From assembly GCA_963811105.1 (NCBI GenBank), contig CAWEPZ010000009.1:320001-384000 (forward strand): 64,000 bases of DNA, given 5' to 3'. The translations under genes were made by a program, and so were the position numbers. The stretch is from Candidatus Bathyarchaeota archaeon (lineage in GTDB: Archaea; Thermoproteota; Bathyarchaeia; Bathyarchaeales; Bathycorpusculaceae). The notes below the pieces were generated by a model. It was not told the DNA's origin, did not search any database, and saw nothing but the letters and a program-made list of their open reading frames with translations. Positions 1-64,000 of the stretch are shown one piece after another; the stretch's first letter is position 1; every line of letters begins with the position of its first letter.

Positions 1-1
1 G

Positions 2-460
2 CTTTTCGACGTAAGCAACGTAGACAACCCACAGCAGCTATCAAAATATATCATAGGCGACAGAGGCACAGATTCCTTAGCGCTCTCGGAACCTAAAGCG
101 TTCCTATTTGACAAGGAAAAAGGTCTGCTGGTAATTCCAGTTAGCCTTGCACTTGTGGATAATTCTTCTGGTCACGCCTCTGCATCTTCGTATGGACAAA
201 CGGTTTGGCAGGGCGCCTACGTGTTTAGCGTAAACTTAATCGGCGGCTTCACATTGAAGGGCACAGTAACCCACATTGACCCATCGCTGCTTAACAACCA
301 AGGATACCTCAAAGACCCGAGCACCTACTATAGCACCCAAAACAGCCAAATAACACGATCACTGTACATCGGCAACACACTTTACACATTCTCAAACGCC
401 GAAGTGAAACTAAACAGCTTAACAGACATGACGCAAATAGCACAAATCAATCTCACCTAA
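2..460 (+). CDS. Secreted beta-propeller domain protein (Beta_propel/COG4880-like), 3' part only; the gene runs off the window
   Basis: The frame is open from base 2: LFDVSNVDNPQQLSKYIIGDRGTDSLALSEPKAFLFDKEKGLLVIPV...WQGAYVF...ITRSLYIGNTLYTFS, the typical C-terminus of this family. Confidence 0.75.
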   Translation, partial: LFDVSNVDNPQQLSKYIIGDRGTDSLALSEPKAFLFDKEKGLLVIPVSLALVDNSSGHASASSYGQTVWQGAYVFSVNLIGGFTLKGTVTHIDPSLLNNQGYLKDPSTYYSTQNSQITRSLYIGNTLYTFSNAEVKLNSLTDMTQIAQINLT

Positions 461-469
461 ACCCAAACC

Positions 470-490
470 AATTTCTTTTTTTACTTTTTG
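470..490 (+). terminator. Archaeal oligo-T terminator
   Basis: ATTTCTTTTTTTACTTTTT lies about 10 bp after the stop codon. Confidence 0.45.
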
Positions 491-519
491 CCTTAATGAA
501 CTAAATAATAAACAAAACA

Positions 520-3500
520 CTACTTAGCGGATTTCGCGTAAACTTCAACTTCGACCACTGGAGCTGTTTTTCCTAAGAACTTAGACAGCGAACCTTTCCA
601 TTTGGGGTTTGAGTTTGCAGTAAAGCCAACTGTTTGGGCAATGCCTCTCCACAGTAACGCTTTATCGTAATCTTTGGCATCTTGGGGCATGAATTCAAAG
701 ATTGATCGACTCGCTACAACCACAAGTTTCTTTTTCATTCTGGAGATTGCGACATTTATGCGGTTTAAGTTCAGCAGGAAATCGCTTTCTGTGCGTATAT
801 AGTCTGGGTCGCTTACAGTTGAAGATATTATTATGAAGTCGCCTTCTCCACCTTGGAAACGTTCAACCGTGTCAACCCGTACATTTTCGTAACCGTCAAA
901 CAACAAATTCTTGACTATACCCCGCTGAGCATTGTGCGGTGTAACGACACCTACACAATCGGAACGTACACTGCGAACTAACGAATCAACAATCTGCGCT
1001 TCAACTGGGTTTGATTGAAAACTCTCAGCTTGGTCATGAACAATTAAGACAAGAATGTTCTCTGGCGCCAAAACGACCTTCAATCCATCTGTCGCTGGTG
1101 CAGGACAAGCGAGAGTCTGCGTTTGGTCGGAGCGAAAATCGATTCCGTCTTTGTTGTACACCCATTCTTTTAGAAACTGCGCAACGACTTGGTGGCATCT
1201 ATGCGTTTCGCTTAGCCGTTCTGTTGGAATGGTAGCTTTATGCAATGATTTAACATGTTCGATTCCAAGGTCCTCTTGGCGTAGCAAGCGAAGGAAATCC
1301 ATGGCGGAGAGAAATGAAGCCATTTCTTCGATGGTTCGGCGGTCCTCTTTTTCCCAATTATGTGCTTGAATCGGTGGCAGTTGTCGATGGTCTCCTGCAA
1401 CCAGAATTTGAGCATTCTTTTCTACAAAGGCTCCTGACAGAATCAGTTCAGGAAGTCGCATCATGCTTGCTTCATCAACTACTAGTAAATCAAAATAGCC
1501 CTCGTCCCACTGTGGCTCCTTGCCGCCGATTTTCTTCATGATGCCATATAGGCCGGGAGGTGTCACGCACAAAACCAAAGGAAAATCATCAGTTGAATTA
1601 GAAACTAGTTTTTCTTGGCTTGATAAGGCATCTTTTAACTCAGCAACTACTTCTTCATCTTCATTGTAGTTAACGTATCTGACTCCGTCAATGCTTTTAC
1701 GTGGAGCATTATTGAGAACGCGGTAAATCCGTAGGTTCGCTAAATCGCTCCCGCCTTCTTTACAATAAGTTCGCCAAGACTTTGCAAGCTTACTAACAAA
1801 TTCATGAATCGCCTTATGGGTAGGAGCAACCATCAAAACACGACATTTGCCAACCGCTTTGTGGGCTGATATATGTGCAAGAACCGCGGATTGCAAGGTT
1901 TCAGTTTTGCCAGTGCCTGGGGGGCCTTGAAGCATAACAACCTGTTCTCTGCCAAAGACGCGGTCTATAAAACGATTCTGCTCCGGCTTAGGTGGTAAAC
2001 TGGAATGTTTAATCCATGTCAAGAAGCCCTGTGCATTTTCTTTGGATAATGCAGCGCGTTCTGAAGATTTGCTTGTTCCCTCCAAGAACCCTGTTAACAG
2101 GCAGTAGAGCTCGTTATTGGCTGCATAGTCGAGGCATTTTGCCGCTCTCTCTGAAATTATGTCATCGACTAAGTCATCTAAAATGTATTTGCGTCCCACT
2201 TCAAAGAGCTGCATGTGCTTGCTGTTTTTGGCTTTGTCTTTGTCAGTGGTTGGAAGATTATGCCAAGTGCTGTACCGCCTACTTTTGCCGCTAGGCCAAC
2301 TGACAACTTTGATGGATAACTCCATTTTGCGCAAATCAACCTTTTCTAATATGACACGGGCGGATTTTTCGACTTGGGCAGGTGACCTTTGATTTGCTTC
2401 CTCAAATTGACCCCGCTCATTAATTGATATTTCCGTCGCAACCATCCAATCGCCCGAACCTGAATCATCTGACCCCTTAACTCGACATGCGTTAACAATG
2501 GCGTCTGCTCTAGGCAAACCAAGCCCTTCATAAATCAACTTTCCCCGAATAACAAAATCCCGATCAGTCTCTTCAGCGCTGATGCATTCAAAAATCAATG
2601 ATCTTCCTGTAGCTACCCGCTGGCATGGGAGCAAAGCATAATGTTGGTAGACTTCTTGGCGTTTAGCAAAATATTCGAGGTCTAGGAATTCTCGGCAGCT
2701 TCTCTCCAGCGTCGAGGATCCTAAGGTGAAGTCGGGGATTTTTGGAATGTTTATTGGTTTTTTTCCTAACCTACGATTGCGTATATTTAGTGAGCGTTCG
2801 ATGGTTTCAAGAGCTAAACAGAGATTTTGGCTGAGCAGCATTAAGTCTTCGTCGCTGACTCTGCGGGTTTTATGGGGGTAATCGCACCACAGTCGCTTTT
2901 CGATCATTATTCTTTCGTGGCCATCAACTTGGCTTTTGTCAAGGTTACCTTTTGCTCCCCAAATATACTCAATAGGAATTTGGTTCCCAAAACGGGCCCG
3001 TGCTGGATAATACCCTTCTTTACTTCTAAAGTCGTCAGAACTAAGTATGAATGATATTGAACCAGATCCACTGCGCGTGTAGGGCAGTTCAAAGTTAAAG
3101 AAGCCATCACGGAAAGCCAAACGCATGTCTAGGCGTGATCCGTCTTTGCGGTTAACCGTCCATTGGTTAGCTTCAAAGTAGCAGCATTGCTTAAGAACTG
3201 GCAGAAGTCCCGTGCTGTGATAGCCGACTGCTTTGCGCAGCATGATTTCGTCTTGAAGGATGGAAAACATAGGTTGATCGATTGCTTGCCTAAGACCCAG
3301 AAGATCTTGGACAGCACGAGCAGTCTTCAGTGTAGAGTGGCGGCGTACTGCTTCCATCAAATGGTCCCGCTCTTGCCGCGTGTAGAAGTATAGATGGATT
3401 GGTGCTTCGTCTGGGCTTCCCACTTCCACAGCAATGCAATTAATGGCTTTAGTTAGCTCTGAAAAGAAAGCTTCCAGAAGATTTCTTTCTTCCTCTATGG

Positions 3501-4929
3501 CTTCCTTTTGCTCTTTTGGCAGGAACCTGACAATTTTTGAAACGCATATCTCTTTTCCATGGTATCTTGTGCAGCTTACTCTGGCGCTAATAATCGAAAT
3601 GATATTTAGCAGATAATCCCATTGAATATGAAAGTACACGCGCACCATGCCGTCAGGTCCAAAAGAAAGCGACGTATCTGCTCCTTCCTGAGGACTGTCC
3701 TCAGGCAGAGTTCCGTAACCAGTGCCAGTAAGCCAAGGCATGTATCTTACCTTATTAACGTACGGACTATTAGGACGTACTGTTGAGAGCATGAATTGAG
3801 CTCTCTGAATTAGCCTGTCCAGTTTGCCGCCGATAACAGGGTCAGATGATAGTACCTGAACTTTTTGTAGGTCGACAGCTGGGATTTCCTTGAAGTTATA
3901 TGGACGCAAATCCTCTGTCTTCGGCACTACTTTCAGTTTGGCTAGGTCCTCTAGCCGTAAAATTCCCTGTTGACTCAGAGCCTTCTGCTCGCCCCTTGTC
4001 AAGTTCAGCAATGTAATACTTTCGTTTTCAACTGCGCAGACAATACAACACTCGTTGTAGCCGCAGTTATCACAACGCCAAGAAAGCTGATACTCCACTT
4101 CGTTCACAGGTTTTTGGTGGATTCGGTAGAGTTCACCACTTTTACTGAGGAGTCTTTGGATATCTTGGATTAATGGTTCAAGCCTAAAAGAAGGAAGACT
4201 TTCAGGCTCAAGCTTATCCAAATCCGATTGCTTGTTGATAACTCCGCCTTCAAACTCAATTTTACATGCAACCTCGCCTAACGCCTGCGTGAGCAATAGT
4301 ACATAGATGGCAACTTGTATGCGGTGAGCTGTCTGCTCTCTCCAAGATGATTTTATCTCGAAAATGCGAACCTTAACTTTCCCATTTCTGTTAGGCCATA
4401 TACCGATCAAGTCGGCTATGCCTTTTATATCCCATAAACCGATACAACCCCTCATCGGAGCTTGATAAATCAGAACAGGCTTGTATTTTACATCGGGGTT
4501 AGCAGAAAAAGCGTTTTCAACTATCTGCCTGATTGCATCCAATGATTTTGGCCAAGCCCTTTCCCATCCTTCTACTTGCTTTTTAGGGTCATAACAGGTA
4601 AAGTCGTGATAGTCAGCAACTTTTGCTTTTAACTCCAAAACAGTTTTTTCTTCTAATTGTTTGCCGGCAGAAAACAACAATGGGCTTAACGGCTTATGGA
4701 AAGCTTCAGGCCACTTCCTTTTTTTCTCTTCAGTATCTTCAAACCTTAATTTAAAATAGCGAGGGCAGCAGTCAAAGCGAATGTATTCTGCAATTCCAGA
4801 TGCATCAAGCGAAGGCATTTTTTTGGTTGATTGGTCGGGCGAGGTTTTGCTTGGTTTCAGACGTCTTATGCCTTTTGAGTATGTTGGTCCGATTTCTTGT
4901 GCATCTGGATTGCCTGATTTCTCTTCCAA
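520..4929 (-). CDS. RecB/Cas4-like PD-(D/E)xK nuclease fused to an SF1B (Dna2/Upf1-like) helicase
   Basis: N-terminal GIADLIG..IFEIKSS..HRIQVAIY with Cys motifs CCPRYF and CDNCGYNECC. Helicase motifs: QGPPGTGKT, VDEASM, GDHRQLPP, TVERFQGGE, RINVAISRMK. Confidence 0.85.
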   Translation of the reverse strand: MEEKSGNPDAQEIGPTYSKGIRRLKPSKTSPDQSTKKMPSLDASGIAEYIRFDCCPRYFKLRFEDTEEKKRKWPEAFHKPLSPLLFSAGKQLEEKTVLELKAKVADYHDFTCYDPKKQVEGWERAWPKSLDAIRQIVENAFSANPDVKYKPVLIYQAPMRGCIGLWDIKGIADLIGIWPNRNGKVKVRIFEIKSSWREQTAHRIQVAIYVLLLTQALGEVACKIEFEGGVINKQSDLDKLEPESLPSFRLEPLIQDIQRLLSKSGELYRIHQKPVNEVEYQLSWRCDNCGYNECCIVCAVENESITLLNLTRGEQKALSQQGILRLEDLAKLKVVPKTEDLRPYNFKEIPAVDLQKVQVLSSDPVIGGKLDRLIQRAQFMLSTVRPNSPYVNKVRYMPWLTGTGYGTLPEDSPQEGADTSLSFGPDGMVRVYFHIQWDYLLNIISIISARVSCTRYHGKEICVSKIVRFLPKEQKEAIEEERNLLEAFFSELTKAINCIAVEVGSPDEAPIHLYFYTRQERDHLMEAVRRHSTLKTARAVQDLLGLRQAIDQPMFSILQDEIMLRKAVGYHSTGLLPVLKQCCYFEANQWTVNRKDGSRLDMRLAFRDGFFNFELPYTRSGSGSISFILSSDDFRSKEGYYPARARFGNQIPIEYIWGAKGNLDKSQVDGHERIMIEKRLWCDYPHKTRRVSDEDLMLLSQNLCLALETIERSLNIRNRRLGKKPINIPKIPDFTLGSSTLERSCREFLDLEYFAKRQEVYQHYALLPCQRVATGRSLIFECISAEETDRDFVIRGKLIYEGLGLPRADAIVNACRVKGSDDSGSGDWMVATEISINERGQFEEANQRSPAQVEKSARVILEKVDLRKMELSIKVVSWPSGKSRRYSTWHNLPTTDKDKAKNSKHMQLFEVGRKYILDDLVDDIISERAAKCLDYAANNELYCLLTGFLEGTSKSSERAALSKENAQGFLTWIKHSSLPPKPEQNRFIDRVFGREQVVMLQGPPGTGKTETLQSAVLAHISAHKAVGKCRVLMVAPTHKAIHEFVSKLAKSWRTYCKEGGSDLANLRIYRVLNNAPRKSIDGVRYVNYNEDEEVVAELKDALSSQEKLVSNSTDDFPLVLCVTPPGLYGIMKKIGGKEPQWDEGYFDLLVVDEASMMRLPELILSGAFVEKNAQILVAGDHRQLPPIQAHNWEKEDRRTIEEMASFLSAMDFLRLLRQEDLGIEHVKSLHKATIPTERLSETHRCHQVVAQFLKEWVYNKDGIDFRSDQTQTLACPAPATDGLKVVLAPENILVLIVHDQAESFQSNPVEAQIVDSLVRSVRSDCVGVVTPHNAQRGIVKNLLFDGYENVRVDTVERFQGGEGDFIIISSTVSDPDYIRTESDFLLNLNRINVAISRMKKKLVVVASRSIFEFMPQDAKDYDKALLWRGIAQTVGFTANSNPKWKGSLSKFLGKTAPVVEVEVYAKSAK

Positions 4930-5305
4930 TGTTAGCGCTCCTCTCTCCTGTGAACAAGCGAATGTTGCTTAAATGTCATATCCATGTTTAAAGCCATATC
5001 CAAAAAGCTTCAAATTCGCATAGAGGAAAACGAAGGCTATTGTTTGGTTTCATATTTTTTGGTGATATCACTCTCGCAACAATTCCCTTTTTTTATAAAA
5101 ATATTAGTTTGATTTCGGAGTTCCAATAAGGCCTTAGGAACCATTCTCCGGAAACTAAGTAAGTCTTTTTTTTGCTTCTAAAAGATTAAAGTAGCAAAAA
5201 TTTCCCGACTTCCCTTTTTTGTATTGAGAACTAATTTATGGCAGAGTCCTTGCTTTCGAAATTAGCAACATAGTGTTATGTAGTCAGTGGCCACTTTCCA
5301 CTCAG

Positions 5306-5316
5306 GATTATAAGCA
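5306..5316 (+). promoter_or_regulatory. TATA box of the first beta-propeller gene
   Basis: TTATAAG upstream of the ATG at 5381; the same TTATAAG precedes the other two intact paralogs. Confidence 0.45.
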
Positions 5317-5380
5317 ATTTGTTATAACTTGAATATGGGAAAGATGAAAAAACCAAATCATTTTTTTCTATGAATTTGAG

Positions 5381-7939
5381 ATGAATAAGATGAAAAATAC
5401 CTTAAATGAAAAAGCAATTATCGGAACAACTTTGATTCTATTGATGACTTTGGCTATATTAATGACTAATTCTCCTGTCAATGCTGAGCAGGCTGCACAG
5501 CAGCAAACCACTGGACCTTTGCCATCAGGAGTTACTCCTAATGCCACGGTTCCTACAAAGGCATTTCTCAGCTTTAGACCTAATCCAGTTGGAGCAGGTC
5601 AAACCATTTTGGTTAATCTGTGGACTACGCCTGCGCCGGGTGCAAATAGGCTACATAAGGATTATACAATTACAATTACAAATCCAAACGGAACAGCACG
5701 CATTATCAAAATGGATTCATACGTGGCAGACGGAACAGCATGGTTTGAATACTTACTTGATCAAGTTGGCACTTGGAAGCTAAAGTTTGATTTTCAAGGT
5801 ACCTATTATCCAGCAGGGCAATACAACAACGGCATAATTGTAACTTCAGGCGGTTCGGCTTATGATTCTGCATACTATCAACCAAGCTCTACTCCAGAAC
5901 AGACATTAACCGTTCAACAAGATATAGTGGCTTCTTGGCCGCCATCAGCTATTCCAACAGATTATTGGATAAGACCAGTATCACCTGATAACAGAGAATG
6001 GTGGATAATCGCAGGCAACTATCCGTGGAATGGCATGGGATTATCATATTTCGATCCTGAAGTTGCAAAGTGGCAAGAGCTATACCCAAATACTAACCCA
6101 TATTGGAGTGCCCAAGAAAGGTTTACTCCATGGGTACAAGCACCTGAGAGCGCACACATCGTATGGAGAGAGCAGGGTGTCGATGCAGGAGTTGTCGGGG
6201 GCGATGTTGGAACTGAAGTCATTGCACCTGGTGGCATTCAAGGTCTTCCTCAAGCAGGCAACCCAAACATAATCTACAATGGAAAAGCCTACCAAACATA
6301 TACCAAAGTGATGCCTCAAACAGTCAACGGCACTATACAAAGCATGCCCACAACAGTTTGGCGATGCTATGATATACGGACTGGTAAAGTATTCTGGGAA
6401 CAAACCGGTGTTACTGCACCCACAGTCCTTGAATATGAAATTCGGGCTGCAGCAGTTCCTGGCGCTGAGTTTGCAGGAGGAATGACAGTGAATCTCTTGG
6501 CTTTAAGCAGCAACAGGCTATTGAAGTATAATCCGCTAACTGGCGCTGCAATAGCGAACATTTCAATTCCAGTAACAGGCACTTACTACATGAATGGATA
6601 TGTTTTGGCAGTACAGGACCTTGGAAGTGCGGCTGGCGCAAACAGGTATCGTTTGATCAACTGGACTACAGCAGGGACGGACACTAACTTCACTACTAGA
6701 ATAGTGAGCAACACCACTTACGCACGCAGCAGCTTACCTACTCTAATCGATTGGGGCGCCGGTCTAGGTGCCACAGTATCAGGCGTAACTGTTGCAGGAG
6801 CATATGAAGGAACAACACTGCAAGGCATCAATCTATTAACTGGTGCATCGATGTGGAATGTAACAGTGCCTGAGACGCAATACAGTGGATCTTGCAACAT
6901 TGCTGACCATGGAAAAGTTGCCACGCTTACACAGCAAGGATATTACTTAGCGTATGACATCGCGACGGGAAAGCAAGCATGGAAGGGCGAACTTATGGAT
7001 TATCCATGGGATCAATCTGGTTTCGGAGCTTACTCAGTGCAATCAGCGTATGGCTTATTGTACCATGAAGGCTACTCAGGTGTCTACGCGTTTAATTGGG
7101 ATGATGGTAAAATTGCTTGGAAGTACGAAGCCCCCTCAGCATACCCATATGAAGCCCCATACACTGGCAAGAATGGTACTGGAGTTTATCCCTTCGATTC
7201 AGGCGCTATAGTTGCTGACGGAAAAGTTTACGTTGGAAATGAAGAGCACTCATCTACTCAACCTCTAACTAGGGGTTGGTCGTTCCACTGCATCAACGCT
7301 ACTACTGGGAAAGGCATTTGGAAAGTGGCAATAGCTGGGATTCCAGGCCCAGTCGCTGATGGATATTTGACAATGTCAAGCATTTACGATGGCTACCAAT
7401 ACATTTTTGGCAAAGGACAAAGCACTACAACAATTTCGGCACCACAGACTGCCATTACCCAGGGACAAAGTGTCGTCTTAACTGGCACTGTCCTGGATCA
7501 GTCACCCGCTCAGCCGGGAACGCCCTGTATTTCCCCCGAGAGCATGGGTGACTGGATGACTCACCTGTACATGCAGACGCCAGTTCCAGCGAATATTACT
7601 GGTGTTCCAGTGTCGTTGGATACCGTTGATCCTAATGGAAACAGCCAACACATTACAACCGTGACAAGCGATATGAGCGGAGTTTTTAGCTACATGTGGA
7701 CACCCGATGTCACAGGCAAATACGTTGTTACAGCAACTTTCCTCGGAGACGCTTCCTATGGTAGTTCATGGGCAGAAACCGCAGTAGGAGTAACAACACC
7801 ATCAGCAACATCCACACCAGCACCAACACAACAAGCAGCAGCCTTGCCTCCATTTGAATTATACTTTGCAGCAACAGCTGTAGCAATAATCATCGCAATA
7901 GCCGTAGCAACAATCCTTTTACTTAGAAAGAAACAATAA
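5381..7939 (+). CDS. PQQ-binding-like beta-propeller cell-surface protein (paralog 1) with signal peptide and C-terminal TM anchor
   Basis: Signal peptide; LSFRPNPVG Ig-like start; repeated YDxxTGxxxW blades; S/T/P linker; TM helix ending RKKQ. Confidence 0.85.
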   Translation: MNKMKNTLNEKAIIGTTLILLMTLAILMTNSPVNAEQAAQQQTTGPLPSGVTPNATVPTKAFLSFRPNPVGAGQTILVNLWTTPAPGANRLHKDYTITITNPNGTARIIKMDSYVADGTAWFEYLLDQVGTWKLKFDFQGTYYPAGQYNNGIIVTSGGSAYDSAYYQPSSTPEQTLTVQQDIVASWPPSAIPTDYWIRPVSPDNREWWIIAGNYPWNGMGLSYFDPEVAKWQELYPNTNPYWSAQERFTPWVQAPESAHIVWREQGVDAGVVGGDVGTEVIAPGGIQGLPQAGNPNIIYNGKAYQTYTKVMPQTVNGTIQSMPTTVWRCYDIRTGKVFWEQTGVTAPTVLEYEIRAAAVPGAEFAGGMTVNLLALSSNRLLKYNPLTGAAIANISIPVTGTYYMNGYVLAVQDLGSAAGANRYRLINWTTAGTDTNFTTRIVSNTTYARSSLPTLIDWGAGLGATVSGVTVAGAYEGTTLQGINLLTGASMWNVTVPETQYSGSCNIADHGKVATLTQQGYYLAYDIATGKQAWKGELMDYPWDQSGFGAYSVQSAYGLLYHEGYSGVYAFNWDDGKIAWKYEAPSAYPYEAPYTGKNGTGVYPFDSGAIVADGKVYVGNEEHSSTQPLTRGWSFHCINATTGKGIWKVAIAGIPGPVADGYLTMSSIYDGYQYIFGKGQSTTTISAPQTAITQGQSVVLTGTVLDQSPAQPGTPCISPESMGDWMTHLYMQTPVPANITGVPVSLDTVDPNGNSQHITTVTSDMSGVFSYMWTPDVTGKYVVTATFLGDASYGSSWAETAVGVTTPSATSTPAPTQQAAALPPFELYFAATAVAIIIAIAVATILLLRKKQ

Positions 7940-7957
7940 TCCGCGCAAATTCAACTA

Positions 7958-7980
7958 TCTTTTTTTTATTTTCTTTTTAT
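7958..7980 (+). terminator. Oligo-T terminator
   Basis: TCTTTTTTTTATTTTCTTTTTAT follows the stop codon. Confidence 0.45.
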
Positions 7981-8204
7981 CTGAGGTGTGGGAGAAGCGG
8001 TTGTGGTCTTATACTCCGTTGTCGATATCGACATTAAATTTTTCGCGTTTTTGCGCTCCTCTTTTCTTCTTTGTTCTAAAAACTAAAGGTTCTATACAAT
8101 TTCAAAACCTTAGCGATAAATTTTGATACTAAGATTTTTATTTTCAATTAATCGTTTTTTTTAGACTAAAAAAGGGAAAGTTGATTTTGGGTTGCCGATG
8201 TTTT

Positions 8205-10835
8205 TTACTGGCGTTTTCTGAGGAGTAAGACTGTGGCTATTGCTATTGCTATAATTATAGCGATTCCAACAACAGCTATGTAAGTCATTAGGTCTGCGGT
8301 GGTTGCAAGGTTTAGTGGTGCAGCGGTTGATGTTGGTGTTGATGCTGTGGTTGGTGCTTGGCTTACTGTAGCATATGTGTCTGCCGATGAATAGCTATAC
8401 GAGTCGTCGCCTGCAAAAGTCGCGGTTATCTTGTACAGGCCTGAAATCGTTGGGTTCCAAGAGTAGCCAAAGGAGCCGAGTGCGTCGGTTGTTACATCTG
8501 CGATATGTGCATAGTTTCCGTTAGGGTCAACTGCGTCAATTGATACTGGGACACCGGTAACGCTCGCAGGATATGGTGCTTGCTGATGTAGGTATGCCAT
8601 ATAGTCGCCCATGGAAGCGTGAGAAACGCATGGCGTTCCCGGCTGAGCGGGTGACTGATCTAGGACAGTACCAGATATAGTAACTTTTGTGTCCACGGCG
8701 ATTGCGTTTTGTGGAGCAGAAACAGTGGTTCCGCTTAGTCCCATGCCGAAAACGTAAAGGTATCCGTCGTAGTAGTTGGTGGCTGTCATGTAGCCGTCAG
8801 CGATAACACCTGGAGCCATGGGTCCCAATGTTTTCCAAACCAGAGCACCTGTAGTACCATTGATGCCGTATACGCTCCAGCCTCTAGAAAGCGGATCTTT
8901 GGGCGAGTGCGGAATACTGTACGCATAGACCATGCCGCTACCAATAGGAATTGCAACACCCATAGAGTAGTCATTGTTGTTGAGTCCAGTACCGTTAGTA
9001 AAGTTAGTTTCGAACGGTAAGGATGGGTCTTGGAATTGCCAGGCTATTTGCCCATTAGTCCAATTATAGGCGACAACACCGTCATATTGTGCGTACAAGA
9101 TAAGACCAAAAGCTGATGCATCTCTGTAACTTCCGAATATGCCCCATGGATAACTTGAGAGTTCACTCTTCCATGCAAATGCTCCTGTGTGCAAATTCCA
9201 AGCGTACCAATATCCATCGTCAAAGCGTTCAGCGACTAATCCGTGGTCAGCAAGTCCAATTCCACTAAAGAAGGGATAGCTTATGCCTGATGATACGTTC
9301 CATAAGAGTTGTCCTGTTGTCAAGCTTGCAGCGATTAATTGGGTACTTACTGTTACTCCTGTGCCGGGTCCGTTTGTACTGGTAGTGGTAACCGAAATCA
9401 TTGATTCATAATCTGCGGTGCCTATTGAAGAGAATGGCCAAGTAATGTTGCTCTGTATGCAGGAGGCGAAGTTGGTGCTGCTAATACCTGCGAGTGTCCA
9501 ATTGATTAAATAGTATTTGGTGCCAATAGTTTGGACACTTAACACATATGGATCAGCGTAAAGAGTGCCTGATGTGACTGGGATTGTTGCATTGGCTGTC
9601 ACAGCGCCATTCGCAGGGCTATATTTCGTGACTAATCCTAAGCTTGAATTGGCGCTTGCACCAATGTATACAAGACTTGGTACTGTTCGGTCTGCCCGAG
9701 TTATTCCTCCTGGGACAGGGGGAGCATTTTCAGCGAATGAAATGAGTGTGGGTATTCGAGTGACGTTTGTAAGATCCCACAATACTATGCCTGTTCTTAT
9801 GTCATAGCATTCCCAAACTGGCTGAGTAATTCCATTGTATGGTTTTGTTATGGATTGGTAGCATTTTCCTTGAAAGACTATGTTTGGGTTTCCTGCGCCA
9901 CCTGGTCCAGATGCGCCCCAAGTAGCAGATCCTCCGTTGAAATCGTTTATAGCTGAGAGACTCGTGGTGGACGATTGGTCAATTAGTCCGCCGAAGATTC
10001 CGTCAACAGCGCCATTTGTCATTCTCCAAACTATATGTGCACTGGTTGGTCCAGTTACGTATGGTACGAAGTTGTAATTGCTTGCGTATACGTTTGTGTT
10101 GTCTGGCCAGCCTGGGGTTCCTGTTCCGCCTCCGACCTCATTATTCGGGTCGCTTCCACCGATTACCCACCATTCTCTGTTATCAGGTGAAATTGGTCGT
10201 GACCAATATTGTCCGGCTCCCGGAAGTGGAGATGGTTGCCAACTTGCCACTGGATCTTGCTGTACTACCACTGTGTATTTCGCTGTCGTTGAAGGTTTAT
10301 AGTAGCAATCTTGTATTGCGTTAAATACGCTGCCTCCTGGATTTGTCTTGGATACGAGCCCTCCTAGATAGTATCCTGCTGGGTAGTAGTCTCCTGCATA
10401 GCTGAACTGCAGAGTATAATTGCCAACTAAATCGGGTAAGTATGTAAACCATGCTGTTGTATCTCCTAGATAGGAATCCATCGGACCGACTGTTTCTGTA
10501 GTTCCGTCTGGCTTTCCGATTGTTACTGTGTATCCTGTGCGCGCACGTTGCACTACAACTGCAGGTTGGGTCCACATGTTTACTGTCAGAATTTGACCAA
10601 CTCCAATGGGGTTAGGTTCAAAGCTAATGTAAGGAATTGTATCGATTGTCTGTGTTGGAGTGACACCGGATGGAACCGGCCCACCCGTATAAGCTGCGTT
10701 ATTTGGTGCTCCAATAGTTACTCCTGTTTGAGCTTTTACTGGCATTATTGTTATTGCACATGCTGAAGCAGAAATTATCATTATGGCAATAATGACTAAA
10801 GCAAAAGATTTCGTTTTTATTGTCAGATTCGTCAT
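8205..10835 (-). CDS. PQQ-binding-like beta-propeller cell-surface protein (paralog 2)
   Basis: Same architecture; conserved ISFEPNPIG, RPISPDNREWW, GTVLDQSPAQPGTPC, TM + RKRQ. Confidence 0.85.
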   Translation of the reverse strand: MTNLTIKTKSFALVIIAIMIISASACAITIMPVKAQTGVTIGAPNNAAYTGGPVPSGVTPTQTIDTIPYISFEPNPIGVGQILTVNMWTQPAVVVQRARTGYTVTIGKPDGTTETVGPMDSYLGDTTAWFTYLPDLVGNYTLQFSYAGDYYPAGYYLGGLVSKTNPGGSVFNAIQDCYYKPSTTAKYTVVVQQDPVASWQPSPLPGAGQYWSRPISPDNREWWVIGGSDPNNEVGGGTGTPGWPDNTNVYASNYNFVPYVTGPTSAHIVWRMTNGAVDGIFGGLIDQSSTTSLSAINDFNGGSATWGASGPGGAGNPNIVFQGKCYQSITKPYNGITQPVWECYDIRTGIVLWDLTNVTRIPTLISFAENAPPVPGGITRADRTVPSLVYIGASANSSLGLVTKYSPANGAVTANATIPVTSGTLYADPYVLSVQTIGTKYYLINWTLAGISSTNFASCIQSNITWPFSSIGTADYESMISVTTTSTNGPGTGVTVSTQLIAASLTTGQLLWNVSSGISYPFFSGIGLADHGLVAERFDDGYWYAWNLHTGAFAWKSELSSYPWGIFGSYRDASAFGLILYAQYDGVVAYNWTNGQIAWQFQDPSLPFETNFTNGTGLNNNDYSMGVAIPIGSGMVYAYSIPHSPKDPLSRGWSVYGINGTTGALVWKTLGPMAPGVIADGYMTATNYYDGYLYVFGMGLSGTTVSAPQNAIAVDTKVTISGTVLDQSPAQPGTPCVSHASMGDYMAYLHQQAPYPASVTGVPVSIDAVDPNGNYAHIADVTTDALGSFGYSWNPTISGLYKITATFAGDDSYSYSSADTYATVSQAPTTASTPTSTAAPLNLATTADLMTYIAVVGIAIIIAIAIATVLLLRKRQ

Positions 10836-11462
10836 ATTTCTTTTTTCTTCCTTAATTTTTAGAATTGACTTTAGGCTATAAAGCGTCTGTGCTTATAAAA
10901 TTTGGTTAAGAGCCAGATCTAAAGATAATGCGTAATTAAGAATTAGACTTACTATTGCTTTCACGAAATTTCCGGTTTCTAATTTTGAAAAGTCTCTCCT
11001 AAAAACCGGATGATAACAGACTATTCAGAATCTTTGATTTTAGACCAAGCTAAAGGAATGTGTAGACACTGAAACATGAAATGCTTACGGATTTTAAGTA
11101 ACAAACAAAAATTAAAGCAAGCGGCTTTTTTTAATGATTTATGGGGTCTATAGATTGTGAGAGCTTTGGAATGGGCGAAAGGGAAGAGACACCCTCACAA
11201 CTATAACCCATTTGTTAATCTACCAAGTTAGCATAAAAGCCTGCTTAACAAAAGAAATTAACAGATTTTGTCAACTGAACTTCGCAATCTTGCGAAACCT
11301 TCTAAACAAAACGTGTGAATTTCGCTCTGTAAAAAATGTTATCTTGGATAATGAATCTAATCTTAACACAGAATACTTCAGAGGGCGACAATAATAGAGA
11401 CTAAAGAACAAGACAAAATACAATTAAAAAATACAGAAATTCACACAAAAACACCTAATAGA

Positions 11463-11645
11463 ATGCCTATTTTCAATTGTTCATGTGGATCCCGTATTCC
11501 AATTGTTCCAGATTTACATGAAATGACTAAAGCTATACAAAATCACATAATTGAACATAAAGAGTTAAGTGGACAGTGCATAACTGAGGAAACGCTCACA
11601 CAGGAAATACTAATAGCAATCATAAAATTCATAAATAGAAAGTAA
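11463..11645 (+). CDS. Small putative Zn-binding protein (CxCG...HxxEH)
   Basis: FNCSCGSRI..PDLHEMTKAIQNHIIEH pattern; clean 60-aa ORF. Confidence 0.55.
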   Translation: MPIFNCSCGSRIPIVPDLHEMTKAIQNHIIEHKELSGQCITEETLTQEILIAIIKFINRK

Positions 11646-11719
11646 CCAAAATTTAATTAATATAGGGATCAAAGAGAGATTTAGAACTTTGAAATGATGT
11701 ACAACAAATGACTCGATTT

Positions 11720-11994
11720 CTTAGACAGCGACACCTGCAAAATCAAGAATCATAAGGATAACACCAATCACAATTAGAACTAAACCAACACTTCGACTCA
11801 ATATTACATGTTGATAACCAATTTTTTCGGTTTGACCATTTTTGCTTTTTGACCTTTGTCTTCAGAGTTTGAAGCTCACATAAAAGCAAAGCGGCAACCC
11901 ACGTATAACTAATAATAGCCAAACACAAAAAGAAATATTTCCATAATTTCTTACTAGCTGACTTACAAATAAAAAAGTTGCCCAAACGACCCAA
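11720..11994 (-). pseudogene. Degraded small membrane-protein gene
   Basis: Hydrophobic segments fall in two frames (FFLCLAIISYTWVAALLL and, after a shift, SRSVGLVLIVIGVILMILDFAGVAV). Confidence 0.3.
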
Positions 11995-12106
11995 AACTAA
12001 ATTTCTAAACGCATCAAAGAGACATTTAAAACACTTTGAAATGATTTAATCTCCCGTTAAAACGCTCATTCTTGTTGTGAAATATTGTATTATTGAGGAA
12101 CAATAA

Positions 12107-12352
12107 TCATGCGCTTTTTCGAAAAACAATAACTCGTTCTTTGAGTTTAACCTTACATGCATACCTAGAAGATAATCCTAATAGACTCTGGACACGCTTT
12201 TTATTTCTTGAGCTCGCCCAAAAAGCCCTATAATTTATCGCTGTTTTTGGCAATCTCAAACCTAATATGTCTTTAAGCTCTTGATAGGTTAAAGTGATAG
12301 TCTCCACGCCTGAATTGCTAATGTGTTCTAGAAGAGGCTGATTTTTGTTCAT
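12107..12352 (-). CDS. Small hypothetical protein (DUF7662-like)
   Basis: ITLTYQELKDILGLRLPKTAINYRAFWAS and C-terminal VIVFRK resemble that small family. Confidence 0.5.
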   Translation of the reverse strand: MNKNQPLLEHISNSGVETITLTYQELKDILGLRLPKTAINYRAFWASSRNKKRVQSLLGLSSRYACKVKLKERVIVFRKSA

Positions 12353-12798
12353 CTTTTAACCTTTACATTTGTCATTTTCATTACTTGAGAATAATAAGAC
12401 TTATGAATTTTGGATTCACAAGTAACTGATTAACACGCGTTTCTTAGCGAAAATGCTTCATTAATATTTTAACTTCTGTACGTTCAAAAACGAATCTTGA
12501 ATGCACCGTTGACCAAATAGTAAGGAAAAGGTATAGGCAACATAAGAATAAACTCGGAAACCCAGAGGCAGCCTAAATAGAAAATGCGCAACCGTTTTCA
12601 TGCAACATGTTCCGGCTAAATGTCATCTGTCCATTAAAAGAACCGCCGCCAATGGTACATAACTCAAGCTTAGTCGTTTTATGTAAAAGATTGACGTTTC
12701 TACTGAGCATTCTATTGATCCAATTATCGTTGCAGCCTAGTCAGCAATTGAACAAGCCTAACTTTTTTCTTTTTGTTCACAACAATCAGCTATATTTC

Positions 12799-13206
12799 TC
12801 AATAGACTGTCAAAGGCGGGTTTTCCCTTTGAGGCGTTGATCTAGCCGAGATTACCGGGGCTACTTGTGTTAGTATTTTGCTGTCGGTTACCATATTTTT
12901 GCAGATGAGGTTGAGTGAGTTTTCGGTAAAGCTCAAAACATTTTTCCCTTCGTTGGTGAGCGTGTACACTTTTCGCGGCCTTTCCGAATCCATGTTCCAA
13001 ATGCTTTTTACGTAGCCTTTTTTCTCCAGTAGCCCCAGTAGTGGGTAGACGGTGCTGGGTCCGAAGTAGACGCCGAAGCCTTTGCGGATTTTGGTGATTA
13101 CTTGGTATCCGTGCATAGGTTGTTGTTCTAAGTATTGAAGAATAATCATGTCTAAGAGGCCTTTAGTAAGTTTTGTTTGGACTTCCTTTTGGTAGTTATT
13201 TTTCAT
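12799..13206 (-). CDS. PadR family transcriptional regulator
   Basis: GLLDMIILQYL..PMHGYQVI...GPSTVYPLLGLLEKKGYV...RPRKVYTLTNEGK. Confidence 0.9.
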   Translation of the reverse strand: MKNNYQKEVQTKLTKGLLDMIILQYLEQQPMHGYQVITKIRKGFGVYFGPSTVYPLLGLLEKKGYVKSIWNMDSERPRKVYTLTNEGKNVLSFTENSLNLICKNMVTDSKILTQVAPVISARSTPQRENPPLTVY

Positions 13207-13231
13207 TTTCTATTTTTTCTCCTGTTGTTGT

Positions 13232-13392
13232 GTTGTACAAATGTACAATATGTCTGTTTAAGACACATTTCTTATGTCTTCATAGTACAAAAACAGCCAC
13301 ATAAACCCTCGCACATAACGCAAGCATATCAAAATGACCAAGAGACCCTAATTGTCGAACACAAATACATGTCAATACATAAAATATGTCTT
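13232..13392. promoter_or_regulatory. Candidate PadR autoregulatory operators
   Basis: TGTCT-N5-AGACA palindrome (13251-13265), TATGTCT three times (~13249, 13273, 13386) and TGTACA twice, all upstream of padR. Confidence 0.35.
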
Positions 13393-13514
13393 AAAAATCA
13401 TTACATTTCGCTTAAAGGGAACTGTACAACAGGAAAACACAAAACCCGCAGACTATATCAAACCTTGGAAAATACTGAATCATTTTGCCAGGTGAACTTC
13501 TGCAGGAGACCCGA

Positions 13515-13790
13515 TCAGATCATATGACAAACGGAAGATATGGACTCTTGATTTTTCGAAGCCAATATCCACGTTAGAGTTGTTTCATTTTCTTCTTTAA
13601 TGGGAGTTCGGTTCATTCTCAAAACCGATAGCGTTAGTAATATGAAAACTGCAGCCATCATGGCGTTCGCAATGCTTCTTTCCAGGGAACTTTGAGCTTT
13701 GTAAAACCAATGTACAAAAAGAATTTCAGCCACCAAAAGCATTACCGCAAACAGCGAGTATAGTCCAGATATTTTGGCTGGATTAATTTC
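13515..13790 (-). pseudogene. 3' remnant of a membrane-protein gene (5' end deleted)
   Basis: The frame extends upstream to EINPAKISGLYSLFAVMLLVAEILF and then breaks abruptly against the beta-propeller fragment. Confidence 0.45.
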
Positions 13791-14621
13791 TTTACCGTTC
13801 GAAACTCCTTATACTAACGGTACTGGAAATCTCAATGGCGAAACATACTCTTTCTTTGGCGGTGGAGTAATCGCTGACGGAATATATTACACATACAGTA
13901 TTGAACACTCGCCATCTGCACCGCTTACGAGAGGCTGGAGTACATATGCTCTCAACGCTACTACAGGTGCCTTAATTTGGTCCACGCTAGGTCCAATGTT
14001 GCCGGGTGTGATTTCTGACGGCTACCTGACTGCTGTCAATTTCTATGATGGAAACCAGGATGTTTTCGGGAAGGGTCAGAGCGCAACAACCATTTCAGCA
14101 ACGCAAACAGCGATAACTCAAGGACAAAGCATTGTTATCACTGGAACAGTAATGGATAAGTCTCCAGCTACCACGACATCGCTGAGATATGCCACAGGCG
14201 TAGCCGTTCCATGCGTTTCTGATGCTTCAATGGGCGATTGGATGGCATATTTATGCCAGCAAGCACAAATCCCCGCCACCGCTACAGGAGTTCCAGTTTC
14301 GATTGATGCGGTGGACCCTAACGGCAACAACGTGCACATTGCGACCGTTACCAGCGACACTAGCGGCACATTCAACTACATGTGGACTCCAGACATTGCA
14401 GGTAAATACACTGTTACAGCCACTTTTGCAGGCGACAATTCTTAGGCAGTTCATGGGCAGAAACAGCAGTAGGCGTAACTCAAGCACCCCAAACGTCACC
14501 AACACCAACAACAATTACTTCGATTCAGCAATCACCAACTGACATGTATCTCGCAGCTTCAACAATAGCCATAATCATCGCAATAGCCATAGTCGGATTG
14601 CTCATACTGAGAAAAAGATAA
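13790..14621 (+). pseudogene. 5'-truncated, frameshifted beta-propeller surface-protein gene (paralog 3)
   Basis: Only the C-terminal third remains. A 1-bp deletion at ~14444 (TCT TA- GGC AGT TCA TGG = S[Y]GSSW) breaks it; the shifted frame continues AETAVGV...IIIAIAIVGLLILRKR*. Confidence 0.8.
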
Positions 14622-15056
14622 TGAACTGAAAAAAGTCAAACAATTTTCCCCTTTTTCTTGATTGTCTTTAAATTAGTAAGTATCACAACACAGTTTAGCC
14701 CTCTGCTGTTTTTCCCAAACCAAGACGGTGTAGTTTTTTCTTGAAGTAAGGACTTGTTGAGGACCTCCTAAACTTTAGGAGAATGCAAATATTTTTTGGC
14801 AAAAGCTACAAACTCTTGCTAGTAGTTTGAGAACCTTCTTAGCCCCTTACTCACCGCAATAGTCATCAACCATAATAGTCATAACACTGTTATTTTACAT
14901 AATAAAATCTTGTCTTTATAATTATGAGTTTATTAAAGTCCATAGATGGTGTAAACCCGTCTCGGCATTGCGGGCAAGTTGAGGCGACACAAGAATAAAC
15001 AATGAAAATTCAAAGTAGCCTTAGTCGAAAACGCTTAACCTTTTTTATTAAGTACA

Positions 15057-16085
15057 TAGATGTGTGCACAATTCGTTTTTTATAGCTTATATGCTACATG
15101 AATTATTGAGCAGGCACTGGGATTAATCAGGAAGTCCCCCAAGATTTCCGAAACTTGAACTGCACCATTAAAACTTAGCAAAGGCTAATCCCAGTACTTA
15201 CTCACTGTTCTCAGGCTTTCTTCTCCTTCATCTAACGCCTCAACAGCATTAGCGTCCAAACTAATGAGCCCCGCCATAACCATCGACGTTTTCTTCACCA
15301 GCCCCTTGGGCCAAAGCCAGCATTCATCAAGCACGTTACCCTTGATAAGCCCATTGAACTGCTCAACCACATAACGCTTAGTCTTCAAAAGCACATCTGC
15401 CTCAATCTTGCGACTCTTCCCTTTCTTGCGAGGGTTATCAGCAATTACTGGCACAGCGTTTATCGCCAAGACAGCCTTAAAGTTAACCTTAGAACAGTAA
15501 GCTCCATCAGCCAGTACGTAATCAGCCTCTAAGTCCTCAATCAGTCGTGGAAGAAAAGGTCCATCAAACCTGTTACCAGGCGTAACCAAGGCCCGAAGTG
15601 GCAAACCAAGCTGGTTCACGACTGCATGAAGCTTAAAGCCTCTGAACTTTCCCCTACTCGTATGACCCCACTTTGCTTCCATGTCGTAGAGATCTTCTAG
15701 CGGTGTCGAATCCACGACTGCGATTTTTGTTGGAATAGCTAGTTGAAGTATGTCTGCTATCTTTATGAAAGTCTCCTCCAAAAGGTGTAGGTAGCGTCTC
15801 CACCATCTGCCAACAGTGGTTCTGTCCGGTACTGCTTCTAACCCAAGCGTTTTAGCTATCCATTGGTTCTTCTTTAGGTGTTCAACTACTCGCGTATCGT
15901 TGTCTAGTCCTTTGAGTCTAGCGTAGACTAGAACTCTAAGTGCCTTGACTGTTCCGTAACCAGGGTTTCCTCTTCTTTTAAGCTCAGCTGGAACTATTGC
16001 TTTGTTGACTAAAAGCCTGACGACTTCACAGGCTTCCATAAAGACAAAAAGGTGCTAACTAGATTTAAAATTATGCACACCTCTA
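15057..16085 (-). mobile_element. Insertion sequence, 1029 bp, DDE type (IS5/IS982-like)
   Basis: 17-bp TIRs: TAGATGTGTGCACAATT (15057-15073) and the reverse complement of 16069-16085, TAGAGGTGTGCATAATT (15/17 match). 7-bp TSD AAGTACA at 15050-15056 and 16086-16092. Confidence 0.9.
15185..16039 (-). CDS. DDE transposase (DDE_Tnp_1-like)
   Basis: VVDSTP, GFKLHAVV..GLPL..VTPGN..D, LADGAY, RYVVEQFNG. Confidence 0.9.
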   Translation of the reverse strand: MEACEVVRLLVNKAIVPAELKRRGNPGYGTVKALRVLVYARLKGLDNDTRVVEHLKKNQWIAKTLGLEAVPDRTTVGRWWRRYLHLLEETFIKIADILQLAIPTKIAVVDSTPLEDLYDMEAKWGHTSRGKFRGFKLHAVVNQLGLPLRALVTPGNRFDGPFLPRLIEDLEADYVLADGAYCSKVNFKAVLAINAVPVIADNPRKKGKSRKIEADVLLKTKRYVVEQFNGLIKGNVLDECWLWPKGLVKKTSMVMAGLISLDANAVEALDEGEESLRTVSKYWD

Positions 16086-16393
16086 AAGTACATTCTATCC
16101 TAGTTGAAAAGCCTAGGCGACATAACCTCTGTGAAGCATATGGCATCATTATTAGAGCCATAATAAATAGAAAGCATTGAAGGGAAAATAAGCAACAGGC
16201 GACAAGAAAGACGGTTCATGATCATTTGGTTCATTTGGGTTTATATGACGTTTTGGTTTTAAAATTATTGGTTGATTATTTGGATATGTCAAAATAAGGT
16301 TTATTTAGCGAAATCTTATAAGTCGATTTAGCAGAAACAACCAATTCACAAAAGCGAATAACTACTTTTGTTTGAATAGGAAGAAGAGAAGAA

Positions 16394-18997
16394 ATGAAAA
16401 TAGAAAAATTTAACAATCTAAAAACAACCACAACCGCAATCATTTTGATAATACTGATGGTTTCAACGGCTCTCGCAATGCAATCACCAGCAAAAGCACA
16501 ATTGAGTCCAGGTGGAGGAGGAACATCTATTACGCCTGATAATACTCAATGGAGTACGACAATACCTGCCGGAGTAACACCTTATACCCTAATTTATCCT
16601 AACGCGTACCTAAGCTTTTCGCCAAACCCAATAGGATTAAACCAAGTTTTGCTAGTAAACATGTGGCTTACATCGCCTTGTGCAGCAAACAGATATGGTG
16701 CAGGTTATACAGTAACAATCATAAAACCCGACGGAACCCAAGATGTAGTAGGTCCAATGCACTCATACGTAGCAGATGGAACAGCATGGTTCGAATACAC
16801 AGTAGACCAAGTTGGTACATGGCAACTGAAATTTGATTACCCAGGACAATATTATCCAGCGGGAATATACATTAATGGTATAGTTGACAATTCATCAAAA
16901 ACTGGAAATAACTATCCGTCAATGTACTATGAACCTTGTACAACTGGATGGCAAAATCTAACAGTGCAACAAGCCCCCATAATGTCATGGTATTCAACGC
17001 TTCCAACAGACTACTGGACACGACCCATAAACGTTAACAACAGAGAATGGGCAACAATCTCAGGAAACTATCCATGGATAGGAGTAAGTATGGGGGCATC
17101 CATGAATGGTGCGGCAAGATATTTAGGTCCTTATACAACTGCATCCAATAGTGCACATATATTATGGACGCAACAACAAGGCTTCCCAGCAGGCATAATC
17201 GGCGGTGAAGCAGGAAACTACGCTAATACAGCTCGACCAGCAACTCCAAGCGTAATCTTTGAAGGAAGATGTTACGCAACTCAAACAGTCCAATGGTACA
17301 ATGGCTCATACCTAAGCTGCGCAGTTTGCTATGACTTGCAGACAGGAAAGATGTACTATCAGATTCCAACAGCAGCACCATACTATGGAATGACACCTAC
17401 ATTCATAAACTATCCAGTAGGTACTTCAGCATCAGTCCCGGGTGGCGACCAAACTAATACGGCAAGTTCACAACTTAGTCTATTGTCAGGCAGTCAATTA
17501 TACATAATTAACCCAATGACTGGAGCAATAACTTCTAACATAACTTGCATGTCAGGTCTATACCACAATGGTTGGGTCTTAAGCTCACAAAATCTTGGTA
17601 CTAGTGCAAATCCTAATTGGAGAATAATTAACTGGACAACCGGTGGAACAGGAACCTTTGCTTCAAGAGTAGTAAGCAATATTTCAAGTGAACTCAATGT
17701 GGCTCTATTAACTTCTAGTTTCATAACTACGGCGTATCCTTTGAGCCCTCTTGACACAACTAACACAACTCTGATGACGCAACCTTACTATAGTGTATAT
17801 CAAGCAGACTTAGATACTGGTATTTGCATTCTGCAAGGACGATTCACGAACGGGGATGTAAACGGCGGAATACTGAAAGCTTGGGACTTGACAACAGGGA
17901 AATTATTATGGACTGACCCATTAACTGTAACACCATTCAATTCTGGAACAAGTGTCGCTAATGACGGAGTATATTTCTGCGTTATGGAACAAGGAATAGT
18001 TCAAGGTTACGATGAATACACAGGCAAATTATTATGGACAACGAACACAACAGAAAACGGAGGATATCCATGGGGTGAATTTTGGGGATATGTACAGGCA
18101 TCAGCATACGGAATGTTCTACGGATGTAGTTATACTGGAATTTACGCCTTTAACGAGACAACAGGAGCAATAGTCTGGCATTTCGCGTCACCAGCCACAC
18201 CGTTTGAGCAACCTTATAACTACGGTAATGAAAGTGTCTATCCTTTCACTAGCAGTCCAATAGTCGCAGATGGAAAAATCTACATTGAAAACAATGAACA
18301 CAGTCCAACAGCACCATACGCGAGAGGATGGGGTTTCTATTGTGTTAACGCCACCACTGGTGACTTAATATGGAAAGTTGATAATTCTATGACCGCAGGT
18401 GCTATGTCAGACGGATATACAACAGCGGCAAACAGCTATGACGGAACTATGTATGTTTTCGGCAAAGGTCAAAGTGCCACAACAGTTTCAGCACCTCAGA
18501 CCCAAATAACAGCTGGGCAAAATGTCGTAATATCGGGTACAGTCTTAGACCAATCATCAGCACAACCAGGAACGCCATGTCTTTCAGATTCTTCAATGGG
18601 TCAATGGATGAGTTACCTACATCTTCAGTCACAAATACCAAGCAACGCTATTGGAGTTCCAATTTCAATAGATGCAATTGACCCTAACGGAAACCCACAA
18701 CACCTTGGAGACACAACAAGTGACATTAGCGGAACATTCGCATACACATGGACACCAAACTTAGCAGGCAATTGGCAGATTACAACAACTTTCATGGGTA
18801 GCAACTCTTACGGTAGTTCATGGGCAGAGGCACATGCAAACGTAGTTGATGCACCAACAACATCAACACCAACAACGACTACAATAAGTATAGGACAGAC
18901 TACAACTGACGCACTTATGATGTACATTGTCGCTGGAGTAATCGCCATAATCATTGCAATCGCAATAGTCGGTTTATTGCTACTTAAGAAAAAATAA
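16394..18997 (+). CDS. PQQ-binding-like beta-propeller cell-surface protein (paralog 4)
   Basis: LSFSPNPIG, SYVADGTAWFEY, repeated blades, T-rich linker, TM + KKK; BRE/TATA GCGAAATCTTATAAG at ~16308. Confidence 0.85.
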   Translation: MKIEKFNNLKTTTTAIILIILMVSTALAMQSPAKAQLSPGGGGTSITPDNTQWSTTIPAGVTPYTLIYPNAYLSFSPNPIGLNQVLLVNMWLTSPCAANRYGAGYTVTIIKPDGTQDVVGPMHSYVADGTAWFEYTVDQVGTWQLKFDYPGQYYPAGIYINGIVDNSSKTGNNYPSMYYEPCTTGWQNLTVQQAPIMSWYSTLPTDYWTRPINVNNREWATISGNYPWIGVSMGASMNGAARYLGPYTTASNSAHILWTQQQGFPAGIIGGEAGNYANTARPATPSVIFEGRCYATQTVQWYNGSYLSCAVCYDLQTGKMYYQIPTAAPYYGMTPTFINYPVGTSASVPGGDQTNTASSQLSLLSGSQLYIINPMTGAITSNITCMSGLYHNGWVLSSQNLGTSANPNWRIINWTTGGTGTFASRVVSNISSELNVALLTSSFITTAYPLSPLDTTNTTLMTQPYYSVYQADLDTGICILQGRFTNGDVNGGILKAWDLTTGKLLWTDPLTVTPFNSGTSVANDGVYFCVMEQGIVQGYDEYTGKLLWTTNTTENGGYPWGEFWGYVQASAYGMFYGCSYTGIYAFNETTGAIVWHFASPATPFEQPYNYGNESVYPFTSSPIVADGKIYIENNEHSPTAPYARGWGFYCVNATTGDLIWKVDNSMTAGAMSDGYTTAANSYDGTMYVFGKGQSATTVSAPQTQITAGQNVVISGTVLDQSSAQPGTPCLSDSSMGQWMSYLHLQSQIPSNAIGVPISIDAIDPNGNPQHLGDTTSDISGTFAYTWTPNLAGNWQITTTFMGSNSYGSSWAEAHANVVDAPTTSTPTTTTISIGQTTTDALMMYIVAGVIAIIIAIAIVGLLLLKKK

Positions 18998-19289
18998 AAG
19001 CAAAACAAGAAACCACACAAACCTTTTCTTTTTTTGCTCGCTTTCTCGCCTGTTGTTGGTTAACATTTTCAGTGTCTAATTTTTTTAGAGCTTAAAAAAG
19101 GTTTGAGGCATTCGATTGCTTTAAACTTCAAATATCGAATCTCCCGTAAGAGATGCTTATGGCAACTTACAGAGAGATTTAAGGTTATGTTGAAAGCACG
19201 TATGGTTTTGTACCGCATACTTGTTGGATTGCTGAAGTCAAAGAACTCTGCCTTATTCCCCATCTACGAGTGGCGCCTAACCGGTTAGG

Positions 19290-19666
19290 CAAAGAAAGAG
19301 ACAATCACAATCGCTGCCACAAAGCAAAAAGATTGATACCCACCGAACTAGCTTTTGCATCCTCAAAAAGCGACTATCTATCACGCACGATAATCCAAGG
19401 TTCAAACAAATTCATCTTCACACCTTCCGACACTGCTTTGCAACTGAAAAACTAAGACATACTAAAATGTTAACTCATGTCCAACATCTGCTATGACACA
19501 AATCCATAGTAAACATCGAACGCTACATTCACCTTGTTAATTACGACGGAGAAAAAATCGTCTCCTCAGTGGTTCAAACACTTGAAGAAGTAGGCAACTT
19601 GCGGAAGAAGGGCTGGACCTATTTTCAAAATATAGCGACATAAAAATCTTCAGGAAGCCTAAGTAA
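19290..19666 (+). pseudogene. Tyrosine recombinase/integrase C-terminal relic
   Basis: NPRFKQIHLHTFRHCFATEKL..VQHLL*HKSIVNIERYIHL...KIFRKPK*; HxxRH and the catalytic Tyr are present, with a TGA in LGH (19494) and frameshifts. Confidence 0.8.
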
Positions 19667-19697
19667 TTAGAAATCTTAAACGTTACTAGCTGTAGTT

Positions 19698-20891
19698 TTA
19701 TGGAACTGTTTGGTTCCAGTAAAACACTCTTGTATAATTGCCCAAGGTTGCCGCAGTCACGTTTGGTTCATCATAAATGATGTTTAAGTGGGTGCCGTAC
19801 CGGGAAATCAGGGTGTTTGTGTCATTCCAGATTTTTGCAGATAACTCGTTAGCTGGAGGTTTGTCAGATGCGAACAAGCCCCAGATGTTATCGTTTTCGC
19901 TGCGAAAGCCAAACCCGTAATCTTTCGGTACAACGTACGCCACTTCCGCCTTGTTTGAGGGAAAGCTGCTTGGAGAATTGTGGATGTTACTCCAGAAATT
20001 CTGAAGAGCTTTAAAATGGTCCTGGGTTAATGTGCCAAAGTTAGAGCCAGTAACGTTGGGGTAGCTGAAGACGACAGCGTATTTAGCGCCTGCACTGTAA
20101 GCCTGTGAGAGGTCATTGAACAATTCATTTCCAGACTCGAGATACAACGTTGTTGGCGGATTATATTTCCAGTTGATTATGACCCCCCAGTCCTTGCCAA
20201 ACGATTCAGCGGCACCTCTGTTTAAGGCGATAATTCGTTCTCTGCTCTGGTTCCCCACAAACTCGCCTAAAACGGTCGTGTAGTTGCATTTGTAGTCAAA
20301 CCAGTAAAGTCCATAGTCTGCCGTGACCGCTCTTTGCACACCATGAGCAAGATAATAGTTAATAATAATTGAAAGGCTGCTAATATAATCCGTAGATGAC
20401 TGCTCGTAGCTGGTAACGTTTTTTACAAGCTGGAATGCTCCGCTGTCAAGCTGGTTTCCGCCAGGTTCGTCAAAACGGTAAATGCCCAGCAGTTTGTCAC
20501 CGTATTTTTGAGATGCATTGCCCATCCAATCAAAAATTGAGTTGCTTACGGGATAACCGTTTGAAGCATTGTACATTCTGCTGTCAGTAATCAAAACAAT
20601 GAAATGTAGTCCCGTTTGATTTATGTAGTCAACCGACTGGTCTAATGCTGTGCGGTTAAATGTTAAGCCAGGCGAGCCGAGTACGAAAAGGTTAGTGTAA
20701 TCTTTAACCTTGTCAATCAAAGACTTCACAAGGCTAAATGAGGTGCCGTAGGCAAATTCGACGCCAACATAAAACTCTCTTTTTGAAGTTGGCTTGCTTA
20801 AAATGTTAGCTGAAAGAAAAAGCGTTACCGAAACTAATGTAATAAGCAGGATTGCGATTGCTATGGCGTATTTGCGTTTCAAATTGCTCAA
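19698..20891 (-). CDS. Membrane-anchored extracellular hypothetical protein (possibly glycoside-hydrolase-like)
   Basis: N-terminal signal anchor, YRFDEPGG motif and many NxT sites; the fold call is weak. Confidence 0.6.
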   Translation of the reverse strand: MSNLKRKYAIAIAILLITLVSVTLFLSANILSKPTSKREFYVGVEFAYGTSFSLVKSLIDKVKDYTNLFVLGSPGLTFNRTALDQSVDYINQTGLHFIVLITDSRMYNASNGYPVSNSIFDWMGNASQKYGDKLLGIYRFDEPGGNQLDSGAFQLVKNVTSYEQSSTDYISSLSIIINYYLAHGVQRAVTADYGLYWFDYKCNYTTVLGEFVGNQSRERIIALNRGAAESFGKDWGVIINWKYNPPTTLYLESGNELFNDLSQAYSAGAKYAVVFSYPNVTGSNFGTLTQDHFKALQNFWSNIHNSPSSFPSNKAEVAYVVPKDYGFGFRSENDNIWGLFASDKPPANELSAKIWNDTNTLISRYGTHLNIIYDEPNVTAATLGNYTRVFYWNQTVP

Positions 20892-20966
20892 CTAATTGCT
20901 AAGATAATCAGTAGGTTACAGTATTTAACATTTGAAGTTGACGCGTTTTAGAACTGAAATCAATTT

Positions 20967-21407
20967 TTACCTGCTGTATAGTCCTATCAATTCGCCTTTA
21001 GCTAATATATGACCTTGCATTGCTTTTTCAACATCTTTCTTTTTTGAGCTGATGCCCAAATTAAGCTCTGTGTCTAAAGCATAGACTTTAAAAAAATAAC
21101 GATGCGTACCTGAAGGTGGACAGGGACCCATGTAGCCTTGTTGTCTTGCACCATTCATTCCCTCTATTCCTGGAACCTTGTCCTCACCTATTTGATTGGT
21201 TGATGCGGGAATATTCCAGACAACCCAATGGTCAAAGGTGCCGCTTGGCGCATCAGGATCATCCATAATAAGAGCAAGGGTTTTTGCTTCTTTAGGTATG
21301 CCTTCTATGCTGAGCGGTGGATTGATGTCTTTTCCATCGCAACTGTATTTTTTAGGAATCGGCTTGTTGGGTTCAAACACTGAACTCTTTACTGTTAATT
21401 CCTTCAT
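20967..21407 (-). CDS. YbhB/YbcL family PEBP (Raf kinase inhibitor-like) protein
   Basis: DDPDAPSGTFDHWVVWNI, YMGPCPPSGTHRYFFKVYALD. Confidence 0.92.
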   Translation of the reverse strand: MKELTVKSSVFEPNKPIPKKYSCDGKDINPPLSIEGIPKEAKTLALIMDDPDAPSGTFDHWVVWNIPASTNQIGEDKVPGIEGMNGARQQGYMGPCPPSGTHRYFFKVYALDTELNLGISSKKKDVEKAMQGHILAKGELIGLYSR

Positions 21408-21461
21408 AAAAATGCCCTAAATGAGAAATATCGGTTCTGTTAGATAAAACTTACCGAATCT

Positions 21462-21643
21462 GAAGTTAGGATTTTTTTTCTTTCGCTTCTCAATTACTAT
21501 CTTGCCGTCTTAGTGGGAAAGCTCACTTTAACAGGCGTTGAATTGCTGCATTTTAGTGGAAATATGCTGTCATTGACCGCGCAGACTGGCGGATAAAGCA
21601 GGTAGCTGCCATTTTTTTGCCTAAATATTGTTTTCCCCCTCAT
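21462..21643 (-). pseudogene. Small degenerate AbrB/SpoVT-like beta-hairpin protein gene
   Basis: MRGKTIFRQKNGSYLLYPP..VNDSIFPLK..VKVSF, then a frameshift into DGKIVIEK. Confidence 0.3.
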
Positions 21644-21741
21644 TCCCACATCAATTACGCAACCGAGTTAACGTTATCTCGTTATAAGCTTTTAAATTTG
21701 ATTATAAAAACTGAAAAATAAGGCGCATGGAGGGGATGCGT

Positions 21742-23412
21742 TTAGATTTCTGCCTTTCGCAAAAGCTCTTTTGCACTGTTAATATTAATTTTGTAGAAGA
21801 CTGCGGAAATAGCTATCGAAATCGCGGCACTTATGGAAACGCCAATCGTGTAGTTAAAGGTACTCACGGACGTGCCATATAATAACGCTAAACCGTATTG
21901 AATAAACACCGGTGCAAAAACCACAGCGCCAACAATAATGCCGACAATAGACCCTATCAGTGACCATTCCTGTCGAATCATTCTCTGCCTTCGAGTCCCG
22001 GAAAAGTCAGGGCCTTTAAAACCGATTTGAAGCGAAACCGATGCCACGGCGACAGCCATAAAAAAGGATTCTATCAAAGCTACGATTGCTTTTTTCAGGG
22101 TTGGCTGGAAGACTATAATGCCTATGAATCCACTTGCCAATAAAACAATAACTGAGAAGATGATGGTTAAGAAAAATTTGCTTTTAACCAAGTTCTTGCC
22201 TGAAATTGGTGAAGCGTAAATTCGCCAGACCGCTTGACCTTCCTCACCTATCGAAATCTGTCCTAGCAGCATCGCCATGCCACTAGCAGGCACCAGAAAA
22301 ATTACGCCAGGCCAAATTGAGAAAGTTGAGGATGCTGCTGCTCCATTGTTACCGAAACCAAATGAATAGAAAATCGAAATTATTACTATGATAATAGGGA
22401 AAAAGTAAACCCCTATTAACTCACGACGCCTAGTAAACGCCCTTAAATCCTTTCGAATCAAAGCTGCTTCAACGCTGGAAAAGCCGAGTTTGCCTAAAAT
22501 CCCGGTTTTCGGCGTATAGACGCCGCTTTTCTGCAACGTTATTGCGGGGGGCTCATAGAGTCCGAATCGCTTGTTTAATTCGACGGCAAGGAAGTACAAG
22601 GCGGCAATTAGAAGAGCCGACAAAGCTATGAATAGGAGGCTCTGCAAAAAGAAACCTTTGGCAATATATGCGATTATGAGGGCGGGCCAAACAAAGGGCA
22701 CGTACCACGCTTCATTTTGGATGGCGGATAAGCTTGTAATGAAAGTGCTTGTTCCAGAAATTACTGAGAAATAGATGATGTAGAATATTACGATGATTAC
22801 TAACGAGCCTATAAGTCGCAACCATATGGCTGCTCTTCCGCTTGATTTGTAGACGGCGCCTGTAAAACGTACCTGTAAAACTCTTAGGCTTTCCGTTATC
22901 GAACTAGCAAAGAAAGCTGTGGCAAACAGTATGACTATTGTTAAAAGTGCTTGGAGAATTAATCCGTTGAACGCTGAAAAGACAATCAGCCCAGAGCTTA
23001 ATCCTACAACAACTGCTGCTGGCCATCCTAGCAAGTTAGCTAAGATTGATGCTAAAGTGTGCTCCTGCCAGGTTATTGGCAGCCAATACATCGGTTGACT
23101 TGATGCTTTTCCAGCCAACTGTATTTGCTGGAGTAAAGTAAAGACTATGCTGATACCCAAAACAAAAGTCGGCAATACAGAGAAGAAACCGACTGCTTCA
23201 GCGGGCTGTAATCCATTTGCTGTTCCTGAAAAAACAAGAGATACAACATAATTTGCCAAAAAACCGCTCAGTACACCAAGTATCGCTGCAACCCAGTAAG
23301 GCCAATACGCAATGAAACTATTTTCTTTGTACCTTGTGGCTTTTATTCCCCTGATCAGCCTGCCAGACTTACGTTCAATCCGAAACAGGTAGAGGACATT
23401 TCTCCAGTTCAT
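21742..23412 (-). CDS. ABC-2 type transporter permease (multi-TM)
   Basis: About 12 TM segments, ALIRKDLRAFTRR; overlaps the ATPase stop codon. Confidence 0.8.
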   Translation of the reverse strand: MNWRNVLYLFRIERKSGRLIRGIKATRYKENSFIAYWPYWVAAILGVLSGFLANYVVSLVFSGTANGLQPAEAVGFFSVLPTFVLGISIVFTLLQQIQLAGKASSQPMYWLPITWQEHTLASILANLLGWPAAVVVGLSSGLIVFSAFNGLILQALLTIVILFATAFFASSITESLRVLQVRFTGAVYKSSGRAAIWLRLIGSLVIIVIFYIIYFSVISGTSTFITSLSAIQNEAWYVPFVWPALIIAYIAKGFFLQSLLFIALSALLIAALYFLAVELNKRFGLYEPPAITLQKSGVYTPKTGILGKLGFSSVEAALIRKDLRAFTRRRELIGVYFFPIIIVIISIFYSFGFGNNGAAASSTFSIWPGVIFLVPASGMAMLLGQISIGEEGQAVWRIYASPISGKNLVKSKFFLTIIFSVIVLLASGFIGIIVFQPTLKKAIVALIESFFMAVAVASVSLQIGFKGPDFSGTRRQRMIRQEWSLIGSIVGIIVGAVVFAPVFIQYGLALLYGTSVSTFNYTIGVSISAAISIAISAVFYKININSAKELLRKAEI

Positions 23413-24182
23413 TTCATGAGTTCCTCAACAATAGCTCTTAAATCTTCAGTACCAGTCAATTTGAGGAAAACATCTTCTAACCCTGAGCCTGGCATGCGAG
23501 CTGTTTTTCTTAAGTCATCCATGTTGCCTAACGCCAAAATTTGCCCTTGATACATAATGCCTATTCGGTCGCATATTGCCTCGGCTATTTCAAGCACATG
23601 AGTGGACATTATGGTAGTTACTCCTTGGCTTTTTAGTTCATGCAGATAATCCTTAACTATCCTTGCACTTCTTGGATCCAAAGCGTTGAGCGGTTCATCA
23701 AGAATCAAAAGTTTGGGCTTGTGCAGGAAAGCGGAAATTAAGCTAATTTTCTTTTTCATGCCATCCGAGTAACTGTTTATCATGTCGCCTTCGCGTCCTT
23801 CAAGTTGGAGAGCTTTGAGGTACTCGAGTATTCGCTGCTTCTTCTCAGCTGTAGGCACACCATAGATGTCCCCAATAAAATCCAGGTACTCAATTCCAGT
23901 TAAAAACTCGTAAATGTTAGGCGATTCAGGAACGTAACCGACCAGCCGCTTAACTTCAACAGGTTGTTTCTGAACATCTAACCCTAAAACACTAACTGAC
24001 CCAGCGGTAGGCTGAACCAAACCCATTAGCATTTTGAGAGTAGTTGATTTTCCTGAACCGTTAGGTCCCAAAAGACCAAAGATTTCGCCAGTGCTAATTG
24101 TTAAGCTAAAGTTGTTTACTGCTAATATTTCGTTGTAGCGTTTTGTTACATCTTTCAGTTCAACCGCGTTCGGAATGGACAT
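23409..24182 (-). CDS. ABC transporter ATP-binding protein
   Basis: GPNGSGKST, YSDGM signature, LILDEP. Confidence 0.95.
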   Translation of the reverse strand: MSIPNAVELKDVTKRYNEILAVNNFSLTISTGEIFGLLGPNGSGKSTTLKMLMGLVQPTAGSVSVLGLDVQKQPVEVKRLVGYVPESPNIYEFLTGIEYLDFIGDIYGVPTAEKKQRILEYLKALQLEGREGDMINSYSDGMKKKISLISAFLHKPKLLILDEPLNALDPRSARIVKDYLHELKSQGVTTIMSTHVLEIAEAICDRIGIMYQGQILALGNMDDLRKTARMPGSGLEDVFLKLTGTEDLRAIVEELMK

Positions 24183-24327
24183 GATAAGGGCGCCTCAGGA
24201 GCAAAATAGAAAAGCCTCGGTATTTAAGGCTAATGCGTGTCTCCCGCTCTAACTATAATTGTTGTGTATCTATGCAACGCCATTTTTTCAATCATAAAAA
24301 AGGAAATATTTTGTCTTTTGGAAGCGT

Positions 24328-24765
24328 TTATATGAAGTTGAGTTCGAAGTCTATTGGAACATCCTCGCCCCATGACTGTCGTATAGGACAAATCTTTTGC
24401 GCCTTTCCATAAACGGTGGTTGCTTTTTTGCGTTCACGGTCATTATCTGTTTGCAAGCTAACGTTCATGTTGAAATGTACGTTTGTGAAAATTAGTTTCT
24501 CCATACCTTCAATATTCATTTTAACAATGGCTTCTGTTTCTAAGCTTTTAAGTTCTAATTGGCTGTTTTTGGCAATCAGAAGATACAGGGTGTTTATGCA
24601 TGATGCTAAGGCGGCGGCGAAAATGTCTTCAGGCACACAGTACCCTTCTTTTCCTCCAAACATTGGCGGTGGGCTAACAGTAATGATTTCTTTTCCTTTC
24701 ACGGAAAGTTGACATTCCATTCCGCTTTTCCAAGTTGCAGTTCCTTCAAAATTTATTTCTGGCAT
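24328..24765 (-). CDS. OsmC/Ohr family protein
   Basis: PPPMFGG..PEDIFAAALASC...AQKICPI; start taken at MPEINF. Confidence 0.85.
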   Translation of the reverse strand: MPEINFEGTATWKSGMECQLSVKGKEIITVSPPPMFGGKEGYCVPEDIFAAALASCINTLYLLIAKNSQLELKSLETEAIVKMNIEGMEKLIFTNVHFNMNVSLQTDNDRERKKATTVYGKAQKICPIRQSWGEDVPIDFELNFI

Positions 24766-24898
24766 AAAAATCACTAGATTAACGTAAAGGTAATTCTGGA
24801 AATTTAAGGTTGTGGACCCTTTTTCCTTTTTTGCCAATTTGGGTAAATAACCTTAAATCTTGCTCTTATTCCAATAGCTGAAAGAGAAACCAGAAAAA

Positions 24899-25888
24899 AT
24901 GCCGCATATTATTGAAACTCACCAATTAACAAAAGCCTACAATTCTCTTCAGGCAGTTGATAAACTAGATATAACTGTGGAGTCTGGCGAAATCTTTGGG
25001 CTCCTTGGACCCAACGGAGCGGGCAAAACCACAACCATATCAATGCTTTGCACAATTCTTAAGCCTACATCTGGTTCTGCAACAGTAAATGGCTTTGACA
25101 TTGTTAAAGAAGCAAACAAAGTGCGCAAGTCAATCGGCATCGTTTTTCAAGAGCCAAGCATCGATGATAGGTTAACAGGTAGAGAAAATCTTTACATGCA
25201 TGCCAACTTGTATGGGGTGCCTGCTTCGGAGCAGAGGGAACGCATAGATCGTATCCTTAAACTGGTTGAGCTTGAAGATAGGGCTAATGATTTGCTCCGT
25301 ACATATTCAGGTGGAATGAGGCGCAGACTAGAGTTGGGTCGGGGATTAATTCATTACCCGAAAGTGCTTTTTTTGGATGAGCCTACAGTTGGGTTGGATC
25401 CGCAAACAAGAGATCACATTTGGAAGTATATTCATGAGTTGAAAAAGGCTCAGGACATAACGGTAGTTTTAACTACTCATTATATGGATGAAGCAGATAG
25501 GCTGTCCGACCGCATAGCCATCATGGACCACGGCAAAATTGTGGTTTTAGATTCACCTCCAAAACTCAAGGAGACACTTGAAGGCGACGTAGTGGTCGTT
25601 AGGGCAAATAACATTGATGCTCTTTCTGAGCTCGTTACCAAATTCCTTGGGCTTGAAAAGAAGCAGATTGTTGACAGCGCCCTTGAAATCACCGTGCGAA
25701 ATGGCAAAGCTGTAATGCCCAGGATTATGGAGTTAGCGACCCAAAATAACATTTACGTTGAATCTTTGCTTTTGCGGGAGCCAAACTTGGAAGATGTTTT
25801 CCTGCATTATACCGGTAGGACGATTCGTGAAGATTCAGGCAAAGAGTTACATGGAATGTCTGCAATTCAGAGGAGAAAAATTCATTGA
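24899..25888 (+). CDS. DrrA-like ABC-2 exporter ATP-binding protein
   Basis: GPNGAGKTT, YSGGM, FLDEPTVGLDP, C-terminal EPNLEDVFLHYTG. Confidence 0.95.
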   Translation: MPHIIETHQLTKAYNSLQAVDKLDITVESGEIFGLLGPNGAGKTTTISMLCTILKPTSGSATVNGFDIVKEANKVRKSIGIVFQEPSIDDRLTGRENLYMHANLYGVPASEQRERIDRILKLVELEDRANDLLRTYSGGMRRRLELGRGLIHYPKVLFLDEPTVGLDPQTRDHIWKYIHELKKAQDITVVLTTHYMDEADRLSDRIAIMDHGKIVVLDSPPKLKETLEGDVVVVRANNIDALSELVTKFLGLEKKQIVDSALEITVRNGKAVMPRIMELATQNNIYVESLLLREPNLEDVFLHYTGRTIREDSGKELHGMSAIQRRKIH

Positions 25889-26658
25889 GTGAAATAAGAG
25901 GCTTCTACACTCTTTGGCTGCGTGAAATCAAGCGGTTCCTCAGGGACAGAATAAGAATTGTCAGCATGTTTATTCAGCCTCTACTTTGGCTTGTCATTTT
26001 TGGCGCTGGGTTTGGTTTACGATTCACAATTCCAGGCTTAACCTATCAACAGGTAATTTTTCCAGGGATAGTCGGCCAAACGTTGCTTTTTACAGCTATG
26101 TTTATGGGAATAAGTGTAATTTGGGACAAAGAATTCGGGTTTATGAAAGAAATTCTTGTTTCACCGATTTCGCGGCTTAGTATTTTTCTCGGGAAGATGG
26201 TTGGTGATAGCTCTTCCGCTTTTCTTCAAGGTATAATTGTCTTTGTTGTGGGTGTGGCATTGGGAATTCCGATTGACCCTGTATCTTTCCTTTATGCGCT
26301 TCCCATTATGATTTTGATAACTTTTGGTCTAGTTAGCATCGGATTAACCATAGCAAGTTTCATGGGCAATCTTGAAAGTTTCGGGGCCATCCAAACATTC
26401 ATCAACCTACCCCTATTCTTCTTAAGCGGCGCCTTGTTTCCACTTAAGGGACCTGGAATTAGCTTGCCCAGCTGGTTAACAACAGTTGCCGCGGGAAACC
26501 CATTAACGTATGGGGTTGACGCGCTTCGACATGTCATGTTTGGTCCAGTATGGAATTCGCTTGCAATTCAACCACTGTGGATTGACATTGGAATTGTTGC
26601 ATTATTTGATGGAATCATGATTGTGGTTGGCACTTGGGCTTTTACAAAAATGAAATAG
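25885..26658 (+). CDS. DrrB-like ABC-2 exporter permease
   Basis: WDKEFGFMKEILVSP, FFLSGALFP, NPLTYGVDALR. Confidence 0.92.
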   Translation: MSEIRGFYTLWLREIKRFLRDRIRIVSMFIQPLLWLVIFGAGFGLRFTIPGLTYQQVIFPGIVGQTLLFTAMFMGISVIWDKEFGFMKEILVSPISRLSIFLGKMVGDSSSAFLQGIIVFVVGVALGIPIDPVSFLYALPIMILITFGLVSIGLTIASFMGNLESFGAIQTFINLPLFFLSGALFPLKGPGISLPSWLTTVAAGNPLTYGVDALRHVMFGPVWNSLAIQPLWIDIGIVALFDGIMIVVGTWAFTKMK

Positions 26659-26742
26659 ATAGAATAACCTCTGTAGAAGCTGTTGGTTTCACGGGAATTT
26701 GTTATTTTTCAAAATTGGAAAAAGAAACTGAGAAAAGACTGT

Positions 26743-27030
26743 TTATTGCTTGTTGGTCATTTCGTTGATTTGCTGTTCCATTGCGTGTCCACGGCAGTAA
26801 ACTACTGCTTTTGTTACGCCTGGAACAGATTTTGCTGCGGCTTTGATGTCTGCAGCGAGCTTAAATGCTATTGGGCAGAATGGGCTTGTTGGAACGAATT
26901 CAACTGTGAATTCGCCTGGCGCTGTTTCTTTGACGCTTTGAATCATTTGCATTTCGGCGAAGCTTTGTCCTGTTTCGGGGTCTTGTACTTTGCCTACTTC
27001 TTCGCGTACTTTATTTTCTAAGTCACTCAT
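26743..27030 (-). CDS. DUF59/SufT (MIP18) Fe-S assembly protein
   Basis: VQDPETG...PTSPFCPIA; start taken at MSDLENK. Confidence 0.85.
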   Translation of the reverse strand: MSDLENKVREEVGKVQDPETGQSFAEMQMIQSVKETAPGEFTVEFVPTSPFCPIAFKLAADIKAAAKSVPGVTKAVVYCRGHAMEQQINEMTNKQ

Positions 27031-27113
27031 TTTTTTAACCTCTCGGTTTTCTAAAAAGAAATATGAAAGCCACAACATATAAACTGATTGTTCAAGCGTA
27101 ATTCAAAGTAAGG

Positions 27114-27551
27114 ATGGTGCTTGGTTTGGCCTTTGACCCATCATGCATATTCTGCAAAATAGTAGAAAAGCAAGAGCCGGCAAGCGTCCTTTACGAAGAC
27201 GATTTAGTAATGGCTTTTCTGGACATAAGACCGTTAAACTTGGGCCACGCGCTTGTGATACCTAAGAAGCATTATGTTGACATTTTTGATACGACAAAAA
27301 GCGAGCTCAGTCAAGTTTACATAGTTGCTAAACAGATTTCCTTCGCCGTAAAAAAAGCCACCAACGCCGATGGCATAAGCATTATCCAACAAAACGGTAA
27401 AGCCGCAGGCCAAGATATCTTTCATCTGCACGTGCATGTTGTTCCAAGGTTTGAAGGACAGAAACTACCGCGTTTTAGTGAACTTAAACAAGTTGAAAGA
27501 TCTGAGCTTGATATTATGGCGGAGAAAATAAGGCAAGAGCTCAAAACATAA
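27114..27551 (+). CDS. HIT family nucleotide hydrolase
   Basis: CIFCKI; HLHVHVVPR histidine triad. Confidence 0.95.
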   Translation: MVLGLAFDPSCIFCKIVEKQEPASVLYEDDLVMAFLDIRPLNLGHALVIPKKHYVDIFDTTKSELSQVYIVAKQISFAVKKATNADGISIIQQNGKAAGQDIFHLHVHVVPRFEGQKLPRFSELKQVERSELDIMAEKIRQELKT

Positions 27552-27710
27552 ATTCTGTTTTTTGTGTGTAATTTTTGACTCTATGAAATTGGAGGCTGGA
27601 AATATGTCTTAGAATATTGGTATTGATTTTTTGGCAGATTTTTGAATGCTGTGATTTGGGCTGCTTTTTTAATTTAGGGTTTGTTTTGTTTGTAGGTTGC
27701 GTCTAGAATT

Positions 27711-27750
27711 ATCGCAGATTATCGCGTTTCATCGCAAATCATCTCGAAAA
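27711..27750. repeat. Four 10-bp-phased ATC(G/T)C units
   Basis: ATCGCAGATT ATCGCGTTTC ATCGCAAATC ATCTCGAAAA. Confidence 0.55.
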
Positions 27751-27791
27751 CTAAAGAAATGTTAATTGAAAAGACCAAGTTCAAAACCCAT

Positions 27792-30369
27792 CTAATAGTT
27801 TCGTTTTTTCGTAACATAAATTTGTTCTAGAAGGTAAGCGTATCGTTTGAGGAACCATTTCTTGACAACCTCAACCAAAAGCAAATAGCCAACTATTAGC
27901 CCCGCCAGAACCAAATAGAACGTTGCAGGGGGAGGAGAGAAATTGAATATAGCGCCAAGTGGCGTATAAGGCAGTGTGAAAGCAACCGCAACTACGGCCA
28001 GGCAACTTATAACCAAAAATTTACCTGGCTTGCTCTTGTAAAAAGGCGTTTTTCTGGTTCGAAGAACAAAAACTACAAGCGTTTGAGTCGTCAGTGACTC
28101 GACAAACCAAGCGGTTTGAAAAATGGGAACCGTAGCTCGGAATACCACCAACAACAAGAAGAAGGTTAGAAAATCAAATATGGAGCTAACCGGTCCCATG
28201 GTCAACATGAATCTTCGTATGTAAGAAATATCCAGCCTTTTGGGCTTTTCAATGTACTCCTCGTCTACGTTGTCTGTCGGTATGGTTGCTTCAGAGAGGT
28301 CGTACAAGAGGTTATTTAGGAGTATTTGGATTGCCGTCATGGGCAGAAAGCTCAGGAAAAGGGATGCTCCGGCTACACTGAACATTGTGCCAAAGTTTGA
28401 GCTGACACCCATCATAATGTACTTCATTGTGTTACCGAAGGTCTTTCTTCCTTCTAAAACCCCTTCATTAAGCACTTTCAAGTCAGGTTGTAGTAGTATC
28501 AGGTCAGCGGATTCTTTCGCAACATCAACAGCATTCTCAACCGATATGCCTACATCGGCGGTTTTTATAGATGGAGCGTCATTGATTCCGTCACCCATGT
28601 ACCCTACAACATGACCATTGGCTCTCAGAGCACTGATTACTCGGTCTTTTTGAGCTGGGTTCATGCGGGTAAAAACATTGTTATCCTCCACAACTCGAGC
28701 CAAAGCATCATCCTGCAGTTGGGCGATTTCGTTTCCTGTGATGACTCCTTCTATATTGAAGCAAAGCTGCTGGCAGACTGTTTTAGTAACCAACTCGTTG
28801 TCGCCCGTGATGATCTTAAGTTCAACTCCGCCTCTAGCCAACAAACCAATAGATTCCTTCGCACTCTCTTTAGGCGGGTCAGAAAAAGACAAAAAACCCA
28901 GAAAAACCATGCCTGTTTCGTCGCTAATTGAGTAATGCGTTTTATCATCTTTGACTTTTTTGTATGCGACTGCTAAAACTCTGTATCCCCGAGCGCTTAG
29001 GTCGTTGTATCTCTGCTCAAACGTGGCTTGGCAAACACTTCCAAAATCTGTTAGGATTTCGTCAGTTTCGCAGAAAGCTAAGATTTTCAAGATTTCCTCC
29101 GGAGCACCCTTGGAGACTATCAATCTTTGCCCTTTGTACTCAACAACTACCGAAACGCGTCTTCGAATGAAGTCAAATGGAATTTCATCAATTTTGGTTA
29201 TTCCAGTAACGTCGAACTTCTTATACTGGAGTACGGCATCATCAAGAGGGCTTCTCAAACCTGTTTCATAAACGCAGTTGAAATAACCATACATCAGCAC
29301 TTTCTGATCTTCTTTTCCCTGTAAATTCTCATATTCGTTAAGCGTAAGCTTGTTCTCAGTAAGCGTACCAGTTTTATCAGTACACAAAACATCCATATTA
29401 CCAAAGTTCTGGATGGCCGCCAGTCTTTTTACGATAACACCTTTTTTGTACATCGCCACAGCTCCTCTGGACAAGTTGATGGACATTATCATTGGCAGAA
29501 GCTCCGGTGTCAAGCCTACAGCAAGAGCCACTGCGAAAAGAAGCGACTGCAAAATGGTGCGACTGCCTGAATAGAAAAATGCGTTCACAAAAAAAACGAA
29601 AACAACAAGGAAAAGCGTAACTTCAGTCATTAATGCTCCAAAGCGCCGAAGCCCCTTCTCAAACTCGGTTTCAGGCTCCTTAGACGCAAGCTCTTTCGCG
29701 ATTTTCCCGTATTCCGTTAATTTCCCAGTCTTTACGACAACTGCCTTTCCAGTACCACTAACCACTGAAGTACCCAAAAAAACGTAGTTGCCCCAACTCG
29801 TCATATCAGACGTCACTGATGAAAGTGGGGCGGCATTCTTTTCAACTGGAAACGCCTCTCCTGTTAACGCCGATTGATTAAGGTTCAAATCCTTTGCATT
29901 GATTAATCTGGAATCGGCGGGGACAAGGTCTCCAGCTATCAAATACACAATATCGCCTGGCACAATTTCGGAAAACTTTACATCTTGTTTAACACCGTCT
30001 CTGAGAACCGCTGCTTTTGTGGTCACTCTTTCTTTAAGCGCTTCGGCGGCATTCTGAGCCTTCGATTCTTGATAAACGTCAAGACTGATACTTAGAAGAA
30101 CAATGAAGAAAATTATGACTGCATCAGTTGTGTCACCCACAATTCCAGAGACTAGACCTGCAATTAGCAGGATAAGAACAAGCGGATTTCTCAAGTGATA
30201 AAGAATTTCAATAAACCCAGTTCGTTTCTGTTTCTCGGCCAGCTCGTTTGGGCCATAAGTTGAATAACGATTTTGAGCCTCTTGAGCGGATAAACCAGAT
30301 TGGGATGTCTTAAGTCTTAGCCAAAACATCACCAGCAGGAAGAGACAAAATCTCTTGGTTATCCGCCAT
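27792..30369 (-). CDS. mgtA: Magnesium-translocating P-type ATPase (one +1 frameshift near the 5' end)
   Basis: LTGEAFP, GLTPELLP, DKTGTLT, KGAPE, MGDGINDAP, NNLLYD. The probable start MADNQEILSLP at 30369 joins the main frame if one A is removed at ~30318. Confidence 0.9.
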
Positions 30370-31228
30370 AATCAACCACTAAATAGTTGTCAAAGCATAA
30401 TTTTTCGAGTAACTATTAAACATTGAGCGCAGCCACGGTTGGCTGCTTGCAATCGAATTTTAAGTTTAGGTCCTTATATTTTCTTTCAACCTTTTTCTTT
30501 TTGACGCCATAAATGAGAGAGTTAGAATCTTTTTTATGGCTAAGCTTTGCTATTGATCTCTTACTACATGCGAGAGGTTGTCTTTTCTTTGTTTGCTTTT
30601 CGTTGTTTTGATTAAGCTACTGATTTTAGTGGCGTTTATTGATTTACTTGTTTTCCATTGTTGTTTTTGGGTAAAATGGCTTTCTAACGCTTGCTTTCAG
30701 ATTGTAATGTGTATTTGGTCTCTTAGTTGGTGTTGAAGCATTGAAAACTATTAGTATAGAGAGAATTTTAGAAAAGTTTTCTAAGCAAGTAACTGGGTTG
30801 CTCTGGATTTTTGTTTTGTCTCGTTGCATAAACTTAATTAGCGAATTTTTGGAGTACAAAGTCGAAGTTAGAGAGAGACCACGAAGTTGATGCTTTGAGG
30901 TACGCGTTTAAACTTCAAAAAAAATATTTGCTCCGTTGGGAGCTTTCAGATTTGGGTACCATAAACGAATGTTTAGTCATTTTTCTTCAAGGTTTAATTG
31001 TTTTTTAAACTTGAGAGGACATAAACTAACGCCAAAGAATACTTTGGTAAAATTAAGTTTATCAAGCTTTTCTTCTAAATTCAGGTTTATGCTTATTTTA
31101 TAAGAATAACACCTGGTAAAAGTTTCCTGACCCAAGCTTACTTTCTTAAAATCTGCATAACATAGTGAGAGCCAAGGGTTCCATAAAAGGTTCAGCAACA
31201 TTTTGCAAGAAAGCAAATGGAAGCAATC

Positions 31229-31256
31229 TGTTCTTTTTCAGAACAACAGTGTTCTG
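31229..31256. promoter_or_regulatory. Candidate operator with overlapping palindromes
   Basis: TGTTCT-N5-AGAACA and CAGAACA-N4-TGTTCTG lie about 50 bp upstream of 31307. Confidence 0.45.
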
Positions 31257-31306
31257 TAGGGAGAATTATTAGGATGTTTAGCTGATATGGAAACGGCGAT
31301 AAGAAG

Positions 31307-32053
31307 ATGATATTTGCAACGAACAAAACATTACTCATTGGTTGCGTTTTAGCCTTGATAATTGGTGCATCAACAGTTTTGCCAATTCTATTATTTGCAG
31401 CTTCTGAAAATAATAAGCATTATCCAACAGATGTTATTCCTAATCCTCAATCAGCTTATTCTCAAATAGGTGCACAAATGTCACAAGCCTCGGTTTGGCT
31501 GGGCACTATGACAGAATGGTCAGAAGCAGCCAACGCGGTAGTTGAAGTCCAAGCAATTAGAGGCAGTTTTAACCTCAACTGTACAAAGTACCTAAATAAC
31601 AATGAGTCAATACCTGATGCAGAAGTCGATTACTTTTTAATCGAGCTATCCACAGAAAGTGGGACTGTTTTAAAATCAGTTATGCAAGGCGTAGAAGTAA
31701 CTTATCAACCTCATTTTAACTGGGGTTTTAATAATCATACAGGCAATTATGGCTCTGATTGGAATGGATTGTTTGGCACTCAGATAAGTGGTATGAGTGT
31801 CGGTGGTGTTGGTCCTTGGATACCAGGTACCTCTCAAGACATCATGCCACAGTATTTTGGCGTATCATTGGAGGCAAATTCACCAAACATTCAAGTCCTA
31901 AAAAACAGTCAAACGCTAATTATGACTGTAAGCAGGTTCGGGACCGTCATAATTAGGGGCGACTCCACCGATGTATCAACAGTAGATCAAGGGCTAATTG
32001 AACAAGTTCAACTGGAAAAATCCGGAAATACGTTCATATATAGTGCAAAATAG
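31307..32053 (+). CDS. Membrane-anchored extracellular hypothetical protein
   Basis: N-terminal hydrophobic anchor; 248-aa ORF. Confidence 0.7.
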   Translation: MIFATNKTLLIGCVLALIIGASTVLPILLFAASENNKHYPTDVIPNPQSAYSQIGAQMSQASVWLGTMTEWSEAANAVVEVQAIRGSFNLNCTKYLNNNESIPDAEVDYFLIELSTESGTVLKSVMQGVEVTYQPHFNWGFNNHTGNYGSDWNGLFGTQISGMSVGGVGPWIPGTSQDIMPQYFGVSLEANSPNIQVLKNSQTLIMTVSRFGTVIIRGDSTDVSTVDQGLIEQVQLEKSGNTFIYSAK

Positions 32054-32063
32054 AGCCAACGGA

Positions 32064-32538
32064 TTGAGCAACGTGAAAAGCCTCGAAAGAACTGAAAACG
32101 CAGATAGCTATGAACTGGAAGGCAAGACATTAATTGTCTATGCCTATGTGGCAAAAGAAGGCAAACCTGTTGGTATAAGAGATGTCACTCGCGGAGCCAA
32201 TCTAAGCAGTCCTAGCGTTGCGTCTAGGCATCTGCAAAAGCTTGAAGGTCTAGGTCTTGCTAGAGAAAAATGTTTATGGCGACTACATTCTTAAGGAGAA
32301 GATTTCTGTTAGCGGAAGCTTCTGGATAGGAAAAAACATGGTTCCACGAATGATACTTTACTCGTTTTTCTTTATGGGAGCTCTAATAGCAGAAGTTGCC
32401 GTTATTCTATACATTTTTCTATCTGGGCTTGAAATACAAACAAATTATCTCTTCATTACAGTTTTACTGCTAACTGTTACAGCTATGGTTATTTTCTTGA
32501 GCGAAGCAATTGCCTTATCTCACAAACAAAAGAAATAA
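32064..32538 (+). CDS. Winged-HTH regulator with two C-terminal TM helices (split by a +1 frameshift at ~32256)
   Basis: VGIRDVTRGANLSSPSVASRHLQKLEGLG | LLEKNVYGDYILKEK, then two TM segments. Confidence 0.7.
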
Positions 32539-33270
32539 GAAGATTTGACTGCGGTTAGTCAAACTTTCTCTCATGTAAGGAAACGATCCAAGGCCAATCC
32601 AAACAGACTTCCGACTACCTTTCTACTTCACCTCAAACACACTTAAATTTCTTCCACCAATGTATTTCAGACAACATTCTCTTATCAACGAACCATGTCG
32701 CCTACACCATTGATTGACAATTAGGGAAGAGGGAATTCTAGCAGATGGCCGCATAAGACGTCGCCGTGGACCTTAGCGACAAACCCCATCCGCTGCACCG
32801 CAAACATAAACAGGATATCTGGTGTAATGCATCGGATTAAATTTGAAACGGTAATTAGTCTCAAAGACACATCTTTTTATTAATACGCAGCTTGTTCCTG
32901 CCATAACCCAGCCGCTTAAGGATCTTGCCTTGAACAGCGTTTAGCGGTAAATACCAAACAGTCATATTTTCATCTAAGAACCCCAAAGTAGCCTCTGTAC
33001 CATCGATACTCCGCTGCGCTATTTGGGTTTATATACTTGAATTTGGACCTGCTGCAGAAATTGGAATTACCAAAAATGATACCGAATAGTATCATTTACG
33101 CATTAACATCATTTTTTAGCCTATGAAATATGCATTTTCTAATTTCTTCGGATTTGGGTAGGAGCATTGCCAACTCTCACATAATTCCCGGTTAATTCGG
33201 ATTTGGAATATGAACTGAAGGTAGCATTAAATCAGATACAGTTCATATCTATCTCGGTAAGGCTTAGGCT

Positions 33271-33969
33271 ATGACCGCGAAGATAGTTGAGGATATAGCT
33301 TATAGAGATCGCGTCTTCGTATTTCACGACAGATTTCAGGCTGGTAAACTTTTAGCTCACAAGCTCCGAGAATACGCAAGTAGACGAAACGTGATAGTCT
33401 TGGCTGTGCCCGCTGGTGGAGTCCCAGTTGGCTACACGATCGCGATGGAACTCGAAGTCTCGATGGATGTAATAGTGGTTAGGAAGATTCAAACTCCATG
33501 GAACACTGAAGCGGGATTCGGCGCATTAACGTGGGATGGAAACATCGTCCTAAACGAATCTCTGGTTGAGCAGCTAGGTCTGACGGAAAAAGAGATTGAA
33601 GAGTCAATCTTGAAGACCAAAAGAAGCATTCAAGAGAGGCTTAGAAAGTTCAGGGGAAAACAATCAATATCGCAGGTAAAAGACAAAATTGTGATCCTCG
33701 TCGATGACGGGCTGGCTTCGGGCTTTACTATGCTTGTTGCCGCAAGATCCATAAAAAAGAGAGCGCCAAAAAAAGTAATCGTCGCTGTGCCCACGGCTTC
33801 TTTAGGAGCTATTGAACTGCTCGCGCCCGAAGTGGATGAGATCGTGTGCCTCAACATAAGAAGCGGTCGGTCATTCGCTGTCGCAGACGCTTACGAGAAC
33901 TGGTACGACCTAACGGATGAGGAAGTCATCAACATACTCAAAAGAGACTCGGAAACGAGGTATTCTTAA
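33271..33969 (+). CDS. Phosphoribosyltransferase family protein
   Basis: FHDRFQAGKLLA, LAVPAGGVPV, PRPP loop VILVDDGLASGFT. Confidence 0.9.
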   Translation: MTAKIVEDIAYRDRVFVFHDRFQAGKLLAHKLREYASRRNVIVLAVPAGGVPVGYTIAMELEVSMDVIVVRKIQTPWNTEAGFGALTWDGNIVLNESLVEQLGLTEKEIEESILKTKRSIQERLRKFRGKQSISQVKDKIVILVDDGLASGFTMLVAARSIKKRAPKKVIVAVPTASLGAIELLAPEVDEIVCLNIRSGRSFAVADAYENWYDLTDEEVINILKRDSETRYS

Positions 33970-34090
33970 CCAAGAAAATTCTGGAACAGAAGTTGGAGTC
34001 AGAGTCTCGGAAAAAGAAGCAGACGCCGACGGAATAGCTGTTTCGAGTAAAGATAAATCAACTGATGACCACGCGTTAGGTAAAGATGAG

Positions 34091-35810
34091 TCAGGTTTTT
34101 CTCTTTCTTCTCCAAAGCAGAAATACCGTTAGGGCCGTTAAGGCTGCTATGACGGCAGTCGCTATAATTGCGAGAGCTGAAGTAGTGAGATTTTGAATTG
34201 GTGAGACATCAGCAAATACTATAGTTCCCGTGCCGAAGAAGTCCTGATTAAAACGTGATGTGCACCATACATAATAGTTGCTTGAATCTTGCGTGTAACC
34301 CTGGTCTTTAGCTAATTGGTTGCCAAAGAAAATTTTTGGGGTGCTTCCATAAAGTATTGCACTTTTGGGTATGGTTATGTTGACAAAATCATAGTTTCCT
34401 GTGTCACCTCTCATGAGGAAAGTTACGTTTGTTGAAGCAGGGAGCAGATTAGTTGTCACATTAATTCTGTCACTCGGATATATTGTTAGGTTGCCTATTT
34501 TTGTGAGCACAACTTTTTGGTTATTGTCTTTAGTTGCTTGATAAAACTCTGCTGGTGGAACTTGATCTAAAGTTGGTATTGATTCGTTTGGGTTTGGAAT
34601 AGCATTTGGGTTTGGTGCAGTTAGGACAGGTGCTATGTTTACTGTGCCTAGGATTGATTGATACTTTGAGTCGTGTATTGTTTGGCTAATTGCATCGGTT
34701 TGTCCCCAATAATTGTTGGCTGCGTCTATGTTACTTATTGCACTATAATCTTCGGGGTGGTAACCTTGACGGGGTGGGTAAGAGAGGTAAAGATTGAAGT
34801 TGACGTTGTTGTATATGTTGTTGTTCGTGATTACCGGTCTAGTTAGTACGTATCCTTGGTCGTAGAGGTCAATTCCAGTACCGGCGGTTGTAATAGTGTT
34901 ATTTTCTATTAGTGGGCTTGAACCCTCAATTCTTATTCCAAAAAAAGGGTAGTCTTTGAACTGGTCGTTTGTAGGTGTGTTCTGAATAAAGTTTCGTTGT
35001 ATCAAGGCTGGTCCATCTATGCTTATGCATGCTTCCACATAATTAGAAAAACGGTTATCCGAAATTACTGCTTTTTGAACATTATTATTACTGGATGAAA
35101 ATCCAAAACCGTCTCGCCAAGGGCTACTAGGATAGCCTGTTAATGTGTTGTTTAAGATCAGGAATGAACCGTCAGAAGCATCTATCCCTCCTCCGTTGAA
35201 GGTATTGTTTACAACGAAGGCAGAGCAAGCAAGCTGAATACGACCGTTGAAAAAGTTATTTGTTATTATAGCCTTTCCAGGTCCACGGATAACTGGGGTT
35301 ACACTAATATCTCCAGAATTTGTTGTTGCCGTTTGGTCTTTAAAGTAATTATTGTTTACAGTAATTGAATTGCTACAATGATAATAGGTAAATCCCATTG
35401 TTTCCAAAACAGCATTCTCAATTATGCAGTCGGAACTTTCGTCGCCAAAATTAATGTTGGCACTCGGCTCATGATTACCGTTGATTATTCGGTTGTCAGT
35501 GTGGAAAACTATCTTTTCGCTGCTTGCTTCCTAGTACTTTTAATGTGCCGTTTACCTGAATAACGTTCTTGTGGCAGTTAATTGTTACTCCTGGCTGAAT
35601 TGTTAAGGTTGCTCCTCTACTCACAAACACATTTCCATTAAGCTCTATTGGGCTATCTGCTTTAGTCCAAGTCGTATCTTGATTTATTGTGTCGCCATAA
35701 CTCATTTCATCTGAGTATGCTTTTCCCAGATTGAGACTGGCGGCAAAAGCAGCACAGAACAAAACTATCGTGAAAGCGACCAGTAGCTGTTTTTCCAAGG
35801 CACTCACCAA
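34091..35810 (-). CDS. Surface-anchored right-handed beta-helix (pectin lyase/NosD-like) protein, split by a +1 frameshift at ~35527
   Basis: Signal peptide, DTTWTKADSP..GATLTIQPGV, Asn-ladder repeats, DAANNYWG, C-terminal TM + RRKRK. Removing one base joins the two ORFs. Confidence 0.75.
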
Positions 35811-35869
35811 AACAGCATAAAGTTATTTGCAATAAAAGCGTTCTCATCAACAATTCTTGACTGCAGAAG

Positions 35870-36290
35870 GTCAAGGTTTGAGGTTGCCCATACGGCTTTT
35901 CTGGGCAGCTGGAACAGTGAAGTTTTCGCAGCCCTCACAGGCCTAACCGGAATTATAATCGGACTATTTGTGGGGAAAAAACATTGATTCTACCGGGTGG
36001 AACAGAATATCGCGAAAAGCAACCGCTCGAAGTCTGCAGCAGGACCAGAAGAGCTTAATGGCGAAGGGCAAACCTTGGACCGTTGAAGATGAAAGGCAAC
36101 TTCGAAAAGCTGCTTAGCAGAAAAGAAAGTCTATGCGATCTATTGCAATGGTTCTTGGGCAAAACCCTTATTCTGTACGGTTGAAAGCATCTCGCTTAGG
36201 CTTAGAAGATGATGATGGGAGTGAAAAAAACACGCCATCATCATCTACCTTTGATAAGTTAATTTTGCCAATTGAGTCCTGCAGCGAAGG
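35870..36290 (+). pseudogene. Relics of mobile-element genes: a small TM protein and a Myb/HTH-like protein
   Basis: LEVAHTAFLGSWNSEVFAALTGLTGIIIGLFVGKKH*, then MAKGKPWTVEDERQLRK | SIAMVLGQNPYSVRLKASRLGL with frameshifts. Confidence 0.5.
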
Positions 36291-36776
36291 TCTACTTATC
36301 GCACATCCATGCAAGTCCACTGTCCAGGAGATTATGAAGTTACCAATCATTTGATATCGATGCTAAATGCCCTGCCTAAGATAGACAAAAGAGTTTTCCC
36401 AACTAGATACTGCGTTATGTACCAATGCCTAGTTAACTACGAAAGAAAACTGGAAACAGTCTTTCAAATCCCGCATTACTGGACATCGATTTTAAATCTT
36501 TAAGGTATTTTGGCGGCTCGATGCTTGCGCATTATAGCAATGGAAACGTATTGCTAGTTCAAAAGATGCTACGGCACAAAAGCGTTCTAAACACAATGAA
36601 GTATATCCACGCGGTTAACAGGCTAAAAGATGATGATTTTGAAGAAACCATTGCTACCACAATTGAAGATATACGGAAACTTGAAAAAGCGCGGGACAAA
36701 ATATGACGAATTGACCATCAACGGAACACAAGTTAACTTTTACAGAAAACCTAAACGTTTCGGAGTTTCCCAGTAA
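36290..36776 (+). pseudogene. Tyrosine recombinase/integrase C-terminal relic
   Basis: LISMLNALPK..RVFPT...DFKSLR..GGSMLAHYSNGNVLLVQKMLRHKSVLNTMKYIH...NFYRKPK with several frameshifts. Confidence 0.75.
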
Positions 36777-36866
36777 TGACAGGCCTTAGTTGTACTAGTT
36801 TTGGGTTTGTAATTGTATGTTTGCAGTCACAAAAGTAAAACTACCAGACAAAACTCTTCTTTACAC

Positions 36867-37445
36867 GTGAAATTCAAAGTATTGCATCAAAACGCAAAGC
36901 TTCTAGATGATTTAATAGATGAGTTCAGAAAAACCAAAAGAGCCAGCTTTGTTCCGCTGAGAAACTTGCAAGAGATGGTTCTAACGATTTTTCCAGACGC
37001 CGTTATGGTTAACTTGGGTTTGCATAAGCTTGTTTTCCGTTTGAGGCATAAGAGCCATGAGTTGGCGTTAAAAATTGGAAAAAGCCAATCTATAGAGTTG
37101 GATCATGAAGTATACATGCAATTACCTTCTAGCCTCAGACATATTTATTTTGCAAGAGTATTTTGGCACACAAAGTATTGCCTTTTGCAGGAGTTCGGTC
37201 TTGAAGTAGAAGTTTCAGCGCAAAAATTGGCGCAGCTTAGAGCGATTGCGAGCAAGTATGACTTACTAGATATAACTTGTGATAACATTAGAAGTGTTAA
37301 TGGAACCTTGAAAATTATTGATGCAAGCATTGCCCCTCGCGGGTTGCTTAGGCTTTGGAAAACTGCCGATGTTATTAAACTCAGGTTACCCGACGCTGTT
37401 AGAAGAGTAATCAGAAAGTCAAGATTGCTTACCTCTGTTAAGTAG
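36867..37445 (+). CDS. Hypothetical protein with a minimal protein-kinase-like motif order
   Basis: NLGLHKLVF, LALKIG, ELDHEVY, LLDITCDNI, LKIIDAS; start is uncertain (36813 or 36867). Confidence 0.6.
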   Translation: MKFKVLHQNAKLLDDLIDEFRKTKRASFVPLRNLQEMVLTIFPDAVMVNLGLHKLVFRLRHKSHELALKIGKSQSIELDHEVYMQLPSSLRHIYFARVFWHTKYCLLQEFGLEVEVSAQKLAQLRAIASKYDLLDITCDNIRSVNGTLKIIDASIAPRGLLRLWKTADVIKLRLPDAVRRVIRKSRLLTSVK

Positions 37446-37526
37446 AAATAAGTCCAAAATGCCTTTTTTGCTTCAATCTCTGCAAAAAAGCATATCAAGT
37501 CGATGTAATCATAATGCAAGCATAAT

Positions 37527-38867
37527 ATGACTCTCATCTTAAAACCACCGCAAAATGCTCGAGCTCCAGATAACTGGCTTAAAGATATTTTAAGCAAGAG
37601 TGCCCTTGCTGAGAGCGAGCAAATTGTTGCCCGAAGCCGACAAGACAGCCTATGTGTGCTATGCAAAGGCGCCAGATTCTTGTGTGGTAAAACCCGTTGC
37701 CCAATAATGGTCAAGGTTAACTATTTCCTCAAAAGTGTACCCCTGATGGCAAGCGAAGACATCAATGGCATGTCTCCGCCAAGTGTTTTCATTGGTCGAA
37801 TCGGATACCCTAACGTTTACGCAGGACCGCTTGTGCCACCCGTTTATGAGGATACAAGTGTTTACGATTTGCCTGAAAGGTGGTTTGGGAAATCCATGGA
37901 TGAAATCGTGGGTTTCCGCAGCTTGCTTGTACGTGGGAAGCACAGAGTTAACGTGCAAAAGTTCATGGAGGCAGGCAAAATCCTGGATCAAACGCGGGAG
38001 TTAGCTTTGGCTGATAGCTGTGTTGACATTGAGTTGAACCTTACGAAAAAGCCAAGGGGCTCCATTTTTCTTGATGATGACATACAACCGTTTGGTCCTT
38101 CAGCTCCCATCCGAGACTTGCATGTTGGAAACTCTAGGTATGATGATAAGATCGAGAAAGCGTATTATGATACGGATTTGCGGGCTACAAATGCAGTTGT
38201 GGAGCTTTATAGTCGAGGAGTTATGGTTTCAAAGATTCAAAAAGCCTTCAGCGTCGGCGCTTTTGGAGTAGAAAAAAACAGGCGCTTGGTTCCTACACGC
38301 TGGAGCATAACAGCTGTTGACGATATTATCTCTAAAAACCTTAGAGAAAAAGTGAAAACGTTTCCTGAAATCAACGAGTACCGAGTCTATGAGTCAATTT
38401 ACATGGATAACGTTTTTGAGATTTTAATGATTCCCCAGCAGTGGAGTTATGAGTCGATGGAGGCTTGGTATCCAGGCACAGTGTGGAATCCAAGTGGGAA
38501 AAGCATTGCGATTTTCTCAGATTGGGAAGGAAACAGCGGGCGAACGACTTATGCACAGATAGGCGGATGCTACTATTCTGCACGACTGGCAACTTGCGAG
38601 CTCTTGGCCAAAGAACAACGGCAAGCAACTGTGATTGTGCTCAGAGAAGCAAGGCCGGGTTACATCATGCCCATTGGTGTGTGGCAAGTACGAGAAAACG
38701 TAAGAAATGCAATGCGTCAAAAACCGCTCCTGTTCAAAAGTCTAGCTGAGTCTCTGCAGTTTATCGGAAGCAGGTTCGAGATTCCAATGCACAGGTGGAT
38801 AATGCAGAGTGAACTATTGAAGCGAGCTCTGTTCCAAAAGAAGATATCAGACTTCTTCAGAGATTAA
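37527..38867 (+). CDS. nreA: Nre family DNA repair protein (PCNA-interacting)
   Basis: CVLCKGARFLCGKTRCP, SPPSVFIGRIGYP, LVPTRWSITAVD, GVWQVRE, C-terminal PIP box QKKISDFF. Confidence 0.92.
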   Translation: MTLILKPPQNARAPDNWLKDILSKSALAESEQIVARSRQDSLCVLCKGARFLCGKTRCPIMVKVNYFLKSVPLMASEDINGMSPPSVFIGRIGYPNVYAGPLVPPVYEDTSVYDLPERWFGKSMDEIVGFRSLLVRGKHRVNVQKFMEAGKILDQTRELALADSCVDIELNLTKKPRGSIFLDDDIQPFGPSAPIRDLHVGNSRYDDKIEKAYYDTDLRATNAVVELYSRGVMVSKIQKAFSVGAFGVEKNRRLVPTRWSITAVDDIISKNLREKVKTFPEINEYRVYESIYMDNVFEILMIPQQWSYESMEAWYPGTVWNPSGKSIAIFSDWEGNSGRTTYAQIGGCYYSARLATCELLAKEQRQATVIVLREARPGYIMPIGVWQVRENVRNAMRQKPLLFKSLAESLQFIGSRFEIPMHRWIMQSELLKRALFQKKISDFFRD

Positions 38868-38950
38868 GCAAAGAATAAGGTGTGTTCAGGAATCTCATTT
38901 CAATAACAAATCTTAAAAAAGCAACGTCTTATACTCTGACCTGAAGCTTA

Positions 38951-40579
38951 ATGTCAAACTCTGCACCCAGACGATTCATTTTACCCTTTTCGCAACAAAA
39001 AAACAGGGACCCATTCAGCAACGAAATTGAACTAGCCACGATATACGCGCTCGCAGAGTTTGAGCGGGTAAAGGGCGGTGGCTTAGTTGTTAAACAGCAA
39101 CAGGAAAAAATGTTTTTTATTGCGAAGGCTGGTTATCCACTCTGGCTTTTTCCAAATAACGAGATAGCGTTCATTTTTGATGGCTTAAATCAATTCATAC
39201 ATTTGATGTCCTATGCTGATTTGCCTACTGCTAAATCCTTCAGCGAGAGCCTAGAGAGCCACTCAAAGACACGAGAGAACTACACAGCTTTTCTTTTAGA
39301 CCATCAAAACTACTTCAAACAGTCAAAAAAGGACAAAGAAATCGCTTTGAAAGGTTTAATCGTTGATTCAGACTTTAAGAAAGAATTTAGTCTCTACCGC
39401 AAAGAAGCAATTGAGATCACTTCGATTGCAAACTGGGCTCTTCTTTCTCCAACTCTTGAAATTTCAGCAGTTGCTTCTACGTTAGCTGAAATAGAAAAGT
39501 TGCAATCCCTGTTCAAGGAAGACACTGAGAAACTTCCAGAATGCCTAAGATCCATAAATAAGATAACCAGCCAATACATAACCGAATTATCTTATGCAGC
39601 TGAAGCCGTAAAAGATGAAGCAAATGCAAAAATTAAAGCTCAAGAAGAAATTATTAACCCTCAAATCGCCAAGCTAAACAGCGATTACAAGCATAAAATA
39701 TACAACCTAAATAGAGACTTTGATGAAGAACTCGAAAGCCTCGACAAATTGAAAACCAAAACTGCAAAATCCATAGAAACAAACGAAGAAAAAATCCGGC
39801 AATACCAACGAGAAGCGCAAATTCAGGCGCGTCAGAACCATTTAATCTATGAAAAGAGATGGAAAGAAAAGAGCGGCATAACCAAAAAAGAAGTTGACGG
39901 ACTTAAAAAAGAGTTAAATCGTTTAGAGAAAAATATTAAGAGTTTAAGGAAACAGAAAATTGAGGAAATATCCAAGTTAGGAGCTAAACTTGATATTGAA
40001 ATAAAGTTAGCGCGCCAGCCTTTGCTTGACCTTGAATCTGGCCGTGACGCTAAAATGCTTGTTTTTAAGCAGGAAACTGAAAAATTGCTTGAACAGGAAA
40101 AACCTGTAATACAGGGGCTTTACGGCGCCATTAAAATGCGGGAGACGTTAGACTCTAAAATTGAAATATTGGGCTTTAGAGACCAACAATTAAAGAGCCC
40201 AACATTATTTTATGTGCCGTTTTATGTTGTCTGCTATCAAGTGGAATTAAGCAGGCGCTATATTTTTCTTGCGCCGTCAATCTCAAGCCCGCTCGGTTTT
40301 TCTGCTAGACTTAAGAGTGCTTTTGGCATGTCAAAAATTAGAGAGGTGTTTGCTCCGCGGTTTAGAGCCATTACTGCGCTGATTGATAAGTGCCAAATTC
40401 TTGTCAAGCAAGACACGTCGTTTGAATGCGAGATTGGAGAACTAGGTGAAAAAAACAATCTCTTAAAAACAGAACTATCTCGTACCGGTATAGCGAAAGG
40501 GTTAGTTTACCTTAACCATGAAGGCTGGCTCTCCGACAGAGAATACGAGGTTCTTAGCAATAGTTTGGCTCATGATTAG
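38951..40579 (+). CDS. Long coiled-coil hypothetical protein
   Basis: 542 aa; a central K/E-rich heptad region between globular ends (GYPLWL; FYVPFYVVCY). Confidence 0.75.
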   Translation: MSNSAPRRFILPFSQQKNRDPFSNEIELATIYALAEFERVKGGGLVVKQQQEKMFFIAKAGYPLWLFPNNEIAFIFDGLNQFIHLMSYADLPTAKSFSESLESHSKTRENYTAFLLDHQNYFKQSKKDKEIALKGLIVDSDFKKEFSLYRKEAIEITSIANWALLSPTLEISAVASTLAEIEKLQSLFKEDTEKLPECLRSINKITSQYITELSYAAEAVKDEANAKIKAQEEIINPQIAKLNSDYKHKIYNLNRDFDEELESLDKLKTKTAKSIETNEEKIRQYQREAQIQARQNHLIYEKRWKEKSGITKKEVDGLKKELNRLEKNIKSLRKQKIEEISKLGAKLDIEIKLARQPLLDLESGRDAKMLVFKQETEKLLEQEKPVIQGLYGAIKMRETLDSKIEILGFRDQQLKSPTLFYVPFYVVCYQVELSRRYIFLAPSISSPLGFSARLKSAFGMSKIREVFAPRFRAITALIDKCQILVKQDTSFECEIGELGEKNNLLKTELSRTGIAKGLVYLNHEGWLSDREYEVLSNSLAHD

Positions 40580-40662
40580 CAAGCAAGTTTTTATTTGATT
40601 CAAAAAACTTATTGCCCCGTACGATTTGTAAATCACAGATAACATTTTGAGAGAGCAGAAAC

Positions 40663-41076
40663 ATGAAAAAATTCACAGGTAAAACCGCAACCGCCATAAT
40701 ACCGTTTCCAGAGGACAAGATTTTGCTAATTAAGAGAAACACTGTACCCTTTGTTGGCTACTGGGGACTTCCGGGTGGCAGAATGGACCTGGGCGAAATC
40801 TTGGAGCAAACCGTTGTACGAGAATGCAAAGAGGAAACAGGACTTGTTGTTGCGATAGTTCGAAAAATAGGCGAGTACATTGAGAAGGGCGTAAAGGATA
40901 ACGTGGAATACGAGTATTTTCCAACATGTTTTGTAGTGAAAGTGGTTGCAGGAGAAATTAAGCGCCAGAAAAGCGAAATCCAAGACATACAACTCTTCAG
41001 CTTAAAAGCGCTCCCAAATCCACTGGCATTTGAGCATGACAAGATGATTACTGATTATTTGATTACCAAACCTTGA
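40663..41076 (+). CDS. NUDIX hydrolase
   Basis: Nudix box GGRMDLGEILEQTVVRECKEETG. Confidence 0.93.
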   Translation: MKKFTGKTATAIIPFPEDKILLIKRNTVPFVGYWGLPGGRMDLGEILEQTVVRECKEETGLVVAIVRKIGEYIEKGVKDNVEYEYFPTCFVVKVVAGEIKRQKSEIQDIQLFSLKALPNPLAFEHDKMITDYLITKP

Positions 41077-41110
41077 CCCCAAATTATTGAACAGGATATA
41101 ACTTTCGTAA

Positions 41111-41520
41111 TTATTGCTTTTCTAGTGTCTTTTTTACTTCGGTAAGAATCTCAGAGAAGTCTGCTTCTTTATCAGGCTTCATGCCTCTTTTGCAAACGTT
41201 CAGGACGGTTTCATAAACTCTTTCAGCTAACTTCTTTTCCATTAGCTTGAAGACTCTGTAGCTTCCGAAAAACTTGTAAGTGCAGAATATGATTACTTTT
41301 TTGCCTTCAACTTATTAGACCTTCAATGAAGGCTAACGTTTCTTTGGCTGAGCTTGAGCCTTCCACAGGAGTGCCTATTATTAGGAGGCCGCAGTTTGCC
41401 AAGTCTGACACCTGGGTTGATGTCAAATCGAAGATATGCGCTTTTACTGTGCCGGCTAATGCTTAATTCAAGATGTCTAGTCTTTCCTGTTCTTGAAAAA
41501 CAAACTACACAAATGTTCAT
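41111..41520 (-). pseudogene. Flavodoxin-family pseudogene
   Basis: MNICVVCFSRTGKT | ..LLIIGTPVEG..ETLAFIEGL | VEGKKVIIFCTY; at least two frameshifts. Confidence 0.7.
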
Positions 41521-41604
41521 GTTAAAAGAGTGTATATGCTCGGTTTAAACAACATTCTGCCAATGGATTCTACCAAGTTAAGTTACCTTGAAAAAATAAG
41601 AGGG

Positions 41605-41988
41605 TTATATGTCTTTGATAGATTCGTTTATCTTCTTAAGCTCTTCTTTCTTCATTGCTTCCAAATCTTCCTTTCGCTTTTTATCAGCTAGTTCCTTTGC
41701 TTTCTGTGCAATGCAGGCAGCGTTAGCTTGCTCTAAGTATTTATCCATCCACTTAATGTCATTTTTAAGTCCGCCCATTGTTGACTCAAAATCAAGCGAA
41801 TTATCGGAAACAAATCGGGCATTTGATGGATGGGCTTTGCTTGGTTGATAACTGATAGGTTCTCTAAAACACTGTAGCCATTCCACAGTTGGTTTGGCAC
41901 TTAGCTGAATGTGGACCCATAAATCATCGCCATTTTTGCTAACTACCTCCGCTGAACCCATCCTTCTTATGTTAAAAGTTTCAGACAT
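41605..41988 (-). CDS. Hypothetical protein
   Basis: 127-aa ORF with an RBS-like GAGGG and a helical C-terminus. Confidence 0.65.
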   Translation of the reverse strand: MSETFNIRRMGSAEVVSKNGDDLWVHIQLSAKPTVEWLQCFREPISYQPSKAHPSNARFVSDNSLDFESTMGGLKNDIKWMDKYLEQANAACIAQKAKELADKKRKEDLEAMKKEELKKINESIKDI

Positions 41989-42122
41989 TTATTGCCCTCT
42001 TTTGAATAATAAACATTGTACGCAATTAAAAATTTATGCTTGAAAAAACATGAGGGCGCTATACGAATTTCGGTGTTAATTTTAATAAGTGCTGCAATGA
42101 GTATTTGTTTTGAGCGAAAACC

Positions 42123-43895
42123 ATGGATTACTTGGTCATAGCAGACGAATACGAAAAAATCGAGGCCACCACTAAACGTTTAGAAATGACCGATTTGTTG
42201 GTCGGCTTACTAAAAAATACGCCGACAGAGGTCATTTCGAAGGTTGTTTATTTAACTCAGGGAAAGCTCTACCCAGACTTCATGGGCATCGAAATGGGTA
42301 TCGCTGAAAAACTTGCAATAAAAGCGCTTGCCCGAGCGTCAGGCCAAAGCGAAAGTGTAATTCAAACTGAACTACAAAAAAGCGGAGACATTGGGCAAAC
42401 GTCAGAAAAACTTTTAGCTAAACGTAAACAATCGACTTTTTTCAGCCGAAAACTAACGGTGGAACATGTTTATGAGACACTGGATAAAATGGCCAAAACC
42501 TCAGGCTCAGGCGCAGTCGACACCAAAATGGCGCTTCTTTGCAGCCTTTTAACCGACGCTTCGCCCAGAGAGGCAAAATGGATAATTCGTACCGTCACAA
42601 GCAATTTGCGCCTAGGCGTTGCAGATATGACGGTGCTTGAAGCGTTGGCTATCGCGTACGGCGGCGGAAAACAATCACGCGAACTCATTGAACGGGCATA
42701 CAACATCTCCTCCGATTTAGGCAGAGTTGCAAACGTAGTTGTCGAGAAAGGCATAGACGGCATCAAGAATTTCAAAGTCATGGTTTTTGAACCTATTAGA
42801 CCCATGCTTGCAGAACGGTTAGCTTCACCCGAGGAGATTTTGGAAAAACTTGGCGGAAAATGCATAGCCGAATACAAATATGATGGAGAAAGAGTACAAG
42901 CGCATAAAAAAGACAACAAAGTCATCTTATTCTCTCGTCGCTTAGAAAACATTTCCAGCCAATACCCTGACGCGGTGGAATTAATTAAAGAAAAAATTGA
43001 TGCAAAAGAAGCCATTCTGGAAGCAGAATGCGTCGCAATGGACTTGGAAACAGGAGATATGCGTCCATTTCAGGAATTGATGCACCGAAGACGCAAATAC
43101 GGAGTTGAAGCAGCCATAGAGCAGTATCCCATTTCGCTCTTCCCATTTGACCTCCTCTATGCAGATGGCAAAGACTTTACCCTTGAGCCTCAACCTCGTA
43201 GACGAAAGGAACTACAACAAATCGTAAAACAAACTGACCGAGTTACACCAGCTATTCAAAAGCTTGTCAATAACTCAAAGGAACTTGAAAACTTCTTTGA
43301 GGAAGCTATCGAGAAAGGCTGTGAAGGCTTAATGTGCAAATCAGTCGCCAAAGACTCATGTTACCAAGCCGGGAGCCGCGGTTGGCTTTGGATAAAATAT
43401 AAGCGCGACTATAAGAGCGAAATGACTGACACTGTGGATCTTGTGGTCGTTGGAGCTTTTCACGGCAGAGGCAAGCGCGTTGGAACCTACGGTGCCCTGC
43501 TTTTAGCAACATACAATAAAGAAAAAGACACATTTGAAACCGTAACAAAATGCGGCACTGGCTTCACAGACAAAGACCTAATACAGCTCAGAGATACGCT
43601 TGCCAAACATGTCATTCCTCGCAAAAACAGCCGCGTTCAATCAATGCTTGAAGCAGATGTGTGGTTTGAACCCAGCGTGGTACTTGAGATTTTAGGAGCA
43701 GAAATCACCCTAAGCCCCATCCACATGTGCGCCATGGATTCAATACGCAAAGGCAGTGGCTTAGCAATCCGTTTTCCGCGTTTCACGGGCAAATACCGAA
43801 CCGACAAAGCTCCGGAGGATGCAACTTCCTCAAATGAGATTCTTGAAATGTACCGAGGCCAACTAAAAAAAATAAGTGACACCACAGGAACATAG
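42123..43895 (+). CDS. lig: ATP-dependent DNA ligase
   Basis: EYKYDGER, EGLMCK, WIKYKRDY, IRFPRF. Confidence 0.97.
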   Translation: MDYLVIADEYEKIEATTKRLEMTDLLVGLLKNTPTEVISKVVYLTQGKLYPDFMGIEMGIAEKLAIKALARASGQSESVIQTELQKSGDIGQTSEKLLAKRKQSTFFSRKLTVEHVYETLDKMAKTSGSGAVDTKMALLCSLLTDASPREAKWIIRTVTSNLRLGVADMTVLEALAIAYGGGKQSRELIERAYNISSDLGRVANVVVEKGIDGIKNFKVMVFEPIRPMLAERLASPEEILEKLGGKCIAEYKYDGERVQAHKKDNKVILFSRRLENISSQYPDAVELIKEKIDAKEAILEAECVAMDLETGDMRPFQELMHRRRKYGVEAAIEQYPISLFPFDLLYADGKDFTLEPQPRRRKELQQIVKQTDRVTPAIQKLVNNSKELENFFEEAIEKGCEGLMCKSVAKDSCYQAGSRGWLWIKYKRDYKSEMTDTVDLVVVGAFHGRGKRVGTYGALLLATYNKEKDTFETVTKCGTGFTDKDLIQLRDTLAKHVIPRKNSRVQSMLEADVWFEPSVVLEILGAEITLSPIHMCAMDSIRKGSGLAIRFPRFTGKYRTDKAPEDATSSNEILEMYRGQLKKISDTTGT

Positions 43896-43942
43896 GAAAA
43901 GCTAAAACTGATAAGCAGCAAATCGCTAAATACACAATAGAC

Positions 43943-44560
43943 GTGACTGCTTTGGCTCAAGACACAGAAAAAATGAAATCACTTATAGCATTCAAAAAGC
44001 GCCTAGAGGAACAACTAGAAAAACTAACTGCAGAAACTAAAGAGGTCCAAGCAGCTTTAGAAACGGTTAATGGTATTTTACTTGAAAAAGGCTTCAGACG
44101 CGGAGACATAAAAGAAGTTTCTGAAGCGCCTGTGCCTAAAGAGGTTGTTTTGCCAAAACAAGAGCCGCAAGCACCAAAACCAGTCATTTTGCATGCGGCT
44201 GAGGAGGAAAGCGTTATTCCGTTGAAAACAATGTCTGAAGAGCCACTGGCTTTGATTTGTTTTGATAAGCAAGGAATGCATGTGTTGCCCGATGAAAGCA
44301 AGAATTTTAGTGTCAACACACCGCCCTTCAGCAATTTTCTTGTAGAAAAAGTCTTCGCTAAAATGCAGGAAAAAGACACTGAACTGGTAAGAACAAAACA
44401 GCTAGCAGCAGACAAAATGTTCTCTTACAACATTGTCCGTGAAGGCGAACATATACGAGAAATAGTAATCCGCAACGTCGATGAGGAACGCCTCAAAGAA
44501 CTCAAATCGAGTATCCGTTGGACTTTCGAAAAAATGTACGAAAAAATGAAAAGTTCCTAA
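43943..44560 (+). CDS. Hypothetical protein (N-terminal coiled coil)
   Basis: 205-aa ORF co-oriented after lig. Confidence 0.7.
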   Translation: MTALAQDTEKMKSLIAFKKRLEEQLEKLTAETKEVQAALETVNGILLEKGFRRGDIKEVSEAPVPKEVVLPKQEPQAPKPVILHAAEEESVIPLKTMSEEPLALICFDKQGMHVLPDESKNFSVNTPPFSNFLVEKVFAKMQEKDTELVRTKQLAADKMFSYNIVREGEHIREIVIRNVDEERLKELKSSIRWTFEKMYEKMKSS

Positions 44561-44561
44561 G

Positions 44562-44888
44562 CTAAACTGAATGTTTGCTTATAGTGTCAGCTATTCTGTT
44601 TTTTGGGCACAAACCCACAAGCCTATCAGCTTCCACACCATTTTTAAAAACTATCATTGTAGGTATGCTGAAAACTTGGAAGCGCGATGCTGTCGCTGAA
44701 TTCTCATCAACATCCAACTTGCCAATTAGGACTTTACCACTATTCTCTTTGGCTAATTCCTCAATTGTTGGAGCCAAAGCTCTGCAGGGACCACACCAAC
44801 TAGCCCAAAAATCAACAAATACCAACTTGTTCTTCTTAATTGTCTCATCAAAATTAGCGTCTGTTAAATGAAACGGTTGAATACTCAT
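44562..44888 (-). CDS. trxA: Thioredoxin
   Basis: DFWASWCGPC. Confidence 0.96.
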   Translation of the reverse strand: MSIQPFHLTDANFDETIKKNKLVFVDFWASWCGPCRALAPTIEELAKENSGKVLIGKLDVDENSATASRFQVFSIPTMIVFKNGVEADRLVGLCPKNRIADTISKHSV

Positions 44889-45014
44889 TTTTTTAACTCC
44901 TTCTAAACACTTAGTAATTTAATTTACGTTGATATAAACCGTTCGTGAACGTTAAAAGCACCAGCCAAATTATCAGAATTTGGGGCATTGAATTAGTCAA
45001 GGAAGCAACATATG

Positions 45015-46223
45015 CTAGAAACTTACAAAGTTAAACTTGATTATCGAAACTACGCCCCACAAATTAACTAGCAAACTAAGTATTATCAGAGCTTTTTCTG
45101 GCCAACCTATGTTTTCTCTCATGCCTTTGGCCGTCAGCAAAATGAGGAATGGCGTAAAATCAAGGCTGAAGCGATAACCAAACTGGGTAAACCCTACTGT
45201 GCCATGAGTAATTATTGGAGGGAGAATGCAAAGTACTGCTAGGGCTGAATATTTGCTTAGTTTATTCCAAGGACCTTTGAAAATGAAGATGAACGCTGGG
45301 GTGGTTAAGAAAAGGCCTAGTCCCATCCAGTTAGGCTCGATGTACGGGAAATGATTGAGGAAGATTGGGCCTTGCAGGAAAATTGCATATAGGTGTCGTG
45401 GGACGTAGGCGATGTTGAAGATCCCCTGCTGGAAAAATGGGTCCTGCTGTATTCCAGGTATCAGACCATAACCTAAATCCAGAATTGTTCCCCATCTGGC
45501 AACATTGTACATTAAATATAGAGAAACTGGTATCGCTAAGCCTATGAAAAAAATGGCTGCTTGCTTAAGTCTTGGTTTCCAAGCGTTATTTCGCTCGTAT
45601 ATCAGAAAAAGAAAAAATGGAAAAGCTAAAGCGGTAGGCAGCCGAGCCAACGTAGAAAAACCAAGCAATAAACCGACTAAAACATAACTTTTCTTATACA
45701 AAGCTACCAAAATGGCGGATGTTAGGAAAAGAACCGCAACGACTTCAGCTATATACCATGATGTACCAACTGACGCAATAAACCAGAAACAAGTGCCGAA
45801 GCCTAAAAGAAAGGACAGCCACAATGCTTTGTTTCCGTTTGAACCTGTTTTCTTAAGCATCAGCCAAGTTAGAGAAATGCATAAGCTGGCAAGCATTATT
45901 GACATGAGGCTTTCGTCGAAACCTGTTCCAAAAGCTGCGACAAACGGCATGAGAAGGATGGCGGGCATAGGCGGATAGACCACATAAAAGTTGCCGTTGC
46001 GAGGAACCACTTCCTGCAGCGAGATTCCGCCGCCTGAAAGGCCTAGCCTCCCATGGAGAAAAGCGTCAGCTAAATACACGAAATGGTTCTGGCCTGGAGG
46101 TGGCCCTTTGGTGAGCACAAAAATGAAGAATGATATTAGCGCAATTAGAATGAACTTCTGAATAGTGCCCAAAGACGCTATTCTGTCAAATGCACGCTGC
46201 ATAAGTGGCCTAACCTTGTTCAT
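45015..46223 (-). CDS. Polytopic membrane protein, probable GT-C fold glycosyltransferase
   Basis: About 10 TMs; YLADAFLHG, YPPMPAILLMPF, STLARLP, GYRFSLDF. Confidence 0.65.
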   Translation of the reverse strand: MNKVRPLMQRAFDRIASLGTIQKFILIALISFFIFVLTKGPPPGQNHFVYLADAFLHGRLGLSGGGISLQEVVPRNGNFYVVYPPMPAILLMPFVAAFGTGFDESLMSIMLASLCISLTWLMLKKTGSNGNKALWLSFLLGFGTCFWFIASVGTSWYIAEVVAVLFLTSAILVALYKKSYVLVGLLLGFSTLARLPTALAFPFFLFLIYERNNAWKPRLKQAAIFFIGLAIPVSLYLMYNVARWGTILDLGYGLIPGIQQDPFFQQGIFNIAYVPRHLYAIFLQGPIFLNHFPYIEPNWMGLGLFLTTPAFIFIFKGPWNKLSKYSALAVLCILPPIITHGTVGFTQFGYRFSLDFTPFLILLTAKGMRENIGWPEKALIILSLLVNLWGVVSIIKFNFVSF

Positions 46224-46317
46224 TGGGTGTAACCTAGCAACTGTTTAATTTGGAACACAAGAAATTTAAGTCTTATCAGCCTCGATGGAATTACACAATG
46301 CTTTTACTTAGGAGAAA

Positions 46318-46749
46318 TCATTTGCAGGGCTTCATTTTAGCCAACAAAGCTTTGAATGCACCGTAAGAATCTTTTGGGTCAGATATATCCGCGGCAGCCT
46401 TTTCAAACGGACACACACCAGCCTTGTTTAAATCAAGCACGTTATCTACCATCTGCTGCCACTCGGAGGCGATGTGATATTCCTCGAAAAGCGCTTGAGC
46501 TTTCTTGCTTAAAACCTCAGCATAAACCTCATTCACCCCAGCGTAAACACAGAGCAGCGCTAAAGCTTTTCCAGCGACACGATCCGCTACTGAAGCCCCC
46601 CTTAGTTGGGCGCCCAAAGTGTCTATTGCATGGATAAAACCAGAGATTCGATGGGAATCCGTTTGGAACAGCACTTGACCGTCTTTTGCTATGGCAAGCG
46701 TTAGCTTCTTATCATAGAGGTGGTTTTTGGCTATTTCTAGGTCTTGCAT
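46318..46749 (-). CDS. DUF1893 (TM1506-like) protein
   Basis: ASVADRVAGKALALL..VYAEVLSKKA...CPFEKA. Confidence 0.85.
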   Translation of the reverse strand: MQDLEIAKNHLYDKKLTLAIAKDGQVLFQTDSHRISGFIHAIDTLGAQLRGASVADRVAGKALALLCVYAGVNEVYAEVLSKKAQALFEEYHIASEWQQMVDNVLDLNKAGVCPFEKAAADISDPKDSYGAFKALLAKMKPCK

Positions 46750-46799
46750 GATTCTTCACTGAATTCAACGTTGGGCATCTAAAAACAATATTGGTTTCA

Positions 46800-47237
46800 T
46801 CACTCAAGCTCAATATTGAATAAGTCTTTTCCAGATAATTCGGCGAGTTGCCAAGCGAATGCTTCATCCAGTTTGTCTTGTTTTCGCTTTTGTTCCAGTT
46901 GCTCAATGAACTGTTCAGTAAGCGTTATTTTCACTGCTTTAGAATCTCTTTCTTTTAAAAAGATTGCTTGAATGGTCTGTGAGTTTCTGAATTGGAGTCT
47001 TTGATTTCCGACTGTACAGGTTGTTGACACTTGTATGCCGTCTAACAAACAGGAATATGGCGGATGCACCGGCACATTAATATCTGCTATCAAATGGGTG
47101 AATTCTGCGTCGGGAATATTTAGAGCCTCTTTGGCTGCATTCCCCATTTTTAAGCCTATAACTAAATATGGTCCTACGTGTCCGTGGAGTTTGCGTGCAT
47201 ATTCGATTGCTGCCGTGAGTTCATTTGGTTTTGACAT
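46800..47237 (-). CDS. fmdE: FmdE family metal-binding protein
   Basis: LHGHVGPYLVIG, SCLLDGIQVSTTCTVGN. Confidence 0.88.
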   Translation of the reverse strand: MSKPNELTAAIEYARKLHGHVGPYLVIGLKMGNAAKEALNIPDAEFTHLIADINVPVHPPYSCLLDGIQVSTTCTVGNQRLQFRNSQTIQAIFLKERDSKAVKITLTEQFIEQLEQKRKQDKLDEAFAWQLAELSGKDLFNIELE

Positions 47238-47244
47238 TTCTCCA

Positions 47245-48331
47245 TCACGTCTGGGTTGTGTTGGCGCTTAATGGAGATTGCGGTGCCTGCTTGAATGGGT
47301 CTAGTTTGTTGTATTGTTTGTATTGCCAGTAGCTAGTAAGAAGCCAGCCAAGACGCAATGAAGATTGCTATGATACCGAAACCTATCATTTCAAAATTCA
47401 GTGTATTTAGCCAGTTCCAGAATAGCCCACTAAAGTTTAGTTCGCTTGAGAGCACTTGCAAGAGTTCGATTGTGCCGATTGCCCACGCTACAAGGACGGA
47501 AATTACAGTGACTGTCAAGTTATAGTATATCTTGCGTACGGGGTTTAGGAAGGCCCAGCCGTAAGCTACTCTCATGGCAACGCCATCTGCGGTGTCTACG
47601 GTAACCATACCGCAGGTGAACAGCAGAGGCAAAATCAGCACATAGTACAACGGAATGTTCGTGGAAACTCCGATTCCAACGCTTATGGCAATAAGGGCAA
47701 TTTCGCTTGCAGTATCGAAGCCTAATCCGAAGAGTAAGCCAACAGGGTAGATGTGCCAAGGTTTGCTTATAGCTTTGAAGAGTGGACGGAAGAAGCGGTT
47801 CATGAACCCTCTGTTTTCAAGCAAATTATCAAGCTCAGCCTGATTTAGTTTGCCTTGTTTTAGGGTTTGGAAGATCTTGTAAATGCCAATGACGATGACG
47901 GCATTGATGAATCCGATGATCCAAAGAAAACTTCCTGAGACGAGTGTTCCAATTATTGCGCCTGCGCTTTGTAGGGCAGGTATGTCAGCGGCAACCGTGC
48001 GACTTGCAACTATCAAACCTATGATGAGGGCAACAACTACCGTTGAGTGCCCAAGGGAAAACCACATACCAACAGTAATTGGGCGTTTTCCTTCTTGCAT
48101 AAGTTTTCTTGTAGTGTTATCAATAGCTGCAATATGGTCGGCGTCAACGCCATGGCGTAAACCAAAAACGTATGCTACTATTCCTAGGCCTGCCAGAACT
48201 ACAGCAATTTTTCCAATTATGAATGCTGCAGAGAAGCCAACTGCTGTAATTGCGAGTAGAGTTGTAAAGATTATAGCTATTTTGACTTTTTCATTTCGAC
48301 TAAGGGCGTGAGTAGCGTTTTTTTCTGCCAT
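47245..48331 (-). CDS. nixA: HoxN/NixA high-affinity Ni/Co transporter (+1 frameshift at ~47335 cuts the C-terminal tail)
   Basis: GLRHGVDADHIAAIDN, FSLGHSTVV, LFGLGFDTASE. As assembled it stops at 47333; the shifted frame continues YWQYKQYNKL to 47245. Confidence 0.92.
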
Positions 48332-48333
48332 GC

Positions 48334-48363
48334 AGTAACACTTTCCTTGCAATTCGTGTTACT
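48334..48363. promoter_or_regulatory. NikR operator
   Basis: AGTAACAC-N14-GTGTTACT (GTAACA-N16-TGTTAC, the NikR spacing) between the nixA TATA box (~48369-48376) and its ATG. Confidence 0.85.
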
Positions 48364-48415
48364 AATCATATAAAAGCTTTTAGGCACAATAAACAACTTT
48401 CATGCCGTGACATAA

Positions 48416-48823
48416 ATGTCTAAAGTCGCACGAATAGGAGTAACAATTCCGCCTGAACTACTCAAAGACTTTGATGAAATAATATACAAAATGGGTTATG
48501 AAAGCCGCAGCAAAGCTGTGCAAGACGCTATTACTCTGTATGTTTCAGAGCGGAAATGGCTAAAAGAACAAGACGCCGTTCAAACAGGCATCATACTTAT
48601 GGTTTTCGACCATGACGTGAAAGGACTTGAAACTGAACTAACCGAAACACAGCACGAACACTCTTCATTAATTACTTCAACTATGCATATTCATATTAGC
48701 GAACGAGATTGCTTAGAAGCCATAGCGGTTAAAGGCAAAGCTTCAGAAATCCATCACTTAAGCGACGAGCTAACTACAAGAAGAGGAGTAAAAATCCTCA
48801 AAACAACAATTGTAACTGTTTAA
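48416..48823 (+). CDS. nikR: Nickel-responsive regulator
   Basis: RHH domain RIGVTI..SRSKAVQDA; Ni ligands QHEH and MHIH..DCLE. Confidence 0.95.
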   Translation: MSKVARIGVTIPPELLKDFDEIIYKMGYESRSKAVQDAITLYVSERKWLKEQDAVQTGIILMVFDHDVKGLETELTETQHEHSSLITSTMHIHISERDCLEAIAVKGKASEIHHLSDELTTRRGVKILKTTIVTV

Positions 48824-49725
48824 ACCTGAAACATTCGCTCCAAAGAACCGCGTGCCTTCTTTGCAACGGCTTCAGGAACCTTAACTACATGCTTCTCTTC
48901 TTTGAGTGCAGTATATAGCCTATCAAGCGTTGTGAGCTTCATGTTTGGGCATATAGCGCCTTCATAAGCTAAATAAAAATTTTTGTCCGAGTTCTCTTTC
49001 TGGAGACGATGAAGAATACCCTCCTCTGTACCGACAATGAAGTCTTTGGCGTTTGATTCTTTTGCGTAACGACACATTTTGGAGGTACTTCCAATAAAGT
49101 TTGCTACCGCGCGCATTTCAGAGCTACATTCAGGATGAACCATGACTGTGGCGCCTGGATACTTCATCTTCAAGACATTAACATCTTCAGGCTGGAAGAG
49201 CAAATGTGTTGGACAAAAGCCGTTATCAGGAATCGGAATCAAAGTTTTCCCTGTTTTTTCGGAAACGTATTCAGCTAGATTGTGGTCGGGGCCGAACAGA
49301 ATTGTTTCGGCGTCTAAGGATTTTATTACTTCTACTGCGTTGGCGCTTGTGCAGCAAATATCACACTGCGCTTTACATGAAGCCAACGTGTTAACATACA
49401 AAACTACAGGAGCCTTTGGATGTTGAGCTTTAGCGCGTTTTATCTCGTCAACAGTAAGCATCTGCGCCATCGGACATCGCGCACCCAAACAGGGCAAAAG
49501 CACTTTTTTGTCTGGGTTAAGTATGGCAGCTGATTCCGCCATGAAATCCACAGCTGAGAAAACAATCATTTCAGCATCTTTTTCCTCAACCGCCTTGCGA
49601 CTCAACTCAATGCTGTCGCCAACATAGTCAGCTATATCTTGAATTTCTGACCTCTGGTAATTATGAGCTAAGATAACAGCTTTCTTTTCTTTTTTGAGCT
49701 TCAGGATTTTCCCAGTTAAATCCAT
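48820..49725 (-). CDS. nadA: Quinolinate synthase
   Basis: ILAHNYQ, FMAESA, CPMA, YVNT, HPEC, CPNMK. Confidence 0.96.
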   Translation of the reverse strand: MDLTGKILKLKKEKKAVILAHNYQRSEIQDIADYVGDSIELSRKAVEEKDAEMIVFSAVDFMAESAAILNPDKKVLLPCLGARCPMAQMLTVDEIKRAKAQHPKAPVVLYVNTLASCKAQCDICCTSANAVEVIKSLDAETILFGPDHNLAEYVSEKTGKTLIPIPDNGFCPTHLLFQPEDVNVLKMKYPGATVMVHPECSSEMRAVANFIGSTSKMCRYAKESNAKDFIVGTEEGILHRLQKENSDKNFYLAYEGAICPNMKLTTLDRLYTALKEEKHVVKVPEAVAKKARGSLERMFQV

Positions 49726-50103
49726 ATTTACGCCTATTCACCTTGAAATTGAAAAATAAAGAGGACAAGTTAACAGATATATGCTTTTACCTTCAGGAAG
49801 GATACTTTAATCTTAAATATGTCAAGAAAAATGAAAAAGTAACTTGTGACGCAGCTTTTCTCTTAAGGTTATTGAGCGTTTCCTCGCTTGAAAAAAACCG
49901 AAGTTTAATACAAACTTGCTCAGATAATTCCGCATAACTCGAATGCGATACCCAATTTCTGGACAATCATAAGAGGACTATCTACCCCCATTGGTAAATA
50001 CTTGAACAAGTTGTAGTCAAAATTAACTGTTATTTTATTGCCAGAACATCAAATCCAGAAATGCTAAAATTAGTCATCACATCATTCCTAAGGGTGCTTA
50101 GAT

Positions 50104-51144
50104 ATGCCTTATAACGAACTAAGAAAGGATTACCTACTAAACCGCTGGGTCGTAATTGCAACAGAGCGAAGCCGCAGACCCACCGATTTTGCGAAGCCAA
50201 GAAACGAAAGCGTCAAAGCAGCTGTTTGTCCGTTGTGTGTGGGCAATGAAAACATGACGCCACCAGCCTTACTACTATACTTGAAAGAGCCGAATGAAAT
50301 AACAAAAGCTGAAGACCCAGTGGATGGCGAGCGCCCAAAAAACTGGCTTGTACGAGGCATTCCAAACCTTTTCCCAGCATTCAATCCCCCAAAACAGGCT
50401 GAAGACCAAAAAGAAGTCATCAAAAGCGAAACATTGGCTAACGCAATTGGAGCTCATGAGGTTATTGTAGAATCACCCGACCACGATGAGGACCCAGCTG
50501 ACGCACAGCAACCTCAGTTGGAACTAGTTATCCAAGCATATGTGGATAGGCTTAGGGAGTTAAGCGCAAAATCCTATGTGAAGTATGTTTCAATTTTTAG
50601 AAATTATAGACAGGAAGCAGGCGCGTCACTTACTCATGCTCACAGCCAATTAATTGCAATGCCCATTGTTCCATCATTGATTCAAGAAGAATTTGATGCA
50701 AGCAAAACATATTACGAAAAAAATGGCAAATGCGTTTTCTGTGATATAATTGAGCAAGAAGCGAGGGGTCCAAGGCTTGTTTTGGAAAACTCTGAGTTTA
50801 TAGTTTTCACGCCTTATGCAAGTATTAACCCAATGGAGTTCTGGATTGTTCCAAAGAAGCACTCAGCAAACATCTTGAACCTAGACGATGACGAAATAAG
50901 CATTTTCGCTAAAACTCTCAAAGCCAGCCTTAAAGCCCTAAAAGACCTCGTAAATGACCCTCCATACAACTACGGTTTCCACTTAGCCATAAACAAAGAA
51001 GCCCAAGACCACTATCATTGGCACTTAGAGGTTTATCCCAAGCTGTCAATTTGGGCTGGCTTCGAAATAAGCACAGGAACATACATTAACACAGTAACGC
51101 CTGAAAACGCAGCCGAAAGCCTAAGAAAAACAATTCAGCCCTAA
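50104..51144 (+). CDS. galT: GalT-family sugar-1-phosphate nucleotidyltransferase
   Basis: ELRKDYL..WVVIATERSRRP, CPLC, PNLFPA, AGASLTHAHSQ. Confidence 0.88.
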   Translation: MPYNELRKDYLLNRWVVIATERSRRPTDFAKPRNESVKAAVCPLCVGNENMTPPALLLYLKEPNEITKAEDPVDGERPKNWLVRGIPNLFPAFNPPKQAEDQKEVIKSETLANAIGAHEVIVESPDHDEDPADAQQPQLELVIQAYVDRLRELSAKSYVKYVSIFRNYRQEAGASLTHAHSQLIAMPIVPSLIQEEFDASKTYYEKNGKCVFCDIIEQEARGPRLVLENSEFIVFTPYASINPMEFWIVPKKHSANILNLDDDEISIFAKTLKASLKALKDLVNDPPYNYGFHLAINKEAQDHYHWHLEVYPKLSIWAGFEISTGTYINTVTPENAAESLRKTIQP

Positions 51145-53219
51145 GGACCCAAAATTTCTTTCTCATATCTCGGCTTAACCAATAGAACATCCTCCACGTA
51201 AGCCCGCAAAGGCTCCCCTACACTCCATGCTTGCGAGATGCATCCTCTTGGTTCGTTAGGAGGACCACAATCGTATATCTCACTGATCGTTCCCAATCCA
51301 CCCTGATGGATCCCACCAGTAAATAAGGGTAAAACAAGATTTTCAAAAGCATTTTTGCGTGATTTAGCATCTTGGCCACTTAATTTCAAGTAAGCCGATA
51401 TGTAAGGACCAAGAAGCCAAGGCCAAATCGTCCCGTTATGATAAGCTGTATCTCTGCTTCGCCTGTTGCCGAAGCATTTGCCGACAAACTTGGGGTCATC
51501 TAGTGCCAATGTCCGCAACCCATAAGGCGTCACAAGTTGCTGATTGACTACATCAACAACTTTTGCGCTTTTGGCTTGGTCGAGAATTTTGAAATCCAAC
51601 GAAACAGCAAATATTTGGTTAGGCCGTAGCGAATCATCAACACTGCTAACATCAATTACATCATATAGGCAGCCTCTCTTCCAATTCCAGTATTTCTCGT
51701 TAAAGCTTTTTCTTGCTTTTTCTGCCATAACATCGTATTTCTCTGCTGAAGCGGGCTCGCCAAACTTGTTAGCCAAAAACTCCATCGTTCGCAAGGCATT
51801 GTACCATAAAGCTTGAATTTCTACAGCCTTTCCAGCCCTCGGCGTAATTCCATTACCTTCAACCGCGGCATCCATCCATGTAAGCCGTGAACCATGCATA
51901 ATCAAGCCATCATCATCCAAACGGATACCAAACAAAGTGCCTCTTTGATGATACTCAACAATCTCCTGCAAACTATCCCACAACTTGTCTCTAACAAACG
52001 AAAGATCGCCAGTGTACTTGAGGTATTGCAGAACAGCGTTGACGTACCAGAACGTTCCATCTACCGTGTTGTAAACGGGTTCACCTGTTTTGTCCGCAAT
52101 AAAGTTGGGAATTAAGCCCGCATGGCAATATTGAATGAAGTTTTGCAGTATCTCTTTTGCTTCGTTGAATCTTCCAGTCACCAGCATAAGTCCTGGAAGG
52201 GAGATGAATGTGTCTCTGCCCCATGGTTCAAACCAATGGTATCCAGCGATGATTGATTTTTCGCCTTCTGTATTTTCTACGATGAATGAATCTGCAGCTA
52301 AAAGAATCCAGTTTAGCCAATCGCTCATTGGAACTTCGGGATGAAGGTGGTAGAAATTAGCGAGCAAATCGCTTTTCTGGTTTAGCTCTTGCTTAAGAGT
52401 TCCTGTGACCTCGTTAGTGGTGCTTCCGATTGAATCTAAAATCGCCTTTGCTGACTCCGCCTCATGGCTGACAGCAGCACTTATAGAAAATTGACTCTCT
52501 AATCCATTGGGAATTTGAACCTCAAAATGTCCAGGCTGGAAACAATCGTCAATGCTGGCTTCGCCTCTTTCCTCTTCATCACGATATCTTAACTGTTCAA
52601 CCCAATTCACTTTCTCATAATACAATCCGTCAGTTATGCGGGAAACAATTGTAGTTTGTGGACGTTGAAAGGTTACTTCAAACTCTTTTACATCACTTTT
52701 TTGGGTAAATTCCAGGGAGATTCTTTTGTAATTAAGAACCTTGTGATAGTAGCGGCATGTCAAAAGTGGATAGACTCTAACTGTAGCATCAGAACCAGAA
52801 CGGTTTGCAATGTTGTAGATTGCCGAAACACCGTTCTTGTTTCTGGACATAAAAATGGTTTTGTCAACTGTAATGTTACTAAAATCGTAGGTGTATTTGG
52901 GATAGGGTGAGATTGAAAATTGCTTTACCAATCTATAGCCTTGAGGATAGATTGTGTCTTGATAATCGTTAGCGCCTAACCTGTAGATTTCATTGCCTAA
53001 AATTACGTCTTCATCAAGCTTTGACAAGCAAACTGTACGTTCACCAGGGGGATGCAGCGCGGCAATAAGAAAACCATGATATTTCCTTGTATTAATTCCT
53101 AAAACTGTGCTTGAAGCATAACCGCCCAGGCCGTTAGTTAAAAGCCACTCTGTCTTTATAAGCTCATCAAAATTTGAAAACGCCTCTTTGGCGAAAGTTA
53201 TGGCGGGCAACCGTATCAA
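51141..53219 (-). CDS. Glycogen debranching enzyme (amylo-alpha-1,6-glucosidase, archaeal type)
   Basis: EWLLTNGLGGYASST, AGYHWFEPWGRDT, LTWMDA, YHNGTIWPW, QAWSVGE; probable TTG start overlapping the upstream stop. Confidence 0.92.
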   Translation of the reverse strand: MIRLPAITFAKEAFSNFDELIKTEWLLTNGLGGYASSTVLGINTRKYHGFLIAALHPPGERTVCLSKLDEDVILGNEIYRLGANDYQDTIYPQGYRLVKQFSISPYPKYTYDFSNITVDKTIFMSRNKNGVSAIYNIANRSGSDATVRVYPLLTCRYYHKVLNYKRISLEFTQKSDVKEFEVTFQRPQTTIVSRITDGLYYEKVNWVEQLRYRDEEERGEASIDDCFQPGHFEVQIPNGLESQFSISAAVSHEAESAKAILDSIGSTTNEVTGTLKQELNQKSDLLANFYHLHPEVPMSDWLNWILLAADSFIVENTEGEKSIIAGYHWFEPWGRDTFISLPGLMLVTGRFNEAKEILQNFIQYCHAGLIPNFIADKTGEPVYNTVDGTFWYVNAVLQYLKYTGDLSFVRDKLWDSLQEIVEYHQRGTLFGIRLDDDGLIMHGSRLTWMDAAVEGNGITPRAGKAVEIQALWYNALRTMEFLANKFGEPASAEKYDVMAEKARKSFNEKYWNWKRGCLYDVIDVSSVDDSLRPNQIFAVSLDFKILDQAKSAKVVDVVNQQLVTPYGLRTLALDDPKFVGKCFGNRRSRDTAYHNGTIWPWLLGPYISAYLKLSGQDAKSRKNAFENLVLPLFTGGIHQGGLGTISEIYDCGPPNEPRGCISQAWSVGEPLRAYVEDVLLVKPRYEKEILGP

Positions 53220-54097
53220 GGCATCAACTTCGCAATGTTCTTGTCGCGAGGCGACTGAAAATAGTTGGCAACTGGAATACATTTTGTTCTGAACAGAAGC
53301 AAATGAGGCTTAGTCAGCTTGTATTCAGTGAGGGTTTCCGCATAACCCATCCCTTTGGCGAAAACCAGCTTCGCAGCATCATAAACTTTCAAGAATTCCG
53401 CCGAAACCTCTTTTTTCTGTAAGCCAACTGCATCTGTTCCAGTGGTTAATATTTCGTCAGCTATCTTATCTATTCCTGAAACTGCCACATCAGTCAAAGT
53501 AGCGTCGTTAATTACAGGTCCACCTTTGACAACGTATGTTACTTTCAAGCCCATGTTCTTCAACTGCTCCACCAGCAAAGTATCAAAAACGATTTCTCCA
53601 GCATTATCAGCTAGGAATAGGACACTGTTTACTTTTTTTGCCAAAGCGTAGGCCTTGTCAATGTCATCTATAACTAAGTCTTTGGAAGCTTCTCTAAAAC
53701 AACCCGACAAATTATTTAATGTAAAGTTGTGTCCTGGAATATCAAACTCCATAATGTTGCCAACGATAGCGCAGAGACAAGCTTTTTTGAACCGTTCCTG
53801 CTGCGTGTAACCTGCTTCTACAAGTTTTTTTGCAAGAGGCAACATTTTCAACGCTTTCTCATTAGCTAACCTTTTACTTCTCTCGTAGGGATCATTGTTA
53901 TTTGTCAACTGCTTAATTATGCGGTCTCTTTTAGTGCCTAAATCTGCTGCTACAGAAGTCTGTTTGAATTCCCGATTTAGTAGTTTTGTAACTTCAGCTA
54001 TGCATCTGAAACGTAAGGCAGGATTTGTTGTCGCCTGGTAGGTTGCCACCGTTCCTCTAGCAAGTAGACATGATTCGCATTCTGGCTCAACTTTCAA
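53216..54097 (-). CDS. DUF89/ARMT1-like damage-control phosphatase
   Basis: ECESC, GNIMEF, LADNAGEIVFD, KGGPVINDAT, AKGMGYAE, TKC. Confidence 0.9.
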   Translation of the reverse strand: MKVEPECESCLLARGTVATYQATTNPALRFRCIAEVTKLLNREFKQTSVAADLGTKRDRIIKQLTNNNDPYERSKRLANEKALKMLPLAKKLVEAGYTQQERFKKACLCAIVGNIMEFDIPGHNFTLNNLSGCFREASKDLVIDDIDKAYALAKKVNSVLFLADNAGEIVFDTLLVEQLKNMGLKVTYVVKGGPVINDATLTDVAVSGIDKIADEILTTGTDAVGLQKKEVSAEFLKVYDAAKLVFAKGMGYAETLTEYKLTKPHLLLFRTKCIPVANYFQSPRDKNIAKLMP

Positions 54098-54115
54098 AGA
54101 TAATCACACGACTTA

Positions 54116-54817
<702 letters not shown>

Positions 54818-54904
54818 TTAACGCATTTTATTAATATCATTTGCCTTTTCAAGAAAAGGTTATTGTTCATAAAAGGCTAAAAAAATAGTCTAATGGACAG
54901 ATGT

Positions 54905-56572
54905 TTATGCTTTCACTGTTGCTTTTTTAGCCATTTCTTCGGTTAGCATACCGACTAGTTGCCCGTTCTTAACTAAAGCTGCTCGCGTCATTCCTTTTTC
55001 TTTCATTAGTGACATAGCTGTCATCATTGATTCGTCAGCTTGAAGAATTAAAAGCGGTGTAAAGTTAAGGTCCTTTGCAAGTGTTTTCTTGAGGTCTCTT
55101 TGCTTCTCAGCTATCTCATTTAGAAGCTCTCGGTCATTGATTACTCCTATAGGCTTATGATTTTCAGTTATGAGAAGTGAAGTAACGCTATTTTGCATTA
55201 GTTTCTCCACAAGCTTAGCTACAGTATCAGTTGTTGAAACCTCAACTGCAGGAAGCTTGGTGCCGGCTCGGTTGCTGATTTCTGAAATGTCTATACCTCT
55301 CTTCCAAATATCATCAAGCATCTCACTTACTCTTTCGATTTGGCTAGGGTCTGTGGAATAGAATGTGTCAACTAAATAAAAGGCAGATTCACTTCCAAAA
55401 TCACTTAATGGAGGCATTTTAAACATGAACAGGTGCTTATTGTCCACAAGCATCATTGTTAGATAACTGATTGGGACATGTTTAACTTCGTAACGTGACA
55501 AAAGTCTTTGAGCTGGTTCAAGGTTGTCCAAATCGATTGATGCCATTACTCTAATTCTTAAGCCTTTTTTGAAGTACTTCAATAGCGGATCATCTTCCGC
55601 AAGACGGTTTATACTTTGGGATGTAGTGATTAACACTATGTCTTTTTTGGCACCTTCAAGAACCTTAGTTACTTTAGTCCACGCTTCCTCAACGCCTTTA
55701 ATAACAATTGTTTCGCCGATGGGTATTCCACTCTTCAACTCATCTATTCGCCTGGAAGCGTCAACGCCAGTTTGCCACATTTGCTCAAAAAAGGCTTTGA
55801 GAACAGAAATAAACATTTTATCGTTAATCCATAAGCCTTCATCTTCTAAATTCAAAACGGAAGCTTCGTTGCCAAAAGGTGCATACAAGATAGCCTCTTC
55901 TTCATCCTTAATTAGAAAGCGAGGGAAAAACTTTGAACTCATAGTGACATGACGAAGTCTAAAGTTCATTTTCCCTTCTGAAACGCTCTCATCTATTCTT
56001 TCAACAACTTTCAGGTTTTCAGGAGAAATGTCGGTTATAACTTGAAATTGGATAGCCCTATTTTCAGAAGCTGTGGCCGCTGAATCAAAAATTCCCGCAA
56101 TATCTTCTTGAACAAAACCCAAAGAAGTTGTTAAAACAATCACTTCCTTTTTCGATTCATCAATCATATTTAACATTTTTGAGTGAATCTTTTTCTTACC
56201 TGTAATAATTGAGAATTTGGCTACTGGATATTCTGATTCCGGAGCGCTTATAGATTGCCAAGCTGTTAAAAGGTCTTGTTTCTGATCGGTTAAGTTTTTA
56301 ACCTCATTCTCTTTTGTATTAATGAAGGAGCCCACTAAGGCTTCAAAAGGAACAATAGTAAAACGTGTGGGCCTTTCGAGGGTTGCTTCAATAAAGCCTT
56401 TTTCTTGAAGTTTCTTGAAAGTCCGATAAGCTTGAACTCGCTCCATCTTAAGCCGTTTAGCCACGAAGCTAGTAGATTGAACACCACTTTTGGCAAGAAA
56501 CATGTAAACTTGAATTTCCCGTTTTGAGAGACCAAGAATTTGTAAGAACTTGGTGACATCTTTCTCGCTCAT
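54905..56572 (-). CDS. TrmB-family regulator with tandem effector domains and a C-terminal CBS pair
   Basis: LGLSKREIQVY..KLQEKGFIE HTH; two similar effector-like domains (FLIKDEEE..FEQMWQTG and MMLVDNKH..DDIWKRG); CBS motifs KPIGVINDREL and QLVGMLTE. Confidence 0.85.
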   Translation of the reverse strand: MSEKDVTKFLQILGLSKREIQVYMFLAKSGVQSTSFVAKRLKMERVQAYRTFKKLQEKGFIEATLERPTRFTIVPFEALVGSFINTKENEVKNLTDQKQDLLTAWQSISAPESEYPVAKFSIITGKKKIHSKMLNMIDESKKEVIVLTTSLGFVQEDIAGIFDSAATASENRAIQFQVITDISPENLKVVERIDESVSEGKMNFRLRHVTMSSKFFPRFLIKDEEEAILYAPFGNEASVLNLEDEGLWINDKMFISVLKAFFEQMWQTGVDASRRIDELKSGIPIGETIVIKGVEEAWTKVTKVLEGAKKDIVLITTSQSINRLAEDDPLLKYFKKGLRIRVMASIDLDNLEPAQRLLSRYEVKHVPISYLTMMLVDNKHLFMFKMPPLSDFGSESAFYLVDTFYSTDPSQIERVSEMLDDIWKRGIDISEISNRAGTKLPAVEVSTTDTVAKLVEKLMQNSVTSLLITENHKPIGVINDRELLNEIAEKQRDLKKTLAKDLNFTPLLILQADESMMTAMSLMKEKGMTRAALVKNGQLVGMLTEEMAKKATVKA

Positions 56573-56672
56573 CAGGCAACCGCTCAGTAAAACCCACTGA
56601 TTTATTAATCTTAATCGTTTTCGGCATTTATATGCCTATTTGTATCATTTTGTAACAACATCAGACAACAAC

Positions 56673-57335
56673 TTAAACAAGCTTCATTTGCAGTGTACCA
56701 TGCTCGCTTTTTGCTCTTTTGGCAGGCTTCCAAGATTTCCTGACAAAACTTGGATAGTCGCCATTCTTTTCCAGCAACTTCTTAAGAAAAATCATGGTTT
56801 TGCTATCAGTTAAGTATCCACTGCCAAAGTCACCGTACTCCGATCTTAAACTATCAATTTCCCTGTCACGTTCCACCTTAGCAATGATTGATGCAGCCGA
56901 AACAATTGGGTAGATCCTGTCAGCTTTGTGCCGAGAGACTATTCTGGTCTTGGTTTTAAGGCACTCTCTAATATGGTTTCCAAATCGTTGCTCAACTGTA
57001 TCAGCGGCATCAACGTAGACTTCATTAGGCTTCAAGTCTTCAATCACCTGTGCCATGGTCTGCGCCTCAAGCCTATTTAGCTTGTGCAATCTTCTGGAAC
57101 TTTCAACTACTTTATCAATTTGAGAAGGAAGAACCTTAACAGTTTGATATTTTTGGCTTAAACTTATGATTTCAGGGTACAGAGCTTCTCGCTTCTTGGG
57201 GGAAAGAAGCTTTGAATCTTTTACGCCTAACTCAATTAAAGAAGGCAAATTTTCAGCAGTTACCATGACGCCAGCGACTAATAGTGGACCGATAACACAA
57301 CCCCGTCCAGCTTCGTCAACACCGGCAATCAACAA
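56673..57335 (-). CDS. rnhB: Ribonuclease HII
   Basis: GVDEAGRG, KDSK, VSAASIIAKV, GSGY. Confidence 0.96.
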   Translation of the reverse strand: MLIAGVDEAGRGCVIGPLLVAGVMVTAENLPSLIELGVKDSKLLSPKKREALYPEIISLSQKYQTVKVLPSQIDKVVESSRRLHKLNRLEAQTMAQVIEDLKPNEVYVDAADTVEQRFGNHIRECLKTKTRIVSRHKADRIYPIVSAASIIAKVERDREIDSLRSEYGDFGSGYLTDSKTMIFLKKLLEKNGDYPSFVRKSWKPAKRAKSEHGTLQMKLV

Positions 57336-57494
57336 TTTTTCTGCACTCCTGATATTAATGGAATGGTTAAGGTTCTAAGCTATAACACTTCTTGTGAAGA
57401 AACAAATTCTATGTTAGAAATCAGAAGAGGAAGATTCTTGTTAAGCTTCAAAGTGCAAAAAAATAACAGCGTTTTCGCAACCAAGCAATATTAT

Positions 57495-58193
57495 TCAAAG
57501 GTGTTGCGCTACAATCATAGCGTGTGCCTTATCATATGGCTCCAAATGCACAATTTCTTTCACATCAAAGCCTCTTTTACGCAATATGCCTGCTTCCTGT
57601 CGATAGACTGCATCTGGATCCATTGTTACATCGATGCTTTGCGATTTCACAGCTATCATAACCCAGCCTTCAGGTTTAAGAAAAACATCTGCATTGTCAG
57701 CTAACAATTTTGCTTGTTCAGGCTGAGCAACATCGCAGTAAATTGTATCTACTTTACCTGAAATGAACATGGCATATCTCTCGGGCATTCGAGCGTCTTC
57801 CAAAAGAGGAGAAATGTTTGGGCGGTATGTGGCAACGTTGTTGACTAAATCTCTGATTGATCGCTGAGCGAATTCAACACAGTAAACATGGCCAGTTTCA
57901 CCAACAATGTCGGAAACATGGCTAGGTGTAGTTCCAGAAGCTGCGCCTAAATAAAGCACTTTGCTAGCTGATTCTATGGGTACAGTTTGAACCCCTTTTA
58001 GAATGACGGCTGCAAGTTTGCTTCTGAACGCATCCCAAATTCGGTACTCTATGCCTTTGAACTTGACAAGACGCTCACCGTAAACGTTTAAGCCAGGCGT
58101 CAAGTTACGGGTAGCTAACCGTTGTGTTCCGTCTTCAAGGGTTGCTTGGTATATTTCTTTGAATTTTAGGTGCGGTTTAACCTTAACGGTCAA
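57495..58193 (-). CDS. flpA: Fibrillarin-like 2'-O-methyltransferase
   Basis: VYGE, RSKLAA, VLYLGAASGTTPSHVSD, DVAQP. Confidence 0.96.
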   Translation of the reverse strand: MTVKVKPHLKFKEIYQATLEDGTQRLATRNLTPGLNVYGERLVKFKGIEYRIWDAFRSKLAAVILKGVQTVPIESASKVLYLGAASGTTPSHVSDIVGETGHVYCVEFAQRSIRDLVNNVATYRPNISPLLEDARMPERYAMFISGKVDTIYCDVAQPEQAKLLADNADVFLKPEGWVMIAVKSQSIDVTMDPDAVYRQEAGILRKRGFDVKEIVHLEPYDKAHAMIVAQHL

Positions 58194-59488
58194 CGCCTTT
58201 CTCTTCTCCGATTCCTATCCCTGCGCGGTCCGCCGCGGTCTCTGAAAGGGCGTCCACCGCCTTCATGAGGCCTAAACGATCGCTCTCCGCCATCTTTACG
58301 TTCAAATGTTGGTCTTGGTTTAGATTCTTTTGGTGGAGGCGGCTCCTTGTACTTCTCTCGAATTTCGTCTAAACGTTTGTTAATTGCCTCTTTTAATTGC
58401 TCCCCAATATAGTGGCCTCCGAAAGCATCAGCTCTGGCAGCGATGGCTAGTTTTCCAGCGATCACTCTTGCGATTTTTCCTCTCTGCCATCTCTTAGCAT
58501 CATGCAGGAGTGTGTGTTGGAATATTAAGCCGTGTTTTGGCGGTCTTGCACCTGTTTTCAATGAACGGAACAGGGCTTTTTCTGCGCCTAAAACCTGTAT
58601 GGTGCTTGCTGGCCTCATAGCCAGGTTCTGCAAGCTTCCTGCAATAGCGATTAGGCGTGCTCCAAGCAGTGCTCCTGCAACCGTACGCACATTGGGGGCC
58701 ATTTCCTCCATGGTTCGGTCAACGTAATTCTCCATGTTCTTGCGCAGTTCATAAAAATCAAGTACGTTTTTGGCTAAAGACTGTATTTGTTCTAAGTCTC
58801 GTTCTGCGATGTCAGCACCCATAGATGATTCTGCTGCTTTCGCAACATGTTGGGCTCTTTCTTTAGGAATATTTTCTTTCTCTAAGCCTTCCATAGTATA
58901 GTTTTCTCTGTATCCTAAGTTCATTACAAGCCTAGAGTAGGTTTCATGTTTTTCGATTAAGCGGTCAAGCTCAGGGAAGTACACGCCATACCATTCTCTT
59001 AGTCTGCCCATGAACAAGTTGACTGTACGATCTAGATCATCCAGGGTCTGAATACCCTGTGCAATAATTAGATCTCTTTTTTCTGAGGCGCCTTTGATTC
59101 GCAGTTTGGCAAGTTCCATACTGACATTACGATTCCACAGGCTAAGCTCCTGCTCATCATTAACGAATCCTGATTCAAAAGCAACCTCATTCATGCGGGA
59201 GCGAAGAACTTCGGCATCGGCAGGTTTCGCTACTTCCACATTCACGTCCATTTTCCTTTGAATTTCTTCTGCCAAGTTGGCATTTTCAAAAAGGAAAGCG
59301 TCATAGCCCACATTTTTTAAGAGCGAAATTAATGAGAAAATATCATCGGACATCTTTCCGGCTTCAGCCTTAAGCAAGCTTCTTGCTGCTGCCTGAGGTT
59401 TTTTCGGAAACAATACCTTCTCAACTGACCTGTTTTTGTCGTCGAAGGCTACCACGCCGAAAGGGAACTGAATTATGAATGCTTTCAT
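58190..59488 (-). CDS. nop5: C/D box RNP protein Nop5 (Nop56/58)
   Basis: RLREWYGVYFPEL, PASTIQVLGAEKALF, PKHGLIF, RGKIAR; R/G-rich tail. Confidence 0.96.
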   Translation of the reverse strand: MKAFIIQFPFGVVAFDDKNRSVEKVLFPKKPQAAARSLLKAEAGKMSDDIFSLISLLKNVGYDAFLFENANLAEEIQRKMDVNVEVAKPADAEVLRSRMNEVAFESGFVNDEQELSLWNRNVSMELAKLRIKGASEKRDLIIAQGIQTLDDLDRTVNLFMGRLREWYGVYFPELDRLIEKHETYSRLVMNLGYRENYTMEGLEKENIPKERAQHVAKAAESSMGADIAERDLEQIQSLAKNVLDFYELRKNMENYVDRTMEEMAPNVRTVAGALLGARLIAIAGSLQNLAMRPASTIQVLGAEKALFRSLKTGARPPKHGLIFQHTLLHDAKRWQRGKIARVIAGKLAIAARADAFGGHYIGEQLKEAINKRLDEIREKYKEPPPPKESKPRPTFERKDGGERSFRPHEGGGRPFRDRGGPRRDRNRRRERR

Positions 59489-59725
59489 TTTTAGAGCCCC
59501 AATAAACTAACTATTGTCAACCTTTTAACTTAATAAACAGTTTTGTTGCCCTACGCATTAAAAACCGTATTTTCACATTAAGAAATTGAATGTAAGAGTA
59601 TTCAAGGCGCAATTTGATTGCTAATCTTGCACAAAGGTTGACTTGACTTTGACATACGTAAGTTTAAAGTCTGCCGTTAAATTATAGGTAGAGCATCGAT
59701 TTGGGAGCACAGGGGAATAGGGTTT

Positions 59726-61942
59726 ATGGTAAATCAACCACCGCATCGCGCACGCGGCGTAAAAGTACTCAAAGCCGTCTCATCACCACTTAGGTTGCAA
59801 ATCCTTAACCTGCTATTTGACAAAAGCGCTCTCTCTTACACTGAATTAATGAACCAACTCAAAATGAATCCAAGTCGAGATGCAGGTAGATTTGCGTACC
59901 ACCTCAAATTTCTATTGAAGGCAGATTTAATTGAGGCAGACGTTGAAGCAAAAAAATATTATTTAACTGACCTTGGCAAAATGGTTCTTGATGTCGCCGA
60001 CCGCGTGGAGAAGAAAGCGGTTAAACCAAGAGGAATGCTTGTTCGTACATCTCATCTGACACTGGAAGAGTTTGATGCAAACAAAATAGCAAATTCACTG
60101 ATAAAAGAAGCAAAGGTGCCAGTTGAGTTAGCTCAGAAAGCAGCGAAAGAAGCAGAAAAACGTTTAGTTAAATCAAAAACAAAGTATCTTACGGCTTCGT
60201 TAATCAGGGAAGTTGTGAATGGCATTTTGGTTGAAAAGGGCTATGAAGATTACCGTCATAAACTCACACGCGTCGGAATGCCCATTCATGAGGTAACTGC
60301 TTCAATAGAATCAAAAGACACACCTGTTGATTCATCAGCTTTAATTACAAAAGCAGGTCAATCCGTCCTTGGCGAGTACACGTTGCTTAATATTTTCCCA
60401 AGAGACATAGCCGACGCGCACCTCTCAGGCGCCATCCACATTAATGATTTAGGCACATGGATACTAAAACCCAACGAAGTTAGCCACGACCTCCGATTCT
60501 TTTTCAGAAATGGACTCAAACTTGACAATCCCTTCCAAACTTCAATGGATCCACCTGACAACCTTGAATCAGCCTTAGCGATCGCCCTTAACATTATTCT
60601 GCACACCAACAAAGAAACAAACAAAATGCAAACATGTAGCTACTTCAATGTTTTTCTATCTCCATTTGCAAAAGACGTTGACACCTCAAAAATAAAAGAG
60701 AATATGCGTTTGTTCATTTTAAACCTGAACCAACAAGCTGAAGCTACATTAGGACTTGAGCTCACAATTCCGAAATTAATGGCGGAGCAAGAAGCAACCG
60801 GTCCAAAAGGAAAAATTAGCGGTAAATACAGTGACTTTTCCCAAGAGATCCAACTCTTAGCATCTGTCATTCTTGAAGTTTACGCGGAAGAGAATGCCAA
60901 AAAGCCATTGCTTGGCCCGAAATTAGTTATAAGAATTAACAAGGATTCGTTTACAGATGAAAAAGCTAAAATTGCTCTCCTAAAAGCACATGGCTTGGCT
61001 GCGGAAAAAGGAATAATACACTTCGCAAACACCGCAAACAAAGATACAGAAAACGCGGTTTTTTCTGCTTCGGGAGTTAAGCTTGCTCCTGACGTAATTG
61101 GGGACTGGGAAACCGACACCCTACGCACTGGCTGTCTTGGTTGTGTAACTATTAATCTGCCGAGAATCACTCAGGAAAGTGAGAAAGACAAGAACAAATT
61201 TTTTGATCTAGTGAGAGAACGCTTTGAATTATCGGCAAGGGCTTTAGGAATAAAAAGCAACGCGTTAAAACAATTCGGGAAAAACTCCTTGCCCTTTCTA
61301 CTAAAAAACGGTAATGGAGACGTATATTTCAGGCTAGAAAATAGTTCACGCATAATTAATTTAGCTGGGTTTCGAGAAGCTATTGAGGCTTTCACAGAAA
61401 AAAGCATAGATTCTGAGGAAAGCCGCAAGTTTGCCGAAGAAATCGTCCAAAATATTTTGGCATTCAAACAAAAAATTGGCAGAAAACATGGAAAACGACT
61501 CTACGCTGTTATGCTAAGTAACCCGGATGCTTCTGAGCGCCTTGCTCAGTTGGATATTGATAGGTTTGGCATAGCAAAAGTGAAGTATTCTGGAACAAGA
61601 GAAAAACCTTACTATTCAACCGCTAAAAGATTCCAAGTTAAGGCTGGCGAACCCCTCAGCATACCCCCTGAAATAGTGGAGACTGCACAGAAAATGAAGG
61701 GTTTAAACGCGGGCGGCAGTTTCTGTATCCTTGATTTGGGAGATACCCAATTTAAGCCTGAACCTCTGATGGAGTTAACCCGACACCTAATTGAGAACCC
61801 AATCTTCGAATTCTTCACTTACAACCGCATAATCAGTTTCTGCGATAACTGCAAAAACAGCTGGTTTGGAACGCTTCATAAATGCCCATCTTGTGGGTCC
61901 ATGAGCAAACTCGCAACGTTTGATCGCTTTGCATCCAACTAA
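59726..61942 (+). CDS. ArsR-like wHTH + ATP-cone + degenerate class III ribonucleotide reductase (NrdD-like) fusion
   Basis: KAVSSPLRLQILNLL..FAYHLKFLLKADLI HTH; ATP cone VRTS..EEFDANKI..LTASLIRE; NrdD-like AHLSGAIHINDL and VTINLPRI; Zn ribbon CDNC..CPSCG. The catalytic Cys and radical-Gly motifs are absent. Confidence 0.85.
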   Translation: MVNQPPHRARGVKVLKAVSSPLRLQILNLLFDKSALSYTELMNQLKMNPSRDAGRFAYHLKFLLKADLIEADVEAKKYYLTDLGKMVLDVADRVEKKAVKPRGMLVRTSHLTLEEFDANKIANSLIKEAKVPVELAQKAAKEAEKRLVKSKTKYLTASLIREVVNGILVEKGYEDYRHKLTRVGMPIHEVTASIESKDTPVDSSALITKAGQSVLGEYTLLNIFPRDIADAHLSGAIHINDLGTWILKPNEVSHDLRFFFRNGLKLDNPFQTSMDPPDNLESALAIALNIILHTNKETNKMQTCSYFNVFLSPFAKDVDTSKIKENMRLFILNLNQQAEATLGLELTIPKLMAEQEATGPKGKISGKYSDFSQEIQLLASVILEVYAEENAKKPLLGPKLVIRINKDSFTDEKAKIALLKAHGLAAEKGIIHFANTANKDTENAVFSASGVKLAPDVIGDWETDTLRTGCLGCVTINLPRITQESEKDKNKFFDLVRERFELSARALGIKSNALKQFGKNSLPFLLKNGNGDVYFRLENSSRIINLAGFREAIEAFTEKSIDSEESRKFAEEIVQNILAFKQKIGRKHGKRLYAVMLSNPDASERLAQLDIDRFGIAKVKYSGTREKPYYSTAKRFQVKAGEPLSIPPEIVETAQKMKGLNAGGSFCILDLGDTQFKPEPLMELTRHLIENPIFEFFTYNRIISFCDNCKNSWFGTLHKCPSCGSMSKLATFDRFASN

Positions 61943-61946
61943 AAGC

Positions 61947-62972
<1,026 letters not shown>

Positions 62973-63050
62973 TCAGGCGACTGCAGCACACTTTTAATAG
63001 CGAGAATTTCGCAATAATATTTCAAGTCCGAAATTTCAAAAGGTGTTTTT

Positions 63051-63248
63051 ATGGAAGCAGTTTTGGAAAAAATTTCTAGAAGAGAAAAAAACATAGAAAC
63101 TTTTAGTTCTCATGGATATATGCCCAGGATTTATGATGTTCAATCTCCCTGTCAATGGTTGGAACATTGCTATGGCGGAAAATGCCCAGCATTCGTTAAG
63201 CTTAACGGAAACTTTTACTGCTCTCGGGTCAACAAAAGCTTTGGATAG
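63051..63248 (+). CDS. Small Cys-rich hypothetical protein
   Basis: RBS AAGGTG and an upstream TTTTAATA; four Cys (C-x5-C-x4-C-x11-C). Confidence 0.5.
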   Translation: MEAVLEKISRREKNIETFSSHGYMPRIYDVQSPCQWLEHCYGGKCPAFVKLNGNFYCSRVNKSFG

Positions 63249-63299
63249 CAACACCATTTTAACTAAAACTATCCTTTTTTTAGTTTCTAAATTAGCCTT

Positions 63300-63487
63300 T
63301 CAATGCTACATTTGCTTCAGTTATTTTTCCGTCAAATGCGATAGCAGGCGCAGCTATTATGATATCAAGGGCTTCTCCCTTTGCCTGGTTCTCGTTTGAA
63401 TCAATTAGAACTACATCACTTTTTCATAACGAAGAATATCGAAAGCAGCGGCACTTCCTACTTTACCGCACCAATAACTTTTGTCAT
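63300..63487 (-). pseudogene. Malate/lactate dehydrogenase N-terminal relic
   Basis: MTKVIGA|GKVGSAAAFDILRY|SDVVLIDSNENQAKGEALDI|AAPAIAFDGKI across three frameshifts (Rossmann GxGxVG and GEALD motifs). Confidence 0.7.
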
Positions 63488-63589
63488 ATAAAACTATGAT
63501 TTGAAGCTTAGATATAATCTGCTCAACATACAAATAAAAACAAAAGAGTTCGAATTTGAGATTTGATGGTTGATATCTTGCAGTAATTC

Positions 63590-64000
63590 CTATTTTATAA
63601 TAATAACTGGACAAAGCGCTAAATGCGATACTTTTTCACTTATACTACCCATAAAAAACTCCCGCATCCTCCCTGCTCCTTTATGCCCAACTATAATAAC
63701 GTCGAAACTGCCCTCCTTTGCTGTATTAACAATTTCAAGAGCAGGATCGCCTTGTCTAAGAGTAGAAGTAACAGCCAAGTCAGGCTTAACTTCCTTTGCT
63801 CGTGCAACCGCTTTACGCAAGACCTCTTCATGAATTTTGTTGACATCATTCGCAACCGAAGCCAGACTGGCGTTTGAAGAAACAGTCGATTCGGCAGGAT
63901 TAGTACTTAAAGGCAATGGCTCGTAAACATTCAAAATCGTGACAGCCGCACCAAATTTTTCGCTTAACCCTAATGCAAAATCCAAAGCCCTATCTGAATT
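63590..64000 (-). CDS. Universal stress protein (5' end outside the window)
   Basis: QGDPALEIV..DVIIVGHKG...FMGSISEKV..ALCPVIIIK. Confidence 0.93.
   Translation of the reverse strand, partial: NSDRALDFALGLSEKFGAAVTILNVYEPLPLSTNPAESTVSSNASLASVANDVNKIHEEVLRKAVARAKEVKPDLAVTSTLRQGDPALEIVNTAKEGSFDVIIVGHKGAGRMREFFMGSISEKVSHLALCPVIIIK

Follow-up and report, generated by a model that had tools for sequence, protein, structure and literature searches.

An NrdD-like protein lacking the residues of radical chemistry and carrying a winged helix and an ATP-cone: a candidate nucleotide-sensing transcription factor of Thermoproteota

Abstract

In this work, we present a comparative sequence analysis of one gene located in a 64,000-nucleotide stretch of DNA, called here the window, from a Candidatus Bathyarchaeota archaeon (assembly GCA_963811105.1, contig CAWEPZ010000009.1, positions 320,001 to 384,000). 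Sequence evidence supports the view that the gene encodes a catalytically dead paralog of class III ribonucleotide reductase (RNR), fused to a winged helix-turn-helix (wHTH) and an ATP-cone and selectively retained. The product is probably a transcription factor that senses nucleotides through its cone and acts on RNR and nucleotide genes in the manner of NrdR, with both DNA and nucleotide binding predicted. The archaeal family to which it belongs is large and has no name. What is new here is that its genes lie directly upstream of canonical nrdD in 12/40 Bathyarchaeia loci and beside nrdJ in 19/19 Nitrosopumilaceae genomes.

Results and discussion

Domain architecture of the gene product

The features of the gene are listed below, all on the + strand.

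59726..61942, +, coding sequence of 738 aa with an ATG start, comprising wHTH, ATP-cone, predicted dead NrdD barrel and Zn ribbon (open reading frame list and Pfam)
59765..59989, +, winged helix-turn-helix, ArsR/SmtB-like, aa 14-88 (Pfam DUF7347, HTH_5)
60038..60256, +, ATP-cone of the 'VRTS' type, aa 105-177 (Pfam ATP-cone)
60317..60343, +, NxN flap position, reading DTPVDSSAL, with no NxN (alignment to ENSNMS of the genome's own NrdD)
60344..61924, +, NrdD-type barrel, predicted to be catalytically dead, aa 207-733 (Pfam NRDD, family profile)
60476..60478, +, E251 where the beta-A cysteine is expected (T4 Cys79; alignments to T4 NrdD and to the genome's own NrdD, AYC)
61070..61081, +, finger-loop tip S449-G450-V451-K452 replacing M-G-C-R (profile alignment to 9d3x, 'PMGCR')
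61841..61894, +, Cys4 zinc ribbon C706, C709, C720, C723, retained, with the C-terminus 15 aa beyond it and no glycyl-radical loop

The first-pass annotation had described an ArsR-like wHTH, an ATP cone, an NrdD barrel and a C-terminal Zn ribbon, and the Pfam hits agree with this order. NRDD (PF13597) matched aa 207-733 with an E-value of 2.2e-65, the ATP-cone (PF03477) scored 30.1 bits against a cut-off of 25.8, and the family profile aligned with five solved NrdDs at E-values from 4.6e-39 to 1.5e-30. On the NCBIfam equivalog of NrdD, TIGR02487, the window protein reached 227.4 bits, under the cut-off of 326.35. The genome does encode a separate reductase, a point raised in the first-pass annotation, and this canonical NrdD obtained 577.8 bits with the same model. 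The NrdR model, TIGR00244, was absent among the NCBIfam matches of the window protein.

At the N-terminus, HTH_5 (PF01022) scored 27.5 bits (cut-off 22) and DUF7347 matched with an E-value of 3e-7, while the closest solved sequence was that of HlyU (E 0.004 over aa 7-81). The putative recognition helix is G54-RFAYHLKFL-63, with the wing near Y78..G84; R23, L30, G54, F56, Y58, H59, Y78 and G84 do not vary among 27 diverse members. Metalloregulators of the ArsR/SmtB kind carry a metal-ligand Cys/His motif. The HTH_metalloreg model (NF033788) gave 32.3 bits, under its cut-off of 55, and aa 1-100 of the window protein contain no Cys, therefore a metal site of this kind is lacking.

The cone is 35% identical, with no gaps, to that of a catalytically intact neighbor NrdD (E 9e-15), and the 'VRTS' type is common to the window protein and the catalytically intact neighbor NrdDs. 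Residues described for the E. coli cone in passages of PMC12662201 are Lys9/Arg10 of the hairpin, Lys21/Ile22 of helix 1 and the 3'-OH sensor His59 of helix 3. By alignment, V106 corresponds to Lys9, R107 to Arg10, K120/I121 to Lys21/Ile22 and R161 to His59, and Y176/R177 map onto helix 4; the equivalents of Arg10, Lys21 and Ile22 are thus retained. The position of the hairpin Lys9 is occupied by Val in 27/27 members and helix 4 is seven residues shorter than its classical counterpart, so ATP/dATP binding cannot be assumed.

Loss of the residues of radical chemistry

Catalytic positions were located with three alignments: to the canonical NrdD of the same genome, to T4 NrdD (phmmer), and of the family profile to the five solved NrdDs. 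The finger-loop motif carrying the thiyl-radical Cys is given as MGCR/MCCR in the excerpted text of PMC9669993, and the NxN active-site flap is named as an NrdD feature in that of PMC11226230. In the window protein, the segment KPNEVSHD puts E251 opposite T4 Cys79, and SGVK of the finger loop stands opposite MGCR; the MAFFT register differs by one residue and there is a Cys in neither register. The TPxES segment is occupied by SNPDAS, VDSSAL replaces ENSNMS of the own NrdD, which means that the NxN flap is gone, and the specificity-site Gln (T4 Q114) is not retained. No RxxGY is present, the C-terminus reading ...CPSCGSMSKLATFDRFASN, 15 residues past the zinc ribbon. The losses proposed by the first-pass annotation, namely of the finger Cys, the N-terminal Cys and RxxGY, together with a degenerate TPxES, were thereby seen against T4, solved and own NrdDs alike.

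Homologs share them. The family alignment had 98 rows, consisting of the query, the genome's own NrdD and 96/150 listed representatives, as 54 outside 600-830 aa were excluded; 68 rows had the HTH motif and 8 canonical rows served as controls. The complete triad (beta-A Cys, finger Cys and Gly motif) occurred in 0/68 HTH-bearing representatives versus 8/8 canonical ones, and NxN in 1/68 versus 8/8. Single elements were kept among the 68 as follows: beta-A Cys in 2, finger Cys ([GC]C[RK]) in 1 and the Gly motif in 3. By comparison, CxxC..CxxC is found in 60/68, and C706, C709, C720 and C723 are invariant in 27/27 members.

The barrel still keeps ADAHxSG, INLPR, GLxEA, RLAxLD and GG. Together with the intact frame and the constraint on the barrel, these motifs could speak for a cryptic enzyme which uses the RNR barrel for some other, non-radical nucleotide reaction. 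We consider this very unlikely: canonical NrdD has the same motifs as elements of its fold, and neither the finger loop nor the flap offers conserved candidate catalytic residues, these positions varying throughout the family.

Intact frame and purifying selection

An independent metagenome contig covering 59711-62000 differed by 49 substitutions and 0 gaps. No indel occurred in any aligned run of the independent contigs covering the gene, and a hidden frameshift was not found there. For four orthologs the whole-gene dN/dS was 0.125, 0.080, 0.075 and 0.076; the values for the HTH (0.018-0.032) were the lowest of the protein and those for the barrel were 0.09-0.16. Closer orthologs were taken for these estimates because dS was saturated with more distant ones. 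All 120 closest clusters listed fall within 697-773 aa.

Public records often label the family 'anaerobic ribonucleoside-triphosphate reductase', other names in use being 'ArsR family regulator' and 'HTH domain protein', and the reductase label would suit a true nrdD that is either decaying as a pseudogene or distorted by assembly or annotation. The chance of this is negligible: the dN/dS of 0.075-0.125 and the gap-free independent contigs rule it out, and the family keeps its length among those closest clusters and is maintained across the phylum. The first-pass annotation had read the 738-aa frame as one in which catalytic residues were selectively lost, not decayed, and the same figures bear it out.

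Among 27 members of 25-83% identity, 27/38 invariant columns are within residues 1-186. This distribution points to the HTH and ATP-cone, not the barrel, as the working module.

Family spread

The HTH-cone-dead NrdD architecture recurs throughout Thermoproteota, the family being present in at least 594 species genomes, and it may also exist in Asgard and DPANN lineages. The best 80 related contig loci came from close Bathyarchaeia only. Nitrosopumilaceae proteins derive from sources named Nitrosotalea, Nitrosopumilus, Nitrosotenuis and Nitrosopelagicus; each of 43/43 genomes has one match only, and the barrel is far more degenerate there (NRDD Pfam E 4e-23, C-terminal half only). In another family, f18, our reading of the match table gave canonical-level matches only, in 33/43 genomes at about 1e-21 to 1e-34, with none stronger. 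A barrel-only tree of 74 rows, built by a quick search under LG+G4 and with long branches flagged, placed the 42 HTH-bearing rows together on the same side of a branch supported by an SH-aLRT of 95.

Our literature search, with subscription journals and some PMC articles outside its scope, found no paper on an HTH-ATP-cone-NrdD-like protein or on DUF7347, nor any description of a dead NrdD in Thaumarchaeota or Bathyarchaeota.

Genes adjoining the family gene

In 12/40 Bathyarchaeia loci the next gene downstream is a co-oriented canonical nrdD; five of the 40 were picked for known adjacency (7/35 without those), and the gap is as short as 32-39 nt in two loci. In 19/19 Nitrosopumilaceae genomes the family gene adjoins nrdJ, the class II gene (identified by TIGR02504, 735 bits versus a cut-off of 400), which follows it directly in the same orientation in 18 and is divergent in 1. 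The family gene is the only NRDD match in 5/5 complete Nitrosopumilaceae genomes, and NrdR was found in 0/5 of them.

According to the available portions of PMC9110341 and PMC12176259, few archaea have NrdR. It was detected in 37/201 genomes of the class, namely the window's genome, 26/27 of its own family and 10/43 of f18, and in 0/130 genomes of families other than these two. The window's genome has a true NrdR (TIGR00244, 155.6 bits) in an nrdR-nrdD-nrdG operon. NrdG does not adjoin the window gene, as had been noted before; it sits with canonical NrdD on another contig. Within the window's own family, the family gene does not adjoin an RNR gene, and RNR control in the window's genome may belong to NrdR.

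The short gaps and common orientation with canonical nrdD would also suit a non-catalytic partner subunit, whose dead barrel heterodimerizes with active NrdD and tunes its activity post-translationally, the HTH being secondary. NrdD enzymes are dimeric with effector sites at the interface, according to parts of PMC11226230 and PMC12662201, and the barrel is still constrained, as its dN/dS indicates. We think this quite improbable, as conservation is highest in the HTH and cone, and the family thrives with no other NrdD hit in the complete Nitrosopumilaceae genomes, being the single match in every genome of that family, where the barrel is the more degenerate.

On its other side, the window gene, which ends at 61942, meets a pyrB-like gene tail to tail, as the first-pass annotation had it:

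61947..62885, -, pyrB-like carbamoyltransferase, tail to tail with the window gene (open reading frame list)

The homologous pyrB-like cluster is downstream on the opposite strand in 27/40 Bathyarchaeia loci and pyrI is found in 14/40; one pyrB-like member has Pfam OTCace_N/OTCace, with PyrI alongside. Outside Nitrosopumilaceae, pyrI or pyrB is adjacent in 6/15 Thermoproteota loci. Part of the neighborhood conservation among relatives may be inherited synteny.

These pyr counts, the genome's own NrdR and the abutting of pyrB, not nrdD, favor a transcription factor that is not RNR-specific and couples the nucleotide pool to pyrBI or to a wider replication and nucleotide regulon, leaving nrdDG of the window's genome to NrdR. 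We hold this to be unlikely, though with some weight: pyrB shares no promoter with the family gene because the two are convergent, an operator is defined in neither case, and the neighbor in all 19 Nitrosopumilaceae genomes is nrdJ, not pyr. Linkage to RNR genes of two classes fits the NrdR-like role.

Promoter and candidate operators

Three elements precede the gene:

59638..59653, +, TTGAC TTGAC T TTGAC (words at 59638, 59643 and 59649), not conserved
59658..59669, +, GTAAGTTTAAAG, BRE/TATA-like promoter element, conserved in the genus (8 congeneric upstream regions aligned)
59684..59696, +, ATAGGTAGAGCAT, block lying about 20 nt past the TATA, conserved in most of the 8 congeners

The TTGAC words reported in the first-pass annotation are present at their three places, but their standing as a conserved operator was not upheld and we judge them a chance occurrence: each of seven congeneric promoters has 0-1 TTGAC, and TTGACTTGAC at one mismatch or fewer gave 2 matches in the window versus 5.2 expected, and 8 in the 3.49-Mb genome. 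The triplet was rejected as an operator for its lack of excess over chance and of conservation. The block ATAGGTAGAGCAT, over the expected transcription start, is possibly an auto-operator or else an initiator or 5'UTR element. Searching with ATAGGTAGAGCAC at two mismatches or fewer returned 37 genome matches, none near the nrdR-nrdD-nrdG operon; the matches gave no regulon and the post-TATA block was dropped as a regulon marker.

In 19 Nitrosopumilaceae loci, GATC[ACT]AAA reaches 6.3 per kb in the region preceding the gene and 3.5 per kb between the gene and nrdJ, against 0.27 per kb in other intergenic and 0.30 per kb in coding DNA, in counts from related genomes with a motif defined on the same regions. 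It is absent from 5/19 upstream and 9/18 intergenic regions, and we treat these boxes as a lead only. Promoter comparisons and motif searches did not find an operator for the family gene.

Proposed role

Adjacency to real reductase genes, lost catalysis and the DNA-binding head together indicate that the protein is probably an unrecognized regulator of DNA-precursor supply. In the scheme we favor, an NrdD paralog that lost all radical-chemistry residues and acquired an ArsR-like winged helix at its N-terminus has retained the ATP-cone, the zinc ribbon and the barrel as a scaffold, probably for dimerization. The cone would sense the adenine (deoxy)nucleotide pool and its state would alter winged-helix binding at promoters; presumed targets are RNR gene promoters, the gene itself and perhaps pyrBI, with the direction of regulation likewise presumed. 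The first-pass annotation had proposed an RNR-derived, NrdR-like sensor, and the neighborhoods tie that proposal to class III and class II RNR genes; in place of its RNR scaffold, conservation points to the HTH and cone as the working module.

A wider claim, that the family is the missing archaeal counterpart of NrdR, is somewhat less likely than not. It would make the protein a master regulator of dNTP supply, with a single origin from an adjacent NrdD, a parent enzyme it has outlived, a variant cone, and gating of RNR (perhaps also pyrBI) throughout Thermoproteota. Ammonia oxidizers with no other NrdD hit, which keep the dead copy directly upstream of the B12-dependent nrdJ, would illustrate the outliving of the parent.

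The family offers a testable candidate for the control of RNR expression in archaea, and its members include proteins of ammonia oxidizers that are in culture and of global importance. On the favored reading it would show clearly how a transcription factor can take up a pseudoenzyme as its scaffold or ligand-sensing module, and how a regulator can outlast the enzyme from which it arose. The reductase label wrongly implies anaerobic dNTP synthesis when the metabolism of aerobes is reconstructed.

Comparison with known systems

According to sections of PMC11226230, the ATP-cone is found essentially only in RNRs and NrdR. Like NrdR, the window protein joins an ATP-cone to a DNA-binding module, has a Cys4 zinc ribbon, and belongs to a family encoded next to RNR genes; the proposed action, in which the cone reads the nucleotide pool and DNA binding changes, would also be common to both. 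NrdR, however, is a protein of about 150 aa which uses an N-terminal Zn ribbon, whereas the window protein uses an ArsR-like wHTH and includes a whole dead NrdD barrel in its 738 aa, its zinc ribbon being C-terminal and inherited from NrdD. TIGR00244 recognizes the genome's NrdR but not the window protein.

With class III NrdD the protein shares a homologous 10-stranded barrel, the Zn ribbon and the cone type of neighboring active NrdDs. It differs in lacking the beta-A Cys, finger-loop Cys, NxN flap, TPxES and glycyl-radical loop, in carrying the extra wHTH and in scoring under the NCBIfam equivalog cut-off, and the dead family is present in aerobic ammonia oxidizers without NrdG-dependent chemistry. 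The resemblance to ArsR/SmtB regulators consists of an N-terminal HTH_5 above the cut-off, with HlyU as the closest solved relative, but the metal site is missing and the effector module would be an ATP-cone with a dead enzyme.

Finally, in pseudoenzyme regulators and enzyme-derived transcription factors, an enzyme fold that no longer catalyzes likewise goes on serving as a binding module or scaffold; trypanosomatid deoxyhypusine synthase, for example, is reportedly activated by a dead paralog (PMC3663545). The window protein differs in that a DNA-binding domain is fused to the predicted dead enzyme, and its family persists in lineages with no other NrdD hit.

Domain organisation and catalytic residues

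The gene described in the first-pass annotation as a fusion of a winged helix-turn-helix (wHTH), an ATP-cone and an NrdD-like barrel is an intact frame, as its ORF and Pfam matches confirm:

59726..61942, + strand, fused gene, ORF of 738 aa
aa 14-88, winged helix, Pfam DUF7347 (E 3e-7) and HTH_5 (27.5 bits, cut-off 22)
aa 105-177, ATP-cone, Pfam (30.1 bits, cut-off 25.8)
aa 207-733, NRDD barrel, Pfam (E 2.2e-65)

The protein falls below the NCBIfam NrdD equivalog cut-off (227.4 bits vs 326.35). Catalytic positions were placed by three concordant alignments: to the canonical NrdD of the same genome (own NrdD), to T4 NrdD and, with a profile built from 27 family members, to five solved NrdDs (9d3x, 4.6e-39; 8p23, 2e-31; 4coi, 7.6e-31; 4u3e, 8.4e-31; 1h78, 1.5e-30). 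E251 occupies the T4 Cys79 position and S449-G450-V451-K452 that of M-G-C-R (the MAFFT register at the finger loop is off by one residue, with no Cys in either register); the NxN flap reads VDSSAL vs ENSNMS in own NrdD, the TPxES segment is NPDAS, and N289 replaces the specificity-site Gln, Q114 of T4 (PMC12662201). The chain ends 15 residues past the Cys4 ribbon. The losses of the N-terminal and finger-loop cysteines, TPxES and the glycyl-radical loop, previously read by eye, were thus upheld. Independent metagenome contigs carried no indel in the gene in any run (one, over 59711-62000, showed 49 substitutions and 0 gaps against the window), so no frameshift conceals RxxGY and the catalytic loss stands. 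That such a barrel is a cryptic enzyme is highly improbable.

Cone residues were mapped via own NrdD to StNrdD numbering and then to the residues described in PMC12662201.

ATP-cone residues of the fused protein, counterparts (Ec / St where both are named; PMC12662201) and family conservation
V106; Ec Lys9 / St Lys19; invariant Val
R107; Arg10 / Arg20; invariant
K120 and I121; Ec Lys21 and Ile22; position 120 K or R, I121 invariant
R161; His59 / Gln79; invariant
Y176 / R177; St helix-4 Tyr101 / Arg102; nearly invariant / invariant

Compared with the classical cone, helix 4 is shorter by 7 residues. Since a neighbour NrdD with intact catalytic residues carries the same 'VRTS' type of cone (gap-free alignment, 35% identity, E 9e-15), the cone is, judged by sequence, a subtype used by real enzymes and not a wreck, with putative nucleotide binding.

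Family-wide loss under selection

The family search over 1.84 billion representatives gave 1700 matches at E <= 0.001 and 328 at <= 1e-30. The alignment comprised the query, own NrdD and 96 representatives out of the 150 listed, the 54 outside 600-830 aa being left out; HTH-bearing rows were defined by the motif G[KRS]FxYH, and eight canonical rows served as controls.

Motif occurrence in HTH-bearing vs canonical rows
Beta-A Cys; 2/68 vs 8/8
Finger [GC]C[RK]; 1/68 vs 8/8
NxN flap; 1/68 vs 8/8
RxxG[YFW]; 3/68 vs 8/8
Beta-A Cys, finger Cys and Gly motif in the same row; 0/68 vs 8/8
Zn ribbon; 60/68 (no separate canonical count)

Homologues therefore share the losses, the full triad being absent from every HTH-bearing row. 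Deeper Bathyarchaeia members keep a tail of ~35-40 aa, alignable to the glycyl-radical domain, with A/S/K at the Gly position; the tail is gone in the window's clade and in ammonia oxidisers. In a barrel-only tree of 74 rows (quick search, LG+G4, unrooted, long branches flagged) a branch with SH-aLRT 95 separated all 42 HTH-bearing rows from the 32 rows without HTH.

Twelve NrdD-like representatives without HTH (P0192, P0205, P0226, P0227, P0235, P0236, P0237, P0244, P0249, P0260, P0261, P0269), mostly with one or two ATP-cones, did not pass the motif scan for radical residues and were nested among canonical NrdDs. Because several end at NRDD profile position ~500, truncation or gene splitting may account for them, and they need not be additional dead paralogues.

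Against four orthologues dN/dS of the fused gene was 0.125, 0.080, 0.075 and 0.076 (dS was saturated in more distant pairs), with 0.018-0.032 in the HTH, 0.031-0.152 in the ATP-cone and 0.086-0.161 in the barrel. Across 27 members of 25-83% identity 38 columns are invariant; residues 1-186 account for 27 of these, and all four Zn cysteines are strictly kept. The closest 120 90%-identity clusters listed span 697-773 aa at 73-100% identity, 118 of them with DUF7347. These ratios and the lack of indels support the earlier view that the catalytic residues were lost selectively; decay is scarcely conceivable.

Distribution

At E <= 1e-20, 180/201 genomes of the window's class match the fused protein, 137 with strong full-length matches (best E ~1e-77 or stronger) and 43 at canonical-NrdD level only (hand count). 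With a Nitrososphaerales-named query at E <= 1e-10, 212/301 genomes of the phylum match, 24 of them with best E weaker than 1e-40 (hand count); Nitrosopumilaceae (f33) match in 43/43, and families f34, f42, f43, f47, f48, f49 and f50 together in 0/66. Exact look-up named Nitrosotalea, Nitrosopumilus, Nitrosotenuis and Nitrosopelagicus as sources of the Nitrosopumilaceae proteins, and further Methanosuratincola, Aigarchaeota and Bathyarchaeia; product names are inconsistent ('ArsR regulator', 'HTH domain protein', 'anaerobic ribonucleoside-triphosphate reductase'). A scan of species genomes with the recognition-helix pattern gave at least 597 stretches, 594 of them confirmed relatives.

Among atlas clusters, those that combine DUF7347 and NRDD (26% of their members with an ATP-cone) have Promethearchaeota as their leading phylum, and those that combine HTH_24/HTH_5 and NRDD have Nanobdellota; in one Nitrososphaerota cluster (493 aa) DUF7347 and the ATP-cone occur with no NRDD match. 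They hint at a wider range and further barrel erosion. One Bathyarchaeia genome, G085, holds two full-length copies (C13:10822-13020 and C11:679-2880), which could reflect duplication or contamination (contamination figure 3).

Ribonucleotide reductase genes and neighbourhood

The search for a separate active RNR found a canonical operon on another contig of the window's genome (96.65% complete), which has three ATP-cones in all and no class I/II RNR barrel:

L001 (G000:C11:581393-586120), ORF 701-1147, nrdR (TIGR00244, 155.6 bits)
ORF 1144-3270, nrdD (PRK08270, 1082.8 bits; finger loop SMCCRLR, glycyl-radical loop RVVGYLRP)
ORF 3282-3959, nrdG (TIGR02495, 184.6 bits)

Within the class NrdR is limited to this genome, its family f1 (26/27) and f18 (10/43), a family with canonical-level matches only, and is found in 0/130 genomes of other families, a distribution of few independent events in which f1 holds both NrdR and the fused protein. 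The cone of own NrdD is of the classical KR type, and in the barrel-only tree this enzyme shares a long branch with one f5 orthologue. Patchy NrdR, cone type and long branch suggest lateral acquisition of the operon.

Of 40 Bathyarchaeia loci examined, 27 have a pyrB-like gene downstream in the opposite orientation and 14 have pyrI; among 15 other Thermoproteota loci pyrI or pyrB adjoins in 6 and canonical nrdD in 1. A broader or pyr-centred regulon is rather unlikely. Canonical nrdD follows directly 3' on the same strand in 12/40, or 7/35 unbiased, since five loci were picked for adjacency already seen; these enzymes have a CC finger loop and RITGY (one scored, TIGR02487 553 bits). That the fused protein is a heterodimeric modulator of NrdD appears more doubtful still. 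In Nitrosopumilaceae an ATP-cone-bearing nrdJ (TIGR02504 735 bits, cut-off 400) lies 3' on the same strand after ~200-440 nt in 18/19 genomes and divergently in the other; five complete genomes contain no other NRDD match or NrdR. Across the phylum, genetic linkage joins the fused gene to pyrBI and to RNR genes of two classes, also in lineages where no other NrdD match was found.

Thioredoxin-/glutaredoxin-like ORFs of 88-101 aa directly flank canonical nrdD after the fused gene (L035:13379-13651, L036:7116-7385, L050:12845-13120, L048:10552-10857, L056:4268-4534) and would suit a class III RNR that depends on thiols. Other neighbours in the window are:

54905-56572, - strand, 555-aa regulator with TrmB wHTH, TrmB effector domain and C-terminal CBS pair, three genes upstream, another ligand-sensing archaeal transcription factor
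57495-59488, - strand, divergent fibrillarin-like (232 aa) and Nop56/58-like (432 aa) ORFs, names read off translations, not from a family search

Promoter elements

The three TTGAC repeats noted earlier upstream of the gene are present, but at chance level and not conserved among congeners, and were ruled out as operator. Eight congeneric promoters share two elements, the second ~20 nt downstream of the first, over the expected start site:

59658..59669, + strand, BRE/TATA-like element, GTTAAGTTTAAA
59684..59696, + strand, post-TATA conserved block, AATAGGTAGAGCACC

No copy of AATAGGTAGAGCACC was found near the nrd operon of the window's genome. In Nitrosopumilaceae (f33 L085-L088, L104, L184-L197) words of the form GATC[ACT]AAA, a motif defined post hoc after inspection, cluster upstream of the fused gene and of nrdJ, with 45 copies in 9.0 kb; the remaining intergenic DNA (25.8 kb) has 7. 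Their density in these two intergenic regions exceeds that in the rest of the loci 13- to 23-fold, and they are offered as a lead to a candidate operator.

Discussion

Literature searches turned up no description of a fused wHTH-ATP-cone-NrdD-like family. What the gene encodes is an NrdD paralogue that has lost its catalytic residues and whose wHTH and ATP-cone are under strong constraint. The most economical mechanism, which we consider probable, is an NrdR-like switch: the ATP-cone would drive a change in DNA binding, as in NrdR, with the dead barrel serving as a dimer scaffold.
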